The notes beneath the pieces are model-generated. The model searched no databases. It was not told the DNA's origin and saw only the letters and a list, made by a program, of their open reading frames with translations. Positions 1 to 64,000 of a DNA stretch of 64,000 bases are shown piece by piece (positions within the stretch are counted from its first letter, which is position 1; each line of letters starts with the position of its first letter). This DNA is from Candidatus Marinacidobacterales bacterium. Lineage in GTDB: Bacteria; Acidobacteriota; Vicinamibacteria; Marinacidobacterales; SMYC01. The stretch is from NCBI GenBank assembly GCA_965237955.1, contig OZ250169.1:1760001-1824000 (forward strand), in the 5' to 3' direction. The translations under genes were made by a program, and so were the position numbers.

Positions 1-425
1 TCCCCTTCTCAAGGCCAAACACAACCGCAGCGCGAAAGACAAACGGGTGCTCCGCGAGCAGGTGCGAGCTAATCGTCGCCTCTACCGCGCCATGCTTCTG
101 CGCGACGACTTCATGGACCTCTACACCTACAAAACCGAGACATGGGCCAAGAAGTTTCTCCGAGGATGGCTGCGGCGCGCTATGAGCTCGAGGATAGAGC
201 CCGTCAAACGCGCGGCGAAGATGATCCGCAGCCACTTCGATGGCGTCATCGCGTGGGTCACGTGGAGACTCAGCAACGGCCGACTCGAAGGAATGAACAA
301 CAAAATCCGGCTGCTGAGCCACCGCAGCTTTGGACTCCACTCTGCCGAAGCTCTCATCAGTCTCGTCTACCTAAACTGTGGCGGTCTCACCCTCGAGAGG
401 ATCCACTGAAATGGCAGGAGAGGCA
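1..425 (+). mobile_element. ISL3-family insertion sequence, right end (cut by window start)
   Basis: Transposase C-terminus followed by ...CCACTGAAATGGCAGGAGAGGC ending at 425, which resembles an ISL3 right terminal IR. Confidence 0.75.
2..409 (+). CDS. ISL3-family transposase, C-terminal part (partial)
   Basis: Frame open from base 2; motif SNGRLEGMNNKIRLLSHRSFG is typical of the ISL3 transposase C-terminus. Confidence 0.85.
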   Translation, partial: PLLKAKHNRSAKDKRVLREQVRANRRLYRAMLLRDDFMDLYTYKTETWAKKFLRGWLRRAMSSRIEPVKRAAKMIRSHFDGVIAWVTWRLSNGRLEGMNNKIRLLSHRSFGLHSAEALISLVYLNCGGLTLERIH

Positions 426-465
426 CCAAAGATAAGAGTTGACACACGCACCGTCGACAGACACG

Positions 466-966
466 ATGTCCCGGGGGGGATCTAAGGTGTCAACGCTCGC
501 ACCAGGCGACAAACGCGTTCTGCACCGGCTGCGCCCGCGCGGTGTGGTGTCGCTCGCGATCTACCAAGGGGAGAGGATCCCACCCGCGTACGGGATCTTG
601 AACGACATCTCGGAGGGCGGCGTCCGTATCCACTCCGACCGCATCCTCCCTCAGGGGCAGAACTTACGGCTTCGTATCCAGTTCGAGTCCGAAAAAGATC
701 TGTTCGAAGCAGGTGGCCGGGTCGCGTGGACCAAACCCGCGAAAGGTGACGACAGCCTGCTCGGGGGCTCGTTGTCCGGCATCTCGCTCGAGTTGCCGTC
801 GCAAGAATCCGAGTATTGGCTCAGGCGTCTTCTGGTGTCACCGGAGTTCGAGGAACCGGATACCGCGAGTCGCGATTACGACGATTTTCTCGCGGCCCTT
901 CGACCCCATCTAGAGCGGCTCGGAGACTATCTCGTCGCCCTCGGTCTTCGTGCGCGCAAGCGATAG
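466..966 (+). CDS. PilZ-domain protein
   Basis: RxxxR (RLRPR) and DISEGG motifs, GRVAWTK strand; start codon uncertain (439/466/487). Confidence 0.75.
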   Translation: MSRGGSKVSTLAPGDKRVLHRLRPRGVVSLAIYQGERIPPAYGILNDISEGGVRIHSDRILPQGQNLRLRIQFESEKDLFEAGGRVAWTKPAKGDDSLLGGSLSGISLELPSQESEYWLRRLLVSPEFEEPDTASRDYDDFLAALRPHLERLGDYLVALGLRARKR

Positions 967-1140
967 CGATTCCTGAAGCTGCGACATCCCGTCGTTCAAG
1001 ACACCGTAGTCCCAATTCTGGCAATAAATTGCAAGAATCTTGCTCTGCCCACGCAATTCCTGAAATAAAAACGGACCTTGAGACGTCTGAATAGTGCGGG
1101 TCACGCACGTCGAAGGACGGCGCGATATGCTGGGTCGTCC

Positions 1141-1674
1141 ATGGATGCGGACCGCGACGCGCTGGCCCGATTTCTCGACGGTGATGAAAGGGCATTCGAA
1201 GAGTTGGTCATCCGTTATGAAGCGAAGGTACGCAGAATCGCGTTCGGCGTGTTGCGCGACGCCGCTCTTGCCGAGGATGTGGCGCAAGAGACCTTTCTCA
1301 CCGCTTACCGCAAGGCGGATAGCTTCCGCGCCGAAGGCTCGGTGCGGGCCTGGCTGTTCCGTATCGCCGTTCGCCGGGCGTTGGACCAGCTCAAAAAACG
1401 CGTCCGGAAAGCAGAAGTTGCACTGCTCGATGACGGGCGCTGCGGCGTCGAACCGCACGAGCAGCTCGACGCCGGTTGGGATCTAGAGCGTGCGCTCGAG
1501 CGTCTCACCCCGGAGCACCGTGCAGCAATAATATTGAAGGAAGTCGAAGGATTGACCTATCAGGAGATCGCAGAGTCGCTGGGCTGGCCCATGGGTACGG
1601 TGGCGACTCGTATCCATCGCGCAAGGCTCGAGCTCAGAGCCAGGTGGCAGGAGAAAACGAATGTCGTGTCCTGA
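1141..1674 (+). CDS. ECF RNA polymerase sigma-70 factor
   Basis: AEDVAQETF, WLFRIA, LTYQEIAESLGWPMGTVATRIHRAR. Confidence 0.92.
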   Translation: MDADRDALARFLDGDERAFEELVIRYEAKVRRIAFGVLRDAALAEDVAQETFLTAYRKADSFRAEGSVRAWLFRIAVRRALDQLKKRVRKAEVALLDDGRCGVEPHEQLDAGWDLERALERLTPEHRAAIILKEVEGLTYQEIAESLGWPMGTVATRIHRARLELRARWQEKTNVVS

Positions 1675-2092
1675 AGATCGAATTTCGGCATGGATTGACG
1701 GCGAGCTGCTGCAACAAGACGCGAACGCTGTCGAAACACACGTCGCGGGCTGCGCTATCTGTCAGGAATTGGTGGCGTCTCTCCGCAACCTGTCCCAATA
1801 CTTCGAGACGGATGTTGCACCGGATCCCGGCTTCGTCGTTCGCTTCCGCGGGCGACGCGACGAGGTTTCGGTCGCGCCGTGGTGGACGTGGCGCGAGCTC
1901 GCGCTCCGGCTCGTGCCGCTCGCGGCCGCGGTACTCGTTGCCGCGATCGCGGTGTGGTGGATGTCGGCGGCTCCCGCCGGTTCACTTCAAGAGCTCGAGC
2001 GCGAAGCGCTGGGAGCTCCGGTCGCGTTCGATAACGGCCCCGAAGCGGTTTTGAGTATTGCCTTCGAACCTTTTCCTGGGGATATCGAGTAG
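1661..2092 (+). CDS. Zinc-finger (HxxxCxxC) membrane anti-sigma factor
   Basis: ISAWIDGEL...HVAGCAIC plus one TM helix; overlaps the sigma stop codon. Confidence 0.88.
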   Translation: MSCPEDRISAWIDGELLQQDANAVETHVAGCAICQELVASLRNLSQYFETDVAPDPGFVVRFRGRRDEVSVAPWWTWRELALRLVPLAAAVLVAAIAVWWMSAAPAGSLQELEREALGAPVAFDNGPEAVLSIAFEPFPGDIE

Positions 2093-2101
2093 GAGGCGCG
2101 C

Positions 2102-2539
2102 ATGATGGCTTCAGCGAAGAAATGGATGGGGGTCACGCTCCTGGCGACCCTGGTGATCGGCATGGGCGCCGGCGTTCTCGTCGATCGCTTCTTGCTCGCG
2201 TCAACATCAATGGTGCATTCACGCGCGCGCGACGTCGATCGCCGCGGAACCGGTGAGCACAGTGAGCGTGGCCGGCACATGGTGGAGCGATTGCGTTCAG
2301 GCCTCGATTTGACCGACGACCAAGCGGCACGTCTCGAAGAGGTCATGAACCGGAACCACGAGACCGCGCATCAGTATTGGAAAGACTCACGACAAGAGTA
2401 CGAGGCGATACGGCAGCAGTTCCGCGCCGACATCCGCGAGCTCTTGAACGAAGAGCAGCAAGTGAAGTTCGACCAGATGGTCGCTGAATACGAAGCCAAG
2501 AGCCATAGAGATCGAGAGGCACGCCGCAGTGCCCGATAA
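2102..2539 (+). CDS. Spy/CpxP-like periplasmic protein
   Basis: N-terminal TM/signal, LDLTDDQ and LLNEEQQ motifs. Confidence 0.7.
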   Translation: MMASAKKWMGVTLLATLVIGMGAGVLVDRFLLASTSMVHSRARDVDRRGTGEHSERGRHMVERLRSGLDLTDDQAARLEEVMNRNHETAHQYWKDSRQEYEAIRQQFRADIRELLNEEQQVKFDQMVAEYEAKSHRDREARRSAR

Positions 2540-5500
2540 AACTGTCAACGAGCGGCAAGAACACATCAACCCCATCGCCAAGTTCGCGGTTGAACGACGG
2601 GTGACGATGACGATGGCCGTCATCGGTATTTTCGTCCTCGGCTATCTGTCGCTCATGCGGCTGCCCCTCGAGTTCATGCCGAGCTTTTCGTCGAACAGCA
2701 TGTGGATACGCGCGCCGTACAACTCCTCGTCACCCGAGGAGGTCGAGCGCGAGATCGTCCGGCCGCTCGAGGATATTCTCGGCACGATCAACGGTATCGA
2801 CACGCTGACCGCGAATGCATCTGCCAATGAAGGCAGCGTCAGTATCACGTTCAAAGACGACGTCGACATGGACCTTGCCGCCGTCGAAGTGCGCGATCGT
2901 ATCGACCGTGTGCGGCACCTTCTGCCCGACGATCTTCGTCAGATTCGCATCCGACGCTGGCAAAGCACCGACATGCCGGTGTATCGCTTCCACCTGAGCG
3001 CGGACTGGGGCAAGGACCGCCTCTACGATTTCACCGAGCACGTCATCCAGCGCCGTCTCGAGCGACTCGAGGGCGTGGCTTCGGTCGAAGTATGGGGTAT
3101 CAGGAAGCGGGAGCTCCAGGTGCAGCTCCACCCTGCGAGAATGCAGGCGGCCGGGGTCGACTCCCGTGACGTGAACTCGGTGCTCCGCAACAACCACATC
3201 AACGTTTCCGGCGGCTACATCAAAGAAGGGCCGCGAAAGCTCACCGTGCGGTCCGTCGGTGAGTTTCAAACCGTCGAGGAGATCGAAAAGCTTCCGATTG
3301 GAACCCGCGGCGTTCGTGGCATTCGTATCAGGGACATCGCCGACGTCGCCTATACCTACCCGCGGCAGGAAAGCTTCAACTTCCTCAATGACAAAGAGGC
3401 GGTCACGCTCAGCGTCTTCAAGTCTTCGACCGCCAATCTCCTCCACGTCGTGGACGCTGCCAAGGCCGAGCTCGCGCGCATCGAGGCCATGCCCCAAGCC
3501 GCGGGCCTTTCGACGCGGGTGTTGCACGACGTGTCGGTGGACGTTCGCCAGGGCCTGGGACAGCTTCGCAATGCCGGTCTACTCGGAGGCCTTCTCGCGG
3601 TCGTCTTTCTGTTCCTGTTCCTGAGAAAGGTACGAACCACGGCGCTGGTGGCGCTCGCGATCCCCATCTCGATCGTTTTGACGTTCGTCATCCTGTATTT
3701 CTTACGAGAGCTCGGCGTGGTGACCACCACGATCAACGTCGTGAGCCTCATGGGCCTGATGCTCGCGGTCGGGATGCTGGTCGACAACTCGGTCGTGGTC
3801 ATCGAATCGATTTCGCGGCATCTCACCGACCTCCGCGAAGACGCGAAGACCGCCGCGCTTCGTGGCACATCGGCGGTAGCGATGCCGATCATCGCGTCCA
3901 CGCTGACGACGATGTGCGTCTTCATCCCCATGATCTTTCTCGCGAACACCGGCGGCGGGTTCATGCGCTTCATGCTCGACATCGGCATCACCATTTGCAT
4001 CGTGATGGTGTCGTCGCTCTTGGTCGCGCTCACCGTCGTGCCCATGGTGGCCGCGGTCTTGCTCCGAGGCGAGAACACGAACGAGTCGAAGCTCACCGTG
4101 GCGCTCTCGGCGGGCTACGGTCACGTCATCGGGTTCACGCTGAAGCACCGCTTCGTGTTTTTCGTCGGCATTCTGGGGATGCTGTACGGATCCTACAAAT
4201 TGCTCGGGACGATCGAGCGGACGTTCACACCGAGGACGATGGAACGACAAATCTCCATCAACGTTGACACGCCGCGCTCGTACTCGCTCGAACAGACACA
4301 GGCGCTCTACGCCGAGGTCACCAGTCTCCTCAACGAGCACCGGGTCGAGCTCGATATCTCCGACGTCGTCTATAGATACAGCCGTACCGGCGGCCGTTCA
4401 CGAGGTGGCTTTCGAGGCAGGCGCAGATTCGACATCTATCTCGTCGACGAAGAACAGTCGAAGCGGTCCGTGCGGGAGGTCCGCGACGAGATCCGAGAGC
4501 TGTTGCCCGCGAAAGCGGGCGTCGACTTCAAGATCGCGCAGAGCACCGGCCATGGAGGCAGAGGCGGCGGCTTCGGTATCAATCTCGATCTCAAAGGCGA
4601 TGATATGGCGGTGCTCGAGCTCGTGGCCCAGCGCGTAGTGGCAACCCTCGAGGGGACCTCGTGGGCGCGCGATGTGGATAGCTCGCTCGATAGCGGTACT
4701 GACGAGATCCACGTGAGCGTCGACCGCGAGCGTGCTCTCCAATCGGGGCTCTCGACTCAGGCGGTCGCGTTTTCGATCTCGAACGCGCTCTCGTCCCGCC
4801 CTATCGGCCGCATTGCCGCCGACGATCGGGAAGTCGATATCGTGGTGCAGTTCCGCGAAGAAGACCGCTCGACGCTCGATCAGCTCAAGAAAATGCCGAT
4901 CATGGCGAGCGACGCCCGACTGCCTATCGGCGCCATGGCAGCTTTCGAAGTCAAACAGGGACCGCGCCGGATCGAGCGCGAGAACAAACGACCCAAGCTC
5001 AGAATTACTGCAAACACCAACACCGCGGGCGCATCGTTCCGCATGATGGGGCAGGTCACCGAGATCATGAACGGCATCAGCCTGCCACCGGGCTACGAGT
5101 GGGGTTTCGGTCGAAGTTGGCGTCATGCGCAACAGGATTGGAGTAGCGCGCTGTTCGCGTTCATCTTTGCGTTGGGTTTGATCTACTTGATCATGTCGGC
5201 TCTGTTCGAGAGCTTCGTCCAGCCGTTCACGATCATGTTCTCGATTCCGTTCGCGTTCATCGGCGTCGGAATCGTGCTCAAGCTCACCAGCCAGCCGCTC
5301 GATAACATGGCAAACATGGGGCTCATCATTCTCGTGGGCGTGGTGGTCAATAACGCCATCGTGCTAATTGCGCACATCAATCACTTGAGATGGCAAGGTG
5401 TGCCGCGCGACGAAGCGATCGTCGTCGGAGGCAGGCATCGGTTGCGGCCGATCCTGATGACGGCGATGACCACCGTCCTCGGGTTGCTACCGATGGTCGC

Positions 5501-5687
5501 GCCTCTGATTTTCCCGGGTGTGCTGGGGACAACGGAAGGGCGAGCCGGGAACTGGGCGCCCGTCGGGCTGGTCATTCTTGCGGGGCTGACCACGTCGACG
5601 TTCTTGACGCTGGTCATCATTCCCACGATTTACTCACTCGTGGACGATTGCACGCGCTTTGCCGGAAAGATTGTTCGAGCAGCGTAG
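2529..5687 (+). CDS. RND efflux permease (AcrB/AcrD/AcrF family), subunit 1
   Basis: 1052 aa; GMLVDNSVVVIE and RLRPILMTAMTT motifs; multi-TM pattern. Confidence 0.95.
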   Translation: MPDKTVNERQEHINPIAKFAVERRVTMTMAVIGIFVLGYLSLMRLPLEFMPSFSSNSMWIRAPYNSSSPEEVEREIVRPLEDILGTINGIDTLTANASANEGSVSITFKDDVDMDLAAVEVRDRIDRVRHLLPDDLRQIRIRRWQSTDMPVYRFHLSADWGKDRLYDFTEHVIQRRLERLEGVASVEVWGIRKRELQVQLHPARMQAAGVDSRDVNSVLRNNHINVSGGYIKEGPRKLTVRSVGEFQTVEEIEKLPIGTRGVRGIRIRDIADVAYTYPRQESFNFLNDKEAVTLSVFKSSTANLLHVVDAAKAELARIEAMPQAAGLSTRVLHDVSVDVRQGLGQLRNAGLLGGLLAVVFLFLFLRKVRTTALVALAIPISIVLTFVILYFLRELGVVTTTINVVSLMGLMLAVGMLVDNSVVVIESISRHLTDLREDAKTAALRGTSAVAMPIIASTLTTMCVFIPMIFLANTGGGFMRFMLDIGITICIVMVSSLLVALTVVPMVAAVLLRGENTNESKLTVALSAGYGHVIGFTLKHRFVFFVGILGMLYGSYKLLGTIERTFTPRTMERQISINVDTPRSYSLEQTQALYAEVTSLLNEHRVELDISDVVYRYSRTGGRSRGGFRGRRRFDIYLVDEEQSKRSVREVRDEIRELLPAKAGVDFKIAQSTGHGGRGGGFGINLDLKGDDMAVLELVAQRVVATLEGTSWARDVDSSLDSGTDEIHVSVDRERALQSGLSTQAVAFSISNALSSRPIGRIAADDREVDIVVQFREEDRSTLDQLKKMPIMASDARLPIGAMAAFEVKQGPRRIERENKRPKLRITANTNTAGASFRMMGQVTEIMNGISLPPGYEWGFGRSWRHAQQDWSSALFAFIFALGLIYLIMSALFESFVQPFTIMFSIPFAFIGVGIVLKLTSQPLDNMANMGLIILVGVVVNNAIVLIAHINHLRWQGVPRDEAIVVGGRHRLRPILMTAMTTVLGLLPMVAPLIFPGVLGTTEGRAGNWAPVGLVILAGLTTSTFLTLVIIPTIYSLVDDCTRFAGKIVRAA

Positions 5688-5706
5688 TGGGAGTAGTGAA
5701 GCGGTT

Positions 5707-7107
5707 ATGAAGACGAGAAGCACAACGCAGTTTGCCGTCGCGCTCGTGGCGGGGCTCTTCTTATTGAGTGGGCTGAGTGGGCTGAGTGGCTGTGGCGGCT
5801 CCGACGAAGGGGCCGCGCCTCAAGATAAAGGGGGCAAAGGTGGCCAAGGCGGCCAGCGCGGTGGTCACGGCGGCCAGCGCGGTGGTCACGGCGGCGGACC
5901 TCCGGGGATGGGCGGCGGCCCTGCTGCGGCCGCGGTGCCGGTTGAGGTCGTTGCTATCTCGCGGCGTTCGGTGTCGTCGTTTCTGCAGACGAACGGAAGC
6001 CTCGAAGCCGAGAACGACGTACAAATCGTCGCTCGTATTCAAGGACCCATCGTCGAGCTCGTCGCCGAGGAGGGCATGCGCCTCGAGAAGGGCGACCTCA
6101 TGCTCAAGATCGACGAGACCGAGACACTCGCTCAGGTCGAGATCGCCAAGGTTGGTTTGAAAGAAGGGACGCGCGCCCACGAGCGCGCCAAAGCGGCCCG
6201 CGACAGCGAGATCATCAGCCAGGAAGTTTATGACGCCGCGCTTGCGCAGCTCGAGTCTGCCGAAGCGCAGCTGATGAGCGCCGAGATCAACTACAGCTAC
6301 ACGTCAGTGAAGGCGCCGTTCGACGGTATCGTCGTCGAGCGTCTTGTGAAACTCGCAGAGAACGTGACCGCGAATCAGGAGCTTTTTCGCTTCTCCGAGT
6401 TCGATCCGCTGCTGTGCAAGATCCAGGTGCCGGAGAAAGAGCTCTCCCGACTACGCAAAGGGCAGACGGCTTACCTGAACGTCGAAGCGTGGCCGGACGA
6501 GCGTTTTCAGGCGTCGGTGTTGAGGATCAGCCCGGTCGTCGACCCGGCGACGGGAACGATCCGGGTCACGCTCCAAGTGCGCGCCCGTTCTAAGCTCAGC
6601 CCGGGAATGTTCGCGCGTGTCTTTCTGGTCACCGACACGCATGAAAGCGCCGTGGTGATGCCGAAGCGAGCGCTTTCGATTGAGAGTTTGAGCGATACCG
6701 TTTTCGTCGTGAACGACGAAGGTCAAGCAGTGCGTCGCGATATCGAGCTCGGCTACGAGGAGACCGATGTCGTCGAAGTGCTCGCGGGGCTCGAAGTGGG
6801 AGAGCGCGTCATCGTCGTCGGCCAGGACGGCCTCACCAACGGAACACCGATTCAAGTGCTCAAAGGTCCAAGTGCCGACGAAGCGCCGCGCCCAGCCCGC
6901 GCCGCGAACTTCGAGCGCCCGCCCGGCGGAGGAGATCACGCTGGCAACGGCCCCGGGCCAGGCATGGGAGGCCCGCCAGGCGGCCGCATGGATCTCTCGA
7001 ACGCCACGCCCGAACAACTCGAGCGCATCAAAAAACGCATGCGCGAGCGCGGCATGACCGACGAACAAATCGAGCAGGCCCTAGCCCGCCGCCGCCAACA
7101 ACAATAG
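5707..7107 (+). CDS. RND membrane-fusion (periplasmic adaptor) lipoprotein
   Basis: LSGC lipobox, VKAPFDG, ISPVVDPATGT; Gly-rich linkers; ATG at 5707. Confidence 0.93.
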   Translation: MKTRSTTQFAVALVAGLFLLSGLSGLSGCGGSDEGAAPQDKGGKGGQGGQRGGHGGQRGGHGGGPPGMGGGPAAAAVPVEVVAISRRSVSSFLQTNGSLEAENDVQIVARIQGPIVELVAEEGMRLEKGDLMLKIDETETLAQVEIAKVGLKEGTRAHERAKAARDSEIISQEVYDAALAQLESAEAQLMSAEINYSYTSVKAPFDGIVVERLVKLAENVTANQELFRFSEFDPLLCKIQVPEKELSRLRKGQTAYLNVEAWPDERFQASVLRISPVVDPATGTIRVTLQVRARSKLSPGMFARVFLVTDTHESAVVMPKRALSIESLSDTVFVVNDEGQAVRRDIELGYEETDVVEVLAGLEVGERVIVVGQDGLTNGTPIQVLKGPSADEAPRPARAANFERPPGGGDHAGNGPGPGMGGPPGGRMDLSNATPEQLERIKKRMRERGMTDEQIEQALARRRQQQ

Positions 7108-7109
7108 CA

Positions 7110-7275
7110 ATGCCGATGGCCGGCGGCCGACGGCCGATGGCGCCGCTATGAAGATTGTCAACTTCTCCGCTCGAGCGCATCGAGCGTGCTCCAGTCCGCA
7201 ACGTACAACGACAGTCATGCCGATGGCTGATGGCCGACGGCCGATGGCGCCGCAATGAAAATAGTAAACTTCTCC
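7110..7275 (+). repeat. 59-bp imperfect direct repeat (7110-7168, 7217-7275) made of heptamer units plus the first 7 codons of the RND gene
   Basis: 52/59 identity by manual alignment; both copies encode MKIVNFS. Confidence 0.9.
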
Positions 7276-10200
7276 ACCCGCCGCCCCGTCACCATCCTCG
7301 TCTTTTTCATCGCAGCGGTGGTTTTCGGCGTGGTCGCATTCCGTGATCTAACCGTCGACCTGTTGCCCGAGATCACATACCCATCACTGACGGTAAAAAC
7401 AGAGTTCGAAGGCACGGCGCCGTCGGAAGTCGAAAGCCTCATCACCAAACCCATCGAGAACGCCGTCGGCGTCGTCAATAACGTCGTCCGCGTCATCTCG
7501 AGTTCGCGCTCCGACACCAGCGAAGTGACGCTCGAGTTCGGTTGGGATACCAACATGGACATGGCCGCTCTCGACGTGCGCGAGCGGTTGGATCTGGTGG
7601 TGCTGCCTGACGACGCCGAGCGTCCAGTGCTTCTCCGCTACGACCCGTCACTCGATCCGATCATGCGGCTGGGTCTTTACGGCGACGAAGATCTCATTCG
7701 CCTGCGATTGATCGGTGAGCAAGACGTGAAACGTCTTCTCGAGCGCGTGGAAGGCGTGGCTGCGGTTCTCGTGAGCGGTGGCCTCGAAGAGGAGATCCAC
7801 GTTGAGCTCGACGAACGCCGCATTGCGAATCTGGGTCTCAGCGCGAGCCAGGTCGTTTCCCGTCTTGCCGCCGAGAACGTCAACCTCACCGGCGGCCGGC
7901 TGCAAGATGGCCAGACGGAGTACCTTGTCCGCACCATCAACGAGTTCGAGCGACCCTCGGATATGCGGCACATCGTGATCGACCCCACCCGCCGCGATAT
8001 CCGTCTCGAGGACGTGGCGCGGATCAGCCGCGGTCATAAAGAACGCGAGGTCGTAAGCCGCATCGATGGGCGTGAAGCGGTGGAGATCGCTATTTACAAA
8101 GAAGGTGGGACGAACACCGTCACCGTCGCCCAGGCGGTGCAGGAGCGGGTCGTCACGCTCGAGGAGCGGCTCGAGCGGCTCGGCGAGGGACTCGAGCTGC
8201 AGTTGATCACGGACCAGTCGCGTTACATTCGCCAGTCCGTATCCGAAGTGCTGTCCACGGCGTTCATCGGTGGGAGCCTCGCGATCCTCGTTCTGATGCT
8301 CTTCCTGCGCAACATCAAGTCGACGCTCATCATCGGCGTCTCGATTCCGGTGTCGGTAATAGCGACGTTTTTCTTGATGTTCGTCTCCGGTATCTCGTTG
8401 AACATCATGTCGCTCGGCGGCATCACTCTCGGCATCGGCCTCGTCGTCGACAACTCCATCGTCGTACTGGAGGCCATCCAACGAAAACGTGAAGAAGGTC
8501 TCGGCGCCGTCGAAGCCGCTCGGAAGGGCGGTGGTGAAGTGGGTCAAGCAGTCATCGCATCCACCTTGACCACGGTGTGCGTGTTCGTTCCTATCGTCTT
8601 CGTCGAAGGCGTTGCCGGACAGCTCTTCGGCGATCAGGCGTTGACGGTGACGTTCTCGTTGACGGTGTCGCTCATCGTCGCCCTCACGTTGATCCCGATG
8701 CTGGCGTCGCGGCAGTTCGCACGGCCGCCGAAAGACGACGTGCCGGACCACCAGCGCTCTCCCGTCGGCCAGGCCGCGATTGCCGTGGTGGGTTTTATCG
8801 GTTTGTGGATTGCCAGGGTGGTGAAGTGGTCCGCGCGGGGTTTGGTCTACGTCGTGCTCGGCATTCTCTACTTCCCTTCAAAGCTTTTTCACGTCGTCTA
8901 CGGCGCTATCACCGATTTCTACCCTCGCGTGCAGGGGGCGGTGTTGAAGCGACCCGTCCCGGTGATCGGCGCGACGCTGGTCGCTTTTCTTGCCTCACTC
9001 CTTCTGGTTGGACAACTCGGAAGCGAGCTCGTCCCCGAGCTCATCCAGGGCGAATTCTTCGTGAACACAGAGCTTCCTCCCGGAACGCATCTCGAGCTCA
9101 ATGAAAAGCGCATGGCGATTCTGGAGCGGGAAGCGATGAATCTCCCCGGGGTGACGTCGGTGTATACCGTCGTCGGGTCCAGCAACGAACAGGGCGGCAC
9201 CGCCGGCGAGCTTCGCGAGAATATCGGTCAGCTCACGATGACTCTCGAGCCGCCGTCGAGTCTCGAAAGAGAGGACGCCCTGATGGAGGCGTTTCGCCCG
9301 TTGCTCGAATCGGAAGAGGACCTCCTATACCGATTCGGACGGCCGACATACTTCAGCTTCAAGACGCCCATCGAAGTCGAGATCCGCGGATTCAACTTGA
9401 GTCTTCTGAAACGTCTCGCCGAGGAGCTCATGGCACGCATGGGGCAAATCGACGGTCTCGTCGACATCAAGTCATCGACGGAAGGTGGCAACCCCGAGCT
9501 TCAGATTCGCTTCGACCGCGATCGCCTGGCGACATTGGGCTACAACGTCAACGAAGTTGCGTCGCTGGTGCGCTCGAAGGTTCTCGGCGACGTGGCCACC
9601 GACATCACCCGGGAAGATCGCACCATCGATATTCGATTGCGCGCGCAGGAACAGTTCCGCGACAGCGTTGCAGATTTGAGAAACCTCAACATCGCGCAGA
9701 CGGGCACGACGCCAATCCCGCTCGCGGCGGTGGCGTCGGTGGTGGAGACCCAGGGTCCTGCCGAAATCCGCCGCTCGGACGGCGAGCGCGCCGCGCTGAT
9801 CACGGCGAACCTCGTTGCCCGCGATCTGGCATCGGCGTCGGCAGCCATCCAAGCCGAGCTCGAAGACATGACGCTTCCGGTGGAATTCGATTGGCGGATG
9901 GGTGGCCAACAGCAGGAAATGGAAACGTCGTTCGCGAGCATGCGCTTCGCCATCCTCCTGGCGGTGTTCCTGGTCTATCTCGTCATGGCCTCACAGTTCG
10001 AATCGCTCCTGCACCCGTTCGTGATCTTGTTCAGCGTTCCGTTCTCGTTGATCGGGGTTCTCGTCACCCTCTACCTCCTGAACGTCACCGTGAGCGTCGT
10101 CGTTCTCATCGGCGTCATCATGCTCGCCGGCATCGTCGTCAACAACGCGATCATTCTCGTCGATACCACGAACCGGTTACGGCGCGAGGGCAGAGCGAAA

Positions 10201-10422
10201 ATCGAAGCGTTGAAAGAGGCCGGAAGGCTTCGGTTGCGACCGATTCTGATGACGACGTCGACGACCGTGCTCGGACTCCTGCCGATGGCGCTCGGACTGG
10301 GCGAGGGGAGCGAGCTTCGGGCACCGATGGCGATCACCGTGATTGGCGGCCTTCTCGTAGCGACGCTGCTGACGCTTCTCATCATCCCAGCCGTTTACTC
10401 AGTTGTGGACCGAACGGCCTAA
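7255..10422 (+). CDS. RND efflux permease, subunit 2
   Basis: 1055 aa; GLVVDNSIVVLE, RLRPILMTT. Confidence 0.95.
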   Translation: MKIVNFSTRRPVTILVFFIAAVVFGVVAFRDLTVDLLPEITYPSLTVKTEFEGTAPSEVESLITKPIENAVGVVNNVVRVISSSRSDTSEVTLEFGWDTNMDMAALDVRERLDLVVLPDDAERPVLLRYDPSLDPIMRLGLYGDEDLIRLRLIGEQDVKRLLERVEGVAAVLVSGGLEEEIHVELDERRIANLGLSASQVVSRLAAENVNLTGGRLQDGQTEYLVRTINEFERPSDMRHIVIDPTRRDIRLEDVARISRGHKEREVVSRIDGREAVEIAIYKEGGTNTVTVAQAVQERVVTLEERLERLGEGLELQLITDQSRYIRQSVSEVLSTAFIGGSLAILVLMLFLRNIKSTLIIGVSIPVSVIATFFLMFVSGISLNIMSLGGITLGIGLVVDNSIVVLEAIQRKREEGLGAVEAARKGGGEVGQAVIASTLTTVCVFVPIVFVEGVAGQLFGDQALTVTFSLTVSLIVALTLIPMLASRQFARPPKDDVPDHQRSPVGQAAIAVVGFIGLWIARVVKWSARGLVYVVLGILYFPSKLFHVVYGAITDFYPRVQGAVLKRPVPVIGATLVAFLASLLLVGQLGSELVPELIQGEFFVNTELPPGTHLELNEKRMAILEREAMNLPGVTSVYTVVGSSNEQGGTAGELRENIGQLTMTLEPPSSLEREDALMEAFRPLLESEEDLLYRFGRPTYFSFKTPIEVEIRGFNLSLLKRLAEELMARMGQIDGLVDIKSSTEGGNPELQIRFDRDRLATLGYNVNEVASLVRSKVLGDVATDITREDRTIDIRLRAQEQFRDSVADLRNLNIAQTGTTPIPLAAVASVVETQGPAEIRRSDGERAALITANLVARDLASASAAIQAELEDMTLPVEFDWRMGGQQQEMETSFASMRFAILLAVFLVYLVMASQFESLLHPFVILFSVPFSLIGVLVTLYLLNVTVSVVVLIGVIMLAGIVVNNAIILVDTTNRLRREGRAKIEALKEAGRLRLRPILMTTSTTVLGLLPMALGLGEGSELRAPMAITVIGGLLVATLLTLLIIPAVYSVVDRTA

Positions 10423-10447
10423 TCTGCCATCGGCCAGAAGAAAAAGC

Positions 10448-10558
10448 TCAACGCAAAGGCGCAGAGTCGCAAAGGCGCAAAGTGAGCGCCCGCGTCATCA
10501 ACGATGCCCCTTTCCCCGCCGACCTTTGCGTCTTCGCGCCTTTGCGTCTTTGCGTTGA
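10448..10558. repeat. Inverted-repeat element with 8-nt periodic arms (CGCAAAGR)n / (CTTTGCGY)n
   Basis: Arms 10448-10482 and 10524-10558 are about 35-bp imperfect reverse complements. Confidence 0.85.
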
Positions 10559-10655
10559 AAGAATTGGGTTGCGGCGCTGCCGCGCTGTGCGTCAGTGCCT
10601 CCGTGGTTATAATTGATTATCGAGGGTTGCATGGTTGGAACGGAGCTGACTTCAC

Positions 10656-12068
10656 ATGGCGCAGGACGAAATCGGAACGGAAGCGAATCCTCTTCGAGTT
10701 GCCATCATTGGCGCGGGGCCGACGGGCTTTTATACGGCCGGGCACCTGTTCAAACAGAAAGATTACGTCGTCGAGGTCGATGTTTACGATCGGCTACCCA
10801 CGCCTTTCGGACTGGTGCGCGGCGGAGTGGCGCCGGACCATCAGAAGATCAAGTCGGTCACGAAGGCGTACGATCGCATTGCTTCGAACCCACGTTTCCG
10901 CTACTACGGCTTCGTCGAGTTCGGAATCGACGTGCACCTCGAGGATTTGAAAAAGCACTACCATCAGATCATCTTCACCGTCGGTGCTCAGATCGATCGC
11001 AGCATGGGGATTCCCGGTGAAGACTTGAAGCGGAGCCATGCGGCGACCGAGTTCGTCGCCTGGTACAACGGTCATCCCGACTATCGCGATCGCGAGTTCG
11101 ATCTTTCCCAGGAAGCTTGCGCGGTGGTCGGTGTCGGCAACGTCGCTGTGGACGTTTGCCGCATTCTCTGTCGCAGCCGGGGCGAGCTCGAGCAAACCGA
11201 CATTGCGGATTACGCGCTCGAAGCGATCGCCAATAGCAACGTGAAAACGGTCTATATGCTCGGACGCCGCGGTCCGGCGCAGGCAGCATTCACCAACCCC
11301 GAGATCAAAGAGCTAGGAGAAATGGAGGGCGCGGACATCCGGGTGCCGGAAAAAGATGCCGCTCTCGACGATGCCACCAGGAAGTTCATGGAGCAAAACC
11401 CCGACAAGGGTACCGATCGTAAAATCGAGATTCTTCAGCGCTACGCTTCCGAGAAGCGCACGGGAAAACCCAAGACGCTGGTGCTCCGCTTCTCGGTTTC
11501 CCCGGTCGAGCTCATCGCTCGAGAGGACGGTGGCGTGGGAGCCTTGAAACTCGTCGAGAACGATCTTTACTTGAACGAGCGCGGGACGATCCGTCCGCGC
11601 GCGAGCGATCGATACGAGGAAATTCCGGTGGGGCTCGTCTTTCGCTCCGTCGGCTACTACGGCGTCGCACTTCCGGGCGTTCCGTTCCGCGAGGACTGGG
11701 GTGTCGTTCCCAACGAGAAAGGGCGCGTGCTCGAGCGTCCTGATGAGCCCGAGAGCGCCGTCAAAGGCCTCTACTGCGCCGGCTGGATCAAGCGCGGGCC
11801 TTCCGGTGTCATTGGCACCAACAAGCCGGACGCACTCGAAACGGTCGAATGCATGCTGGAAGACGTCGGCAGGAGCGAGGTTTTCGATCCGGTCGCACCC
11901 GGCGTCGACGCGGCCCGAAACCTGGTCCGAGAGCGCAAACCGAACTATTTTTCCTACGATGATTGGAGAAAGCTCGACGCGCTCGAAATCGAGCGAGCCG
12001 GAGGCACGGGAGCTCCGAGAGTGAAGTTTACGTTGGTCGAAGAGATGCAGGCGGCGCTCGGACGTTGA
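10656..12068 (+). CDS. NADPH-ferredoxin/adrenodoxin reductase-type flavoprotein (FprA-like)
   Basis: GAGPTG FAD motif, PTPFGLVRGGVAPDH, GVGNVAVD, GWIKRGPSGVIGTN. Confidence 0.92.
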   Translation: MAQDEIGTEANPLRVAIIGAGPTGFYTAGHLFKQKDYVVEVDVYDRLPTPFGLVRGGVAPDHQKIKSVTKAYDRIASNPRFRYYGFVEFGIDVHLEDLKKHYHQIIFTVGAQIDRSMGIPGEDLKRSHAATEFVAWYNGHPDYRDREFDLSQEACAVVGVGNVAVDVCRILCRSRGELEQTDIADYALEAIANSNVKTVYMLGRRGPAQAAFTNPEIKELGEMEGADIRVPEKDAALDDATRKFMEQNPDKGTDRKIEILQRYASEKRTGKPKTLVLRFSVSPVELIAREDGGVGALKLVENDLYLNERGTIRPRASDRYEEIPVGLVFRSVGYYGVALPGVPFREDWGVVPNEKGRVLERPDEPESAVKGLYCAGWIKRGPSGVIGTNKPDALETVECMLEDVGRSEVFDPVAPGVDAARNLVRERKPNYFSYDDWRKLDALEIERAGGTGAPRVKFTLVEEMQAALGR

Positions 12069-13171
12069 TGCCGATACGAATGCTCACCAAGCCAACGTTC
12101 GTCGCTTTGCTGGTTGTTCTGGTGGTGATTGCATCTGCGTCGTGCTCGACGGAGACGAAGGCGCCGCCGAGTTATGGCGAGCTCGTCGAACAGCTGTCCG
12201 AAGAAGGCGGCTACTTCGATACCGACAACCTCATCTCGAACGAGACCGCGTACGTCCAAGTTGTCGAAGACCTCGAGCCCGCAGGTGGGCTCTACATCGG
12301 TGTCGGACCCGAACAGAACTTTCACTATATCGGCCGGCTGCGACCGTCGTGGGCGTTCATCGTGGACGTTCGCCGCGACAACATGCTGCACCACCTGCTG
12401 CTCAACGCGCTTCTCGCAAAGGCGGAGACGCCGCCGGACTACCTGTGTGAGCTGTTCTCTCGGAGCTGCGATATTCCTCTGGTGTTCGAGGACTTCGATG
12501 CGCTGGTCGCGGCAGTCGACGCCGCCACGCCCGACGAAAATCTCTATCGTAGGAACTTGAAGACCGTTTTCGACCACGTGGAGAATCACTTGGAGTTCCC
12601 TCTCAGCGACGACGACCGCCACGTTATCGAGCTCATCTACCGCGCGTACTTCGAAGAACAACTCGGCCTGCGGTTTCGAAGTCATGGTCGACGGCCGATG
12701 CCGCACCATCCGACGTACCGGCGCTTACTCACAGCCGAGGCCTCTGATGGCACTCTCGGCCACTTTCTCTCGCGCCCCGACGACTACGCGTTCGTGCGCG
12801 AGCTTGCCGACTCAGGCCGACTCGTGCCAGTAATAGGGGACTTTGCCGGCGAGCACGCGCTCCGTAGCATCGGACGTTTCGTCGAGGAGCAAGGCGAGAC
12901 GGTGACTGCGTTCTACGTTTCGAATGTGGAGTTCTATTTGATCAGACGCGGTGTCTTTCCAACCTACGTCGAGAACGTCCGGGCATTGCCGCTCACGAAT
13001 TCGGCCCAGTTCATTCGAGCCTACTTCAGTTACGGGTACCCTCACCCCGAAGCCCTTCCTGGACATCGCAGCACGCTCGTTCGCCAGAAAATGAATCGGT
13101 TCTTGGAGTTGTTCGACGATGGTGCTTTCCTCAACTATTGGGATGTGAGTACCTTGGACTACGAACCATGA
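12068..13171 (+). CDS. Hypothetical lipoprotein
   Basis: Signal peptide with ASASC; coupled to neighbours by stop/start overlaps; motifs GYFDTDNLISNE, YIGVGPEQNF, FYVSNVEFYL. Confidence 0.75.
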   Translation: MPIRMLTKPTFVALLVVLVVIASASCSTETKAPPSYGELVEQLSEEGGYFDTDNLISNETAYVQVVEDLEPAGGLYIGVGPEQNFHYIGRLRPSWAFIVDVRRDNMLHHLLLNALLAKAETPPDYLCELFSRSCDIPLVFEDFDALVAAVDAATPDENLYRRNLKTVFDHVENHLEFPLSDDDRHVIELIYRAYFEEQLGLRFRSHGRRPMPHHPTYRRLLTAEASDGTLGHFLSRPDDYAFVRELADSGRLVPVIGDFAGEHALRSIGRFVEEQGETVTAFYVSNVEFYLIRRGVFPTYVENVRALPLTNSAQFIRAYFSYGYPHPEALPGHRSTLVRQKMNRFLELFDDGAFLNYWDVSTLDYEP

Positions 13172-13605
13172 GCTCGCTCGAGTGGAAACGCATCCGCGTC
13201 GACTGGCAAGAGCTCCTCGATGCCTTCGACGATGGGTCTGCCGAACATCGTTATTACCTCGATCGCGAGACCGGTGCCGTCCACTTCTTTTCGGAGTATC
13301 TGGACAACGAAGATGAGGAGGAAGACGAGCGCGCCATCACCTCCGAGAAGCGCTATGTGCAAATCCCGCAAGCACGCCGCACGGTTTCGACCGACGAGCT
13401 CCGAGAGTTCATCGCGTCGCTTCAAGATGGGAGCGAGCGGAGGGTGTTGACGACGGCTCTCCGGGCTTCAGGTGGGTACCGACATTTCCGAGAGGCGGTC
13501 GATGCGTTGCCTGCGGTTCGCGAAGAATGGCAACAGTTTACCCACGAAAGCTTGAAGGAGCGCATCGAACAGTGGCTATCCGAGGTGAGCGTCGAGCCGC
13601 TCTAG
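13168..13605 (+). CDS. UPF0158-family protein
   Basis: YYLDRETG, RYVQIP, YRHFREAV; ATGA overlap. Confidence 0.82.
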   Translation: MSSLEWKRIRVDWQELLDAFDDGSAEHRYYLDRETGAVHFFSEYLDNEDEEEDERAITSEKRYVQIPQARRTVSTDELREFIASLQDGSERRVLTTALRASGGYRHFREAVDALPAVREEWQQFTHESLKERIEQWLSEVSVEPL

Positions 13606-14715
13606 CGCCCACGCTAGCTCTTCCCGGACACTTTCCGTTTCCTCGCGCTCGAGTCGCGACGCCAAGGGCTTTTTCGCGCGCGCGTCTCCGAGTTGCCCGA
13701 GCGCCCAGCCGGCGTGAGCTCGCACCAGAGGCTCTCCGTGAGCGAGCGCTTCGATGAGAGGCGGCACCGCGACAGGGTCGTCGCTATTGCCGAGCGCCAC
13801 CGCGACGTTGCGCAGAAATCCCGGATAGCGCGCTCTTCGAATCGCACTTCCTTTGGTGGCTGCGGTGAAGCTTTCATGGCTCATGCGAAGCATCGCGATG
13901 AGATCCATCGAGCCCAGCGGCTCCCTTGGGAAGAATGTCGCTTCTTCGCTTTTTTTCGCGAATCGATTCCATGGACAAACGTCCTGGCAATCGTCACAGC
14001 CATAAATGCGATCTCCGATGAGAGGCCGGAGCTCGCGCGGGATAGATCCTCGAAGCTCGATCGTCAGATACGATATGCACAGTCGGCTGTCGACCACGTA
14101 GGGCTCGACGATCGCCCGTGTCGGGCAGACGTCGATGCAGCGTGTGCACGTACCGCAGTGATCGCCTGTAGGTGCATCGACGGGAAGCTCGAGCGGTATC
14201 AGAATCTCACCGAGGAAGAACCACGAGCTCCCGTCTTGAGACAGCAAGTTCGAGTGCTTTCCCATCCATCCGAGGCCCGCGGCCACCGCGTACGATTTCT
14301 CGAGCACCGGCCCGGTATCGACGTAGAGTTTCGTCGTCACCTCGCACGTCGTTTCGATGAAATCAGCGACTTCTTTCAGCTTTGATTGCAGGACGAGATG
14401 GTAGTCGTCGCCCCTGGCGTAGCTCGAGATGACACCGTGCAGCGGGCGCGAGGGCGAGGGCGAGCTTGGTGGTCCTTGATAGTAGTTGAGGGCACAGCAC
14501 ACGAGCGTGTGGGCGTTCGCGAGGCTTCGGGCCGCATCCGTGCGGCGGCCGGGATCGCGATCCATCCAGCGCATCTCGCCGTGGTAGCCGCGACGAAGCC
14601 ATTCCTCGAGATGGGGAGCTTCCTCGTCCAAGCGTGCGCGGGTGAAGCCCACTTTTTCGAAACCCGCTGCATGCGCTTTGGCGGTGATAGCCTGTTTGAG
14701 CTCGGTGTCCGTCAT
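13576..14715 (-). CDS. queG: tRNA epoxyqueuosine(34) reductase QueG
   Basis: YARGDDYH, VDTGPVLE, CGTCTRCIDVCPT, GCDDCQDVCPWN, HEAT-repeat tail. Confidence 0.95.
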   Translation of the reverse strand: MTDTELKQAITAKAHAAGFEKVGFTRARLDEEAPHLEEWLRRGYHGEMRWMDRDPGRRTDAARSLANAHTLVCCALNYYQGPPSSPSPSRPLHGVISSYARGDDYHLVLQSKLKEVADFIETTCEVTTKLYVDTGPVLEKSYAVAAGLGWMGKHSNLLSQDGSSWFFLGEILIPLELPVDAPTGDHCGTCTRCIDVCPTRAIVEPYVVDSRLCISYLTIELRGSIPRELRPLIGDRIYGCDDCQDVCPWNRFAKKSEEATFFPREPLGSMDLIAMLRMSHESFTAATKGSAIRRARYPGFLRNVAVALGNSDDPVAVPPLIEALAHGEPLVRAHAGWALGQLGDARAKKPLASRLEREETESVREELAWALERLDAHLG

Positions 14716-14746
14716 CGCTTCAGGTTAGAATAGCGCGCTCATACCG

Positions 14747-14986
14747 ATGTTCAAGCTCGATAGCACCATCGCGACGCTGAACACGCTCGAGGTCGGCTCG
14801 CTCGACAAGATCGGCGAGCAGCTCGTCGCGGTGCGAGAGGAACTTGGCCGCCACAACCTCGAGGATTTGGTCGAGAAGGTGGACGCGTGCCGCACCGCGC
14901 TCGAAAGTGGCGAGCTCGAAGAGTTTCGACGCCTGCGCGAGACCATCGTAAGCCGCCTGGGGCATCTCCGCGTCAAGTTGCAATAA
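14747..14986 (+). CDS. Small helical hypothetical protein
   Basis: 79 aa with host-like codon usage, fills the gap. Confidence 0.65.
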   Translation: MFKLDSTIATLNTLEVGSLDKIGEQLVAVREELGRHNLEDLVEKVDACRTALESGELEEFRRLRETIVSRLGHLRVKLQ

Positions 14987-15005
14987 CCGGTAGGCCTGCC
15001 TGCTT

Positions 15006-15035
15006 TTGACACGTCGCCTCCGGGATTGGTATAGT
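15006..15035 (+). promoter_or_regulatory. sigma70-type promoter
   Basis: TTGACA-N18-TATAGT with extended -10 TG. Confidence 0.55.
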
Positions 15036-15081
15036 GCGCAGCTCCGGCGTTACTCCCGACCGCGTCGAAGAAGCTGACGGC

Positions 15082-16125
15082 ATGGGCTTTCAACTCCCGA
15101 ATCGACCGGCACCGTTGTCGGCGCGCGCGGAACCGCGCAACCCTCGCACCACCGCGGGCGATCTCTTCAAGACGGGACAGCTGTGCCAGCCCTTGCTGGA
15201 GCGGGTGAATCACGGTCGTGACCAGGTGGCGTTCGATTACCTTGCCAGAGAGACTTCGCTCGAAGTTCTCAACGACTGCATCCGGCGCATTCCAGATCAG
15301 CAGCTGACGGACTTCCTGATTGAGCACCTCCTGATGACGGCGTCGCTCCTGTCGTCGGAAGCGTTCACCGGAGTCGACGAGATTCGTGAAGAATTGAAAG
15401 AGCTGAGTCTCGGGGTCTCGGCGGACCCGAAGCAGGCGCGCGCGCTACGACCGTCGGGTCGAAAAGCTCGGGCAGTACTTTTTCGCCCTCGGGAGGCGGC
15501 TCCACCAACTCGAAGGGTCGATGGCCAATTGCCCGCTCACGGGAAGCGCGGAGCAGCTTCGAGGACTCTATGGCCAGCGCGTACGGGATCTCGCGGGCGA
15601 CGTTTCCCGTTGAAACGTGACGAGGCGCGAGCCGACGATGACGCCGAGTTTCTCGAAGGGCGTCTCGACGCCGTCGTAGACGAGCTCGGGCTCCGCTTGC
15701 GGGAAGTGCAGGACACGTTGAACGCGACTCTGTTCGAGCAGCTTGTCCTGATCGATGCGTCGCTGACGAGAAAGAAGCTTTTCCGGCGAGACCCGGGGAA
15801 CGTCGTCGACGTTGGGCGTCTTCTGGACTGGCTCGGCAACGCGTTGGATCGCGCCAAGGAGTTCGACGAGGGTCGACGTAGCGACCAGCTCGAGCGCGTC
15901 AAGACGCTTCTGCGCGAATTCACGCCCAAAGAATACCTGTCCTTTTCCGGGCTTCGAGATTCGGACCAGGCGCTGTTTTTGCGGTGCATCGAAGACCTGG
16001 AACGCTACCAGCTGAGCGCGGAGCCCGGCCAAGACGATCCCATCAAAGTGTTCTTGCTCTTGACCGGAGATTTCATCGCTGGGTTGCGTCGGCAGCACCG
16101 AGACTCCGAATCGGATATCGATTAG
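15082..16125 (+). CDS. Hypothetical protein, probably with two compensating frameshifts (~15445 and ~15607)
   Basis: Protein-like ends; the middle segment reads better in another frame ([20 protein letters not shown]). Confidence 0.55.
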
Positions 16126-16144
16126 AAACGAGCTACGGCCTCCC

Positions 16145-17332
16145 ATGTTCGATCAGCCTCGTGAGCTCTTCCGCGCCTCGCTGAGGGAAATCGAAGAGGC
16201 CGGCCTCGAAAAAAGCGAGCGGGTCATCGGCTCACGTCAAGGCGCGAGCATTTCGGTGGCCAGCGGCGAAGTCTTGAACTTCTGCGCCAACAACTACCTC
16301 GGCCTCTCGAGCGACCCCCAGATCCTCGAGGCGGCGCACCACGGTCTGGACGAGCGTGGGTTCGGGTTGTCATCGGTGCGATTCATCTGCGGTACGCAAG
16401 ATATTCATAAAGAGCTCGAAGGCAATATCTCGCGTTTCCTCGGCACCGACGACACCATCCTCTATAGCTCTTGCTTCGACGCCAACGGGGGTCTCTTCGA
16501 GACCATCCTTTCCGAGGACGACGCGATCATCAGTGATTCCCTCAACCACGCGAGCATCATCGACGGCGTACGCCTTTGTAAGGCGAAGCGTTTCCGCTAC
16601 CAAAACCGGGATATGAAGGACCTCGAAGCGAAGCTCGAGGAAGCGACCAGCGCCCGGCAGCGGATGATCGCGACCGATGGCGTCTTCAGTATGGACGGTA
16701 CCTACGCAACCCTCGCAGAAATTTGCGATTTGGCGGAGCGGTACAACGCGATGGTCATGGTCGACGACTCCCACGCAACCGGTTTCGTCGGCGAGACCGG
16801 ACGGGGTACTCCGGAGCTTTTCGGTGTGCAGGAGCGCGTCGACGTCGTCACGTCCACCCTTGGCAAAGCCCTCGGCGGTGCCGCGGGCGGATTCACATCG
16901 GGCCGCCAAGAGATCGTCGATTTGTTGCGGCAACGATCACGCCCTTATTTGTTCTCGAACTCTCTTGCTCCGGTCATCGTGTCCGCTGCCAACAAGGCTC
17001 TCACGATCCTCGAAACGAGCTCGGACCACCGAAAACGTTTGATGGACAACACCGAACACTTCCGAAGCGCGATGAAAGAGCGCGGCTTCGACGTCGTCGA
17101 GGGCACCCACCCTATTGTCCCCATCATGCTCGGCGACGCCCGCCTCGCCCGGGACATCGCCAAAGACATGCTCGACGAAGGGATCTACGTGATCGGCTTC
17201 AGTTTTCCGGTGGTTCCGAAAGGCCAGGCACGTATCCGGGTCCAGCTATCCGCTGCGCATACCCGCGAACACGTCGATCGTGCGATCGAGGCATTCACGA
17301 AGATCGGCAAGAAGCGCGGCGTGATCCGCTGA
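16145..17332 (+). CDS. kbl: Glycine C-acetyltransferase (2-amino-3-ketobutyrate CoA ligase)
   Basis: [47 protein letters not shown]. Confidence 0.96.
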
Positions 17333-17446
17333 GTCGTCAATCGTCGCGAACGCTCGTTCCGTCGAGGGACCAGCGTGGGAAGCTGGCTGGTCCTTCCGTG
17401 AGCGGTGCCGTCCGGCAAGGAAAGCTGATGGCCGATGGCCGGATCG

Positions 17447-17488
17447 AAAAACGCCCCCTCCCCGCTGATGCAAGAAGGGGGCGTTTTT
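17447..17488. terminator. Bidirectional intrinsic terminator between kbl and dnaK
   Basis: AAAAACGCCCCCT...AGGGGGCGTTTTT. Confidence 0.85.
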
Positions 17489-17489
17489 C

Positions 17490-19400
17490 TTAATTGTTCA
17501 CTTCAGTATATTCGGCATCCACCACATCTTCATCATCAGTGGGCGAGCCGTTCGGCGCTTCCGCCGTCGTCTCGCTGGCCGCTTGCGTGTTCTGGTAGAG
17601 CTTTTCGGCCATGGCGTGGGACGCCTTGGTGAGGCGCTCTTCCGCCGCCTTCATGGCACTGAGGTCGCCGTCGCCGCTGTCGAGCTTCTCTTTGGCTTCG
17701 ACGAGAGCAGCTTCGACGTCGCTTACGATCGACGCATCCAAGTTGGACTTGTTCTCGTCGAGGCTCCGCTCGGTCGTGAAGATCGCGGTGTCGAGGTGGT
17801 TCTTGGCTTCCACCGCTTGGCGAAGCTTCTGATCCTCGACCCGGTTCGCTTCGGACTCCTTGACCATCCCGTCGATCTCTTCCTTGCTGAGACCGCTCGA
17901 GCTGGTGATGGTGATGCTCTGTTCTTTCCCGGTAGCCCGGTCCTTCGCGCTGACGTTCACGATGCCGTTGGCATCGATGTCGAAGGTGACCTCGATTTGA
18001 GGGACACCGCGCTGGGCGGGCGGGATTCCGACGAGCTCGAACTGCCCGAGGGTCCGGTTGTCTTTGGCCATCTCGCGCTCGCCCTGAAGGACGTGCACGC
18101 CGACGCTCGGCTGATTATCGGCCGCTGTCGAAAAGACCTCGCTCTTTTGAACGGGGATCGTGGTGTTGCGGTCGATCAGCTTCGTGAAGACGCCACCGAG
18201 GGTCTCGATCCCGAGCGACAGAGGTGTTACGTCGAGCAACAAGACGTTCTTGACGTCGCCCTGCAGGACGCCGGCCTGAATCGCCGCGCCGATCGAAACG
18301 ACCTCGTCCGGGTTGACGCCCTTGTGGGGTTCCTTCCCGAAGAGCTCTTGGACCATTTCCTGGACCTTTGGGATACGCGTCGAGCCACCGACGAGAACGA
18401 CTTCGTCGATTTTCGACGTGTCGATGTCGGCGTCCTTTAGCGCTCGCTTGCAAGGCTCGAGCGCCCGGTCGAACAAGTCGGCAACCAGTTGCTCGAATTT
18501 CGCTCGCGAGAGCTTCAGCTGTAGATGCTTCGGACCCGAGGCGTCTGCGGTCACGAACGGCAAGTTGATCTCGGTCTCGACGGACGTCGAGAGCTCGATC
18601 TTCGCGCGCTCTGCAGCTTCTTTCAGCCGCTGCAACGCCATCTTGTCGGCCGCGAGGTCGATGCCCTGGTCTTTCTTGAATTCCTGCACCATCCAATCGA
18701 TCACACGCTGGTCGAGATCGTCGCCACCGAGGTGGGTATCGCCACCCGTGGCCATGACCTCGATGACACCATCGCCGACTTCGAGGATGGAGATATCGAA
18801 CGTACCACCGCCGAAATCGAACACCGCGATGGTCTCTTCTTCTTTCTTGTCGAGCCCGTAGGCCAGTGCTGCGGCCGTCGGCTCGTTGATGATGCGCTGC
18901 ACGTTGAGCCCGGCGATCTTGCCGGCGTCTTTGGTCGCCTGTCGCTGAGCGTCGTTGAAGTACGCCGGGACCGTGATCACGGCGTCGGTCACTTTCTCGC
19001 CGAGATAGTCCTCGGCCGCCTGCTTGAGCTTTTCCAGCACGAGCGCGGAAATCTCAGGAGGCGAATAGCTCTTGGCCCCCGCCTTCACTCGGACATCGCC
19101 GTTTTTGCCGTTTTCGACCTCGAACGGCACCATCGAGATCTCGCCTTTGACCTCGTCGTAACGCCGTCCCATGAATCGCTTGATGGAGTACACGGTGTTC
19201 TCGGGGTTGGTGATCGCCTGGCGGCGAGCCACCTGTCCTATTAGTCGCTGTCCGTCCTTATTGAAGGCGACGACACTCGGAGTCACACGATCGCCCTCCG
19301 AGTTCACGATGACCTTCGGCTCGCCACCCTCGATAACTGAGACCACCGAGTTGGTGGTGCCGAGGTCGATTCCAATTGACTTGCCATTGTTCTGGCCCAT
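17490..19400 (-). CDS. dnaK: Chaperone DnaK (Hsp70)
   Basis: [38 protein letters not shown]. Confidence 0.99.
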
Positions 19401-19470
19401 GTGTCGCCACTCCTCTCTAAACTGTTGTTAAATCGTGGGTTGAGCAAACTCAGCACCACGCTACGGAAGT

Positions 19471-19499
19471 AGTATACAGGAACCACGGGCACGAGTCAA
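19471..19499 (-). promoter_or_regulatory. sigma70 promoter for dnaK
   Basis: Minus strand TTGACT-N17-TATACT. Confidence 0.75.
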
Positions 19500-19528
19500 C
19501 AAAAACGAGTGCTACAGCATTAAATAAC

Positions 19529-19557
19529 TTGACATATCTAGACTAACATATTAGTCT
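19529..19557 (+). promoter_or_regulatory. sigma70 promoter for clpB with overlapping palindrome
   Basis: TTGACA-N17-TAGTCT; AGACTAA-cata-TTAGTCT at 19540-19557. Confidence 0.7.
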
Positions 19558-19592
19558 TACTCGACCTCGATTAGGGAGAGATCGTAGAACCT

Positions 19593-22199
19593 ATGGATGT
19601 CAACAAATTCACAGAAAAATCGCAGGAAGCCGTGGCCCAGGCTCTGGCGACACGCCACGGCCATCAGCAAGTGGAGCTCGAGCATCTCTTCCTGGCGCTC
19701 CTCGAGCAAGAGGGTGGCTTGGCAGGGAAGATTTTGTCCCGTCTCGACGTAGACGCCGGGCAGCTGAAACAAAAAGTAGAACAAGAAATCGCGTCGCTTC
19801 CGTCCGTGCAAGGTCCGGGAGCGGGTCAACTCTATTTGGGCACGCGCTTGCGCGAGGTCCTCGACCGTGCGCAGCAAGAGGCATCCCAGCTCAAGGACGA
19901 CTACGTCAGCATCGAGCACCTGCTGCTCGGAATCACCAAAGACGATGGTCCGTCGGGAAAGCTCCTCAAGGAGCACGGTGTCAGTCGGGAATCGCTTCTC
20001 TTGGCGCTCAAGGACGTGCGCGGCTCGCAGCGGGTGACGTCCCAGAATCCGGAAAACACTTATGAGGCCCTGGAGCAATACGGGCGCGATTTGACCGAGC
20101 TCGCGTCGTCGGGAAAGCTCGATCCCGTGATCGGTCGCGACGACGAGATCCGTCGTGTCATCCAGATCCTTTCGCGCCGCACGAAGAACAACCCCGTGCT
20201 CATCGGCGAGCCCGGTGTCGGCAAGACCGCCATCGCCGAAGGCTTGGCCCAGCGCATCGTGCGCGGTGACGTACCGGAAAGCTTGAAGGAAAAGCGGGTC
20301 GTGTCTCTCGATATGGGTGCGCTCATCGCCGGTGCCAAGTACCGCGGCGAGTTCGAAGAGCGTCTCAAGGCGGTTCTCAAAGCAGTGCAGGAATCGGAAG
20401 GCCGCATTATTCTTTTCATCGACGAGCTCCATAACGTCGTCGGTGCCGGTAAAGCCGAGGGTGCGCCCATGGATGCCGGCAACCTCCTGAAGCCCATGCT
20501 CGCTCGCGGCGAGCTCCACTGTATCGGCGCGACCACGCTCGACGAGTACCGGAAGCACATCGAGAAGGACGCCGCACTGGAGAGGCGTTTCCAGACCGTG
20601 CTCGTCGACGAGCCGAGCGCCGAAGACACGATTTCGATCCTGCGCGGACTCAAAGAGCGTTACGAAGTTCACCATGGTGTACGCATCAAGGACGCCGCGC
20701 TCGTCGCCGCCGCGCTTCTATCGCACCGCTACATCTCGGATCGTTTCCTGCCCGACAAAGCTATCGATTTGGTCGACGAGTCGGCCGCGCGTCTCCGGAC
20801 GGAGATCGAAAGCGTTCCCACCCATCTCGACGAAGTGGATCGTCGTGTCATGCAGCTCGAGATCGAGCGGCAAGCTCTCAAGAATGAGAAGGACAAGGCT
20901 TCGAAGCAACGTCTGAAAGCGCTCGAGAGAGAGCTCGCCGACGGAAAGACGCTGGCGGACGCTCTGAGAGCGCAATGGCAGGAGGAGAAAGATCAGATCA
21001 GCTCGGTGCGCAAGCTGCGGGTCGCGATCGAAGAGACCAAGCAGGAGATCGAGAAAGCGGAACGCGCCTACGAGCTGAGCAAGGTTGCCGAGCTTCGATA
21101 CGGCCGTCTCAACGAGCTCGAAGCCCAGCTCAAGGAAGCGGCAGCCGTCCTCGAGAGCAACAAGAGCACGCTCCTGAAAGAAGAAGTCGACGACGAAGAC
21201 ATCGCGGAAGTCGTCGCCCGGTGGACGGGTATCCCAGTGGCGAAGCTTCTCGAAGGCGAAGTCGACAAGCTTCTGAAGCTCGGGGCGCATCTGCACCAAC
21301 GTGTCGTCGGACAGGACGAGGCCGTTGACGCTATCGCCGACGCGGTCGTACGCGCCCGCGCTGGCATCCAGGATCCAGAGCGGCCGATCGGAAGCTTCAT
21401 CTTCCTCGGCCCTACCGGGGTCGGCAAGACCGAGCTCGCACGGACGCTCGCGGCTTATCTGTTCAACGACGAGAAGGCGCTCATCCGGATCGACATGAGC
21501 GAGTATCTGGAAAAACACGCGGTGGCCCGCCTCATTGGAGCGCCCCCGGGCTACGTTGGGTACGAGGAAGGCGGCCAGCTCACCGAAGCGGTGCGCCGGA
21601 AGCCGTTCTCGGTCGTGCTCTTCGACGAAGTCGAGAAAGCGCATCCCGACGTCTTCAACTTGCTGTTGCAGATCCTCGACGAGGGCCGTTTGACGGACTC
21701 GCAGGGACGCACCGTCGACTTCCGTAACACCGTGCTTATCATGACATCCAACATCGGTAGCGCCGAGATCCTCGAATTCGAAGGAGCAACCGATAGCGAG
21801 CACTACCAGAGCATGAAGAGCCAGGTGCTCGAGTTGATGAAGCATCACTTCCGTCCCGAGTTCTTGAATCGGGTCGATGAGACCGTGGTATTCCATGCGC
21901 TCGACCGGGAGCAGCTCGTGGCCATCGTCGACATCCAGCTCGAACGCCTGCGCCGCCGGCTCGCCGAAAAACGCATCGAGCTCGAGCTCACCGACGAAGC
22001 CAAGCGCTTTATCGCCGAGGCGGGCTACGACCCCGTCTACGGTGCGCGCCCCATCAAACGGACGATTCAGAAGTCGGTCGAGACCGAGATTGCAAGAAAG
22101 CTTCTCTCTGGAGAGATCCGGGAAGGGACGAAGCTCACGGTCAATGTGCAGGATGGACGGTTGAGCTTTAGCAGCCAGTCTGCAGTTCCTGCTTCTTAG
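19593..22199 (+). CDS. clpB: Disaggregase ClpB
   Basis: Two AAA+ modules ([16 protein letters not shown]) and a long coiled-coil M domain. Confidence 0.98.
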
Positions 22200-22200
22200 G

Positions 22201-22347
22201 GGCTTTGGTGCACGAATAGCTCTTGACTCCGGCAACCGCTTCGACTGAACTTCTCGATACATCGAATATCGAGGAGATGAACCCATGGCCGCGCGCAAGT
22301 CCAGCCGAGTGAACAGCAAATACACGACGAAGTACCGCGTGACCAAT
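22201..22347 (+). mobile_element. IS5-family (IS903-like) left-end remnant
   Basis: Starts GGCTTTGGTGCACGAA (IS903-like IR); ORF from 22285 MAARKSSRVNSKYTTKYRVTN, then truncated. Confidence 0.65.
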
Positions 22348-22403
22348 CCGACGTTTCACAGCCGATGGGCCTACGATACTTTGAGAAAAGGTGGGCGATA
22401 CTA

Positions 22404-22511
22404 CTAGTGCCGGTCCAACTATATGGACCGAAAACCGGTGTCGCTCCGGAACGACACGCCGTTCCATTGGGCGTCGACGTTCTTAGGCGGAACAAGTTGG
22501 AACGGCACTAG
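22404..22511. mobile_element. 108-bp MITE (type 2) bounded by CTAG
   Basis: 17-bp TIR CTAGTGCCGGTCCAACT / AGTTGGAACGGCACTAG with 1 mismatch; internal hairpins. Confidence 0.75.
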
Positions 22512-22567
22512 TCCCATGGAACAGAAAAAGATAGACAACACCGGCCCTTCTGTGATCTGCTAAATGC

Positions 22568-23809
22568 ATGAAACACAAGGGCCGGCGAAAAGCCGAATTG
22601 AAGCTGTCGTCTCAAGAAAGCGAAGCGCTGACGCGACTGGCGCGACGCAGCCGTAGTTCGCCGCACCAAGCCTTCCGAGCGAAGATCGTGCTGGATTGCG
22701 CGGCGGGTCTGACGAATATGGAAGTTGCTAGCCCCCTGGATCTTTGATTACTATACAAAGTTAGGCTTTTCGCCAGCCCATAAGATTCATAAGATTCATG
22801 CACTTAGAATGGTTTCGGCAAGCTCTGCTTTATCTAGTTTGTTCTGATACAGGGGACTAGGAAGATGCACACCATGAGGAGCACGGTGGGCAAGTGGCGA
22901 AGACGCTTTGTAGAACAACGAATGGAAGGGTTGTACGACGAACCTCGGCCGGGAGCGGCTCGCAAAATCGGCGATGACCAGATCGAGGAAGTCCTGACCA
23001 AGACGCTGGAGACGACTCCAAAGGGGAGAACCCATTGGAGTACGCGCTCGATGGCCAAGCATCTTGGGCTGAGTCATTCGACGATTGGACGTATTTGGCG
23101 AACGTTCGGGCTTCAACCGCACCGCTCGGAATCGTTTCGTCTCTCGCAAGACCCACAACTGGTCGAAAAAGTACGCGACGTTGTTGGCCTGTATATGAAC
23201 CCACCGGATAACGCGGTCGTCCTGTGCGTCGACGAGAAATCGCAGATTCAAGCGCTCGAGCGTGCTCAACCTGTCCTGCCCATGAGCTTGGGCCAGCCCG
23301 AGCGACAAACCCACGACTACATTCGGCATGGAACGACTGACCTGTTTGCCGCACTCGACGCCGCAACAGGTGAAGTCTTCGGAAAGTGCTACGCGCGACA
23401 TCGAGCGCTAGAGTTCAAGAAGTTCCTCGCTGAGATCGAAGCAGCCGTTCCCAGCGAGTTGGACATCCACGTCGTGCTCGACAATCTCGCCACGCACAAG
23501 ACACCGGCGATCAAACGCTGGCTTTCCAAGCGACCTCGGTTCCACTTTCACTTCACACCGACACACGCCTCTTGGCTCAACTTCGCTGAGCGCTTCTTTG
23601 GCTTGCTCACCGAACACGCCTTGCGACGAGGCTCGCACACGAGCGTGCCTCAGCTCCGCGCTGCGATACAAGACTATCTCGATGCTCACAACGAGAACCC
23701 AAAGCCGTTCAAGTGGACGAAATCCGCCGACCAAATCCTCGAAACCATCGCTCGGTTCGCCCAGCGAACGCTCGATACACATGGCAAATCGAATTTGGAC
23801 AGTAATTAA
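22568..23809 (+). pseudogene. IS630 transposase interrupted by a MITE
   Basis: N-terminus MKHKGRRKAEL...RAKIVL...EVA rejoins [17 protein letters not shown] once 129 bp are removed; [30 protein letters not shown]. Confidence 0.9.
22728..22860 (-). mobile_element. 133-bp IS630-type MITE, copy 1
   Basis: Near-identical to 27367-27499 and 30816-30948; CTAG at both ends. Confidence 0.95.
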
Positions 23810-23856
23810 AGATCAAGGGGACTAGGCTCCTAATGATCTCGGATCGGGGTTAGAGC

Positions 23857-25266
23857 GTGCGAAAGCCGACCCGACGTGAGTTTCTGCGTGCAGCGCTAGG
23901 GGCGAGTCTAGCGCTGCCGGCGGCGTCCGGCCTCGGCGGAGGACAAACCAACCAACGGACGGCCGCCCCGGACCTATGGGGGCTGGGGTTTCCCGATCCG
24001 GCGGTGGGATGGCGCGGAGACTCCTCGGTCGCTGCGGCTCTCCGGGCCGGGCAGAGCCTTCAGTCGTTCTCCGCACCCTTTCCGCAAGTCGAAGCGAAAC
24101 CTGCCACGTCCTTGAGGGAGCGCTTTGCCGATCTCGACCGGCACTTCATTTTCGACTACTACCCGTGGTACGGGGCCGACCCCTGGAGGCACTGGAACAA
24201 CCGGGACCGCTTTCCGCCCGATGACATTGCTGCTACCAGCGTCCCTCACCTGGGGCCCTATGATTCCAAGTCCACTGCGGTACTGGAACGGCACGCACGC
24301 TGGATTGCCGAGTCCGGTGTAGGTGCGATCGCACTCTCCTGGTGGGGGCGGGGAAGCTACGAGGATGCCGCGGTCCCCCTGGTCATGGATGTCATGAAGG
24401 CTCATGACATCAAAGTTACTTTTGGTCTCGAACCTTATGCCAACGATCGCGGAAGCCGATACGCCCAGGACATCCTTTACTTGCTTCGGGAGTTCGGTGA
24501 GAAACGCGGTTGGGATGCCTTCCTCGTATTGAAGAACGAAGACGGCGCGGAGCGGCCGGTATTCAAAGGATTCCGACTCATTCTCCCGCGGGCGATCGTC
24601 GACTGTCACGGCATCACACATCGGGTACCTGATTTCACGCCGGACGGGGTTTGGCGGCGTCAGACAGACCGCCTTCGGGAGACCCTCAGGCGAGACTTCG
24701 ATCACATCACGCTCCTCGCGGACTCGCTCGATTTCGTGAGGACCCCGGCGTCCGGCTTCGATGGTGTTGGCATCTACGACAATTTCATCGAGCCGGATCG
24801 TTACGCAGGGTTCGCTGCCGGTGCTTCGCGGCAAGACCTCCTCTTCTCTTTCAACACGAATCCCGGCTTCGATGGTATCGAGCCGGGACAGGTCGATCCC
24901 GATAGCTGCTATGAGCCGCTCCCGTTTGCGCCCCCGACTGAAGGCCTCGACTGGGATTTGCTGCATGAGCGGGATCGAGCAGCGCGGTTGTCGGCGGAGA
25001 GGATCAAAGAGTCACTACAAGCTACGATTCGCGTTCAGAGTTTTGCGACTCTCACGAACTCTCAGCGCGGCTTTTTTCTCGTCTACCTCAACTCGTTCAA
25101 CGAATGGCACGAAGGCCACGCCTTCGAGCCCATGAAGGACTGGACGGAGCTTCGCGCCGAAGAAAAGGCTCTTGGTTACCATAACCCCACCTGGGGCGAC
25201 TACAGGCTGGCCACTTTGAGCGCGGAGCTCCGCGACGTCGGAGCGCTCAGCTCGTCGGCACCTTGA
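23857..25266 (+). CDS. Tat-exported glycoside hydrolase, GH99/GH71-like
   Basis: TRREFL Tat signal; YYPWYG, LGPYDS, SWWG, NSFNEWHEG. Confidence 0.75.
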   Translation: MRKPTRREFLRAALGASLALPAASGLGGGQTNQRTAAPDLWGLGFPDPAVGWRGDSSVAAALRAGQSLQSFSAPFPQVEAKPATSLRERFADLDRHFIFDYYPWYGADPWRHWNNRDRFPPDDIAATSVPHLGPYDSKSTAVLERHARWIAESGVGAIALSWWGRGSYEDAAVPLVMDVMKAHDIKVTFGLEPYANDRGSRYAQDILYLLREFGEKRGWDAFLVLKNEDGAERPVFKGFRLILPRAIVDCHGITHRVPDFTPDGVWRRQTDRLRETLRRDFDHITLLADSLDFVRTPASGFDGVGIYDNFIEPDRYAGFAAGASRQDLLFSFNTNPGFDGIEPGQVDPDSCYEPLPFAPPTEGLDWDLLHERDRAARLSAERIKESLQATIRVQSFATLTNSQRGFFLVYLNSFNEWHEGHAFEPMKDWTELRAEEKALGYHNPTWGDYRLATLSAELRDVGALSSSAP

Positions 25267-25538
25267 CCTCGTTTCTCGCCTCGATCTTTTGAATGACCGC
25301 TTGCATCTTCTGGCGGCCCGAGGGTGTTGTCAAGTTGAGGGCTTCAAGGCCGATTCGACCCCAAGATATGGTCGACGGCGCATCCTCGTGCCCCCACGAT
25401 ATTGGGGCGCGATTCGGCAACTTGACAGCAATGGCACCGCCCGTGTGGGCGGAGGTCATCGGGGAATGAACGAAATCCGTTCGTTCACTCGAAAGTACCT
25501 CGGCGGATCTACGAGTTATTCGAAGAGAACCTGAAGCC

Positions 25539-25577
25539 AAAACGAAAAATGGGGGGCAGGCTGACTGCCTGCCCCCC
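25539..25577 (-). terminator. Intrinsic terminator (minus strand)
   Basis: Perfect 11-bp stem GGGGGGCAGGC/GCCTGCCCCCC followed by AUUUUUCGUUUU. Confidence 0.85.
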
Positions 25578-25663
25578 AGATTTCTATCCCCGGGAGGCGG
25601 TGCGGGGGGCACCCCCCGGGGCTGGCGTCGAGATTGAGGAGCGACGCCAAATGCGTTCTCGGA
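25540..25663 (-). ncRNA. Candidate sigma54-dependent small RNA with three stem-loops
   Basis: Lies between a consensus -24/-12 box and an intrinsic terminator; hairpins at 25623-25649, 25588-25621, 25551-25577. Confidence 0.6.
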
Positions 25664-25673
25664 CACCCTTTCA

Positions 25674-25689
25674 AGCAATTGGCGTGCCA
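25674..25689 (-). promoter_or_regulatory. sigma54 (-24/-12) promoter
   Basis: Minus strand TGGCACGccaaTTGCT matches TGGCACG-N4-TTGCW exactly; IHF-like TAGCAATGGGTTA at 25719-25731. Confidence 0.8.
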
Positions 25690-26017
25690 GTAACGGGTCT
25701 TCGGTGTAACTGTATATATAGCAATGGGTTATCGATGTATTGCCAAAGTCCGCCACGAGCTTCGGATTCAAATTTGAAACTGGACGTAAACTTATTACAT
25801 TTAAAAATTTAACACTTGGCGAGCTTGTGCGCGGGCTAGATCTACTTGAAGGCCCTTTATTGGGCAGGCTTGGGCGTGGCCGGGCAGTCAACGTTTAGTC
25901 GGCAAGGCCGATCGGGCACGGGCACGGGCGGTCGGGCACGACTGGAGGCTGAGCTGTCTGGTAGAATTGAGGTACACCACAACTACGTCACACGTCCTGA
26001 ACGCTGGGCGCTCCCCG

Positions 26018-27594
26018 ATGAACCAGCAGGTCGCAGAAGCTTTCAAGAAGCTCTACTTCGGCAAGCGCACCGGTGTGCTTACGTGTGAGGCGGACGCGGC
26101 GCGCCGCGCGGTCTACTTTCAGTCCGGGTTCGTCGTGAGCGCTTCCTCGAGCCTGGAGCAGGATCGGCTTGGCGAAGTCATGATCCGCCACGGTCGCATC
26201 ACTCAACAGCAGTTCGAAGATGCATCGCACTTCATCAAGAGCGGTTGGAAGCTGGGCGAGATCCTGGCCGAGCTGAGCGTTATCGATGAGGAAGAGATCG
26301 AGTCTTTCGTGCGGCTCCAGCTTCTCGACATCGCGTGCACGCAACTCATTCGCCCGCCCAAGCGGCTGTCGTTTGCGGCTCTTAGCGGAGTCGACGCCTA
26401 CCTCGAGGCGCCGCTTTCGGTCGCCGACATTCTCATGGAGGCGGCGCGCCGCACTCCCAAGCTCGGGTCGAAGCTCAGAGCGCTCAAGGGGGGAAAACGC
26501 AAGCTCGGGTTCCCGAGCGACCCCCTCAAACGTTTCCAGGACGTCAACCTGCAACCCGAAGAAGCGTTCGTACTGTCACGAGTGGACGGAACGCAGACCC
26601 CGAGGGACATTTTCGCGGTGAGCCCGCTGTCCGAGGAGCAGACCGCTCGTACTTTGCTGGGCCTGCTCGAAGCTCAGCTCATCGAGCCCGAAGGCACCGA
26701 TGTCGTCGAGCCCAAAGTGACCGAAGTCGAGGCAGCCGAACCAGAAGATGACGTCGACACCAGCCAAACGCTGAGGCGGGGCGAGCAGCGTGACCGCGAG
26801 CGTGCGTCCGTCGAGCGGCTCTACCAGGAAGTCCAATTCCAAGATCATTGGCAGGTCCTTTCGATCGATCGGGGAGCGTCTTCGGAGATGATCAAGGAAG
26901 CTTTTTTTAGCGGTGCGAAGGCCTACCATCCCGACATGTTTCGCCATATTACGGAGCCCGAGTTCCAAGAGAAGCTGTCGTTCATCTTTCAACGGATCAA
27001 CGAGGCGTACGAAACGCTTTCTTCGAACGATCCATGGAGCGTTACGAGTCGCTTCGAGCGAAAGAAGAGCTCTACGCCCAATCCCAGCAGGGTCCCCCGT
27101 CGCCCGCATCGAGGGCAGCGTCGCGAGGGAAACCAAGCGATGTCGCCAGCCTGTTCCACCGCGCACATCTGGCGTTCGATAGCGAGGACTTCTGGAGGTG
27201 CATCGAGCTCTCGCGCGAAGCCGTCGACCTCGCACCCGATTGCGCCGCCTACTACAACCTACTCGGCCTGGCTCTAGCCAAGAACCCGAAGTGGCGTCAG
27301 GACGCCGAGAAAAATCTGAAGATCGCGGCGAACCTGGATCCCTTCAAAGCGTCCTACGTCTTAGAGCTAGTCCCCTGTATCAGAACAAACTAGATAAAGC
27401 ATAGCTTGCCGAAACCATTCTAAGTGCATGAATCTTATGAATCTTATGGGCTGGCGAAAAGCCTAACTTTGTATAGTAATCAAAGATCCAGGGGACTAGC
27501 GAAACTCTACGAGAGAGCTGGCCTGCACCTGAGAGCCCAAAAAACGCTCGAGAAGGCCCAAGCGATCGATCCGACGGTAGAAGGGCCGGAGTAG
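26018..27594 (+). pseudogene. DUF4388-like / J-domain / TPR protein, frameshifted (~27030) and interrupted by a MITE
   Basis: RLGEVMIRHG, YHPD J-domain motif, TPR helices; removing the MITE restores LELAKLYERAGL...GPE*. Confidence 0.8.
27367..27499 (+). mobile_element. 133-bp IS630-type MITE, copy 2
   Basis: CTAGTCCCCTG...CAGGGGACTAG. Confidence 0.95.
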
Positions 27595-27607
27595 GCCGCT
27601 GCTGCAA

Positions 27608-29020
27608 CTAGCCTTCTTTCTCATACTGCTTTAGCTTCCGCCAAAGCGTCGCCGTCGTAATACCGAGTCGTCGCGCGGTGTTCTTGCGGCTGCCACTACA
27701 CTCCGCGAGCACTTCGAGGATGTACTCCTTTTCGAGCTCGGACAGCGTGAGCGAGCTCTGTCGGGCGTGGTCGATGACCCGATCTTCGTTGCGATCGGAC
27801 TCGCCAAAAGGTAGGTCGTCCATCCCGAGGATGCCGTCTCGATCGAGAGCCGCGGCCCGTTCGATAATGTTCTCGAGCTCGCGCACGTTGCCCCGCCACG
27901 TCTGCTTCAACAGAAGGTCCATGGCTTGCGGTGAGATCGCGGGCGGCTGCGCTTTGCCCATCCGCTCGGCGATGCGCCGCACGAAGTGTTGCGCGAGAGG
28001 CGGAATATCGTCGCGTCGTGCGCGTAGCGGAGGGAGCTCGATGGGAATGACGTTGAGGCGATAGAAGAGATCCTCGCGGAAGTCGCGGTCCGCGACGCTT
28101 TTCTCTAGGTCGCGATTCGTCGCGGCGATGATGCGAACGTCGAGGTTGCGACTCGCGGTCGTTCCCACGCGGCGGACTTCGCCGTTTTGCAGGAAGCGCA
28201 ACATCTTGACTTGCGCCATCTGAGTCAGCTCGCCCACCTCGTCGAGAAACGCGGTGCCGCCGTGGGCTTCGTCGAAGAGCCCGCGTTTGTCGGCGTAGGC
28301 TCCGGTGAACGCGCCTTTCGTGTGGCCGAAAAGTTCACTTTCCTGCAGGTTCTCCGGAATCGCACCGCAGTTCACGATAACGAGGGGCTTGTCTTTCCTC
28401 GGTGAGAGCTGGTGGAGCGCTCGCGCGACGAGCTCCTTTCCGGTGCCGCTTTCTCCGGTGATGAGCACGGTGGATTCGAGTCGAGCCACCTGGTCGACCA
28501 TCTTCAATACGTCGTTCATCGCCTGTGACGTGCACACGATTTCCTCGAATGGGTGTTGACCGCGAACGGCTTGCTCGAGCAGTCGAACGCGTTGCGTCAA
28601 TCCCTTGCGTTCGAGCGCGCGCCCCGCGACGAGGGTAAGCTCCTCTGGCTGGAACGGCTTGGTGAGGTAGTCGTAGGCGCCGGACTTGATAGCTTCGACG
28701 GCTCCTTCGATCGTCCCGTAGGCCGTCATCACCACGACTTCGGTGTCGGGAAAGAGCTCCTTGCTGCGGGTGAGCACGTCCATGCCGCTCATACCGGTGA
28801 GGCGCATATCGGTGATGACGAGGTCGAAGGGCTTCTTGTACAGGTACTCGAGCGCCTGCTCGCCGCTTTCCGCAGACTCCACCGTGTAGCCTTCACGGCG
28901 GAACGTGATGACCATCGACTCGCGGATGGGCGCCTGGTCGTCGACGACGAGGACAGACACACTTTGGACCGATTCCTCGGACGTGTCCTCAGCGACGGAT
29001 CTCGATCGGTTGGTGCTCAT
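27608..29020 (-). CDS. NtrC-family sigma54-dependent response regulator
   Basis: REC domain, GESGTGKE, GAFTGA, Fis-type HTH. Confidence 0.96.
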   Translation of the reverse strand: MSTNRSRSVAEDTSEESVQSVSVLVVDDQAPIRESMVITFRREGYTVESAESGEQALEYLYKKPFDLVITDMRLTGMSGMDVLTRSKELFPDTEVVVMTAYGTIEGAVEAIKSGAYDYLTKPFQPEELTLVAGRALERKGLTQRVRLLEQAVRGQHPFEEIVCTSQAMNDVLKMVDQVARLESTVLITGESGTGKELVARALHQLSPRKDKPLVIVNCGAIPENLQESELFGHTKGAFTGAYADKRGLFDEAHGGTAFLDEVGELTQMAQVKMLRFLQNGEVRRVGTTASRNLDVRIIAATNRDLEKSVADRDFREDLFYRLNVIPIELPPLRARRDDIPPLAQHFVRRIAERMGKAQPPAISPQAMDLLLKQTWRGNVRELENIIERAAALDRDGILGMDDLPFGESDRNEDRVIDHARQSSLTLSELEKEYILEVLAECSGSRKNTARRLGITTATLWRKLKQYEKEG

Positions 29021-30244
29021 CGGAACTCGATTCTGAACTCATGGGAAATCTCAATCGGAACGCGCTTCCTCGTCCCTCTTCGCTTTCTACTTCGACCTCG
29101 CCGGCATGTGCTTCGACGACGCGGTGCACGATCGCGAGGCCCAGCCCGGTGCCATCGGCCTTCGTCGTGTGGAAAGGCTGAAAAATTTTGTCTCGCTCGC
29201 TCGCGAGAATACCTTTGCCGGTATCAGCGACGACGATTTCGAGAAAATCGCCACCCTTCGTCGAGCGACTCACTTCCACCCGAATCTCGCCGCCCTTGGG
29301 CATGGCTTCGACCGCGTTCACGAGTAGGTTCCAAAGCGCTTCGCGGGTCTGCGCCGAGTCGAGCGGGACTTTCGGCAAACCGGGCTCGTACTCTTTTTCG
29401 ATTCGGATCTCGCTTTTGCCCGTTTGTTCTTGGGACAGCAGAAGGAGCAGGTCGTCGAGGACGTCGGTCACGTGCTCCGGCATCTTGTGAATGGGCCGCG
29501 GTCGTGCGAACCGGAGAAAATCGGCGACGATATCTTCGAGGCGTTGCGATTCATCGTTGACGACTTCGAGGCGGCGGCGATCGTCGCCGTGTAGATCTAA
29601 ATCGCGCCGGAGAACGCCCACCGAGTTCGAGATTGCGCCTAGTGGGTTTCGAATCTCGTGCGCGATCTGCGCTGCCAACTCACCGATCGCAGCGAGCCGC
29701 TCCGAACGGATCAGTTTCTCCTGCGTCTCCTTCAGCTCCTCGTACGCGCGCCGAGTCTCCTGGAAGAGCTCGCGATAGCGTTTTTCGGATTCCCGCAGTC
29801 GCGCCGTCCGCTCACGCACTTTCCTTTCGAGTGAGCGCTGGTAGTCTTCGTTTTCGGCCTCGAGTCGACCTTTTTCACGTAGAAGCGCGTTCCGCTCGCC
29901 CGCTCGACGACGGCAAGGAGCACCGGACGAGTGACGGGCTTGGTGATGTAGTCGTAAGCGCCTTCTTTGAGAGCCTCGACCGCGGTGGATAAGTCTGGAT
30001 GGCCGGTGACCATGACCACGCTCATGGTCTCGTCGTGTTCGGCTGCAAAACGAAGCAGCGATAATCCGCTCTCTTGCGGGAGCATGAGGTCGGTAAGCGC
30101 GACGTCGAATCGCTTCTCCGCGAGATGTGTCTTGGCCTCGTTGAAGCTCGACGCGGCAACGACCTCATGGCCCTCCAGTTCGAGGACGTCCTGAAAGGTT
30201 GCTCGGACGGTCTCTTCGTCGTCGACGATCAGTATCGATGGCAC
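28989..30244 (-). pseudogene. REC-HisKA-HATPase hybrid sensor kinase with an apparent frameshift near 29895
   Basis: REC in ORF 29732-30244; AHEIRNPL, NAVEAM, DTGKGI, GTGLGL in ORF 28989-29819; the frames join through a 1-nt indel. Confidence 0.8.
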
Positions 30245-30324
30245 GGAGTTGCTCGGTTAGACTTGGTAGGAAGAGATTAGCATTTCGACGTCTGGCGGTG
30301 CAAAAAAAGAGGAGGTAGCTGACC

Positions 30325-30663
30325 GTGGCCTGGATCCGTCCGATTTCGGAAGACGAGGCAACCGGGGATCTCCGTCAGGTTTCCGAAGATGACCAGCTCG
30401 TCGAGCGAGTCAAAAAGGATCCGACCACCGCCGAGCTGACGCCGCGTCAGCGCGCTATCGTCGACTTTGCGATCAAGCTCACCGTAGCGCCAAAGGACGC
30501 ACGCCGTGAGGATTTGGATCCACTGAGAGCGCACGGCCTGGCCGACGATGACATCTTCATGCTCGTCCACGTCATCGGCTACTTCAACCACATCAACCGC
30601 GTGGCCGACGGACTAGGTATCGACTTGGAACCGGGTATGGGACCCTCTCCGTATCTGGAATGA
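30325..30663 (+). CDS. AhpD/CMD-like peroxidase-related protein, apparently internally deleted
   Basis: MAWIRPISEDEATG N-terminus and FAIKLT...FNHINRVADGLG C-terminus; no Cys motif. Confidence 0.65.
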   Translation: MAWIRPISEDEATGDLRQVSEDDQLVERVKKDPTTAELTPRQRAIVDFAIKLTVAPKDARREDLDPLRAHGLADDDIFMLVHVIGYFNHINRVADGLGIDLEPGMGPSPYLE

Positions 30664-30671
30664 TTTTGAAG

Positions 30672-30777
30672 GCCATCTGCCGTCAGCCGTCAGCCAGAAA
30701 AGCGCTTTGCCGAACGCCCGAAGGCCGACTCAAGACTCGGCACGGCGTTCAGCTGCTGATGGCCGATGGCCGATGGC
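30672..30777. repeat. Intergenic element with inverted (GCCRTCH)n heptamer arms
   Basis: gccatctgccgtcagccgtcagc ... gctgatggccgatggccgatggc. Confidence 0.8.
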
Positions 30778-30815
30778 GGATCAATCCCCATGTAGCTACG
30801 CTCTCATAATAGACG

Positions 30816-30948
30816 CTAGTCCCCTGTATCAGAACAAACTAGATAAAGCAGAGCTTGCCGGAACCCTTCTAAGTGCATGAATCTTATGAATATTATGGGC
30901 TGGCGAAAAGCCTAACTTTGTATAGTAATCAAAGATCCAGGGGACTAG
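30816..30948 (+). mobile_element. 133-bp IS630-type MITE, copy 3
   Basis: 4 substitutions relative to each other copy; CTAG ends. Confidence 0.95.
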
Positions 30949-31563
30949 CTCACGCAGATCGTCTACCCAAAAGTCGGGCTCGAGCGCGACCGTTTCCTGT
31001 CGGATGCCGTAGGTCACGAGACAACAGCGGACGCCGGCGCTTCTCGCCGTTTCGAGATCAATGGCGGAATCGCCCACGAATAGAGTTTCGTGCGTCCCCG
31101 CGCCGGCTTCGTCGAGCAGACAGCGTACCCCCGTGGGATCGGGTTTCTTGTGCTCGAACGAGTCCCCGCCGTAGACCTGAGCGAAGTGCCGGCGGAGCCC
31201 GAGCCCTTCGAGAATCATGATGCTTTCGAGCCGGGGTTTGTTGGTCAGGATCGTGAGGGTGCATCCACGAACGTCGAGCTTCTCGAGCGCAGGGACCACT
31301 CCAGGGTAAGCTCTGGTGTTGTCGAGAAGACGGCGCCGGTAGATCGGCAGATAGATTTCGTGAGCGCGTTCGACGACCTCACGCGCGGAGCCGGGAAGCG
31401 CTCGTTCGAGGAGCTTCTTAACCCCGTTCCCGATATAGCTTTCGATCTCGTCCAGTGGGAGCGGCGCGAGCTCGAATTGGTCGCGCATCTCGTTCACCGC
31501 GTGAGCAATATCTTCCGCCGAGTCGACGAGGGTGCCATCGAGGTCGAAGATGACGAGTTTCAC
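30829..31563 (-). CDS. HAD phosphatase (phosphoglycolate phosphatase-like) with MITE-derived C-terminus
   Basis: IFDLDGTLVDS, TNKP, KKPDP, VGDS. Confidence 0.88.
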   Translation of the reverse strand: MKLVIFDLDGTLVDSAEDIAHAVNEMRDQFELAPLPLDEIESYIGNGVKKLLERALPGSAREVVERAHEIYLPIYRRRLLDNTRAYPGVVPALEKLDVRGCTLTILTNKPRLESIMILEGLGLRRHFAQVYGGDSFEHKKPDPTGVRCLLDEAGAGTHETLFVGDSAIDLETARSAGVRCCLVTYGIRQETVALEPDFWVDDLRELVPWIFDYYTKLGFSPAHNIHKIHALRRVPASSALSSLF

Positions 31564-31633
31564 GCCGGCATTCTACTGCCCGTTGGTCCTCATCGTCGGC
31601 TGAGATATAATTGGGTGGGGTCAGGTACGGTTC

Positions 31634-32080
31634 ATGTTGGAGCTCTCTCGCAAGAGTGACTACGCGCTGCGCGCCGTCATCTATCTCGCCCGGCTCTCCG
31701 ACGATCGCTTTGGACGCGTCAGCGAGATCGCCAAGGCGAAGGACATCCCCCAGGCGTTCTTGGCGCAGATTCTTCCTCTGTTGGCGAATCACGGCTTCAT
31801 CAAATCGCAACAAGGTGCTCATGGTGGCTATGCGCTCGCGCGATCGCCGGAAGCGATCTCGTTTCTCAATATCATCGAGTCCATCGAAGGCCCGCTACGT
31901 CTCAACAAGTGTGTCGAGGGGCACCACGACGATTGCACCATCCTCGACAACTGCGAGATGCAACACGTGTGGAATCAGGCTCAAACCCAGATGGTGGATT
32001 TTCTCCGCAGCGTCACCATGGCCGATATGCTGGAAGCTCCCCATCAGCAGCAAGGGCCGGTCACGATAAAAACGATCTGA
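31634..32080 (+). CDS. Rrf2-family transcriptional regulator with three Cys (Fe-S sensing type)
   Basis: SDYALRA, GAHGGYAL, C-x7-C-x5-C. Confidence 0.9.
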   Translation: MLELSRKSDYALRAVIYLARLSDDRFGRVSEIAKAKDIPQAFLAQILPLLANHGFIKSQQGAHGGYALARSPEAISFLNIIESIEGPLRLNKCVEGHHDDCTILDNCEMQHVWNQAQTQMVDFLRSVTMADMLEAPHQQQGPVTIKTI

Positions 32081-32150
32081 AGGGAATTTACAATTCCAAT
32101 TCTCAATTTCCAATGTCCAAGTCGAGCCGTACTCGGATGTTGGGGATTCT

Positions 32151-32606
32151 TTAGCCGCCCGCTTCGTACTCTTCAGCGGTGTGCATGTCGAAAGGCCCAT
32201 GTGCCTCGTTCGGGACGAAACCTCGAAGCTCGGCATGACATCGATAGCACACGGTGACGTCGCTCAAGCGGTGATAGAGCGTATAGTCGGCGATGGACGC
32301 GAGCATGAGGACGGCCAACGCGGCTGGAAAATGCCATAGCGCGTAGGCGATCGACGACAAGACCACCGTCGCCGTCACCGCGGCGCAACCGAGCTGCTGT
32401 GGGAAATCCTTCCGCCGGTAGAGATGAAGATTGTCGCACTGCGGGCAGCGGTCGATAGGGCCACCTTCGACGAGGGCTGGGCTCAAGTGCACTTCATCGC
32501 GATGTCCGCAATGCTCGCACCGGCCCGCGCTTTCGGAAGGGGGAAGTGTGTACAGGTTATAGAGCGAGCAGCTGCCGCAAAAATACCCGACCGAGCAATC
32601 GTTCAT
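32151..32606 (-). CDS. Hypothetical multi-CxxC membrane protein
   Basis: CGSC, CEHC, CPQC, CYRC and two TM helices; ATGA overlap with the upstream gene. Confidence 0.75.
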   Translation of the reverse strand: MNDCSVGYFCGSCSLYNLYTLPPSESAGRCEHCGHRDEVHLSPALVEGGPIDRCPQCDNLHLYRRKDFPQQLGCAAVTATVVLSSIAYALWHFPAALAVLMLASIADYTLYHRLSDVTVCYRCHAELRGFVPNEAHGPFDMHTAEEYEAGG

Positions 32607-33382
32607 AGAGGATAGCCGGTCCTGACGAGCAGAAATTGCGAAACCAGCTCGCCGAAGAGCACGAGAATCAGGGCGACGTAGAGGAGACCGGTCGCGGATT
32701 GCGTCGAGCGCATTTTCACGGTTTGCCAGATCAGCCCCGATAGCAAGAGCGGTGCTGCGAGTCCCATGAGACTTCGGAACAAAAAAAAGAGTCCGTTCGT
32801 CGAGAAAATGAAATCCGCCGCTCGGCTCACGTGCAGCACTTCCCATCCACCGTAACCGAGGACGGACAGAACCGCCGCCCAGCGAAGCACGACCGCGATG
32901 GAAAACCAAAGAGCCCCGTCGCGGAGCGGGGCAATGGAGAGGCTCGTGTCAACGAGGTACCAGTGCCCGAGAATCATCGTGACCGTGACCGTGCCGAGAA
33001 GGAGCGAAGAGCTCATGGCACCGGCCACCGCAAGCCCCTCGCCGCTCTCGCCGCTGTTGCCGCTATTGGATGACAAAAGCGCCGCGAGGATGGGTGCGCC
33101 CACCGACGCGAGGGCGGCGAGCCCCGCGGCGAGCTTCCCACTGCCAGCTCCTTTGCGAAGTGCGATGTGCCAGACTCCGCTAGCCACGGCCAAGCCGAAC
33201 CACACCCACCGAATCGACCCGGCATCGAGAAATCCCGCGAGCGCGGCCGCCCCTGCGGCGGACGCGGTACAAAACAGGAGAAAAGCTCCCGGGAGCTGGT
33301 TGGAGAATGCAAGGGCGGCGGTAACGAAGAGCCCACCCGCTGCGAGATGGCTCGCAAAATGGGCGGTTACACGCCAAAGCAT
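32603..33382 (-). CDS. Hypothetical polytopic membrane protein
   Basis: About 8 hydrophobic segments; MILGHWYL and STQSATGLLY motifs. Confidence 0.75.
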   Translation of the reverse strand: MLWRVTAHFASHLAAGGLFVTAALAFSNQLPGAFLLFCTASAAGAAALAGFLDAGSIRWVWFGLAVASGVWHIALRKGAGSGKLAAGLAALASVGAPILAALLSSNSGNSGESGEGLAVAGAMSSSLLLGTVTVTMILGHWYLVDTSLSIAPLRDGALWFSIAVVLRWAAVLSVLGYGGWEVLHVSRAADFIFSTNGLFFLFRSLMGLAAPLLLSGLIWQTVKMRSTQSATGLLYVALILVLFGELVSQFLLVRTGYPL

Positions 33383-33407
33383 GTTGTGTACAGCACCCGC
33401 GTTCGCG

Positions 33408-33716
33408 CTAGGGCTTGGTTGAACCTAGTTGCCCAAGCTTGTACTGGATCCAGTAGCGGAGGTCGGGGGTCAAATCCGAGATCCGCATGCCGTCTTCGAC
33501 GGCGGTTTGGCATCCGCGGGTCCGAGTCGGCAGCAAACTGTCGGCTTTCGCCACGCTCATCTCGCAGTTGCCGCACTCGTTGCTCCAACAAAATCTTCCC
33601 AGGACCGGGACTTCGTCCCTAACTATATATTGGATGCGCGCGAGGAGCACTTCGCCTTTAGGGACGGCGAAAGTCGCGCCTTCGATCTCGATGTGAACGA
33701 GATCGAAGGCGCTCAA
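33408..33716 (-). CDS. 2Fe-2S ferredoxin-like protein
   Basis: CWSNECGNC...C pattern; TTG start. Confidence 0.7.
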   Translation of the reverse strand: MSAFDLVHIEIEGATFAVPKGEVLLARIQYIVRDEVPVLGRFCWSNECGNCEMSVAKADSLLPTRTRGCQTAVEDGMRISDLTPDLRYWIQYKLGQLGSTKP

Positions 33717-33767
33717 GCGAGTGTTACTGGGAGTTTGGCCTGCCGTCGGCGAGGCAGGCCGCGTTCG

Positions 33768-34091
33768 TCAGACCTGGAACGACTCACCGCAGCCGCAGCT
33801 GCCGGTGGAGTTCGGATTGCTGAAACGAAAACCCGAGCCCATGATGTCTTCCACGTAGTCGATCTCGGTGCCATCAAGATAGAGGAAGCTTCTAGAATCG
33901 ATGAAGAGCTTGACGCCCTCTTGTTCGAAAACCTCGTCGCCCTCGGACGCGCTGTCATCGAGCGCGAGCTGGTATTGGAAACCGGAGCAGCCGCCGCCGA
34001 CGACGCGGACACGCAGTCCAGCGTCGGGACGTCCGTTCTGCTGCAAGAACTCTTGCACCTTCGTGGCGGCCAGAGACGTGATCTTGAGCAT
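33768..34091 (-). CDS. erpA: A-type Fe-S carrier (ErpA/IscA, HesB family)
   Basis: GGGCSGFQY, NPNSTGSCGCGESF. Confidence 0.9.
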   Translation of the reverse strand: MLKITSLAATKVQEFLQQNGRPDAGLRVRVVGGGCSGFQYQLALDDSASEGDEVFEQEGVKLFIDSRSFLYLDGTEIDYVEDIMGSGFRFSNPNSTGSCGCGESFQV

Positions 34092-34159
34092 GCGTTGTTC
34101 TCCTAAGTCCTTTAGCTGAGCGTGATTCGGGAAATCTAACCGAAACGCTCAGACATCCT

Positions 34160-34189
34160 AGTATAGACAGGCGCCAAAATCCGTGTCAA
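34160..34189 (-). promoter_or_regulatory. sigma70 promoter for the erpA operon
   Basis: Minus strand TTGACA-N18-TATACT. Confidence 0.6.
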
Positions 34190-34278
34190 GCGGTTAGTTT
34201 CGGCCTCACTTTCAATGGTGCTGCGTGCGTTTGACAACACCGCTCACGCTTTCCTACCATGAACGGTTCTCGATTGTT

Positions 34279-35112
34279 ATGCCCGCTGAGAGTAGTCAAG
34301 GTCTCTACGACCTACATGCGCACACGACCGCGTCGGAGGGGACGCTCTCGCCTGCCGAGCTCGTACGGATGGCGAGCGAGCTTGGGTTGCGCGCCCTTGC
34401 GGTGACCGACCACGATACCGTCGAAGGCGTTCCCGAGGCGATTGCACAAGCCGATGCGCTCGGCATCGAGCTCGTTCCCGGGGTCGAGATCAGCGCGAAC
34501 TTCGGGGACGTTCCTGTTCATGTCCTCGGGCTGTTCGTAGAGTATCGGGAACCTCGGCTCGTCGAGTTTTTCGCCCAAGCGGGCAAACGACGCGTAGACC
34601 GAGTGCACCAGATGGTGGAAAAGCTCGCGAAGCTCGGGATCGACATCGAGCCCGAATGGGTTTTCGCGCGCTCGAGCCACGGCACAATAGGACGACCTCA
34701 CGTCGCCGAAGTGCTCATCGAGCGAGGCGTCGTCGCGAGCTTGACGGAAGCGTTCACTCGCTATCTCGGCGAGGACGGTCCTGCGTACGTGGGCTACGAA
34801 AAAGTATCGCTCGAGGACGCGATCGCTCTCATCCAGCGAGCGGGAGGTTTGGCTTCTCTTGCGCATCCGTACGTGCTCGATGACGATGGACTCATTGCCG
34901 ACATGGCGGCGAGCGGGCTGCCAGCGCTCGAGGTCTACCACCGGGATCACTCGCCCGAAAAGATCGCAGACTACGAAGCGCTTGCCGAGGAGCTCGGCCT
35001 ACTGGCAACGGGAGGGTCGGACTTCCATCGACCGAACGGGGACGACCGAGAGCTCGGCTGCGCTCAGCTTACCGAAGAAGCGTTCGAGCGACTCCGCGCC
35101 GCGGCAAAATGA
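34279..35112 (+). CDS. PHP-domain phosphoesterase (YciV/TrpH-like)
   Basis: DLHAHT, TDHDT, GRPH, AHP, GGSDFH. Confidence 0.9.
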   Translation: MPAESSQGLYDLHAHTTASEGTLSPAELVRMASELGLRALAVTDHDTVEGVPEAIAQADALGIELVPGVEISANFGDVPVHVLGLFVEYREPRLVEFFAQAGKRRVDRVHQMVEKLAKLGIDIEPEWVFARSSHGTIGRPHVAEVLIERGVVASLTEAFTRYLGEDGPAYVGYEKVSLEDAIALIQRAGGLASLAHPYVLDDDGLIADMAASGLPALEVYHRDHSPEKIADYEALAEELGLLATGGSDFHRPNGDDRELGCAQLTEEAFERLRAAAK

Positions 35113-35411
35113 CGCAGCATCGGGTCGCATCCACGGGTGACGTCCCGGAGGGTTCCGGCATCGCCGTCGATATCGGTGACCGACGCATCGCGATTTTTCG
35201 CTACCGCGACGAGTTCTTTGCCCTCGACGAAACCTGCCCGCACCGAGGTGCTCCACTACACGAAGGGAGCATCACCAACGGCATCCTGATGTGCCCCTGG
35301 CACCAGTGGCGCTTCGAGCTCGCAAGCGGTTGCTCTCCAGTGAATCCGTTGTCGCGGGTAAACCGCTATCCAGTTCGCGTCGTTGACGATGCGATCTGGA
35401 TATCGGTTTAG
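35109..35411 (+). CDS. Rieske 2Fe-2S ferredoxin
   Basis: CPH...CPWH. Confidence 0.9.
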   Translation: MTQHRVASTGDVPEGSGIAVDIGDRRIAIFRYRDEFFALDETCPHRGAPLHEGSITNGILMCPWHQWRFELASGCSPVNPLSRVNRYPVRVVDDAIWISV

Positions 35412-35458
35412 CTACACCTACCGGCACGGCTTGATGTGGACGGAATGCCGTATACCGT

Positions 35459-36742
35459 CTAATCGAATGCCGCTTTCAAACTCTGGCGGGCGCCGGCCAG
35501 AGTGCGGTCGAGATCATCGGGCTCGTGGGCGAGGGAGACGAAGAGGGCTTCGAACTGAGAGGGCGGCAAGTGGACGCCGCTTTCGAGCATCGAGCGAAAA
35601 AAGCGGGCGTGACGTTTCGTGTCCGAGCGGGTCGCGCTCTCGAAATCGGTGACCGGGCCTTCGGTGAAGAACAGCGTCAGCATCGAGCCCACCCGATTCA
35701 CCGTCAGCGGCAAGCTCAGCTCCGAGAGGATACCCTCGAGCCCGACCTCGAGATGATGGGAGCGTGTTTCGAGTCGATCCCACGCGTTGGCTTCTTCCAA
35801 TGCTTCGAGTTGGGCGAGCCCGGCGCTCATCGCTAACGGGTTTCCCGACAACGTGCCGGCCTGGTAAACAGGACCCGCCGGCGCGATCTGCTCCATGAGA
35901 TCACGTCGGCCTCCATAGGCGCCGACCGGGAGGCCGCCGCCAATCACTTTGCCGAGCGTGGTCAGGTCCGGGTTTACACCGTAGAGCTCTTGCGCGCCCC
36001 CACGGCTCACTCGAAACCCCGTCATGACTTCGTCGAAGATCAGGAGCGCGCCGTGCTGCTCGCTCACCTGCCGTAGACCTTCGAGGAATCCTTCGGCCGG
36101 CGGCACGACCCCCATGTTGCCTGCCACGGGCTCCACGATGACACAGGCGATGGTCTCGGGCGAGGCTTCGAACGCGCGGCGAACGGAGTCGAGATCGTTG
36201 AAGCGAGCGAGCGACGTCAACGCGGCGAGTGATGCCGGGACTCCGGGGCTGTCGGGAACGCCCATCGTCAACGCGCCCGATCCGGCCTGAATCAGGAAAG
36301 AATCGCCGTGTCCGTGATAACACCCTTTGAACTTGAGGATTCCATCCCGGCCGGTTGCGGCGCGTGCCAGGCGAATCGCAGAAAGCGTCGCCTCGGTTCC
36401 CGAGTTGACCATGCGCACCATGTCGACGGACGGCACGAGGGAGGTGAGCTTCTTGGCCATCTCCACCTCGAGCGCCGTGGGCGTACCGAAGGCCGTGCCC
36501 TTCTTGGCCGCGTCCTCGAGCGCGTCGACGACGCGTGGATGAGCGTGTCCAAGAATCAGCGGACCATAGGCGCCGATGTAGTCGATGTACTCACGACCGT
36601 CTTCGTCGGTGATGCGGCAACCACGCGCGCCCGTGATGAACCGCGGAGCCATGTCGATGCCGCGGAAGGCGCGGACGGGCGAGTTGACGCCGCCGGGCAA
36701 GTAGCGCTTCGCCTCTTCGTAGAGCTGTTCGCTTCGACTCAT
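35459..36742 (-). CDS. hemL: Glutamate-1-semialdehyde 2,1-aminomutase
   Basis: [36 protein letters not shown]. Confidence 0.97.
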
Positions 36743-36765
36743 TGTGCTTATCGGCCTTGGGGGGC

Positions 36766-37542
36766 TCAGGCGAGCTCCCGAGAAAAATGCTGCCGAATGG
36801 CTTCGACCAACCCTTCGGTGGTGTAGCGTTCGGCTTCGATGACGGGCTCGACGTTCTCCTCGCGGAGCGCGTCGCTGGTGATCGGACCAATGCTTGCGGG
36901 AGCGACGTGAGCGCGCAGGTTGTCGTCCGCCGAAGCAAAAAAACTGCGCACCGTGGAGCCCGACGTGAACGTGACCGCGTCCACCGAGCCGTCGCGGACC
37001 AAGGCGGTGGCGCGCTCGATGTCTTCGCTCGAGGCAACGGTCCGGTACGCGGCGACGTCGTCGACGTCACAACCGGCGTCGCGCAAGAGGTTCGGCAACG
37101 CCTCCCGGGCGATGTCGGCCCGAGGGAGGAGAATCTTCTTACCCGATAAGTCGGTGTGCCGCGACAGCGCTTCGAACACTTCTTCGGCCACGAAACGTTC
37201 CGGAACCACGGTAGCCTCGACGCCCCGCTCAGACAGCGCGTCCGCGGTCGCGGGGCCGATGGCGGCGAATGCGGAGCCCAACGTTGAGTGACGCGTAGAC
37301 GCGATGCGATCGAAAAAAGCTTCGACCCCGTTGACACTGGTGAAAACGATCCAATCGTAGTCATCCGCGTGCGCGAGGGCGGCATCGAGGGCTGCCCAGT
37401 CGGCCGGAGGCTCGATACGGATAGCGGGAGCGACGACGACGTCGGCACCGAGTGCGGCGAGAGCGTTCTTCAGAGATTCGGCCTGGTGGCGGGGACGGGT
37501 GACGACGATGCGGCGTCCGCTCAGAGGCCTTTGTTCCGTCAC
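36766..37542 (-). CDS. hemD: Uroporphyrinogen-III synthase
   Basis: [24 protein letters not shown]. Confidence 0.92.
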
Positions 37543-38456
37543 CGATCGTCACCCGGTCGCGCCACCTCGCGCATGATCTCGGCGGCTCCCATCTCTAGCA
37601 TCTCCTCGGCGAGCGCGAGCCCCAATGCTTCCGGCACGTCTCCCATCGCCTCACGCCTCAAGTGGCGCGCGCCGTCGACGGAGCCCACGTACCCGCGGAG
37701 CCGTAGCCGGTCGCCGTCCGTGTAGGCATAAGCCCCCATGGGAACTTGACACCCACCTTCGAGGCGTCCGAGAAAAGCACGCTCGCAAGCGACCGACCGC
37801 TGGCTGTCGACGTGATTCAACCGCGCGACAACCGCGAGAACATCTCGATCGTCGGTGCGGGTCTCGATGGCGAGAGCGCCCTGTCCTACCGCGGGGATCA
37901 TGTCTTCGATGGGGATCAGGGCGCCAATGCGCTCGACCAGGCCGAGTCGAACCAGCCCGGCTGCGGCGAGCACGATCGCGTCCCACGACGAGGCGTCGAA
38001 TTTGCCGAGGCGGGTCAAAACGTTACCGCGCAAATCCTCGACGTTCATGTCGGGGCGAGTGGCAAGAAGCTGCGAGCGCCGCCGCAAGCTCCCGGTGGCG
38101 AGCCGCGCCCCTCGGGGTAGCGAGGCGATGGAGTCGGCGCTCCGGCTGACGAGGGCGTCGCGCGCGTCCAAACGCTCGAGCGTTGCGGCGAGAGTCAGCC
38201 CGTCGGGCACGACCGAGGGAACGTCTTTCATGCTGTGGACGGCGATGTCGATACGCTCGTCGAGCAAAGCGGATTCGATCTCTTTGGTGAATAAACCTGA
38301 GGGTCCCACTTGGCTCAGAGGCCGGTCGGTGACCCGATCACCGTGGGTCTCGATGATCACGAGCTCGCTCTCGCCCTCGAGTGCTTGCATCGTCGAGCGC
38401 GCTTGGATGAGCGCCAGGTCGCTCCCGCGACTTCCGACGCGGATGGCGCGCGTCAT
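37539..38456 (-). CDS. hemC: Hydroxymethylbilane synthase
   Basis: GSRGSDLAL, FTKEIE, HSMKDVP, LEGGCQVP. Confidence 0.96.
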   Translation of the reverse strand: MTRAIRVGSRGSDLALIQARSTMQALEGESELVIIETHGDRVTDRPLSQVGPSGLFTKEIESALLDERIDIAVHSMKDVPSVVPDGLTLAATLERLDARDALVSRSADSIASLPRGARLATGSLRRRSQLLATRPDMNVEDLRGNVLTRLGKFDASSWDAIVLAAAGLVRLGLVERIGALIPIEDMIPAVGQGALAIETRTDDRDVLAVVARLNHVDSQRSVACERAFLGRLEGGCQVPMGAYAYTDGDRLRLRGYVGSVDGARHLRREAMGDVPEALGLALAEEMLEMGAAEIMREVARPGDDR

Positions 38457-38469
38457 TATGTTCTCAGTG

Positions 38470-39771
38470 TCATCGAGACTTCTTTTGGTTCGACGCGTCC
38501 GGTCGCTCGAGGTCGAACGCTTCGTAGAGCGTGTCGATGCGAAGAGCGTCGAATTCTCCCGCGTCACTCTCAGTCTCAGTCCAATCACGAACGTGGCCCA
38601 TGAGCGGATGGAGGATCTTGTTGACCAAACTTTCCGTCAACAGATCCAATTGCTCGCGATCTTCTCGGCAGAATCGTTTTCGATGGCGGGAGAGCTCTAG
38701 AGCCCGGATCTTCTCGACCCGCTCCCGAATCTTCTTGATGAGCGGGGTCGCCGCGAGTGAGTTGCGCCAGGTGACGAAGCTCTCGAGCTCGTGCTCGACG
38801 ATGGACTCGACCTTGGGAATCTCGGTACGTCGCTTTTCCAAACTGCGATCGACGAGCACGTTCATGTCGTCGATGTCGTGCAGGAACACGTCCTCCATCT
38901 CACCGATGCTGCCCTCGAAATCCCGGGGCACGGCGATGTCGATGACATAGATCGGTCGGCCGCCCCGCCGGCTCAAAATGGGCGCCATCATCTCGCGGCT
39001 GACGATAGGGGCGGTCGCGGCGGTGGAGCTGATTACGATATCGGCCGATGCGAGCGCCTCTTCGAGTCGATGGAGCGGCATGGCGCGACCACCGAGCTCT
39101 CGGGCCAACTCCTCGGCCTTTGCGAACGTGCGGTTCGCGATCACGAGCGACGTGACCCCTCGTTCGATCATGTGCCGCGCGGTGAGCGTACCCATCTCCC
39201 CGACCCCGATCAGAAGCACAGTGCGGGAAGAGAGGTCCTCGAAGATTTTGCCGGCGAGCTCGGACGCGGCACTGGCGATCGAGACCGCTCCCGCGCCGAT
39301 TTTGGTCTCGTTTCTGGCGCGCCGTCCCACTGCGACCGCCGATTGGAGGATGCGGTTCAAAACGATCCCACAGGCGCGGCTTTCGAGGGAAAGCTCATGG
39401 GCCCGCCGCACTTGACCCAAGATCTGAGCTTCTCCGAGAACGAGCGAGTCCAATCCCGCTGCGACGCGCAACAAGTGTCGTACGGATTCGTTCCGGGTAA
39501 GCGTGTACGCATAGCCGGGGTGAGCGTCGAAGTCGATGTTCTTCCGGTGCGCAATCAACTTGCGGATGTACATCTCCGCCGCGCCGTTATCCGTCGATAG
39601 TCCATAGAACTCGGTCCGGTTGCACGTGGACAACAGAATCGCTTCCGCGAGCGTGGGCTCTTCGCGCGCGCGTTTGAGCACATCGAGGATCTCGTCTTCC
39701 GAAAAAGCGACCTTCTCGCGCACCTCGACCGGTGCGGTGCGGTGGTTCATACCGACGACGATGAGATCCAT
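38470..39771 (-). CDS. hemA: Glutamyl-tRNA reductase
   Basis: HRTAPVEVRE, STCNRTE, GLDSLVLGEAQILGQV, DIAVPRD. Confidence 0.96.
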   Translation of the reverse strand: MDLIVVGMNHRTAPVEVREKVAFSEDEILDVLKRAREEPTLAEAILLSTCNRTEFYGLSTDNGAAEMYIRKLIAHRKNIDFDAHPGYAYTLTRNESVRHLLRVAAGLDSLVLGEAQILGQVRRAHELSLESRACGIVLNRILQSAVAVGRRARNETKIGAGAVSIASAASELAGKIFEDLSSRTVLLIGVGEMGTLTARHMIERGVTSLVIANRTFAKAEELARELGGRAMPLHRLEEALASADIVISSTAATAPIVSREMMAPILSRRGGRPIYVIDIAVPRDFEGSIGEMEDVFLHDIDDMNVLVDRSLEKRRTEIPKVESIVEHELESFVTWRNSLAATPLIKKIRERVEKIRALELSRHRKRFCREDREQLDLLTESLVNKILHPLMGHVRDWTETESDAGEFDALRIDTLYEAFDLERPDASNQKKSR

Positions 39772-39773
39772 AC

Positions 39774-40628
39774 TCACACGAACGCGTGAAAGCGCGTGAA
39801 CACCAGGTTCACGAACACCAGAGAAAAGAGGATGACGGCAAAGCCGGCGATCGACGTGAACGCGACGCGTTTCGCCGACCAACCCCAGAATCGAGTCGCG
39901 CCGACGCAAAGACCGTAGATCAACCACGCGATGAAGGTGATCATGAGCTTCGGATCCCAGCTCCAATAGGTTCCATAGACCTTCACCAGGAGTACCAACC
40001 CACCGACCATGGCGACGCTCAGGAAAACGAGGCCGAGGATTGCCGAGCGGTAGGTGAAGTTCGCCATCACTTCGAGAGACGGCAACTGTTTGTAAATGAG
40101 GCCGAAGCGGTGCTGCTTGATGTCGTAAAAGAGCATCAAGTAGAGAACGCCGTACATTGCCGAGATCGCCATTCCCGAGTATCCGAGAAGCGCCGTCGAC
40201 ACGTGTAGCATGAACGCCGGCTCCCACAGGAGCGCGCTGAAGCTCTCGGGTTCCTGCACGAAAGCCGACGAAATGATCTGGAAAAGGAACACGATGCCGA
40301 TGATGAAAAAGCCGGTCGTCGAGACGCCGATGCGGGACTCGATGAGCAGGTACAGGGCGATCACGGAAAAGGCGAGAACCGAGCACGCCTCGAATACGGT
40401 GGCGGCGGGGAAGTGATGGTACACAACCGTCCTGAGGACCAGGTAGAAGGCGTGTGTCAAGACCGCGAACCGGAGGAGGTGTTTTGCGGTCTTCTCCGCG
40501 AACGGGTCGTTTCGGAAGAACAGGAGCGCATAGTCAGCCCACAAAAGCGCATAGAGGGTCGGCAGAACGATATTGAGAGCTCGGATGGCGCTTTCCATGA
40601 CCTCGGGCCGCATCGCTTCAAGCGGCAC
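39774..40628 (-). CDS. CcsA/HemX-like cytochrome c assembly membrane protein
   Basis: About 8 TM helices, WSWDPK motif, directly upstream of hemA; start may be 40598. Confidence 0.8.
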   Translation of the reverse strand: MPLEAMRPEVMESAIRALNIVLPTLYALLWADYALLFFRNDPFAEKTAKHLLRFAVLTHAFYLVLRTVVYHHFPAATVFEACSVLAFSVIALYLLIESRIGVSTTGFFIIGIVFLFQIISSAFVQEPESFSALLWEPAFMLHVSTALLGYSGMAISAMYGVLYLMLFYDIKQHRFGLIYKQLPSLEVMANFTYRSAILGLVFLSVAMVGGLVLLVKVYGTYWSWDPKLMITFIAWLIYGLCVGATRFWGWSAKRVAFTSIAGFAVILFSLVFVNLVFTRFHAFV

Positions 40629-40725
40629 TATAGCAATCCTTGTCGATTGTTGTCGCGTGCGCGGGCGGGGATGCTAGTATCACGGGCACGTTTTCGTAGA
40701 TCCCGGAAAAGTTAGGAGAACTGCC

Positions 40726-42435
40726 ATGCGACGTGGCCTTTTCTTCTGCGTTCTCGTCACCATCGGGGGATTGGTCGCGGGATGCGGGTCGCCTCCTGCG
40801 GCGGACGAGGGCGTTTTGCGCGTGGCCCTGTCACGCGAGCCGGCCACGTGGAACCGCTTGCTGGCCGCGGACTACCCCACTCATGTCGTCACCGATCAGC
40901 TCCACGCTCCGTTGATTCGTTTGAACCAGGAGACGCAGCTAATGGAGCCGGCGCTGGCGGAGTCGTGGGAGTTTTCGGAAGATGGCGGCGAGCTCGTGTT
41001 TTACTTGCGGGACGGCGTGCGGTTTTCGGATGGCGAGCCGTTCACCGCGGACGACGTGGCGTTCACGTTCCGGGTTCTCCATGACCCCGGGGTGGCGAGC
41101 CAACTGAAAGACTCGGCGGTGATCGACGGTGAGAACATCGTCGCCCACGTCATCGACGAGACGACTGTCGGCTTCCGGCTGCCGCGCCGCACGGCTACGG
41201 TGGAGAGGATCTTCGACAGTATTCGGATCCTCCCCGAGCATCGTCTGGCGGAGAGCCTCGCCGCCGGCACGCTCGCCGCCGATACCGGACTCGGTGCGCC
41301 CATCGAGAACATCGTCGGTCTCGGAGCGTTCCGTCTGCGCGAGCACGTTCCAGGCCAGCGTATCGTCCTCGAGAAAAACCCGCATTACTTTCGATCGGGC
41401 GACGACGTGTACCCGCGACTGTCGGGAATAGTTTTCGACGTCGTACCGGACACGAACGCCCAAGTTCTCAAGCTCCGCGCCGGCGAGTTCGACCTGCTCG
41501 AGCCCATCGCGCCGGAAGCGTTTCGCGAGCTTCGACGAGAGAGTCCCGCGTCGGTCACTTTGAATGACCTCGGTCCGAGCACGGTTTCCGAGCGCCTGTG
41601 GTTCAACTTGAACCCGGCGAGCCCTATCGATGCGTACAAGAAAAAGTGGTTCGAAGACGTTCGTTTCCGTCGCGCCGTCTCCCTCGCGATCGACCGCAAG
41701 AACATGGCGCGGGTCGTGTTCGGCGGCCTGGCTTCTGCGGCGTCCGGTCCGGTGTCACCCGCCAATCATTTCTGGAGAGACGAGAGCATCCAACCGATGA
41801 AGCGTGACGTCGACAGAGCCCGACGACTCCTCGTCGACGCGGGGTTCCGGTGGGAGGACGAAAACCTCTGCGATCGCGAAGGGAACCCGGTCCGGTTCAC
41901 GATCATCACCAACGCGGGGAGCGATCAGAGACGCCAGGAGGGCGCGTTCATCCAGGAAGATTTGAGGGAGCTCGGCATCGAGACCGTCCTGGCGCCGATC
42001 GAGGGAAGTGCTTTGCTTGCTCGGATCACCGGCACGTTCGACTACGACGCATGTCTACTCGGCTTGACGCAAACGGATCCGGATCCGTCTGCGGAGATGG
42101 CGCTGTGGCTGAGTCGCGCACCGCTTCATTTGTGGCATCCGGCGCAATCGCAGCCTGCGACCGAGTGGGAAGCCCGCATCGACCACCTCATGGAGTCCCA
42201 AATGACTTCGACCGACGACGAGCACCGCAAAGCGTGCTATCACGAAGTGCAACGGATCGTTTTGGAGAACCTGCCGCTGCTCGATCTCGTGGTGCCGCAT
42301 GCGCTCGTTGGTTACAGCTCCGGATTGATGGGCGTCCGGGCGACGCCGTTCTGGCACATTTTATGGAACAGTGACGAGCTTTTCCTCGAACGAGCGACAA
42401 TCCCACGAAATTCAAACCGTGACAGAAGTCACTGA
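40726..42435 (+). CDS. ABC transporter substrate-binding lipoprotein, family 5 (peptide/nickel)
   Basis: LVAGC lipobox, PALAESW, LRDGVRFSDGEPFTADDVAFT. Confidence 0.92.
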   Translation: MRRGLFFCVLVTIGGLVAGCGSPPAADEGVLRVALSREPATWNRLLAADYPTHVVTDQLHAPLIRLNQETQLMEPALAESWEFSEDGGELVFYLRDGVRFSDGEPFTADDVAFTFRVLHDPGVASQLKDSAVIDGENIVAHVIDETTVGFRLPRRTATVERIFDSIRILPEHRLAESLAAGTLAADTGLGAPIENIVGLGAFRLREHVPGQRIVLEKNPHYFRSGDDVYPRLSGIVFDVVPDTNAQVLKLRAGEFDLLEPIAPEAFRELRRESPASVTLNDLGPSTVSERLWFNLNPASPIDAYKKKWFEDVRFRRAVSLAIDRKNMARVVFGGLASAASGPVSPANHFWRDESIQPMKRDVDRARRLLVDAGFRWEDENLCDREGNPVRFTIITNAGSDQRRQEGAFIQEDLRELGIETVLAPIEGSALLARITGTFDYDACLLGLTQTDPDPSAEMALWLSRAPLHLWHPAQSQPATEWEARIDHLMESQMTSTDDEHRKACYHEVQRIVLENLPLLDLVVPHALVGYSSGLMGVRATPFWHILWNSDELFLERATIPRNSNRDRSH

Positions 42436-42728
42436 TCCCAGGGTCGGGCGGGAGTAGCTTGCACCCGTACAGTGAAGTTAGAATCTTGATTCGCGGGGGC
42501 GAGGAGGTGAGCCCGGGATAACGGTTGACGTAGGGGTGGCCCCACAGCAAAGCGGCGCAAGGAAACGCGATCCTAAATCTTCTTATTCTCGTTTTTCCCG
42601 CTCTTGCTCCGGAGTCATCGAACTCTCCGTGAGCTGAACGTCCCGCCCGTTAGTTACATCATCTTGAGCCCCGGCGCTCGGCGTCGTTCGGCCGATCTGC
42701 CGTCTATCGCGACAAAAGGAGGTTCCCC

Positions 42729-42806
42729 ATGCAGGGTATTCTTTGGGTTTATAATTTCAGATTGACGAATAATTATTCTTCATGTGTTTTATTCCGTTAC
42801 ATTTAA
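42729..42806 (+). CDS. Possible 25-aa small ORF (MQGILWVYNFRLTNNYSSCVLFRYI)
   Basis: AAGGAGG just upstream of the ATG; its TAA overlaps the next RBS; the region is AT-rich, so it may be spurious. Confidence 0.3.
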   Translation: MQGILWVYNFRLTNNYSSCVLFRYI

Positions 42807-42816
42807 GGAGAACATC

Positions 42817-42921
42817 TTGGATAACATACAAGAAGTTCAGGAAATCTTAGAACTTACCGTCGAAGAGCTCGAAGAGCGCACGGCGCCCGGCTTGGTTGTT
42901 GTTTGGATTCCATATCCATAG
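42817..42921 (+). CDS. 34-aa peptide MDNIQEVQEILELTVEELEERTAPGLVVVWIPYP (precursor-like)
   Basis: TAAGGAG RBS 6 nt before TTG; acidic leader-like half ending ELEERTAP; followed by a GC hairpin. Confidence 0.7.
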   Translation: MDNIQEVQEILELTVEELEERTAPGLVVVWIPYP

Positions 42922-42957
42922 GGACATAACAAGATTCCCCGCCTAGATGTTGATTCG

Positions 42958-42981
42958 GGAGGCCGCTCGGGGGCGGTCTCC
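42958..42981 (+). terminator. Hairpin downstream of the peptide gene
   Basis: GGAGGCCGC / GCGGTCTCC stem; U-tract weak. Confidence 0.5.
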
Positions 42982-43180
42982 TAAACTTCCTCCCTCGGTT
43001 TTGCTTTCCGTTTGACCCGATCCCAATACCTGTGGTAGTTTGCTTGACCTTGGGTTTTTAGATTTTCAATTGCATGGCTCCGAATAAGGGTTGGGCGCTT
43101 TTTCTACCGGCACTTTTTTCGGTTATTAATAATTTCGCTAACCCGCAGGTGCCGCCTGCAAACGTGATCCGGAGTCGCAC

Positions 43181-45681
43181 TTGGCTTGGCGTAAAGGGCC
43201 CATCGGTGTCCGCTTCTTCTCCTACACGATAGCCGGTCTGGGAGCTCTGACTCTCGGATGGGCGGCCCTGTCCGTCGGCGATTTCGTGGAAAGCCTCCCG
43301 CTCTCCGAAGGGGTCGCGTTTCTGAGCGTCGTCGCCGTCGCGTGCGTGAGCGCGCGCTGGGTCGTGCGGGTGCCACGCACGGACAACTACATGGCGGTGG
43401 CGGATTCCCTGATGCTTGCCGTGACGATGATCTACGGCGTGGTGGCGGGGGTCCTCGCGAACGGTCTCTTCTATCTCGTCAGCTATTGGTGCGTCACTCG
43501 GTCGTCGCCGCTTAGCCCCCGCCGCGACTACGCGTAGAACAATCTACAGGCGGCGTTCAACATCGGGGCGGGGGCGCTCTACGCGCTCGCGTTCGGAGTG
43601 GTCTTCTTCGCTGCGCTCCCGGAGGGTCCCATAGGCGCTCGGCAGCTGGTTATCCCCGTTGTGTTGATGGCGGGGACGTACTTCCTCGTGAACTCCGTGC
43701 TCACGGACGCCGTCCAGGCGTTAGCCGGCCGCGACGCCTTCCGGCAGCTGTGGCTCCAGAACCTCCCGCTGGTGCCGCTCTACTTTCTCGCGTCTGCCGG
43801 CGGCGCCGCCATCGTTCACCTCTTTCATGCCTTCGCAGGCCCGTGGTCATTCGTCCTGGCGTTGCCCATCCTCGTCGTCGCGTACTACGCGCATCTCTTC
43901 TACAACGAGAAGTACGAAGAGCTGTCGCGGCTCCACAAGCAAACGCTCGAAGCGTTCGCGTTTTGTATCGACGCGATGGAGCTGCACACGGACTTCAAGC
44001 ACCACACCCACACGCACATCCAACGCACCCAAGTGCTGGCGCTCTCTCTCGCGCGAGCAGTCAACGTGGACGAGACCACGTACGAGGGGCTGAGCTACGC
44101 GTCGGTCTTGCACGACGTCGGGAAGATCTCCATCCCCTCGTACATTCTTCACAAACCGACGCGGTTGACCGAGAGAGAGTTTCAGAAGATGAGCACCCAC
44201 CCTGCGGTGGGCGCACAGATAATTTCTTCGATCGATTTTCCGTTTCCCGTCGTGGAGATCGTCAGACACCACCACGAGAACTGGGACGGCTCGGGTTATC
44301 CAGATGGGCTCAAGGGAAACTCGATCCCGTTGGGCTCGCGGGTTCTCGCGCTGGCGGATTGCTACGAAGCATTGACCGCACGGCGCGTCTACCGCCGCTC
44401 GTTGTCGCGCGATGCCGCGCTCACGATCATGAAGCGCGAGAAGAACAAGTTCGATCCGGAAATCTTCAAAAAGTTTCTCGAGGTGATCCCCCAGCTTGAG
44501 CAAGAGCTGAAATCCATCGAAGTGCGCTCGCTCGAGGACCCGAGAGAGCATCGCGACCAAAAGAGAGCGCCCGACATCGTAGGAACACCGAAGGCGATGA
44601 CGTTGAGAAGCTCGATCTCGGAACCACAACAAGAGATCTTCACGCTGTTCGAGATTCTGCAGAACATCGGCAACTCGCTCTCGAGCACCGATACCCTCAC
44701 GATTCTCGCGTCCAAGCTCGAGAAGATCGTTCCGTTCACGACGCTCGTCATCTACCTTGCCGAGGAGGGGACCGAAGAGCTCAAGCCCGCCCACATTGCC
44801 GGTGAGCACAAGGAGGCGTTCGCCGAGCTTTCGATCGAGATTGGTACCCGCCTCGCCGGCTGGGTGGCGGCGAACAACCGCTTCCTCTACAACGTGCATC
44901 CGGGGCCCGACACCATGGCGCTGCCGGAGGAGATCAAGAGCCTTTATGGCAACTCGCTCCTGGCGCCGCTTGTGCACGAAGACCGACCGCTCGGCACCAT
45001 CGCGCTCTACGTGACCGGGGACGAACGCTATTCCGACGACCACATTCGCTTGATGGAGATCGTTTCTAACCGCGCGTCGATCGCGCTCTTCAACGCGACC
45101 CGATTCGAGGAGACCCAAGAAGACGCTTTTACCGATCGATTGACCGGGCTTCCGAACTCGAGGTTCCTTTACATTTTCTTCGAGCAGACGCTATCCGAGG
45201 CCAAGCGCTACGGCGAGCCGCTCACCGTGATCGAGCTCGATCTCGACGACTTCAAAGCGGTCAACGATCGGCACGGGCATCACACTGGCGATCGATTCCT
45301 CAAGGAAGTCGGCCGCATCCTCAAAGGTCACATGCGCGACGCCGACGTGCTGGTACGCTACGCTGGCGACGAGTTCATCGCGATCTTGCCGAAGACGACC
45401 TACGAGCAGGCGCGCAATTCTCCTACCGGCTTCAGGAAGCGGTCGAAGAGACCGAGCTCGATGTCGGTATCGGTTCGATGCTCAAAGTCGGCATCTCGCT
45501 CGGGCTCGCTTCTTACCCTGCCGCCGGACAGGACTTGGAATCGCTTCTCATGGCCGCGGACAAGGCCATGTACGAGGACAAAGCTCGTCGGAAGGGCCGA
45601 AAGCGCGGCAGCTCCAAATCGGACAGCTACCAGCCAAGCCTATTCGAATCGGAAGAGCTACATAGTCAGCGTCCGAATTAG
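43181..45681 (+). pseudogene. Membrane-sensor HD-GYP + GAF + GGDEF protein with an in-frame TAG (43535) and a frameshift (~45417)
   Basis: Multi-TM N-terminus; LHDVGK, HHENWDGSGYP; DRLTGLPN, RYAGDEF; AADKAMY lies in the shifted frame ending 45681. Confidence 0.85.
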
Positions 45682-45869
45682 ACCGGCATACGGCATACGG
45701 CAGAATGCGCAGTATCGCCTCACGGCAGCGCCTTCGATGAGCACGCCTTGCGGCCGCGATGAATAGGGATGGCCACAGATCAACCTACCGGCAAAACGGT
45801 GCTCGATGTGTGACACTGCCATTTACCGGCAGAGCGAGAATAGACCGGAATGCCGGATGCCGAATACCG
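45682..45869. repeat. Intergenic element with inverted (CGGCATH)n arms
   Basis: cggcatacggcatacggca ... aatgccggatgccgaataccg; core has TTACCGGCAG, shared with the CAGCATY elements. Confidence 0.7.
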
Positions 45870-46490
45870 TCAGCCTGCTGAACTGGGCTTTTTCAGCGGC
45901 TCAACAATCTCGTCGCGTTTTTGATCTTCTTCCACTTCCGGCTTGAAGCATCGGCGGCAGCGCGCTTCATAAGCGCCGGTGCCGCCGACGACCACCCGAT
46001 CCTGGGACGCGACGAGACGCTGCGTCTGATTCGCCGGGCTCCCGCAGCGCATGCAGATCGCGAGCGTCTTGGTGATGTACTCGGCGACCGCCAGCAATTG
46101 CGGCATCGGCTCGAACGGTTTTCCGAGGAAGTCCGTGTCGAGTCCGGCGACGATGACGCGCTTTCCGGCGTTGGCGAGTTGGTTGCAGACGTCGACGAGC
46201 GTCGTATCGAAGAACTGGCCTTCGTCGATGCCTGTTACTTCGGTGCGGTGGTTCAACTTCTCCAGGATCTGGCTCGCGTGTTCAACGAGCTCCGCGTCGA
46301 TCCGCATGTCGCTGTGCGAGACGATGTGCTCGCGGCTGTAACGTCCGTCGATGATCGGCTTGAAAATCTGAACGCGCTGGCGCGCGATCTGTGTGCGCCG
46401 CAACCGGCGGATGAGCTCCTCGCTCTTGCCGCTGAACATACTTCCGGTGATGACTTCGATCCATCCGGGATGGGAATGAAAAACATCCAT
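45870..46490 (-). CDS. tdk: Thymidine kinase
   Basis: [19 protein letters not shown], two CxxC. Confidence 0.96.
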
Positions 46491-46500
46491 AACTGTCCAG

Positions 46501-47094
46501 CTATATTAGCGAATACGCACCTGCATTATAGAACGGCGCGAGCGCGTGCAACATGGAGCGCGCAAATGCTTCCTCGCGCGTGACAACACCGCCCGTGAGA
46601 ACGCCGAACGTGCCCTCGTGACCGGCGACGTCGCGCCGCTCGAAGTAGTGGTCGGCGGCAGGACCTAGATCTTCCCCTCGTTCGAGCACGGCGGCGGCGA
46701 GCTCGTCGGGGAGCGGGATCCGACCGCTGCCCCCGAAAAAGCCGTGCTCGCCGTCCGTCGCGAATGCCCAGGATTCCAGGAACACGGTGCGGCCTTCGGT
46801 GGCAACACCACCTTCGAGACCGATGCTCAGCGAGGGCGTGAGCCCGTCGTCTCGTACCGCGACGAGCGCGGCGTGCGCGCGATTTTTCGCGCCGAGCATC
46901 GTCGCTTCCGTCGCCGTCGGGGTGGACGGCGCTCCCGAAGGCACTTGCCGCGGCTCGACTCTGAGCTCACCCGGTAGAAAATCGGGAAAGCGCGCACGCA
47001 ACTCCGCCAGAACGCGCTCGACGGCCTGAACCTTGGGACGCCTGGTCGTCCCGACAGAGACGATTGAGGCCGGCGCAGGGTCAAGTCTCTTCAA
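46501..47094 (-). CDS. Non-canonical purine NTP phosphatase (YjjX/DUF84 family)
   Basis: GTTRRPK, GAKNRA, IGLEGG, GVLTGG. Confidence 0.82.
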
Positions 47095-48085
47095 TTACGA
47101 GCTCCAATCCTCGGGGCGCCAGGTGGTACTCCAACACCGAGCCGCCTGCCTCGACGACGGCATCCGCGACCTTTTTCCGCTTGCCCCCCGGGACCGCGAG
47201 GATCATGCACCCACCACCACCGGCACCGCACACTTTCGCTGCGGTGGCCCCGCCTTCGTGAGCTGCGGCAATGAGCTCTTCCAGCTCCGGGCTCGAGACC
47301 GCGGGTGCCATCTCGCGCCGCGCCTGCCAGTCCTCGCCGATGAGCTTCGCGACGCGATTCAAATCGGAGGCGACGAGGGCGTCGCGCACCGCGACTGCAG
47401 TACGACCACTGCGCTCGACCGCTGCGACCGTCTTTGCGTCGTCCTCGATGAAGCGTTTGACCACTTCCCAGTTCGTGGCGCCCGAGCGATGCGGTTGATG
47501 GGAATACGCCAGGAGGAAACGTTCACGAAAGGCTTCCGCGTCGACGGGCAGAGCTTCGCGACGATGGCCGAGCTTCTGCTACCACAGGCATGCCGCTCCG
47601 CCGAATACCGGAGGGTAATGATCCTGGGCGCCGGTCATGGTGCGAAGGAGCTCGACTTCGACGTCCTTGACGATGTCGATCAGCTCGTGCGATCGGTAAC
47701 GAAATCCAGTCAGCCCGTTCAACGCCCCGGCAATCGAGATCCCGAGTGACGACGATGCGCCGAGGCCGGCCTGGGGCGGCGCTTCCGAATGGATCGTAAG
47801 CGTGAGCGGGCGCTCGGGTGCGAAAAACGCGAGGAGCCGTCCCGCGATTTCTGAGCCCTCCATGTGGGCGAGCTCGTCGGGCGAGGCCGCCGAGACGCTA
47901 CGGCCCGACCGACGCTCACGAACGTGCCAGGCATCGTCGGGAGAGAGGTCGATGGCCGCTTCCGTGTAGAGATCGATCGCGATATTGACCGTCGCCGCCT
48001 CGTCGATGAGGAGGTACAGCGGCCACAGATCGACGGTGCCTCCCGCGAGATCGATCCGCGTCGGGGCGTGGGCCCGAAGGGTCAT
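47081..48085 (-). pseudogene. GHMP sugar kinase (HddA-like) with an in-frame TAG at 47579-47581
   Basis: APTRIDLAGG, GLGASS, GAQD, KVCGAGGGG; both halves are in the same frame. Confidence 0.85.
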
Positions 48086-48088
48086 CGC

Positions 48089-48625
48089 CTACCAGACGAA
48101 CCCGGCGTAGAGGGAGTAGGTCGTGTTCGACCCAAACTGGTTGACCGTCGCTGCGTCGGAGCTGAACGATCGCTGTAGCTGTAGCTCGACGCTCAGGCGG
48201 CCGAGCTCGACGCCGCCCACCAAATGGAATCCGAAATCGCTCTTCCAATCGTTTCCGCCGGACAAGAGGATGAACGTGCTGATCAGGCCGAGGCCACCGC
48301 CGCCGTAAGGGCGCACCCCTATGTTGCCCGACTTGTACTTCACGTTGACGAAGCCGTTGGCCGGGAACAGAGTCGCGGTTCGGGGTGTGTCGGCGACGTC
48401 CTGGCGGAAGACCGACGTCTGGAGCTCGAAGCCCAGGTAGATGGTCTCCTCGAAGTTCACCGGGTAGTCGGATCCGAAACCGATGCGCCAGCGCCCTTCG
48501 AACCCGATGTCGCGCGGGGAGACGATGACGCCGCCTCTGAGAAACGCGTCACCCGCACCAGCGGGCGTCGACCACAATGCCAGAAACACGACCGCGACAG
48601 CGGCGCTGCTTATCCGTTGACTCAT
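48089..48625 (-). CDS. Small outer-membrane beta-barrel protein
   Basis: Signal peptide (AGA), PYGGGGLG, alternating strands, C-terminal aromatic residue. Confidence 0.75.
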   Translation of the reverse strand: MSQRISSAAVAVVFLALWSTPAGAGDAFLRGGVIVSPRDIGFEGRWRIGFGSDYPVNFEETIYLGFELQTSVFRQDVADTPRTATLFPANGFVNVKYKSGNIGVRPYGGGGLGLISTFILLSGGNDWKSDFGFHLVGGVELGRLSVELQLQRSFSSDAATVNQFGSNTTYSLYAGFVW

Positions 48626-48699
48626 GTGTTCCGGATTATATCGAAGCCTCGCGTGGACCTTCAACGGATGAGGTTTCATCGCGGTGCTATCCTCTTTGG

Positions 48700-49263
48700 G
48701 TGAGCAAGCTCGTCGAACAGGTGCGGCGCCGATTGGCGGCGCGGGTCCCACGGCGAGGTCCGAGCGGCCTTCGCGCCGCGGCGGTGCTGGTGCCGATCGT
48801 GGTGAACCCGGAGCCTCGAGGCGAGAGACTGCTCCTGACCCGACGCTCGCAATCCTTGCGGCGCCAGCCGGGAGATATCGCGTTTCCTGGCGGAGCGGTG
48901 GATCCCGAGGACCCGTCTCCGCTCGCGACCGCTTTGCGAGAAACCCACGAAGAAGTCGGCCTCTCGTCGGACGACGTCACCGTTCTCGGTCAGATGGACG
49001 AGAGGGGAACGGTGACCGGGTTTTGCATCACGCCCTTCGTCGCCTCAGTGGCTGGTCCTTATCCGTTTCGAACGAACCACGAGGTCGATGCGCTTCTCGA
49101 AGTGCCCATCGGGGCGTTGACGGCTCCCGACGTTCTCGAAGTCGAGAAGCGCCGCTTACCGGATGGATCGTTTGTAGCCGTATACCATTATTACTTCGAG
49201 GGGCACGATATCTGGGGAATCACGGGTCAGTTGATCAAGGAATTCTTGGAGTTGATTGAGTAG
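48700..49263 (+). CDS. Nudix CoA pyrophosphatase
   Basis: AAVLVP, LLTRRS, PGDIAFPGG, ALRETHEEVG, IWGITG. Confidence 0.9.
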   Translation: MSKLVEQVRRRLAARVPRRGPSGLRAAAVLVPIVVNPEPRGERLLLTRRSQSLRRQPGDIAFPGGAVDPEDPSPLATALRETHEEVGLSSDDVTVLGQMDERGTVTGFCITPFVASVAGPYPFRTNHEVDALLEVPIGALTAPDVLEVEKRRLPDGSFVAVYHYYFEGHDIWGITGQLIKEFLELIE

Positions 49264-49264
49264 C

Positions 49265-49416
49265 CAGCATCCAGCATTCAGCATCCAGCATTCGGTTCAC
49301 ATCACGGCCTGCCGGTAAGTGCCGTTGTCGCTCCTCGACCACCGTCGTGCCACAAACCAAAACGTCTGCTACAGGCACGTCGTCGAAATGAACTGAATGC
49401 TGAATGCTGGATGCTG
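49265..49416. repeat. MITE-like element with inverted (CAGCATY)n arms, copy A
   Basis: Arms plus a core alignable to 60270-60413. Confidence 0.85.
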
Positions 49417-49417
49417 A

Positions 49418-50377
49418 TCATCGACGAGGAAACCTGCATTCCTGCGGATCCTTCTGTACGAAGCCAATGAACACCGGGTGGCGTAATCGGTGGTCCATGG
49501 TCAGCTCCGCGTACTCCACTCTCACGACGAGGGCTGGTTTCAGCCAGTCGATCTCGCCCGGGGCGTCCGCTGCGAAATTCGAAGGCCGCTCGGCTTTCAA
49601 CGGTCCCAGCTCCGTGCCGAGCTCGGCGACGGTCTTCTGATCGAGCCCGCTACCGACGTTTCCGAGCCACACGAGCGCGTCGTTCTCGTACACGCCCAAC
49701 ACCAACGATTTTACGCGACGGGTGCGGTGCTCGCGCACGATCCCGACTAGGACCCCGTCGGTGCGCCGCCTTACCTTGAGCTTCAACCAATCGTTCGAGC
49801 GCTCGCCGCACAGGTAGCGGCTTTCTAAAACCTTCGCCACCACACCCTCGAGCCCGCGCTCGTCGGCTTCCTTGAATAGCGCCTTGCCTTGGCTCAACAC
49901 GTAGGTGCTCTCGACGATCGGAGAGGGTGGTTCTTTCAAGAGATCGGACAAGAGCCGCTTGCGCTCTTCGAGCGGGCGATCGAACAACGGCTCACCGTCG
50001 CGAAACAGAAGATCGAAAGCAACATAAATGACCGGGTGTTGCCGCGCTTTGAGAAGAGCCGCATCTCGTGAAGCCGTCTGCTCACGGGTCAAGACCCGTT
50101 GGAAGTTGGGTCGACCATCGTCGTCGAGGACGATGACTTCACCGTCGAGGATGCCCTCTCCGGGCAGTTTCTCCAGCGTCGCCACGACCTCGGGATAGCG
50201 CGCGGTCGCATCCGTGAGCTTTCGCCCCTGAAGTCGAGCGACGCCGTTGCCGAAAAAAGCGAGGACGCGAATGCCGTCCCACTTGATCTCGAAGAGGTGC
50301 TTGTCGGAATCGAAAGGAGACCCCGTCCTCGCCAGCATGGGCGCAATTTTTTTGTTCAACCAGTGGTTGTGTTGCAT
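49418..50377 (-). CDS. ligD: ATP-dependent DNA ligase (LigD ligase domain only)
   Basis: EIKWDGIR, LDGEV, AFDLL, EGVVAK, WLKLK, LRHPVF. Confidence 0.88.
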   Translation of the reverse strand: MQHNHWLNKKIAPMLARTGSPFDSDKHLFEIKWDGIRVLAFFGNGVARLQGRKLTDATARYPEVVATLEKLPGEGILDGEVIVLDDDGRPNFQRVLTREQTASRDAALLKARQHPVIYVAFDLLFRDGEPLFDRPLEERKRLLSDLLKEPPSPIVESTYVLSQGKALFKEADERGLEGVVAKVLESRYLCGERSNDWLKLKVRRRTDGVLVGIVREHRTRRVKSLVLGVYENDALVWLGNVGSGLDQKTVAELGTELGPLKAERPSNFAADAPGEIDWLKPALVVRVEYAELTMDHRLRHPVFIGFVQKDPQECRFPRR

Positions 50378-50382
50378 GGTGC

Positions 50383-50499
50383 GCCATCGGCCATCAGCCG
50401 TCAGCCATCGGCCCGACCACGGTGAGTCGCGCGTGCCGGCATGGGGCGATTGAAAGGACCAAGGAAACAGCTGACGGCTGATGGCCGATGGCTGAAGGC
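50383..50499. repeat. Element with inverted (GCCRTCR)n heptamer arms between ku and ligD
   Basis: gccatcggccatcagccgtcagccatcggc ... gctgacggctgatggccgatggctgaaggc. Confidence 0.8.
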
Positions 50500-50516
50500 G
50501 GATCCGTGCGCACGAT

Positions 50517-51335
50517 CTACTCGTTCGCAGCTTTCGCGCGCTCTTCGCCCGCTTCCCTTGGAGCCAGCTCACTCTTTTCCAGACTCGACTTGAGGGCATC
50601 CATCAGATTAATGACTTTGCCCGTTTCCACTTCCGGCGGCTCCACGATCTCTTTGCCCTCGGCCTTGGCTTTGACGATGTCGAGGAGAGCTTTTTTGTAG
50701 TTGTCCGCGAATTCCTCGGGATGGAAAGGCTTGGTGATCGACTCGATGAGCTCGCTCGCGAGCTTCAGCTCGTCGGGATTGACCTCGGGATTGGCGTCGA
50801 GCTCTTCGATTCCCGAAAGCGCGCGGACCTCATCCGCGAAGTAGAGAGCCGACATCACGAACACCTTCTCGCGTGGCCGGATGGCGACGACTTGCTCTTT
50901 ACCGTTCATGACGACGCGCGCGAGCCCGATGCGCTCTTTTTCCTCCGTCGCGTGCAGGATCGTCGCGAAGCTTTCGATCGCGACGGGTCCATCCGGGACC
51001 ACGTAGTGCGAGCCGTGGTAGTAGAGTGGATCGATCTCGCCCCGGTTGACGAACTGGACGATATTGATGGACTTCGTGCTTTCGAGGCGCACTTTGGTGA
51101 AGTCTTCCTCGTCCATGATGACGTACTGTTCTTTGGCGTATTCGTAGCCTTTGACGATCTCATCGCTCGAAACGCTGCGCTCGCACGTGGGGCAACGCTT
51201 GTCGTACTTGACGCGAGAGTTGCACTCTTTGTGAATCTGATTGAAGGATAGTGATTGGGATCGCGCTGCGGGGTACAGGCGAACGGGGATGTTCACGAGC
51301 GAAAGCTTGAGGAAACCCTTCCATGTCGGTCTCAT
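50517..51335 (-). CDS. ku: Ku protein (NHEJ)
   Basis: WKGFLKLSLVNIPV, IVKGYE, VINLMDALKSSL. Confidence 0.95.
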   Translation of the reverse strand: MRPTWKGFLKLSLVNIPVRLYPAARSQSLSFNQIHKECNSRVKYDKRCPTCERSVSSDEIVKGYEYAKEQYVIMDEEDFTKVRLESTKSINIVQFVNRGEIDPLYYHGSHYVVPDGPVAIESFATILHATEEKERIGLARVVMNGKEQVVAIRPREKVFVMSALYFADEVRALSGIEELDANPEVNPDELKLASELIESITKPFHPEEFADNYKKALLDIVKAKAEGKEIVEPPEVETGKVINLMDALKSSLEKSELAPREAGEERAKAANE

Positions 51336-51496
51336 CGTGCGTCCCTCCGATCCGAAGTGTAGAAGGGCAGTCGACTGCGTGTCAACGCTTTGGTCAGGAG
51401 ATCCGATGCAAGACACGCTATGTCAATTTGGAGATAAGAAAATGCAATAATTGCAGAATTCGGGTACCGTGCGTGGAAAAACCTGCGCGATCATTG

Positions 51497-51699
51497 TAAG
51501 TTGTTGATTGACTATAGGTTACTCTGCTCTCTCGAGGCGTCGATCGCCGCGTTGATGTGCCGATGAACCCGAGCTAAGATGGGCGTGTATGCAAAGAATG
51601 CAGTTTCCCGGTGAGCGCCGTTCGTTTCGCTGCGCTCATCCTGTAACTGATTGATTCCAAGTGCATTAAACGCGTCATGCATATGGCACGGCAATTGCT
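51497..51699 (+). promoter_or_regulatory. sigma54 promoter (51684-51699) with two IHF-consensus sites (51497-51509, 51644-51656)
   Basis: TGGCACGgcaaTTGCT; reverse complements AATCAACAACTTA and AATCAATCAGTTA match WATCAANNNNTTR. Confidence 0.8.
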
Positions 51700-51783
51700 A
51701 GGTTTAACGTTCCGGTAGAAAGGACACGGACGAAACATGTTCTCATGGCAACGCAACTTCGGGCGCGTCTCGGCTGAACCGGA

Positions 51784-53169
51784 ATGACCGAGCTGTCTGA
51801 ACGCGTTCTCGTGCTCGATTCCATCGCGGGAGAACGCACGAACATCGCGGCCTGGTTGACGAGCCGGGGGTTGAAAGTCGACGTGGCCGAGCGCCTGCAA
51901 GGACCCGAGCTTTCCCGCTACGGTCTGGTCGTGCTCGACATGGATTTGCTGCAATCCGATTGGTCACGTCAGTTGTCGGGGTTGAAGCACTCCGCTCCCG
52001 AGACCGAAGTCATTCTCACGACCCAGGCAGGTGAGGGCTCCGTGGAAGCTGCGGTGTCGGCAATCCGCGAGGGAGCGTACGACTACTTGGTCAAGCCCCT
52101 CGACCCGAACCGACTACCCGTTCTCGCTCACAAAGCTCTCGAGCGCTGTCGCCTATCCGAGGAGAACCGAACCCTGCGTCAGCGTCTGTCGATGAAGGAT
52201 GAGTACGGAAACGTCGTTGGCAAGAGCCGGGCGATCACCGCGGTCTACGAAGTTGCTGGCCAGGTCGCGGGCACGTCCGCGACGGCGCTCCTCAGCGGCG
52301 AAAGCGGCACCGGGAAGGAGCTCGTCGCGAAAGCGATCCACAAGCGGAGCCCGCGCCGGGACCGCCCGTTCGTTTCCATCAACTGCGGCGCACTCCCGGA
52401 AGGGCTCCTCGAAAGCGAGCTCTTCGGGTTCGAGCGCGGTGCGTTCACCGGCGCCGTCGGCTCCAAACCGGGAAGGTTCGAGATCGCGGACGGTGGCACG
52501 CTGTTTCTGGACGAAGTCGGAGAGATGAGCGCCAAGACTCAAGTGGAGTTTCTCCGGGTGTTGCAGGAGAGGGAGTTTCGGCGACTCGGTGGCAGCAAGC
52601 TCATCCGCGTCGACGTGCGGATCATCGCAGCAACGAACAAGGATTTGCTCGAAGAAGTGCAGGCGGGGCGTTTTCGGCAAGACCTCTACTATCGGTTGGC
52701 GGTGGTGCCGATCCATCTGCCGTCGCTCCGCGAGCGACGCGAGGACATCCCGCTGCTCGTCGATGCGTTCTTGAAGGAATTTGCCGGCTCCAGCGGGAAG
52801 GCGCCCAAGCGGCTCTCGCGCGAGGCGATGGAAGCGCTCTCACATTACCATTGGCCGGGCAACATCCGCGAGCTCAGAAACGTCATCGAGCGGCTCACCG
52901 TCACCGTCCACGCGAGCACCGTCCGAGCGGAGCATTTACCCGAGGAGCTCTCCGATGGACAAAGCTCGACAGGCCAGATCTTCATCCGCCTCGGAACGCC
53001 GCTGCGCAAAGTGGAAGAGATCGTCATCCGGCGCACGCTCGAAGAGCTCACCGATCACCGCCAGAAAGCGGCGTGCATCCTCGGTATCAGCCCGCGCGCG
53101 CTCCACTACAAACTCGCTCGCTACGGGGTTCCGAGAAAACGATCACAAGCCTCACAGAGGGGAACATGA
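51784..53169 (+). CDS. sigma54-dependent transcriptional activator (REC-AAA-HTH)
   Basis: GESGTGKE, GAFTGA, WPGNIREL, HTH. Confidence 0.95.
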   Translation: MTELSERVLVLDSIAGERTNIAAWLTSRGLKVDVAERLQGPELSRYGLVVLDMDLLQSDWSRQLSGLKHSAPETEVILTTQAGEGSVEAAVSAIREGAYDYLVKPLDPNRLPVLAHKALERCRLSEENRTLRQRLSMKDEYGNVVGKSRAITAVYEVAGQVAGTSATALLSGESGTGKELVAKAIHKRSPRRDRPFVSINCGALPEGLLESELFGFERGAFTGAVGSKPGRFEIADGGTLFLDEVGEMSAKTQVEFLRVLQEREFRRLGGSKLIRVDVRIIAATNKDLLEEVQAGRFRQDLYYRLAVVPIHLPSLRERREDIPLLVDAFLKEFAGSSGKAPKRLSREAMEALSHYHWPGNIRELRNVIERLTVTVHASTVRAEHLPEELSDGQSSTGQIFIRLGTPLRKVEEIVIRRTLEELTDHRQKAACILGISPRALHYKLARYGVPRKRSQASQRGT

Positions 53170-53302
53170 TAAGCCGTAAACCCTGGAGAAAATTGGGCTT
53201 TCGGGTGTCGAACTTTTTCGACAACCGCGCTCTTTTTGGTATGATTTCTAGTAAGGACGCCGAGCACACGAGCAGATTCACCCTCGCGACTGGAGACTCC
53301 AC

Positions 53303-55150
53303 ATGTCAACGCAGGCCCTCGTAGGTGAGACGGAATCCGGCGCCAAGCCTACCATCGTCAACGACCTTTCCATCCAAGTCGCGACTATCAACGGCTCGGG
53401 AAGCCAATCGTCCAACAGCGTGCTGATGCGCGCCATCTTTCAGATGGGCGTTCCCGTCAGCGGCAAGAACCTCTTTCCGTCGAACATCCAAGGGCTACCG
53501 ACGTGGTTCACCATCCGCGCGAGCAAGCACGCCTACATCGCCCGCAAGAGAGACGTCAACATGCTCATCGCGATGAATCCCCAGACCGCGCGCGAGGATG
53601 CCCAATCCCTGAAGCCCGGCTCGGCAGTCATCTACGAACAAAGCCTCGGTCTCGACAAGCTTCGTGACGACCTCATTTTCTATCCAGTTCCCTTCGCCGA
53701 GCTCGCCAAGGACGTGATCGACGAGTCCCGACTGCGCAAGCTCCTCGCCAACATGATCTACGTCGGCGTCGCCGGTCAATTGCTGTCGATCGACAAGGAA
53801 GAGATCCGAGCGGCGATCACCAAACAGTTCAAAGCGAAGGCGAAGGCCGTCGAGCTCAACGTCAAAGCGGTCGACGTGGGCTTCGACTTCGCGCAGAAAA
53901 ACCTCACGAAATCCGATCCGCTCAAGATCGAGCGCATGAACGAGACCGCGGGCAAGATCCTCATCGACGGCAACGCCGCCGGCGCGCTCGGTTCCATGTT
54001 CAACGGCGTCACCGTGGTCACTTGGTACCCGATCACGCCGTCGTCGAGCCTGGTCGAGTCGCTCATCGACTACATGAAGGTCTACCGTGTCGACGAGAAG
54101 ACCGGCAAAGCGACGTTCGCCGTCGTGCAGGCCGAAGACGAGCTGGCCGCCGCCGGCATGGTGTTCGGCGCGGGCTGGGCGGGCGCTCGGGCGATGACCT
54201 CTACCAGCGGACCGGGCATCTCGCTGATGTCCGAGTTCGTCGGACTCGGTTACTTCGCCGAGATTCCCGCAGTCATTTGGGACATCCAGCGGGTGGGTCC
54301 ATCCACGGGACTCCCGACGCGGACCGCGCAGGGTGATGTTCTCAGCACCTACTTGTTATCGCACGGTGACACGAAACACATTCTGCTGTTCCCGGCGTCG
54401 GTCGCGGAGTGCTTCGAGTTCGGAGGTACGTCTTTCGATCTCGCCGAGCGTTTCCAAACGCCGGTGTTCGTCATGTCGGACCTCGACCTGGGGATGAACA
54501 TTTGGATGTCGGACGCGTTCGACTACCCGGACAAGCCGCTCGACCGAGGAAAAGTGCTCAGCGCCGAGGACCTGGAAAAGGTGAGCGATTGGGGACGCTA
54601 TCGCGACGTCGACGGCGACGGCATTCCCTACCGGACCCTTCCAGGTACGAACCATCCCGGCGCCGCGTATTTCACTCGCGGCAGCGGCCACAACGACTAT
54701 GCGGAGTACACGGAACGCCCGGAGGACTACGAGAACACGATGAGGCGTCTCTTGAGAAAGCTCGAGACCGCGCGCAAATACGTTCCTGCGCCGGTGGTGG
54801 ACGAAGAGGACGGTGCCGAGATCGGCATCATCGCTTACGGCACGACCCATTGGGCGATCGTCGAATCGCGCGATCAACTTCGCGACGAGAATGACCTGGG
54901 CACGAGCTACATGCGTGTGCGCGCGCTTCCGTTCAACGACGAGCTCGAGTCTTTCGTGAACAAACACGATCGCGTCTACGTCGTCGAGCAGAACCGTGAC
55001 GCGCAGATGTTTCAGTTGATCCAATTGGAGTTGGCCAAGCGTCCGGAGCTCCTCGCCAAACTACGGAGCATTCTGTATTTCGCCGGACATCCGATCGACG
55101 CGCGCACCGTGACCGAGAAACTTCTCGACCAGGAACGCCCGTCCGACTGA
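53303..55150 (+). CDS. 2-oxoacid:ferredoxin oxidoreductase alpha subunit
   Basis: YPITP, QAEDELAA, TSGPG, QRVGPSTGLPT. Confidence 0.95.
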   Translation: MSTQALVGETESGAKPTIVNDLSIQVATINGSGSQSSNSVLMRAIFQMGVPVSGKNLFPSNIQGLPTWFTIRASKHAYIARKRDVNMLIAMNPQTAREDAQSLKPGSAVIYEQSLGLDKLRDDLIFYPVPFAELAKDVIDESRLRKLLANMIYVGVAGQLLSIDKEEIRAAITKQFKAKAKAVELNVKAVDVGFDFAQKNLTKSDPLKIERMNETAGKILIDGNAAGALGSMFNGVTVVTWYPITPSSSLVESLIDYMKVYRVDEKTGKATFAVVQAEDELAAAGMVFGAGWAGARAMTSTSGPGISLMSEFVGLGYFAEIPAVIWDIQRVGPSTGLPTRTAQGDVLSTYLLSHGDTKHILLFPASVAECFEFGGTSFDLAERFQTPVFVMSDLDLGMNIWMSDAFDYPDKPLDRGKVLSAEDLEKVSDWGRYRDVDGDGIPYRTLPGTNHPGAAYFTRGSGHNDYAEYTERPEDYENTMRRLLRKLETARKYVPAPVVDEEDGAEIGIIAYGTTHWAIVESRDQLRDENDLGTSYMRVRALPFNDELESFVNKHDRVYVVEQNRDAQMFQLIQLELAKRPELLAKLRSILYFAGHPIDARTVTEKLLDQERPSD

Positions 55151-55175
55151 CGGATAACGAGATTGGGAGATAGAC

Positions 55176-56228
55176 ATGGCGACAACGACTAAAGAACCCC
55201 CTGCACCGTCGAAGAAGGTCAACCGGCTCGGGCTCGTCCACGCGGATTACAAGGGCAAGCCCTCGACGTTGTGCAAGGGGTGCGGTCACGACTCCATCAG
55301 CAGCCAGCTCATCAAAGCGTTCTACGAGTACGGCGTCGAGCCCCACCGGGTGGCGAAGCTCTCCGGCATCGGTTGCTCGTCGAAAACCCCCGCCTACTTC
55401 TTGAGCAAGAGTCACGGCTTCAACACGGTCCACGGCCGCATGCCGTCGGTCGCGACCGGTAGCGTGGTGGCGAACCGCGACTTGGTCGCGGTAGGTGTTT
55501 CCGGAGACGGTGACACAGCGTCTATCGGCATCGGCCAGTTCGTGCACCTTCTCCGACGGAACCTTCCGGTCGTCTACATCATCGAGAACAACGGCGTGTA
55601 CGGGTTGACCAAAGGCCAGTTCTCGGCGACGGCCGATGTGGGCTCCAAGTTGAAGACCGGGGTCATCAACGACTTGCCCGCGGTGGACCTGTGCGGGTTG
55701 GCGGTCGAGCTCGGTGCAACCTACGTCGCGCGCTCGTTCGCGGGCGATCCGAAGCAGGTGGGCACGCTCATGAAGGGAGCGTTCGGGCACAACGGCACGG
55801 CCGTCCTAGACATCATCAGCCCATGCGTGACGTTCAACAACCATGCAGGCTCCACCAAGAGCTACACCTGGGGCAAAGAGAACGAAGAGCTCATCCAGGA
55901 AGTCGATTTCGTTCCGTTCTTCGAGGACATCGATGTCGACTACGAAGAAGGCGAAGTTCGAGAAGTCGAGCTACACGACGGTTCCCACATCGTTCTCAAG
56001 AAACTCGAGCGTGACTACGATCCCACGAATCGACGAGGTGCTCTCGACCTACTCCTGGACGCCGATGAGAAGCAGCAGTTCCTAACCGGGCTCATCTACT
56101 TGGATACGAAAAAGAAGAACCTGATCGAGCTTCTGAACGTCGTCGACGAGCCGCTAGCGACCCTTCCTCTCGATCGCGTCCGCCCGCCCAAGACGGCGTT
56201 GGACGATATTATGGAATCCCTGAAGTAG
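55176..56228 (+). CDS. 2-oxoacid:ferredoxin oxidoreductase beta subunit
   Basis: CKGCG, GIGCSS, HGR, GDGD, NNGVYGLTKGQFS, SPCVTFN. Confidence 0.95.
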   Translation: MATTTKEPPAPSKKVNRLGLVHADYKGKPSTLCKGCGHDSISSQLIKAFYEYGVEPHRVAKLSGIGCSSKTPAYFLSKSHGFNTVHGRMPSVATGSVVANRDLVAVGVSGDGDTASIGIGQFVHLLRRNLPVVYIIENNGVYGLTKGQFSATADVGSKLKTGVINDLPAVDLCGLAVELGATYVARSFAGDPKQVGTLMKGAFGHNGTAVLDIISPCVTFNNHAGSTKSYTWGKENEELIQEVDFVPFFEDIDVDYEEGEVREVELHDGSHIVLKKLERDYDPTNRRGALDLLLDADEKQQFLTGLIYLDTKKKNLIELLNVVDEPLATLPLDRVRPPKTALDDIMESLK

Positions 56229-56245
56229 TTGATGTAGTTCGATCG

Positions 56246-56396
56246 GCCATCGGCCGTCAGCCGTCAGCCATCAGCAGGTCGGAGCTGCCTTCACCTTTAG
56301 ACGGCGCGGTGGTGTTGCGATCGGAGCGTACCGTCCGAAGGTGAGGGCAGCTCCATTCTGCTGACGGCTGATGGCTGATGGCTGATGGCCGATGGC
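56246..56396. repeat. Long palindromic element: heptamer arms plus a 17-bp inner stem
   Basis: GGAGCTGCCTTCACCTT (56281-56297) pairs with AAGGTGAGGGCAGCTCC (56338-56354); sits between convergent genes. Confidence 0.85.
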
Positions 56397-56443
56397 GCCG
56401 CAATAGGACGTCCATGGCTGATGGCGCCCGCGCTCAAATTCGA

Positions 56444-58610
56444 CTAAAAGTCGAATTTGAGCTCGCCTAACACCTGACGCTTCAGAACGTCTCCGAAGAT
56501 GTGCTGTTGGGCATCGGCGTTTCCGAGGTTGGTGAACTTGACCGATAGCGTCATCCGTTGCTCGGCGAAACGAACGCCGACGCCGCCGTTCACCATCGTG
56601 TAGCGCTCGGTGGGACCGTGGAAACGTGCGTCCAGCACGTCGGTCCAGAAGGCCGAATCGGTGAAGTTCAGGCTGAGATTGGCGAACCATTGGCCGCGGT
56701 CGTAGTTGACACCTGCGTTGAATCGATTCGCTGGCGCGATGTTGAACTCGCCAAAGTCGTCCGGGTTGTCCGGCACGGGCGCGGCCTGCCAGGAGTAGTT
56801 GGCGAACAGACTCAACTCCTGCGACATTCGGATGTTCAGCCCAAGCTCGACTCCTTTGTCGCGCACTCCCTCGAAGTTCAAATACGTGAACTGGGCAGAA
56901 GGATCCCTTGTGCGGCCAAGAGGTCGAGCACCTGGGGTGGTAGGGGCCAGCGTGGCGGCGGATTCGCGCTGGTGTACACGCCCGACGTGGTGAAGAAGAT
57001 GTTGTCGGTCGTGTCGTTGATGTAGAAGGCGGCGCTCACCGTGTACCGGTTCGCAAGCGTTCCCGTGTAGCCGACTTCGTAAGCCGTCAAGCTTTCTTCG
57101 TCCAAGCCCGTGTTCCCGTCGGCTCGGACCGGAAAGATGAATCGCCCGATGCCGGGAAGCGGGACCGGTTGCAGGATGGTAACGTCGAGGAAACTGTTGA
57201 CGAACGATGGCGCTCGGAACGCGCGGTTGTAAGACACCCGAAACGCGTGGTCCGGAGTCGGTTTGATCATGAACGTGGTTCGTGGCGAGAACACGAATTT
57301 GTCGATTACGCTGAACCCGTCCACGCGGCCGCCACCGAGCCAACGGAAATGATCGGAGAGGAAGATCTCGTCCTGGATGTAGAACCCGCCTTCGGTACGA
57401 CTGTTGCCGCCCGGGGCGATCGAGAGGTCGAACGTGTTGTACCGGAAATTACCGCCGTAGTTGATGAGATGCTTCGTGCCTATTAGCTGTGAGTTCCCGA
57501 GCTCCACGTCGTAGGTGTTGTTCTTGAACAAAAAGTTAATCGGCTGGCCATCGGTTCCGATCGCGAGCAGAGCCGGAGCGTCGCCGTCGAGGATGTTGGT
57601 GAAGAAGTTGACCCTCAAGTTGTCGCGCTGATAGTTGACCTTCCCGTACCCCATCACCGTGCCCGATTGGATGTCGAACGGGCCGATCCCGGTATGCATG
57701 ATTCCTTGCGTTCCCGCGATCCCACCGGCGAAGATGACTTTCTGGCGTCCGTCAGGATGGTCGTAGTCCACCCGCACGTCGAACTTCGGCTGCGTCGTGC
57801 CCGCGTTGGTGTAGGCGGGGTACTCGCCGCCGCCAGTTCTGCCTCGCTCGGGATCGTCGACGATGGGCACTTGCCCGACGGGTCGCGCGAGCGGATCCAT
57901 GTCGAAAAACCGCCCGAGACCTTGAAAGCCCAACGGTCGTTCAATGCCTGCGCGTGACGGACGTTCACGTGGTAGCTCGTCCCCGTGTCCAAGTCTTGAC
58001 CCGCGCTTCGGTTGATGGCGCCGAAGCCGAGCGTCACCGCCGTACCGTCGAGCTCTCGGGGCGTCTTGGTGATCACGTTGACCACACCCGTCATCGCGTT
58101 CGGCCCCCAGACCGCGGAGGCCGGGCCATTGATGATCTCGATCTGAGCGATCTCGCTGGTGTCGATAGGCAAGAAGTCCCAGCCGACGAAACCGAAAAAG
58201 TCCTGATAGATCGTGCGGCCGTCCAATAAGGCTAGCTGGGTCGTGGACAGCGTCGATGTAGCCCCTCGACTGGTGATGTTGATGTCCCGTGCGGAAGTCT
58301 GAGCAACGTTCGCCCCCGGCACGGACCTGATGAGGTCTCCATAGTTTTGAGCGCCCGCGTTCTCGATGAAGTCGGAGCCGATTACCGAGACCGTGGCGGG
58401 TGCGTTGATGATCTGCGTGTCCACTTTCGACGCGCTAACGACGACCGTCTCGGAATACGTCATGAGCTCTTCAGGTTGCTCTTCTTGCTGCGGCTGATCT
58501 TGTTCGTCATCTTGTTCCACTGGGGGCTGGTCCTGGAAAGCGACCAGGGGGGTAGGCACGATGAACGTGATCGTGCCGAACAGGAAAACTGCGATGAGTG
58601 TGCGGGTCAT
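56444..58610 (-). pseudogene. TonB-dependent receptor split by two frameshifts (~57905, ~56890)
   Basis: Signal peptide, ETVVVSA TonB box, plug GPASAVWGPNAMTGVVNVIT, C-terminal LKFDF; GGAGG RBS. Confidence 0.88.
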
Positions 58611-58680
58611 GACAACCTCCTGGGTGGGGCACCAATAGAACCGACGAGCCGTTATCTCATAAAAGCGGAGAAGTATACAA

Positions 58681-58867
58681 TTGATCAGCATCCAGCATTC
58701 AGCATTCAGTTCAAACGAGGCCGTGCCAGTAGAGGAGGGTGCCGCGCTCACCATGGGCAAAGCCGGTAGGTAATGTTTCTGGTCGGCAAGGCGGTCGCCG
58801 TTTACGCGGTCCTTCTTACCGGCGACGTGCGGTGTGAGCTGGATGCTGAATGCTGGATGCTGAGCAA
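58681..58867. repeat. MITE-like element with inverted (CAGCATY)n arms, copy B (opposite orientation, longer core)
   Basis: Its reverse complement shares core ends TCACA..GCCGGTAA and TACWGGCAC..TGAAC with copies A and C. Confidence 0.8.
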
Positions 58868-58884
58868 CGTCCTATAATGCGAAT

Positions 58885-60267
58885 ATGCTGACTGAGAAAG
58901 ACGTTCTCGATAAGTTGTCTGTGGTGCGAGACCCGGAGTTGGGCCGCGACGTGGTGTCCCTCGAATACGTGAAGAACATCCGTATTTGTGCGCCCATCGT
59001 GAGCTGTGACATCGAGCTCGCGAACCCCGTGAGCGCGGCCAAGGACCGTATCCGTGAGGAAGCGCAAAAGGCCCTCCTCGAGCTTCCTGATATCAACGAA
59101 GCCAACGTGGAGGTCAAGTGGCGTGTGACCGCTTCCCCCGAAGGCGTGAAGCGGGTGTTGCCGGGAGGGCAAGTCGCGCCGGCTCCACAAAAGCCCGAGG
59201 GAGTCAAAAACCTCGTCGCCATTGCTTCGGGGAAGGGAGGCGTTGGCAAGTCGACAGTCGCGGCGAATCTCGCCGTGGCGCTGCGGCAAAGTGGTGCGTC
59301 TGTAGGGCTCTGCGATGCCGACGTGTACGGACCGTCGCAGGGCACCATGTTCGGCTTGTCTGCGCGACCTGAGGCTGACTCCGAACAGCGTCTGATCCCG
59401 CTCGAGGCGCATGGAGTTCGGATCATGTCGATGGGGCTCCTCACCACGAAGGAGACACCGGTGATTTGGCGCGGCCCTATGGCGACCAAATTGATCCAGC
59501 AGTTCATGGGCGGTGTCCTTTGGGGTGAGCTCGACTACCTCATCATCGACTTGCCACCCGGCACCGGCGACGTGCAGCTCACGCTGACACAAAGCGTGCC
59601 GTTGACGGGCGCCGTCATCGTCACTACGCCCCAGGACGTCGCCCGCACGATCGCCGAGAAAGGGCTCCGGATGTTCCGTCCCGTGCAAGTTCCCGTTCTC
59701 GGTATCATCGAGAACATGAGCTATTTCCAATGTTCTCACTGTGACGAGCGGACCTACATTTTCAGCCAAGGGGGAGGCGAGACCATCAGCCAAGAGCTCG
59801 GTGTTCCGTTCCTCGGTGGAATCCCCATCGACCCCGAAGTGGTCTCGGCAGGCGATCAAGGCGAGCCGATCGTGGCCAAGAACCCAAACGCGCCTGCTTC
59901 CGTTGCCTACCGCGAGATTACCGCCCGGGTCGCCGCCGCGGTCGCCCGCGCCAACTTCGACAGCGACATCGCCTGCCGACCGAAAGAGATTTTGGAAGAA
60001 GACGGCAAGCTCAAGATTGTCTGGACCGATGGCTCGGATTCGAGCTTCCCGTTCGACTTCCTCAGAAACCGCTGCCCGTGCGCGGTGTGCGTCGACGAGT
60101 GGACCGGCAAGCGAAAGAACTTGATCCTGCTATTGCCATCGAACTTCCGCCCCATAACGGTAGAACCCGTGGGTAACTACGCCATCCAGATCAACTGGTC
60201 GGACGGGCACAATACGGGGATTTATAGCTTTCGTTCACTGAAAGAGATGGAGTCGGTGAAGAAGTAG
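58885..60267 (+). CDS. mrp: Mrp/ApbC Fe-S carrier ATPase with C-terminal DUF971-like domain
   Basis: SGKGGVGKST, DADVYGPS, DLPPGTGD, ENMS; C-terminal CPCAVC and WSDGHNTGIY. Confidence 0.92.
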   Translation: MLTEKDVLDKLSVVRDPELGRDVVSLEYVKNIRICAPIVSCDIELANPVSAAKDRIREEAQKALLELPDINEANVEVKWRVTASPEGVKRVLPGGQVAPAPQKPEGVKNLVAIASGKGGVGKSTVAANLAVALRQSGASVGLCDADVYGPSQGTMFGLSARPEADSEQRLIPLEAHGVRIMSMGLLTTKETPVIWRGPMATKLIQQFMGGVLWGELDYLIIDLPPGTGDVQLTLTQSVPLTGAVIVTTPQDVARTIAEKGLRMFRPVQVPVLGIIENMSYFQCSHCDERTYIFSQGGGETISQELGVPFLGGIPIDPEVVSAGDQGEPIVAKNPNAPASVAYREITARVAAAVARANFDSDIACRPKEILEEDGKLKIVWTDGSDSSFPFDFLRNRCPCAVCVDEWTGKRKNLILLLPSNFRPITVEPVGNYAIQINWSDGHNTGIYSFRSLKEMESVKK

Positions 60268-60269
60268 CG

Positions 60270-60413
60270 GATCAGCATTCAGCATTCCAGTTCACACCAC
60301 GCCCTGCCCGTAAATAGCGTCGTCGCATATCGGGCACCGTTCCGCCGGTAAGCGACACGCTTGTTACAGGCACAACGCGAATTGAACCGGATGCTGAATG
60401 CTGGATGCTGATC
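60270..60413. repeat. MITE-like element with inverted (CAGCATY)n arms, copy C
   Basis: Core alignable with copy A. Confidence 0.85.
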
Positions 60414-60795
60414 AGCCCGAGGCAATCACTTCAATCTCTATGCGCGCATCCCTCGGCAATCTCGCAGGCTGCACGGCGGCGCGCGCGGGGCGGATTTCCA
60501 CACTTTCGAAATACGATCCATAGGCTTCGTTCATCGCGCCGAAGTCGCTCATGTCGGCCAGGTAAATGTTGGTCTTGACGATGTGGCTTGCGTTCAAGTC
60601 CGCGGCTTCCAGTATCCCCAGCACGCTGTCCATGCACCGGCGAGTCAGGGTTCCGATGTCTCCTTCAATCATCTCTCCGGTCACGGGATCGGATGGCACT
60701 TGGCCCGAGACGAAGACCAAGTTTCCGACACGCACCGCCTGGCTGTAGGGGCCGATAGGGGTGGGCGCTTTATCGCTTTCGATCGCTTTCTTCAT
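60412..60795 (-). CDS. ridA: RidA-family enamine deaminase
   Basis: PIGPYSQAV, SGQVP, PARAAV, IEIEVIA. Confidence 0.9.
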   Translation of the reverse strand: MKKAIESDKAPTPIGPYSQAVRVGNLVFVSGQVPSDPVTGEMIEGDIGTLTRRCMDSVLGILEAADLNASHIVKTNIYLADMSDFGAMNEAYGSYFESVEIRPARAAVQPARLPRDARIEIEVIASG

Positions 60796-62978
60796 GCTAG
60801 TGTGCTCCTATCACTTTCTTCCTTCTGAGAGCCGGGTCTGGCGACATCGAGCACGCCGTCCACGGCACGGATCGAGCGCGTGATGCGCTCGAGTTCCTTG
60901 ACGTTGGTGATCGAGACGGTGACGTCGATGGATCCTTTCTGGTCCTCGAACGTCTTGGCCTCGACGGTTCGGATATCGGTGTTCGTCTCCGCGATGATCG
61001 ACGTGATGTCGGCGAGGATGCCTTTACGATCCTCGACGTTGACCGAGAGGGTGATGTCGTACTTCGTACCCTTCTCAGATTCCCAGGAGACGTCGATGCG
61101 CCGCTCGGGGTCCACCATGAGGTTCAGCAGGTTGGAGCAGTTCACCGAGTGCACCGACACGCCCTTGCCGCGCGTGATGTAGCCGGTGATATTCTCGCCC
61201 GGAACGGGGTTGCAGCATTTGGCGCGGTAGACCATGAGGTCGTCCATCCCGTTGACTTTGATCTTGTCCTCGGTACCCCTTAGAACCCGCCGGACCGCTC
61301 GGGCCAAGCTTGCGCCCGCGCCAGGCTTTTCCTCGAGCTCTTCGGAGGGCACGAGCCGGGAGAGCAACTTGCGCGGTGAGACTTTGCCGTAGCCGAGAGC
61401 GGCGTAGAGATCGTCGGCCTGGGAGCAACCGTACTCTTGAAGGACTTCATCGAATTGCTCTGACTCGGTCGCGTGCTTGACGCTCACGTCCAGACGGCGA
61501 GCCTCCTTGTCGAGCAATCTCTTGCCGATCTCGATGCTTCGAAGCTTCTCGGTCGCGTTCAAGAACGTGCGGATCTTGTTGCGTGCGCGCGACGTCGCTA
61601 CGAAGCTCAACCAGTCGCGGCTCGGCTTGTGGCCGCGGTTGGTGAGCACTTCGACGATGTCACCGTTTTTGAGATGGTAGCGAAGCGGCACCATCAACCC
61701 GTTGACGCGTGAGCCCACGCACTGGTGGCCGACGTCAGTATGGATGGAGTAGGCGAAGTCGACAGGAGTCGCGCCACGCGGAAACGACTTCACGTCGCCT
61801 TTAGGCGTAAAGCAGAAGACGTCTTCTGGGTACAGGTCGACCTTCAGCTCGTTCAAGAACTCGTGGGGGTCGTCGACTTCGTGCTGCCATTCGATCATCT
61901 GGCGAAGCCACGCGAAGTTCTTGATGTCATCCTCTTCGAGGGGACGGCCTTCTTTGTATTTCCAGTGCGCAGCAATGCCTTGTTCGGCGACGCGGTCCAT
62001 TTCCGGAGTGCGGATCTGCACTTCGAACGGAACTCCGGAATCGGTGATGACACTGGTGTGGAGTGAACGGTACCCGTTCGGCCGCGGCATCGCGATGAAA
62101 TCCTTGATGCGACCTGGGACGGGACGCCACGTGTTGTGGATGATGCCCAACGTGCCGTAACAGTCTTTGACGCTGTCGGTAGTGATGCGCAACGCGATGA
62201 AGTCATACACTTGGTCGAGCTCGATCCGCTGGCGCTTCATCTTCTGGTGGATGCTGTAGATACTCTTCGTGCGTCCCTTGATCTCGGCGACGATGTCGTT
62301 TTCTTGCAGGGTTTTCTCGAGAGTGGCTTGGATCTCGTCAATGAACTCGTGCGCCCACTTTTGTTTGGCTTCCACCCGAGCGGCGAGGACACCGTAGGCC
62401 TTCGGATCGAGGTTCTTGAGACACAGCTCCTCGAGCTCGGACTTCATGCGGCCGATCCCGAGCCGGCCAGCGAGAGGTGCATAAATCTCGAGGGTCTCGT
62501 TCGCGATCCGGGCCCGCCGATCCTCGGAAAGGTGTCTGAGCGTCCGCATGTTGTGCAACCGGTCGGCGAGCTTGATGAGGATGATCCGGATGTCGTCGAC
62601 CATCGCCATGAGCATCTTGCGGAAGTTCTCGGCTTGGTGCTCCTCCACCGACGAGAAATTCATCTTGCTGATCTTGGTGAGACCGTCGATGATGTGCGCC
62701 ACTTCCTTGCCGAAGTACTCCTCGACGGTCTCGGTCGTCGTGAGCGTGTCTTCGACCACGTCGTGGAGGAGACCGCCGACGACGCTCACGACGTCGAGCT
62801 TCATCTCGGCGAGGATGTTGGCGACTTCGAGCGGGTGGATCAGATAGGGCTCGCCGGACTTTCTCAGCTGGCCTCGGTGTTCCCTGGCGGAGAAAACGTA
62901 CGCGCGGCGGAGGAGCTCGACGTCGCCATCCGGGTGGTACGCACGGACTTTCTCCAGGATATTCTCGAAGCGGATCAT
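60792..62978 (-). CDS. rel: Bifunctional (p)ppGpp synthetase/hydrolase Rel
   Basis: Intact HD hydrolase (LLHDVVEDT), synthetase YRSLHT/EVQIRT, TGS and ACT domains. Confidence 0.96.
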   Translation of the reverse strand: MIRFENILEKVRAYHPDGDVELLRRAYVFSAREHRGQLRKSGEPYLIHPLEVANILAEMKLDVVSVVGGLLHDVVEDTLTTTETVEEYFGKEVAHIIDGLTKISKMNFSSVEEHQAENFRKMLMAMVDDIRIILIKLADRLHNMRTLRHLSEDRRARIANETLEIYAPLAGRLGIGRMKSELEELCLKNLDPKAYGVLAARVEAKQKWAHEFIDEIQATLEKTLQENDIVAEIKGRTKSIYSIHQKMKRQRIELDQVYDFIALRITTDSVKDCYGTLGIIHNTWRPVPGRIKDFIAMPRPNGYRSLHTSVITDSGVPFEVQIRTPEMDRVAEQGIAAHWKYKEGRPLEEDDIKNFAWLRQMIEWQHEVDDPHEFLNELKVDLYPEDVFCFTPKGDVKSFPRGATPVDFAYSIHTDVGHQCVGSRVNGLMVPLRYHLKNGDIVEVLTNRGHKPSRDWLSFVATSRARNKIRTFLNATEKLRSIEIGKRLLDKEARRLDVSVKHATESEQFDEVLQEYGCSQADDLYAALGYGKVSPRKLLSRLVPSEELEEKPGAGASLARAVRRVLRGTEDKIKVNGMDDLMVYRAKCCNPVPGENITGYITRGKGVSVHSVNCSNLLNLMVDPERRIDVSWESEKGTKYDITLSVNVEDRKGILADITSIIAETNTDIRTVEAKTFEDQKGSIDVTVSITNVKELERITRSIRAVDGVLDVARPGSQKEESDRSTLA

Positions 62979-63180
62979 GGCGTCAGGAGGAAGCGCAAAC
63001 CTCTTGCTCTGAGTAGCTTACTCCCCGGTCCCATGATAGGCTTCGCCCTTCCGGGGATCAAGAGCGGAGTTCGAGGCTCGCGCCGAGCCGAATGGTTGAG
63101 TTTCTTGACTGGCGATGTCACCGCATAATATACTGCGCTCCCCAGTTGTGGAACGCCTTGAGGAAGAGGGGGTTTTGATT

Positions 63181-64000
63181 ATGAGGACCCATCGAATCGC
63201 ATTCATATTGCTAGCTTTGTTCGCACTGACGAGCTTGATGAGCTGCGGCGTCGGGAGCAAGTGGAACATGCTGAAGTCGCGGCGCGCGTTCAAGCAGGCC
63301 AACGTGGCCTACGGGCAGAAGGACTACCCGCGAGCCATCGAATTTTACAATCAGACGCTCGAGATCGATCCCGATCCGGACCCGAGAGTTCTGGTGACGA
63401 CCTATTTCTACCGAGGTAGCAGTTACCATCTCCAGTTTCGGCCGGGCCGGCCCGACGAACCCGAGAACGAGGCATATTTGGAAGCCGGCATCGAGGACTA
63501 TGAGGTGGCGCTCGAGCTGGCGCGGGAGCACGCATCTGAATACGAGATGCTGGCTCCCTATGAGCAGTACGCGATGGAACAGCTCGCCGCGATCTATCGA
63601 GACAACCTCGTTGATTTCCAGAACGCAGAGTACTACTTCAAGGCACTCATCGAGCTCGATCCCGACACCCCCGAGCGATACTACGCGCTCGCGGATGTCT
63701 ACGAGCGGTTCGACGATCCCGAAGAGATGCCGTTACTCGAGCAGGCGTTAGAGGCCTACAAGAAACCGGTCGAGATGAACCCCGACGAGCCGCTCGGGTA
63801 TCGTCAGGTGGCGAACCTTCTCAACTCGCCCAGCTACGCGCGGTTCGAAGACACGATGGACTGGCTCGGGAAGGCTCGGGACGTGGACACCGCCAATCCG
63901 GAAGGCTACTACCTGATCGCCGTTCACTACTGGGACAAGGTCTATCGGGATCCCGATCTAACGACGGGTGAGAGGGGCGACTACATCGAGCTGGGCATCG
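63181..64000 (+). CDS. TPR-repeat lipoprotein (partial, runs off window end)
   Basis: MRTHRIAFILLALFALTSLMSC lipobox; AIEFYNQTLEIDP-type TPR helices; no stop in window, so absent from the ORF track. Confidence 0.8.
   Translation, partial: MRTHRIAFILLALFALTSLMSCGVGSKWNMLKSRRAFKQANVAYGQKDYPRAIEFYNQTLEIDPDPDPRVLVTTYFYRGSSYHLQFRPGRPDEPENEAYLEAGIEDYEVALELAREHASEYEMLAPYEQYAMEQLAAIYRDNLVDFQNAEYYFKALIELDPDTPERYYALADVYERFDDPEEMPLLEQALEAYKKPVEMNPDEPLGYRQVANLLNSPSYARFEDTMDWLGKARDVDTANPEGYYLIAVHYWDKVYRDPDLTTGERGDYIELGI

Follow-up and report, generated by a model that had tools for sequence, protein, structure and literature searches.

The minus strand of the window, the 64,000-nt stretch of DNA analysed as a whole, carries an element with a 62-nt core of two hairpins (SL1-SL2) that probably represents a new family of small RNAs (sRNAs), dependent on sigma54 and served by a predicted dedicated two-component system. 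The element is single-copy in the 8.13-Mb genome, and the RNA is confined to one family of Acidobacteriota, plus one diverged copy in a sister family. That a real RNA gene lies at this locus is held with high confidence, and its activation by the neighbouring kinase/NtrC pair is likely; base pairing, not protein titration, is favoured as the mode of the RNA with somewhat less assurance. The whole explanation, in which a stand-alone sRNA gene, a sigma54/kinase/NtrC switch and repression in trans through C-rich loops have to hold together, is put at slightly better than even.

In the proposed mechanism, the kinase would phosphorylate the NtrC-type activator, two dimers of which would sit on two palindromes and, with the DNA bent by IHF at -68, would switch on the sigma54 polymerase at the RNA promoter, with a predicted transcription start near 25663. 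The 3' U-tract of the transcript would be bound by Hfq, whose gene is present in the genome, while loop 1 would cover Shine-Dalgarno (SD) sequences and so repress mRNAs in trans, and loop 2 may pair with G-rich stretches.

Conservation and range of the RNA

The candidate sRNA of the original prediction is supported as a non-coding gene, conserved across relatives together with its sigma54 promoter and its enhancer sites. The family concerned is one family of the order Ca. Marinacidobacterales (class Vicinamibacteria, Acidobacteriota), and a BLAST search of 60 relatives returned strong matches (E <=3e-22) in 17 of its 18 other genomes and in none of the 42 genomes from elsewhere; conservation of the promoter and the stems, looked for in relatives, was likewise found in 17 of the 18. 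The element was not found in G003, a family genome that is 84% complete and in which rpoN and the activator orthologue were not found either. A covariance model built from the family sequences scores them, by construction, at 89.6-110.5 bits, with one locus each (G007 holds two overlapping contig ends of one locus), and the two-loop pattern occurs with the core in 19 metagenome contigs, several of which duplicate genomes. The total is 37 loci, 33 of them with distinct upstream regions. The core is identical in 20 of the 37, and across nine genera its identity amounts to 97.9%, as against 52% for the upstream spacer, 75.5% for the NtrC coding DNA and 51% for NtrC third codon positions.

Outside the family, the covariance model found nothing above 24 bits in 55 genomes of the order, 151 of the class and 151 of the phylum. 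Weak hits were inspected (four outside the family, a second hit in G008, and one each in G113 and G027), and promoter elements accompany only the one in G031. A pattern for the SL2 stem, run over 401 genomes of the phylum, gave seven other matches, none with the box or the palindrome, and viral contigs held no match to the element. The genome-wide pattern scan was too loose, the matches listed being mostly chance.

No sequencing run recorded as RNA was found to hold the element. In one run, whose RNA status is a guess, a single 151-nt contig from a relative spans 25514-25664 and ends at the predicted start, the upstream region and the flanking genes being uncovered there and covered in three other runs; this contig is not counted as evidence because it is a contig, comes from one study and extends about 30 nt past the terminator.

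Hairpins, loops and mode of action

The 126 nt of the element form three hairpins with a folding energy of -70.9 kcal/mol (z -5.7), a stability that none of 200 shuffles reaches. Folding of the opposite strand is almost as favourable (z -5.1), so that the fold is insufficient to assign the strand, which is set by the promoter and the U-tracts. On the minus strand, a conserved single-stranded 5' tail (25651-25660; present in two alignments and predicted unpaired) precedes SL1 (25623-25649), which combines an 8-bp stem and a U-G pair with an 11-nt CU-rich loop of anti-SD type (25641-25631). SL2 (25588-25621, minus strand) consists of a 12-bp stem with a C6 run in its loop; its stem is kept in the diverged G031 copy, and it is likely the terminator hairpin in genomes that lack SL3. 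The latter (25545-25578, minus strand) is the variable part, a 12-bp intrinsic terminator followed by a U-tract. Among the 18 genomes, the 3' end is a strong third hairpin in eight, a U-rich run directly after SL2 in nine and neither in one. The predicted RNA therefore measures about 120 nt here and about 80 nt in relatives without the third hairpin, the latter being the minimal form, since SL3 is absent from many genomes and the U-run then follows SL2.

The description of some 120 nt without a credible ORF stands, as the element has a promoter of its own, an intrinsic terminator and no conserved ORF, and SL2 with its C-run loop was drawn correctly. The other two hairpins of the original prediction need amendment. 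SL3 is indeed a terminator with a U-tract, with 12 pairs in place of the perfect 11 that had been claimed, and the three-hairpin fold seen here is not universal, SL3 being found in 8 of 18 genomes. SL1 has the 8-bp stem and the CU-rich loop, whereas the CUCCUC spelling of that loop is private to the source genome: CUCCUCAAUCU is the spelling at one of the 37 loci, the family forms being CUCCCCAAUCU for loop 1 and CCCCCCGCAC for loop 2. The weight placed on the anti-SD loop of SL1 was excessive, given that private spelling and a diverged G031 copy without loop 1. The suggested covariation check is uninformative for the stems of the core, with compensatory changes in none of the 21 pairs of SL1 and SL2 (pairing survives four one-sided changes and is broken once), so that the argument for these stems is one of folding energy and invariance. 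In the terminator, two pairs have changed on both sides among 14 selected sequences.

Base-pairing sRNAs usually fix their seeds and leave the stems free to vary, unlike the pattern seen here, in which the stems are as fixed as the loops. This invariance keeps alive a second reading, unlikely but deserving of some weight, in which the RNA and its promoter are real and the RNA acts as a protein decoy or scaffold, as in the GlmY-RapZ case, or as an RNA sponge, and not by pairing with mRNAs. The identical core of so many loci, with stems and loops equally invariant, speaks for it, as do the scans described below, in which no mRNA target was found, and the presence of a RapZ-like gene in the genome; moreover, GlmY is likewise driven by sigma54, an activator of the adjacent type and IHF, according to the accessible part of the source (PMC3045617). 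Against it, both loops are C-rich and accessible in the predicted fold, and loop 1 prefers SD positions. RapZ-like genes are also widespread (7 of 14 control genomes), CsrA was not found in the genome, and no GlmY, 6S or CsrB model scores at E up to 10.

Base pairing, the preferred mode, was approached through several target scans. In duplex scans of some 7,570 predicted start regions, loop 1 gives no better top duplexes than shuffled loops do, and loop 2 does slightly better than all 8 of its shuffles, with top hits that are mostly copies of one repeated element. Loop 1 duplexes have their centre in the SD bin for 48% of hits with the genome's own loop and for 33% with the family loop, vs 13-27% for the shuffles, three per loop, a preference that is partly circular because gene starts had been chosen with an SD bonus; those of loop 2 have little preference for SD positions. 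Exact complements of loop 1 before ATG or GTG were sought in 19 genomes, and among the 150 of 191 matches listed, with 70 loci examined, no orthologous start region recurs but that of clpB. As a target clpB was rejected, the loop 1 match being limited to G000 and G017 of 13 family genomes, while the others share a plain SD. The starts of six neighbouring genes hold no conserved pairing site. The complement of loop 2 recurs in the codons of the Gly-rich loop of protein kinase genes (in one scan with a pattern one G longer than the usual loop), and protein kinase mRNAs were rejected as well: codon choice in G000 shows no complementarity above background, and perfect matches number 2 of 84 in five RNA-bearing genomes vs 3 of 148 in five RNA-lacking ones.

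As a separate observation, in 6 of 13 family genomes the leader of clpB (~19540-19592, and its counterparts in relatives) has a CCTC motif just ahead of a strong SD, which may form a cis hairpin or act as an RNA thermometer. A DnaK-like gene (17490-19400) lies divergent from clpB.

Promoter, activator and gene neighbourhood

The promoter region came out as originally described and richer by one site. The exact -24/-12 sigma54 box (25674-25689, minus strand) is in place; it stands 24-29 nt ahead of SL1 in all 18 genomes, is shared by all 33 distinct loci and is one of 11 matches to TGGCAC[GA]N4TTGC[AT] in the 8.13 Mb of the genome. The palindrome at 25767-25778 (about -115) lies at enhancer distance, and a distal one of the TTCA-N4-TGAA type at 25801-25812 (about -149) had been overlooked. 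Both enhancer-like palindromes, to which no strand is assigned, have at most two mismatches in 33 of 33 distinct loci, fall near -115 and -148 in most of these and are 32-35 bp apart in 32 of them, that is, three helical turns. The IHF-like site (25719-25731, plus strand, about -68) was also confirmed, with one mismatch to the consensus WATCARNNNNTTR; the best such site falls at -74 to -60 on the same strand in 25 of 33 loci and has at most one mismatch in 22 of 33, each being weak singly. Four HU/IHF-like proteins were found in the genome by motif. A matrix built from the sites ranks the locus promoter first among 111 sigma54-like boxes of the genome (41.7 vs 16.1), a result that is partly circular.

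Upstream of the promoter, Pfam domains delineate three genes: the likely activator, an NtrC-type response regulator (REC-AAA-HTH; 27608-29020, minus strand), a REC-HisKA-HATPase kinase (28989-30244, minus strand) and a divergent DUF4388-DnaJ gene (26018-27393, plus strand) with its C-terminal part in a second frame. No membrane segment is evident in the kinase, and its input would therefore likely come from another phosphorelay. The DUF4388-DnaJ gene adjoins the promoter in all 18 genomes. In 16 of them the kinase comes first, followed by NtrC, this opposite-strand gene and the RNA; in G010 the contig ends first, and G005 lacks the pair. Among the 19 metagenome contigs, NtrC lies within 2.5 kb of the RNA in 16, and in one of them, L228, from which the DnaJ gene is absent, NtrC ends 370 nt ahead of SL1 with no DnaJ gene between. 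The phospho-acceptor Asp and the G(A/S)FTGA motif are intact in 15 of 15 full-length NtrC copies of the family.

In the sister family f2, five genomes keep the gene order but lack a kinase there; GAFTGA is gone from the NtrC of three, and in the other two the Asp has become Glu. In four of these genomes, in which the interval upstream of the DnaJ gene was examined, neither box nor RNA was found, and rpoN is present in three of three f2 genomes tested. The exception is a sixth genome, G031 (73% complete, 4% contamination), where the NtrC copy at the old locus is decayed and a kinase-NtrC pair at another site is intact (NtrC 73%). Its diverged RNA, on a separate contig, comes with a degenerate box, an IHF-like site and the two palindromes, which are 44 bp from each other; the stem of SL2 is intact with a different C-run loop, while SL1 is shortened and the anti-SD loop is gone.

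The link to the kinase/NtrC pair that had been suggested is thus strengthened by the synteny in 16 of 18 genomes, by the adjacency in L228 and by joint loss or decay in the sister family. In line with it, the RNA of G005, the genome that lacks the pair (best hit 49%), has two private changes, one of which is the only broken stem pair in the alignment. Read from the genes, the co-occurrence supports the tie between RNA and activator without proving it, because it amounts to two or three events among related, incomplete genomes. A rather improbable alternative holds that the RNA, whether it pairs or acts as a decoy, is driven by another enhancer-binding protein and that the pair is linked to it by gene order only. 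About 20 enhancer-binding proteins are encoded in the genome, the neighbourhood as a whole (Rrf2, HAD, DnaJ, clpB) is conserved in any case, and G005 keeps the promoter and the RNA without the pair. What counts against this alternative is that the activator decays exactly where the promoter and the RNA are absent, and that G031 retains an intact pair together with the diverged RNA, and has, some 6 kb from that pair, another promoter with a similar palindrome.

Several observations concern the regulators themselves. The further G031 promoter (L375 ~3020, minus strand) is sigma54-like, has a palindrome of the same type and an IHF-like site, and precedes a predicted membrane sensor gene. In G017, G015 and G018 (L387, L395 and L396), a 69-aa ORF without a Pfam match, a possible second member of the regulon, stands behind a second sigma54 promoter, which has a similar palindrome equally far away; in G018 this unit is interrupted by an insertion sequence. 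The NtrC orthologues of f2 (L253-L257, L376) keep their DNA-recognition helix unchanged, but the sigma54-contact loop or the phospho-acceptor has decayed and there is no kinase; these activators may have turned into repressors. The kinase (29732-29819) and the DnaJ-type gene (27034-27277) are each split by a frameshift here, probably through assembly errors; in three relatives that were checked, the kinase reads as a single ORF.

On the other side of the RNA, the gene arrangement bears on whether the element is a gene at all. It is very unlikely that the hairpins are merely the terminator of the convergent clpB, or an element acting at the DNA level, with no RNA of their own: clpB does end 82-161 nt from SL1 in 7 of 18 genomes, a good fold is found for the opposite strand, and the core does not covary, but the loop sequence is 98% identical across genera, unlike that of terminators, the element persists where clpB lies kilobases away or elsewhere, and a full sigma54 promoter aims at fixed spacing into an element that occurs once. 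The least probable idea, largely refuted, casts the element as a 5' leader (attenuator or riboswitch), or takes the complement of loop 1, as SD, spacer and ATG, for the ribosome-binding site of a small ORF on the plus strand: the ATG stands behind the SD-like complement in 20 of 37 loci and is missing in the other 17, the resulting ORFs of 6 to 133 codons share no sequence past the first residues, the genes downstream of the RNA vary and are often convergent, and a leader role is excluded in the 7 of 18 genomes where the convergent clpB leaves no downstream gene.

The interval between the RNA and clpB often has insertions in relatives. In the source genome only, it contains a DDE_3 transposase gene (22865-23809) and a glycoside hydrolase 99-like gene (23857-25266), and a dispersed repeat (25320-25505) lies directly downstream of the RNA. 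This repeat has about 45 partial copies in the genome, most of them matching an 80-bp core, has no Pfam match in three frames and is deeply covered in contigs of other organisms; it is possibly a small mobile or palindromic element. In genus g2 (L193, L203, L205), a same-strand gene with its own sigma70-like promoter lies downstream of the RNA and is probably dnaK, judging by its first codons in G014 and G016. Elsewhere in the source genome (G000:C1 ~156800-160600), several near-identical short repeats with unique spacers form a CRISPR-like array.

Relation to known sRNAs and biological meaning

The preferred reading, a stand-alone sRNA under the kinase/NtrC pair, describes an RNA that is probably built like Pxr or GlmY and belongs to neither. 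The expectation of novelty held in Rfam, where no family, Pxr, ar14 and CcsR1 included, reached its gathering score at the locus or at three homologous loci. The best scores at the locus are 23.4 of 71 bits for mir-423 (terminator alone), 22.7 of 58.8 for ar14 and 19.6 of 65.3 for CcsR1. The Pxr model (RF01812, threshold 80 bits) gives no match at the locus up to E 10, so the RNA is not filed as Pxr; its best match in the genome, 16.9 bits, lies elsewhere, and no positive-control genome matched. Qrr, with LuxO, and CrcZ, with CbrB, are sigma54-dependent sRNAs behind an adjacent NtrC-type activator. The present RNA resembles them in being a sigma54 sRNA near such an activator and differs in its loops and in giving no score with their Rfam models.

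In Myxococcus xanthus, the accessible parts of the Pxr literature describe genes for a kinase (PxrK) and an NtrC-type regulator (PxrR) upstream on the same strand, a sigma54 promoter with an enhancer, and an RNA of two conserved hairpins and a variable third, with a C-run loop in the first (PMC5684412, PMC10217877, PMC5568312, PMC11928866, PMC3892784). Pxr is further marked by processing into a long and a short form and by its control of development. As far as those parts go, the plan recurs here in a sigma54 promoter with enhancer sites at the sequence level and in the kinase/NtrC pair upstream; in the hairpins, two of them conserved with a variable third (8 of 18 genomes) and a C-run loop, the match is less clear-cut. 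By eye, SL2 also resembles SL1 of the Rfam consensus of Pxr (G-R-AGGUG, a C6 run, then CACC). The differences are that the C-run hairpin comes second here and first in Pxr, that a DnaJ-type gene usually separates activator and RNA, and that the phylum is another; no myxobacterial name appears among the 120 NtrC matches listed, few of which carry names. It is doubtful that the kinase, the activator and the RNA are distant homologues of the PxrK/PxrR/Pxr checkpoint, with SL2 equivalent to Pxr SL1, gating a programme from growth to survival.

The promoter plan also matches that of GlmY/GlmZ of Enterobacteriaceae, which, in the portion of the report at hand, have a sigma54 promoter, several palindromic activator sites, an IHF site and a dedicated two-component system, GlrK/GlrR (PMC3045617); palindromic sites, an IHF-like site and a predicted two-component system are all present here. 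On the basis of that portion, the two differ in the palindromes (TTCA-N4-TGAA here vs TGTC-N10-GACA there), in the missing Rfam match and in that no link to glmS was seen. The cuckoo RNAs of Alphaproteobacteria (ar14/NfeR1, CcsR) share with the present RNA the adjacent hairpins with C-rich loops of anti-SD type, and the weak Rfam scores are those of their models, ar14 (RF02344) and CcsR1 (RF02791). In the available excerpt, every loop of a cuckoo RNA has CCUCCUCCC and the stems vary (PMC4615179), whereas here, by comparison with that excerpt, the two loops differ, neither has CCUCCUCCC, and it is the stems that are invariant. For NfeR1, partial text of the source describes repression by NtrC and silencing of ntrB (PMC10746234); for feedback of the kind outlined there, no conserved pairing to the starts of the neighbouring genes was found.

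A literature search on Ca. Marinacidobacterales and on sRNAs of Acidobacteriota returned no description of this RNA and no characterised sRNA in the phylum; large catalogues of RNA motifs in subscription journals or preprint supplements could include this RNA. The locus offers a full predicted regulatory unit in Acidobacteriota, comprising kinase, activator, DNA sites, promoter and RNA, and the invariant core provides a specific probe for the activity of the family in environmental RNA. Because the core is more conserved than the adjacent protein genes, the RNA likely controls something central. If the doubtful homology with Pxr were true, large-genome Acidobacteriota would use the same RNA switch that gates the development of fruiting bodies in myxobacteria.

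What the first reader, a model, noticed from the sequence alone, without database searches (positions are those of the whole stretch)
42801..45681. Candidate peptide-signal to c-di-GMP module: precursor-like peptide upstream of a membrane HD-GYP-GAF-GGDEF protein
Seen: a 34-aa ORF below the ORF-track cutoff, in an AT-rich ~750-bp gap, with a good RBS and a downstream hairpin. It has an acidic leader-like half ending LTVEELEERTAP and a short hydrophobic core GLVVVWIPYP. The next gene has a multi-TM sensor fused to HD-GYP, GAF and AGDEF-type GGDEF domains; the previous gene is an orphan family-5 peptide-binding lipoprotein. Known: an acidic leader ending in AP followed by a short core is a common RiPP-precursor layout. 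No modifying enzyme, protease or exporter is adjacent. Inference: a processed signalling peptide sensed by the TM domain to tune c-di-GMP, or an orphan precursor matured in trans.
Basis: partly seen in the sequence, partly recalled or inferred. Interest (0 to 1): 0.78.

Follow-up and report, generated by a model that had tools for sequence, protein, structure and literature searches.

The report
Twin micro-peptides feeding a c-di-GMP sensor
Two tiny unannotated peptide genes, conserved across a group of marine Acidobacteria, sit in front of a membrane enzyme predicted to make and break the messenger c-di-GMP, and they likely supply the still-unknown signal for its sensor domain, although in this strain the sensor gene is broken.

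Summary
The 34-codon ORF is real. A homologue lies before the orthologous sensor gene in 17 of 20 relatives' loci, with a constant leader and a variable core. The sensor is MASE9-like–HD-GYP–GAF–GGDEF. Its membrane domain models as an ECF S-component fold whose pocket probably faces the cytoplasm. The leader resembles the daptide leader and lies beside an RRE–M50 protease–HlyD gene in 35 of 68 loci elsewhere; two Acidobacteriota carry that protease in cis with precursor and sensor. Distant HD-GYP sensors of this type carry a ΦΦW source upstream in 11 of 19 cases (control 6 of 600). The binding protein is no orphan in 14 of 20 relatives, where dppBC follow. Best reading: export, re-import and cytoplasmic sensing of a short hydrophobic peptide. 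This strain's copy is decayed (nonsense codon, frameshift, protease and dppBC not found), while other populations are intact. The scan earlier noted MASE9 micropeptides and this export leader separately, on other DNA.

The parts
40726..42435 (+). Family-5 (peptide-type) solute-binding lipoprotein; partnered by dppB/dppC permease genes after the sensor in relatives, which were not found in this genome
   Evidence: PF00496 E 1e-75. dppB/dppC in 14 of 20 relatives' loci; the best match in this genome is a 34-37% paralogue elsewhere
42717..42806 (+). Leaderless micro-ORF M-x-G-Φ-Φ-W-Φ (codons 42729-42749, AGGAGG at 42717-42722). Its stop codon is lost here, so it reads on to 25 aa
   Evidence: 24 copies in 20 sensor loci, window included. 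All four Gly codons, six Leu codons and all three stop codons are used while the residues stay. The stop is present in runs X5 and X7
42805..42921 (+). 34-aa precursor: RBS 42805-42810, acidic leader 42817-42888 ending in the EELEER.AP motif, hydrophobic core 42889-42918
   Evidence: ATG start in nearly all relatives (one GTG) and in runs X2, X5, X7
42957..42982 (+). Conserved stem-loop after the peptide genes, followed by a pyrimidine tract; role unclear (terminator-like or processing site)
   Evidence: Pattern in 12 of 21 intergenic regions and only 2 matches genome-wide; no Rfam hit; z -0.98
43181..43930 (+). MASE9-like membrane sensor domain (8 predicted TM helices, ECF S-component fold), interrupted by TAG at 43535-43537
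   Evidence: MASE9 in 10 of 12 orthologues, below cut-off (best E 8e-4); a distant homologue passes the cut-off. Model pLDDT 76; fold Z 13.4 to 4m5c. TGG at this codon in runs X2, X3, X5, X7
44003..44464 (+). HD-GYP phosphodiesterase domain with intact HD and HHExxDGxGYP motifs
   Evidence: PF13487 E 3e-41; motifs in 12 of 12 orthologues
44678..45088 (+). GAF domain
   Evidence: PF13492 / PF13185
45125..45681 (+). GGDEF domain (AGDEF variant with RxxD I-site), split by a frameshift near 45413
   Evidence: PF00990 on both pieces. One extra base at this site in runs X3, X5, X7; none in X1 or X2

Best explanation
The locus is likely a peptide-signalling cassette in which short hydrophobic peptides control c-di-GMP turnover by binding the predicted cytoplasm-facing pocket of a MASE9-like membrane domain. 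Shown: two conserved small coding genes precede the sensor, a peptide-binding protein precedes them, and in most relatives two permease genes follow. Inferred step 1: the leader of the ~30-aa precursor is read by the RRE of an RRE-M50-HlyD protein encoded elsewhere, cut after the AP, and the 5-10-residue core is sent out of the cell. Inferred step 2: the binding protein and DppBC, with an ATPase from another locus, bring the core back in. Predicted step 3: the core docks in the S-component-like pocket and shifts the balance between HD-GYP and GGDEF activity. Inferred step 4: the leaderless 7-mer, made in the cytoplasm, binds the same pocket as a cell-autonomous set-point or competitor. In the window's strain the cassette has decayed and probably does not work.
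For: Precursor, micro-ORF and membrane domain occur together in the same 17 of 20 loci. Both ORFs show synonymous variation with residue conservation. The leader lies on the same strand as an RRE-M50 gene in 35 of 68 small-ORF loci from other phyla (two are duplicate loci). RRE-M50-HlyD occurs in 23 of 26 genomes of the two families that have the cassette (one only a remnant) and in 0 of 14 of the sister family that lacks it. G502 and G556 carry RRE-M50-HlyD, then precursor(s) with a ΦΦW core, then the sensor, in cis. The fusion is a homologue of the daptide leader peptidase (NF041824 E 6e-62, below cut-off), whose precursors carry ELExMEAP (10.1101/2023.03.08.531785, passages). ΦΦW sources (micro-ORFs, precursors, or repeat tails of S8 proteases) precede 11 of 19 distant HD-GYP sensors, 0 of 10 non-HD-GYP ones and 6 of 600 control ORFs. 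Binding protein plus dppBC also flank 6 of 20 distant loci. The top 15 fold matches are all ECF S-components or their kin, and the pocket-side loops are K/R-rich like the cytoplasmic termini. RNA-library contigs of close relatives cover 42451-42940 in two runs of one study (weak).
Against: No binding, cleavage or translation data exist. Only 6 of 22 precursor cores carry a Trp in their first six residues, so the cores do not all match the ΦΦW pattern. G018 keeps intact peptides and sensor, but no RRE-M50-HlyD was found in it. G006, G017 and G018 lack dppBC at the locus and show only 29-40% paralogues. RRE-M50-HlyD is retained, as split genes, in G005, G013 and G015, which lack the peptides. 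No ABC ATPase lies in 26 of 26 loci checked. The ΦΦW pattern was written, so the 11 of 19 is post hoc, and kin genomes are not independent. 8 of 19 distant HD-GYP sensors show no such source within 1.1 kb.
Confidence: 0.5

Rival explanations
1. The peptides regulate the sensor directly inside the producing cell, like small-protein regulators, with no cell-to-cell step. The M50 protease merely releases the core at the membrane, and the binding protein and permeases serve something else.
For: The leaderless 7-mer cannot plausibly be exported and is better conserved than the cores. The pocket is predicted to face inward. One clade lacks dppBC but keeps peptides and sensor.
Against: The protease is fused to a periplasmic HlyD adaptor. 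In other Acidobacteriota the same motif is carried on S8 proteases, most with signal-peptide-like N-termini, next to binding protein and dppBC.
Confidence: 0.2
2. The precursor is an exported RiPP or surface peptide with its own target. The c-di-GMP enzyme is only co-regulated or co-located and senses something else, such as a small molecule in its S-component pocket.
For: The same leader is used by many unrelated cargoes, including long G/N/P-rich cores and proteins over 1000 aa. In G014 a YcaO-TfuA pair is inserted right after the precursor. Known S-components bind vitamins and metals (entry titles).
Against: YcaO-TfuA was seen in 1 of 20 loci. This reading does not explain the leaderless 7-mer, or why three different gene types with the same ΦΦW motif recur before this sensor family.
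Confidence: 0.15
3. The 7-codon ORF is a cis-acting leader peptide (Trp-sensing attenuator) that, with the hairpin, sets transcription of the sensor gene; the peptides are not ligands.
For: An invariant Trp codon, a strong RBS and a conserved hairpin before the sensor gene.
Against: About 200 nt and a second ORF separate it from the hairpin. Five loci carry two copies. Non-Trp residues are conserved at protein level. The same motif occurs as 8-20-fold repeats in protease tails. No Rfam match.
Confidence: 0.08
4. Binding protein and the ATPase-less DppBC form a co-sensor that binds the peptide outside and signals to the MASE9-like domain by contact in the membrane, without transport.
For: No ATPase in 26 of 26 loci; conserved adjacency of the binding protein to the sensor, even where dppBC are lost.
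Against: Oligopeptide-type ATPases exist elsewhere in 5 of 5 genomes tested; the inward-facing pocket and the cytoplasmic 7-mer would be unexplained.
Confidence: 0.07

Closest known systems
MASE9-HD-GYP-GAF-GGDEF proteins (10.1101/2021.11.05.467447; passages read)
   Same: The same domain order is described there; 8 TM segments; the ligand is unknown and proposed to bind within the membrane.
   Different: The passages seen mention no peptide genes ('peptide' has 0 occurrences in the main text). Our domain scores below the Pfam cut-off.
Daptide precursor and RRE-fused site-2 peptidase MpaP (10.1101/2023.03.08.531785; passages read)
   Same: Acidic leader ending in AP (ELExMEAP against EELEER.AP), aliphatic core, homologous RRE-M50 peptidase.
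   Different: No invariant C-terminal Thr and no modifying enzymes at the locus. The peptidase here is fused to HlyD and is mostly encoded in trans. The neighbour is a c-di-GMP enzyme.
Enterococcal pheromone/inhibitor pairs cCF10/iCF10 (PMC7117660; passages read)
   Same: Two competing 7-8-residue hydrophobic peptides, release by a membrane metalloprotease, capture by an oligopeptide-type binding protein and Opp import: the logic proposed here.
   Different: Their receptor is the cytoplasmic regulator PrgX acting on DNA. Here it would be a membrane S-component-like domain acting on c-di-GMP, in a diderm bacterium, and one peptide has no leader at all.
Type-I-secretion-related M50/HlyD module (PMC4452313; passages read)
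   Same: M50-HlyD fusion with no ABC transporter, proposed to act in secretion.
   Different: The passages seen name no substrate or leader. GAF-HlyD and SecA_DEAD partners were not noticed beside the copies inspected.
ECF S-components (4m5c, RibU 5kbw, FolT 5d0y)
   Same: Fold: Z 12-13, rmsd about 3 A over 150-190 residues.
   Different: Predicted inverted orientation, one extra C-terminal helix, and fusion to a signalling enzyme. That S-component pockets open outward is recalled textbook knowledge.

Membership tests
MASE9 (PF20972) | Pfam score at or above the gathering cut-off (24.3 bits) | tested here: inconclusive
   10 of 12 orthologues match below cut-off (best E 8e-4); the homologue in L267 passes at 28.8 bits
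MASE9 (PF20972) | About 8 TM segments, N-terminal to HD-GYP(-GAF-GGDEF) | tested here: met
HD-GYP c-di-GMP phosphodiesterase | HD and HHExxDGxGYP motifs | tested here: met
   12 of 12 orthologues and the window
HD-GYP c-di-GMP phosphodiesterase | Measured c-di-GMP hydrolysis | not testable with these tools
   Needs an enzyme assay
Diguanylate cyclase (GGDEF) | Canonical GG(D/E)EF active site | tested here: inconclusive
   AGDEF with an RxxD I-site in 12 of 12 orthologues; may be active or a c-di-GMP-binding module; split by a frameshift in the window
Daptide RiPP | Acidic leader ending in AP, with an RRE-fused site-2 peptidase | tested here: inconclusive
   Similar motif; homologous peptidase at 210 of 300 bits, in trans in relatives and not found in G000
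Daptide RiPP | Invariant C-terminal Thr and Dmp-forming enzymes | tested here: not met
   1 of 17 aligned precursors ends in Thr; no such enzymes were seen at the locus
RiPP precursor in general | Dedicated modifying enzyme | tested here: not met
   None at the window; YcaO-TfuA seen only in G014, 1 of 20 loci. Enzymes in trans were not searched
RiPP precursor in general | Match to a curated precursor model | tested here: not met
   0 of 17 match NCBIfam at E <= 1; Pfam gives only a chance hit
RRNPP / pheromone-type peptide signalling | Cytoplasmic TPR receptor of the RRNPP family | tested here: not met
   No such gene at the locus in the window; the conserved gene order in relatives leaves room only for dppBC. 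The rest of the genome was not searched
RRNPP / pheromone-type peptide signalling | Export, processing and Opp re-import of a short peptide | tested here: inconclusive
   Genes for each step are associated; function untested
ECF S-component fold | Structural match over the whole domain | tested here: met
   Z 13.4, rmsd 3.3, 191 aligned; ranks 1-15 are all of this fold, the next unrelated match is Z 7.1. Foldseek agrees only weakly, E 0.04

The most novel reading that the evidence does not exclude
MASE9-type domains are inverted ECF S-components that act as cytoplasm-facing peptide receptors. Acidobacteriota run a peptide quorum or kin-sensing circuit with c-di-GMP output. The same ΦΦW signal is produced by three interchangeable routes: an RRE-M50-HlyD-exported precursor, the repeat tail of a secreted S8 protease, and a leaderless 7-9-codon gene. 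It is re-imported by a dedicated binding protein and DppBC, and the variable cores define pherotypes.
Probability: 0.35. Interest if true: 0.9.

Novelty: new variant of a known kind. Interest (0 to 1): 0.74.

Why it matters
It offers a cheap, direct test (synthetic or co-expressed 6-9-mers) for the ligand of MASE9, a widespread orphan sensor domain. It also offers a short natural substrate for the uncharacterised RRE-M50-HlyD export module, and it links the two. Peptide pheromone logic with export and re-import is textbook for Gram-positive bacteria (recalled). A version in diderm Acidobacteriota that ends in c-di-GMP, through a repurposed vitamin-transporter fold, was not found in the searches run (open-access library only). 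A 7-codon gene under clear protein-level selection is among the smallest one can show this way.

Tried and rejected
A word-index homologue search was not possible for 34 aa. The HMMER library search gave 6 hits, all close relatives. Assembly error as the cause of the breaks: run X1, possibly the source and so not independent, matches the window with no differences over the break sites, so the breaks are in that population; other runs are intact. REP-type repeat for the hairpin: rejected, 2 matches genome-wide. Riboswitch or known RNA: no Rfam hit in the window. Sigma-70 promoter or standard terminator in the gap: none on the + strand. A second precursor copy or an RRE-M50 gene elsewhere in G000: not found (genome 98% complete); the syntenic site after C1:7634539 holds a kinase-like fragment and a transposase instead. 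RRE-M50 tree: only the quick tree finished. The 13 relatives' copies form one group (SH 100) next to the cis copy L264 (SH 92, long branch); L265 was missed by the row filter; no weight is put on it. Lack of RNA contig cover over most of the sensor gene in X18/X19 is not used as evidence. A planned variability statistic for cores against micro-ORFs was not computed; the contrast is read. Kinship of the leader to planctomycete N-terminal export motifs is recalled and was not tested, apart from seeing the motif at the start of proteins over 1000 aa. Crocagin papers were listed only. PMC10885120, PMC12710340 and PMC8939145 (passages) did not describe this module; supplements were not read for any paper, and bioRxiv supplements were closed.

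Full report
Observation. The ORF at 42817-42921 exists as described: 34 aa, TTG start, AAGGAG 6 nt upstream, in a 745-bp gap of lowered GC. It matches no NCBIfam family and only a chance Pfam family. The downstream gene has HD-GYP, GAF and GGDEF domains but is broken in this genome by a TAG at 43535-43537 and a frameshift near 45413. The upstream gene is a family-5 binding lipoprotein.

Conservation. A search of 40 relatives found orthologues of the sensor at 59-92% identity in families f1 and f2, and no match at all in the 14 genomes of f3. One titled locus with the same cassette is labelled Ca. Marinacidobacterales (L151). I fetched 20 of the 26 f1/f2 loci. A precursor homologue lies upstream of the sensor in 17 of 20, one of them frameshifted. 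The three without it (G015, G012, G005; the last at a contig end) also lack the membrane domain. Leaders are nearly constant, while cores vary by genus, and tandem copies occur. Across 300 genomes of the class, strong matches were confined to f1/f2, apart from one other genome and a few weak ones.

A second, smaller gene. About 90 nt upstream of the precursor lies a 7-8-codon ORF, M-x-G-Φ-Φ-W-Φ-stop, with a strong RBS. It was found in 20 of 21 regions examined; the exception is a stray precursor copy with no sensor. Among 24 copies, Gly uses all four codons, Leu six, and the stop all three, while the residues hold. This is selection on a peptide, not on DNA. Five loci carry two copies. In the window it starts at 42729 and has lost its stop.

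This strain is a decayed copy. Run X1, possibly the source, agrees with the window at all break sites. Four other runs read TGG at the nonsense codon, three read ATG at the precursor start, three carry the base missing at the frameshift, and two keep the micro-ORF stop. dppB/dppC follow the sensor in 14 of 20 relatives' loci but were not found here. Contigs from two RNA-library runs of one study cover 42451-42940 in close relatives. That is a weak hint of transcription, since contigs show neither strand nor level.

What reads the leader. Distant leader homologues in G127, G286 and G257 flank an RRE(PqqD-like)-M50-HlyD fusion gene. In 68 of these 80 the motif lay in a small ORF, and 35 of the 68 (two duplicates) had an RRE-M50 gene on the same strand. 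The cargoes vary widely and include proteins over 1000 aa. The fusion is found at another locus in 23 of 26 f1/f2 genomes, in 0 of 14 f3 genomes, and not in G000, G003, G012 or G018. In G000 the syntenic site holds a transposase and a kinase-like fragment. The fusion is a homologue of the daptide leader peptidase, whose precursors carry ELExMEAP with Pro at -1 (passages). In two other Acidobacteriota, G502 and G556, the fusion, precursor(s) with a related leader and a ΦΦW core, and the sensor stand in one row.

What the sensor is. Ten of 12 orthologous membrane domains match MASE9 below the cut-off. MASE9-HD-GYP-GAF-GGDEF is a described architecture with unknown ligand (passages). The model (pLDDT 76) matches ECF S-components in ranks 1-15, best Z 13.4, with the next unrelated fold at 7.1; Foldseek points the same way, weakly. 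K+R counts are high at both termini and in L1, L3 and L5 (1.9-4.2), and low in the alternating loops (0-1.1). Since the C-terminus carries the cytoplasmic enzyme, the loops that cap the S-component pocket (recalled) are predicted to face the cytoplasm. That would let a leaderless cytoplasmic peptide bind directly and would make an importer necessary for an exported one.

The motif is general. The membrane-domain profile hit 51 of 400 phylum genomes. Of the 29 best loci returned, 11 of 19 HD-GYP sensors and 0 of 10 others had a ΦΦW source within 1.1 kb; 6 of 600 control ORFs had one within 1.5 kb. The pattern was written, so this is post hoc. The sources are 7-10-codon ORFs, leader-core precursors, poly-core peptides, and repeat tails on S8 proteases, often with a micro-ORF echoing the tail in the same locus. 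Binding protein and dppBC flank 6 of the 20 hand-picked loci. No ABC ATPase lay in 26 loci, but such ATPases occur elsewhere in 5 of 5 genomes.

Against the reading. Binding could not be modelled. Only 6 of 22 precursor cores have an early Trp. G018 has the cassette without a detectable protease. G006, G017 and G018 lack local dppBC. Split protease genes persist in three genomes without peptides. One relative has YcaO-TfuA inserted after the precursor, which fits a RiPP reading.

Comparison and verdict. It works like the enterococcal two-peptide export and re-import logic (passages), but it is not an RRNPP system and not a daptide. Ten literature searches found the parts described separately and no peptide input to MASE9; the library lacks most subscription papers. 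Earlier notes of this scan, unchecked, reported MASE9 micropeptides, Trp-tailed proteases, a similar Acidobacteria locus and the export leader on other DNA. What this locus adds is the junction of the export leader with the MASE9 cassette. Verdict: a real, conserved, unannotated two-peptide cassette; peptide control of c-di-GMP is about even odds; this particular copy is probably dead.

Noticed in passing
L037:6642-9646 (G014): A YcaO gene and a TfuA-domain gene are inserted directly after the precursor, between it and the sensor; possibly thioamidation recruited to this peptide in one genome.
   Followed up: partly
window 42729-42921; protein P0002; run X2: In a near-identical population, the read-through micro-ORF is in frame with the precursor, giving a 63-aa fusion that is on record in the protein library.
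   Followed up: partly
L104:9870-10013 (G031:C7): A stray precursor copy with RBS, and no sensor or micro-ORF nearby.
   Followed up: no
L125, L153, L184: The same leader motif begins proteins of 1000-2000 aa, suggesting one export tag for both giant proteins and tiny peptides.
   Followed up: no
L228: A precursor with this leader ends in an aromatic tripeptide that recalls the crocagin core (recalled, not checked).
   Followed up: no
L120, L147, L163, L171, L175, L182: A family of short precursors with this leader and Gly-rich 8-residue cores in Ignavibacteria and Zixibacteria, with no RRE-M50 gene in the locus.
   Followed up: no
L266-L270, L275: A ~930-aa gene follows the MASE9-like HD-GYP gene in these loci; earlier scan notes call it a TPR/sigma-54 activator. 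Not annotated here.
   Followed up: no
window 47081-48085 (-): A GHMP-kinase-like gene appears as two ORFs, and at the same spacing in most relatives' loci; the gap may be only an effect of start choice or of my query split.
   Followed up: no
window 35459-40628 (-) and 49418-51416 (-): Ordinary conserved neighbours, named from the translations without a family scan: ccsA-hemA-hemC-hemD-hemL, and Ku with an ATP-dependent ligase.
   Followed up: no
G000:C1:7634568-7637650: A broken kinase/TolB-like gene and a transposase occupy the site where relatives have the RRE-M50-HlyD gene.
   Followed up: partly
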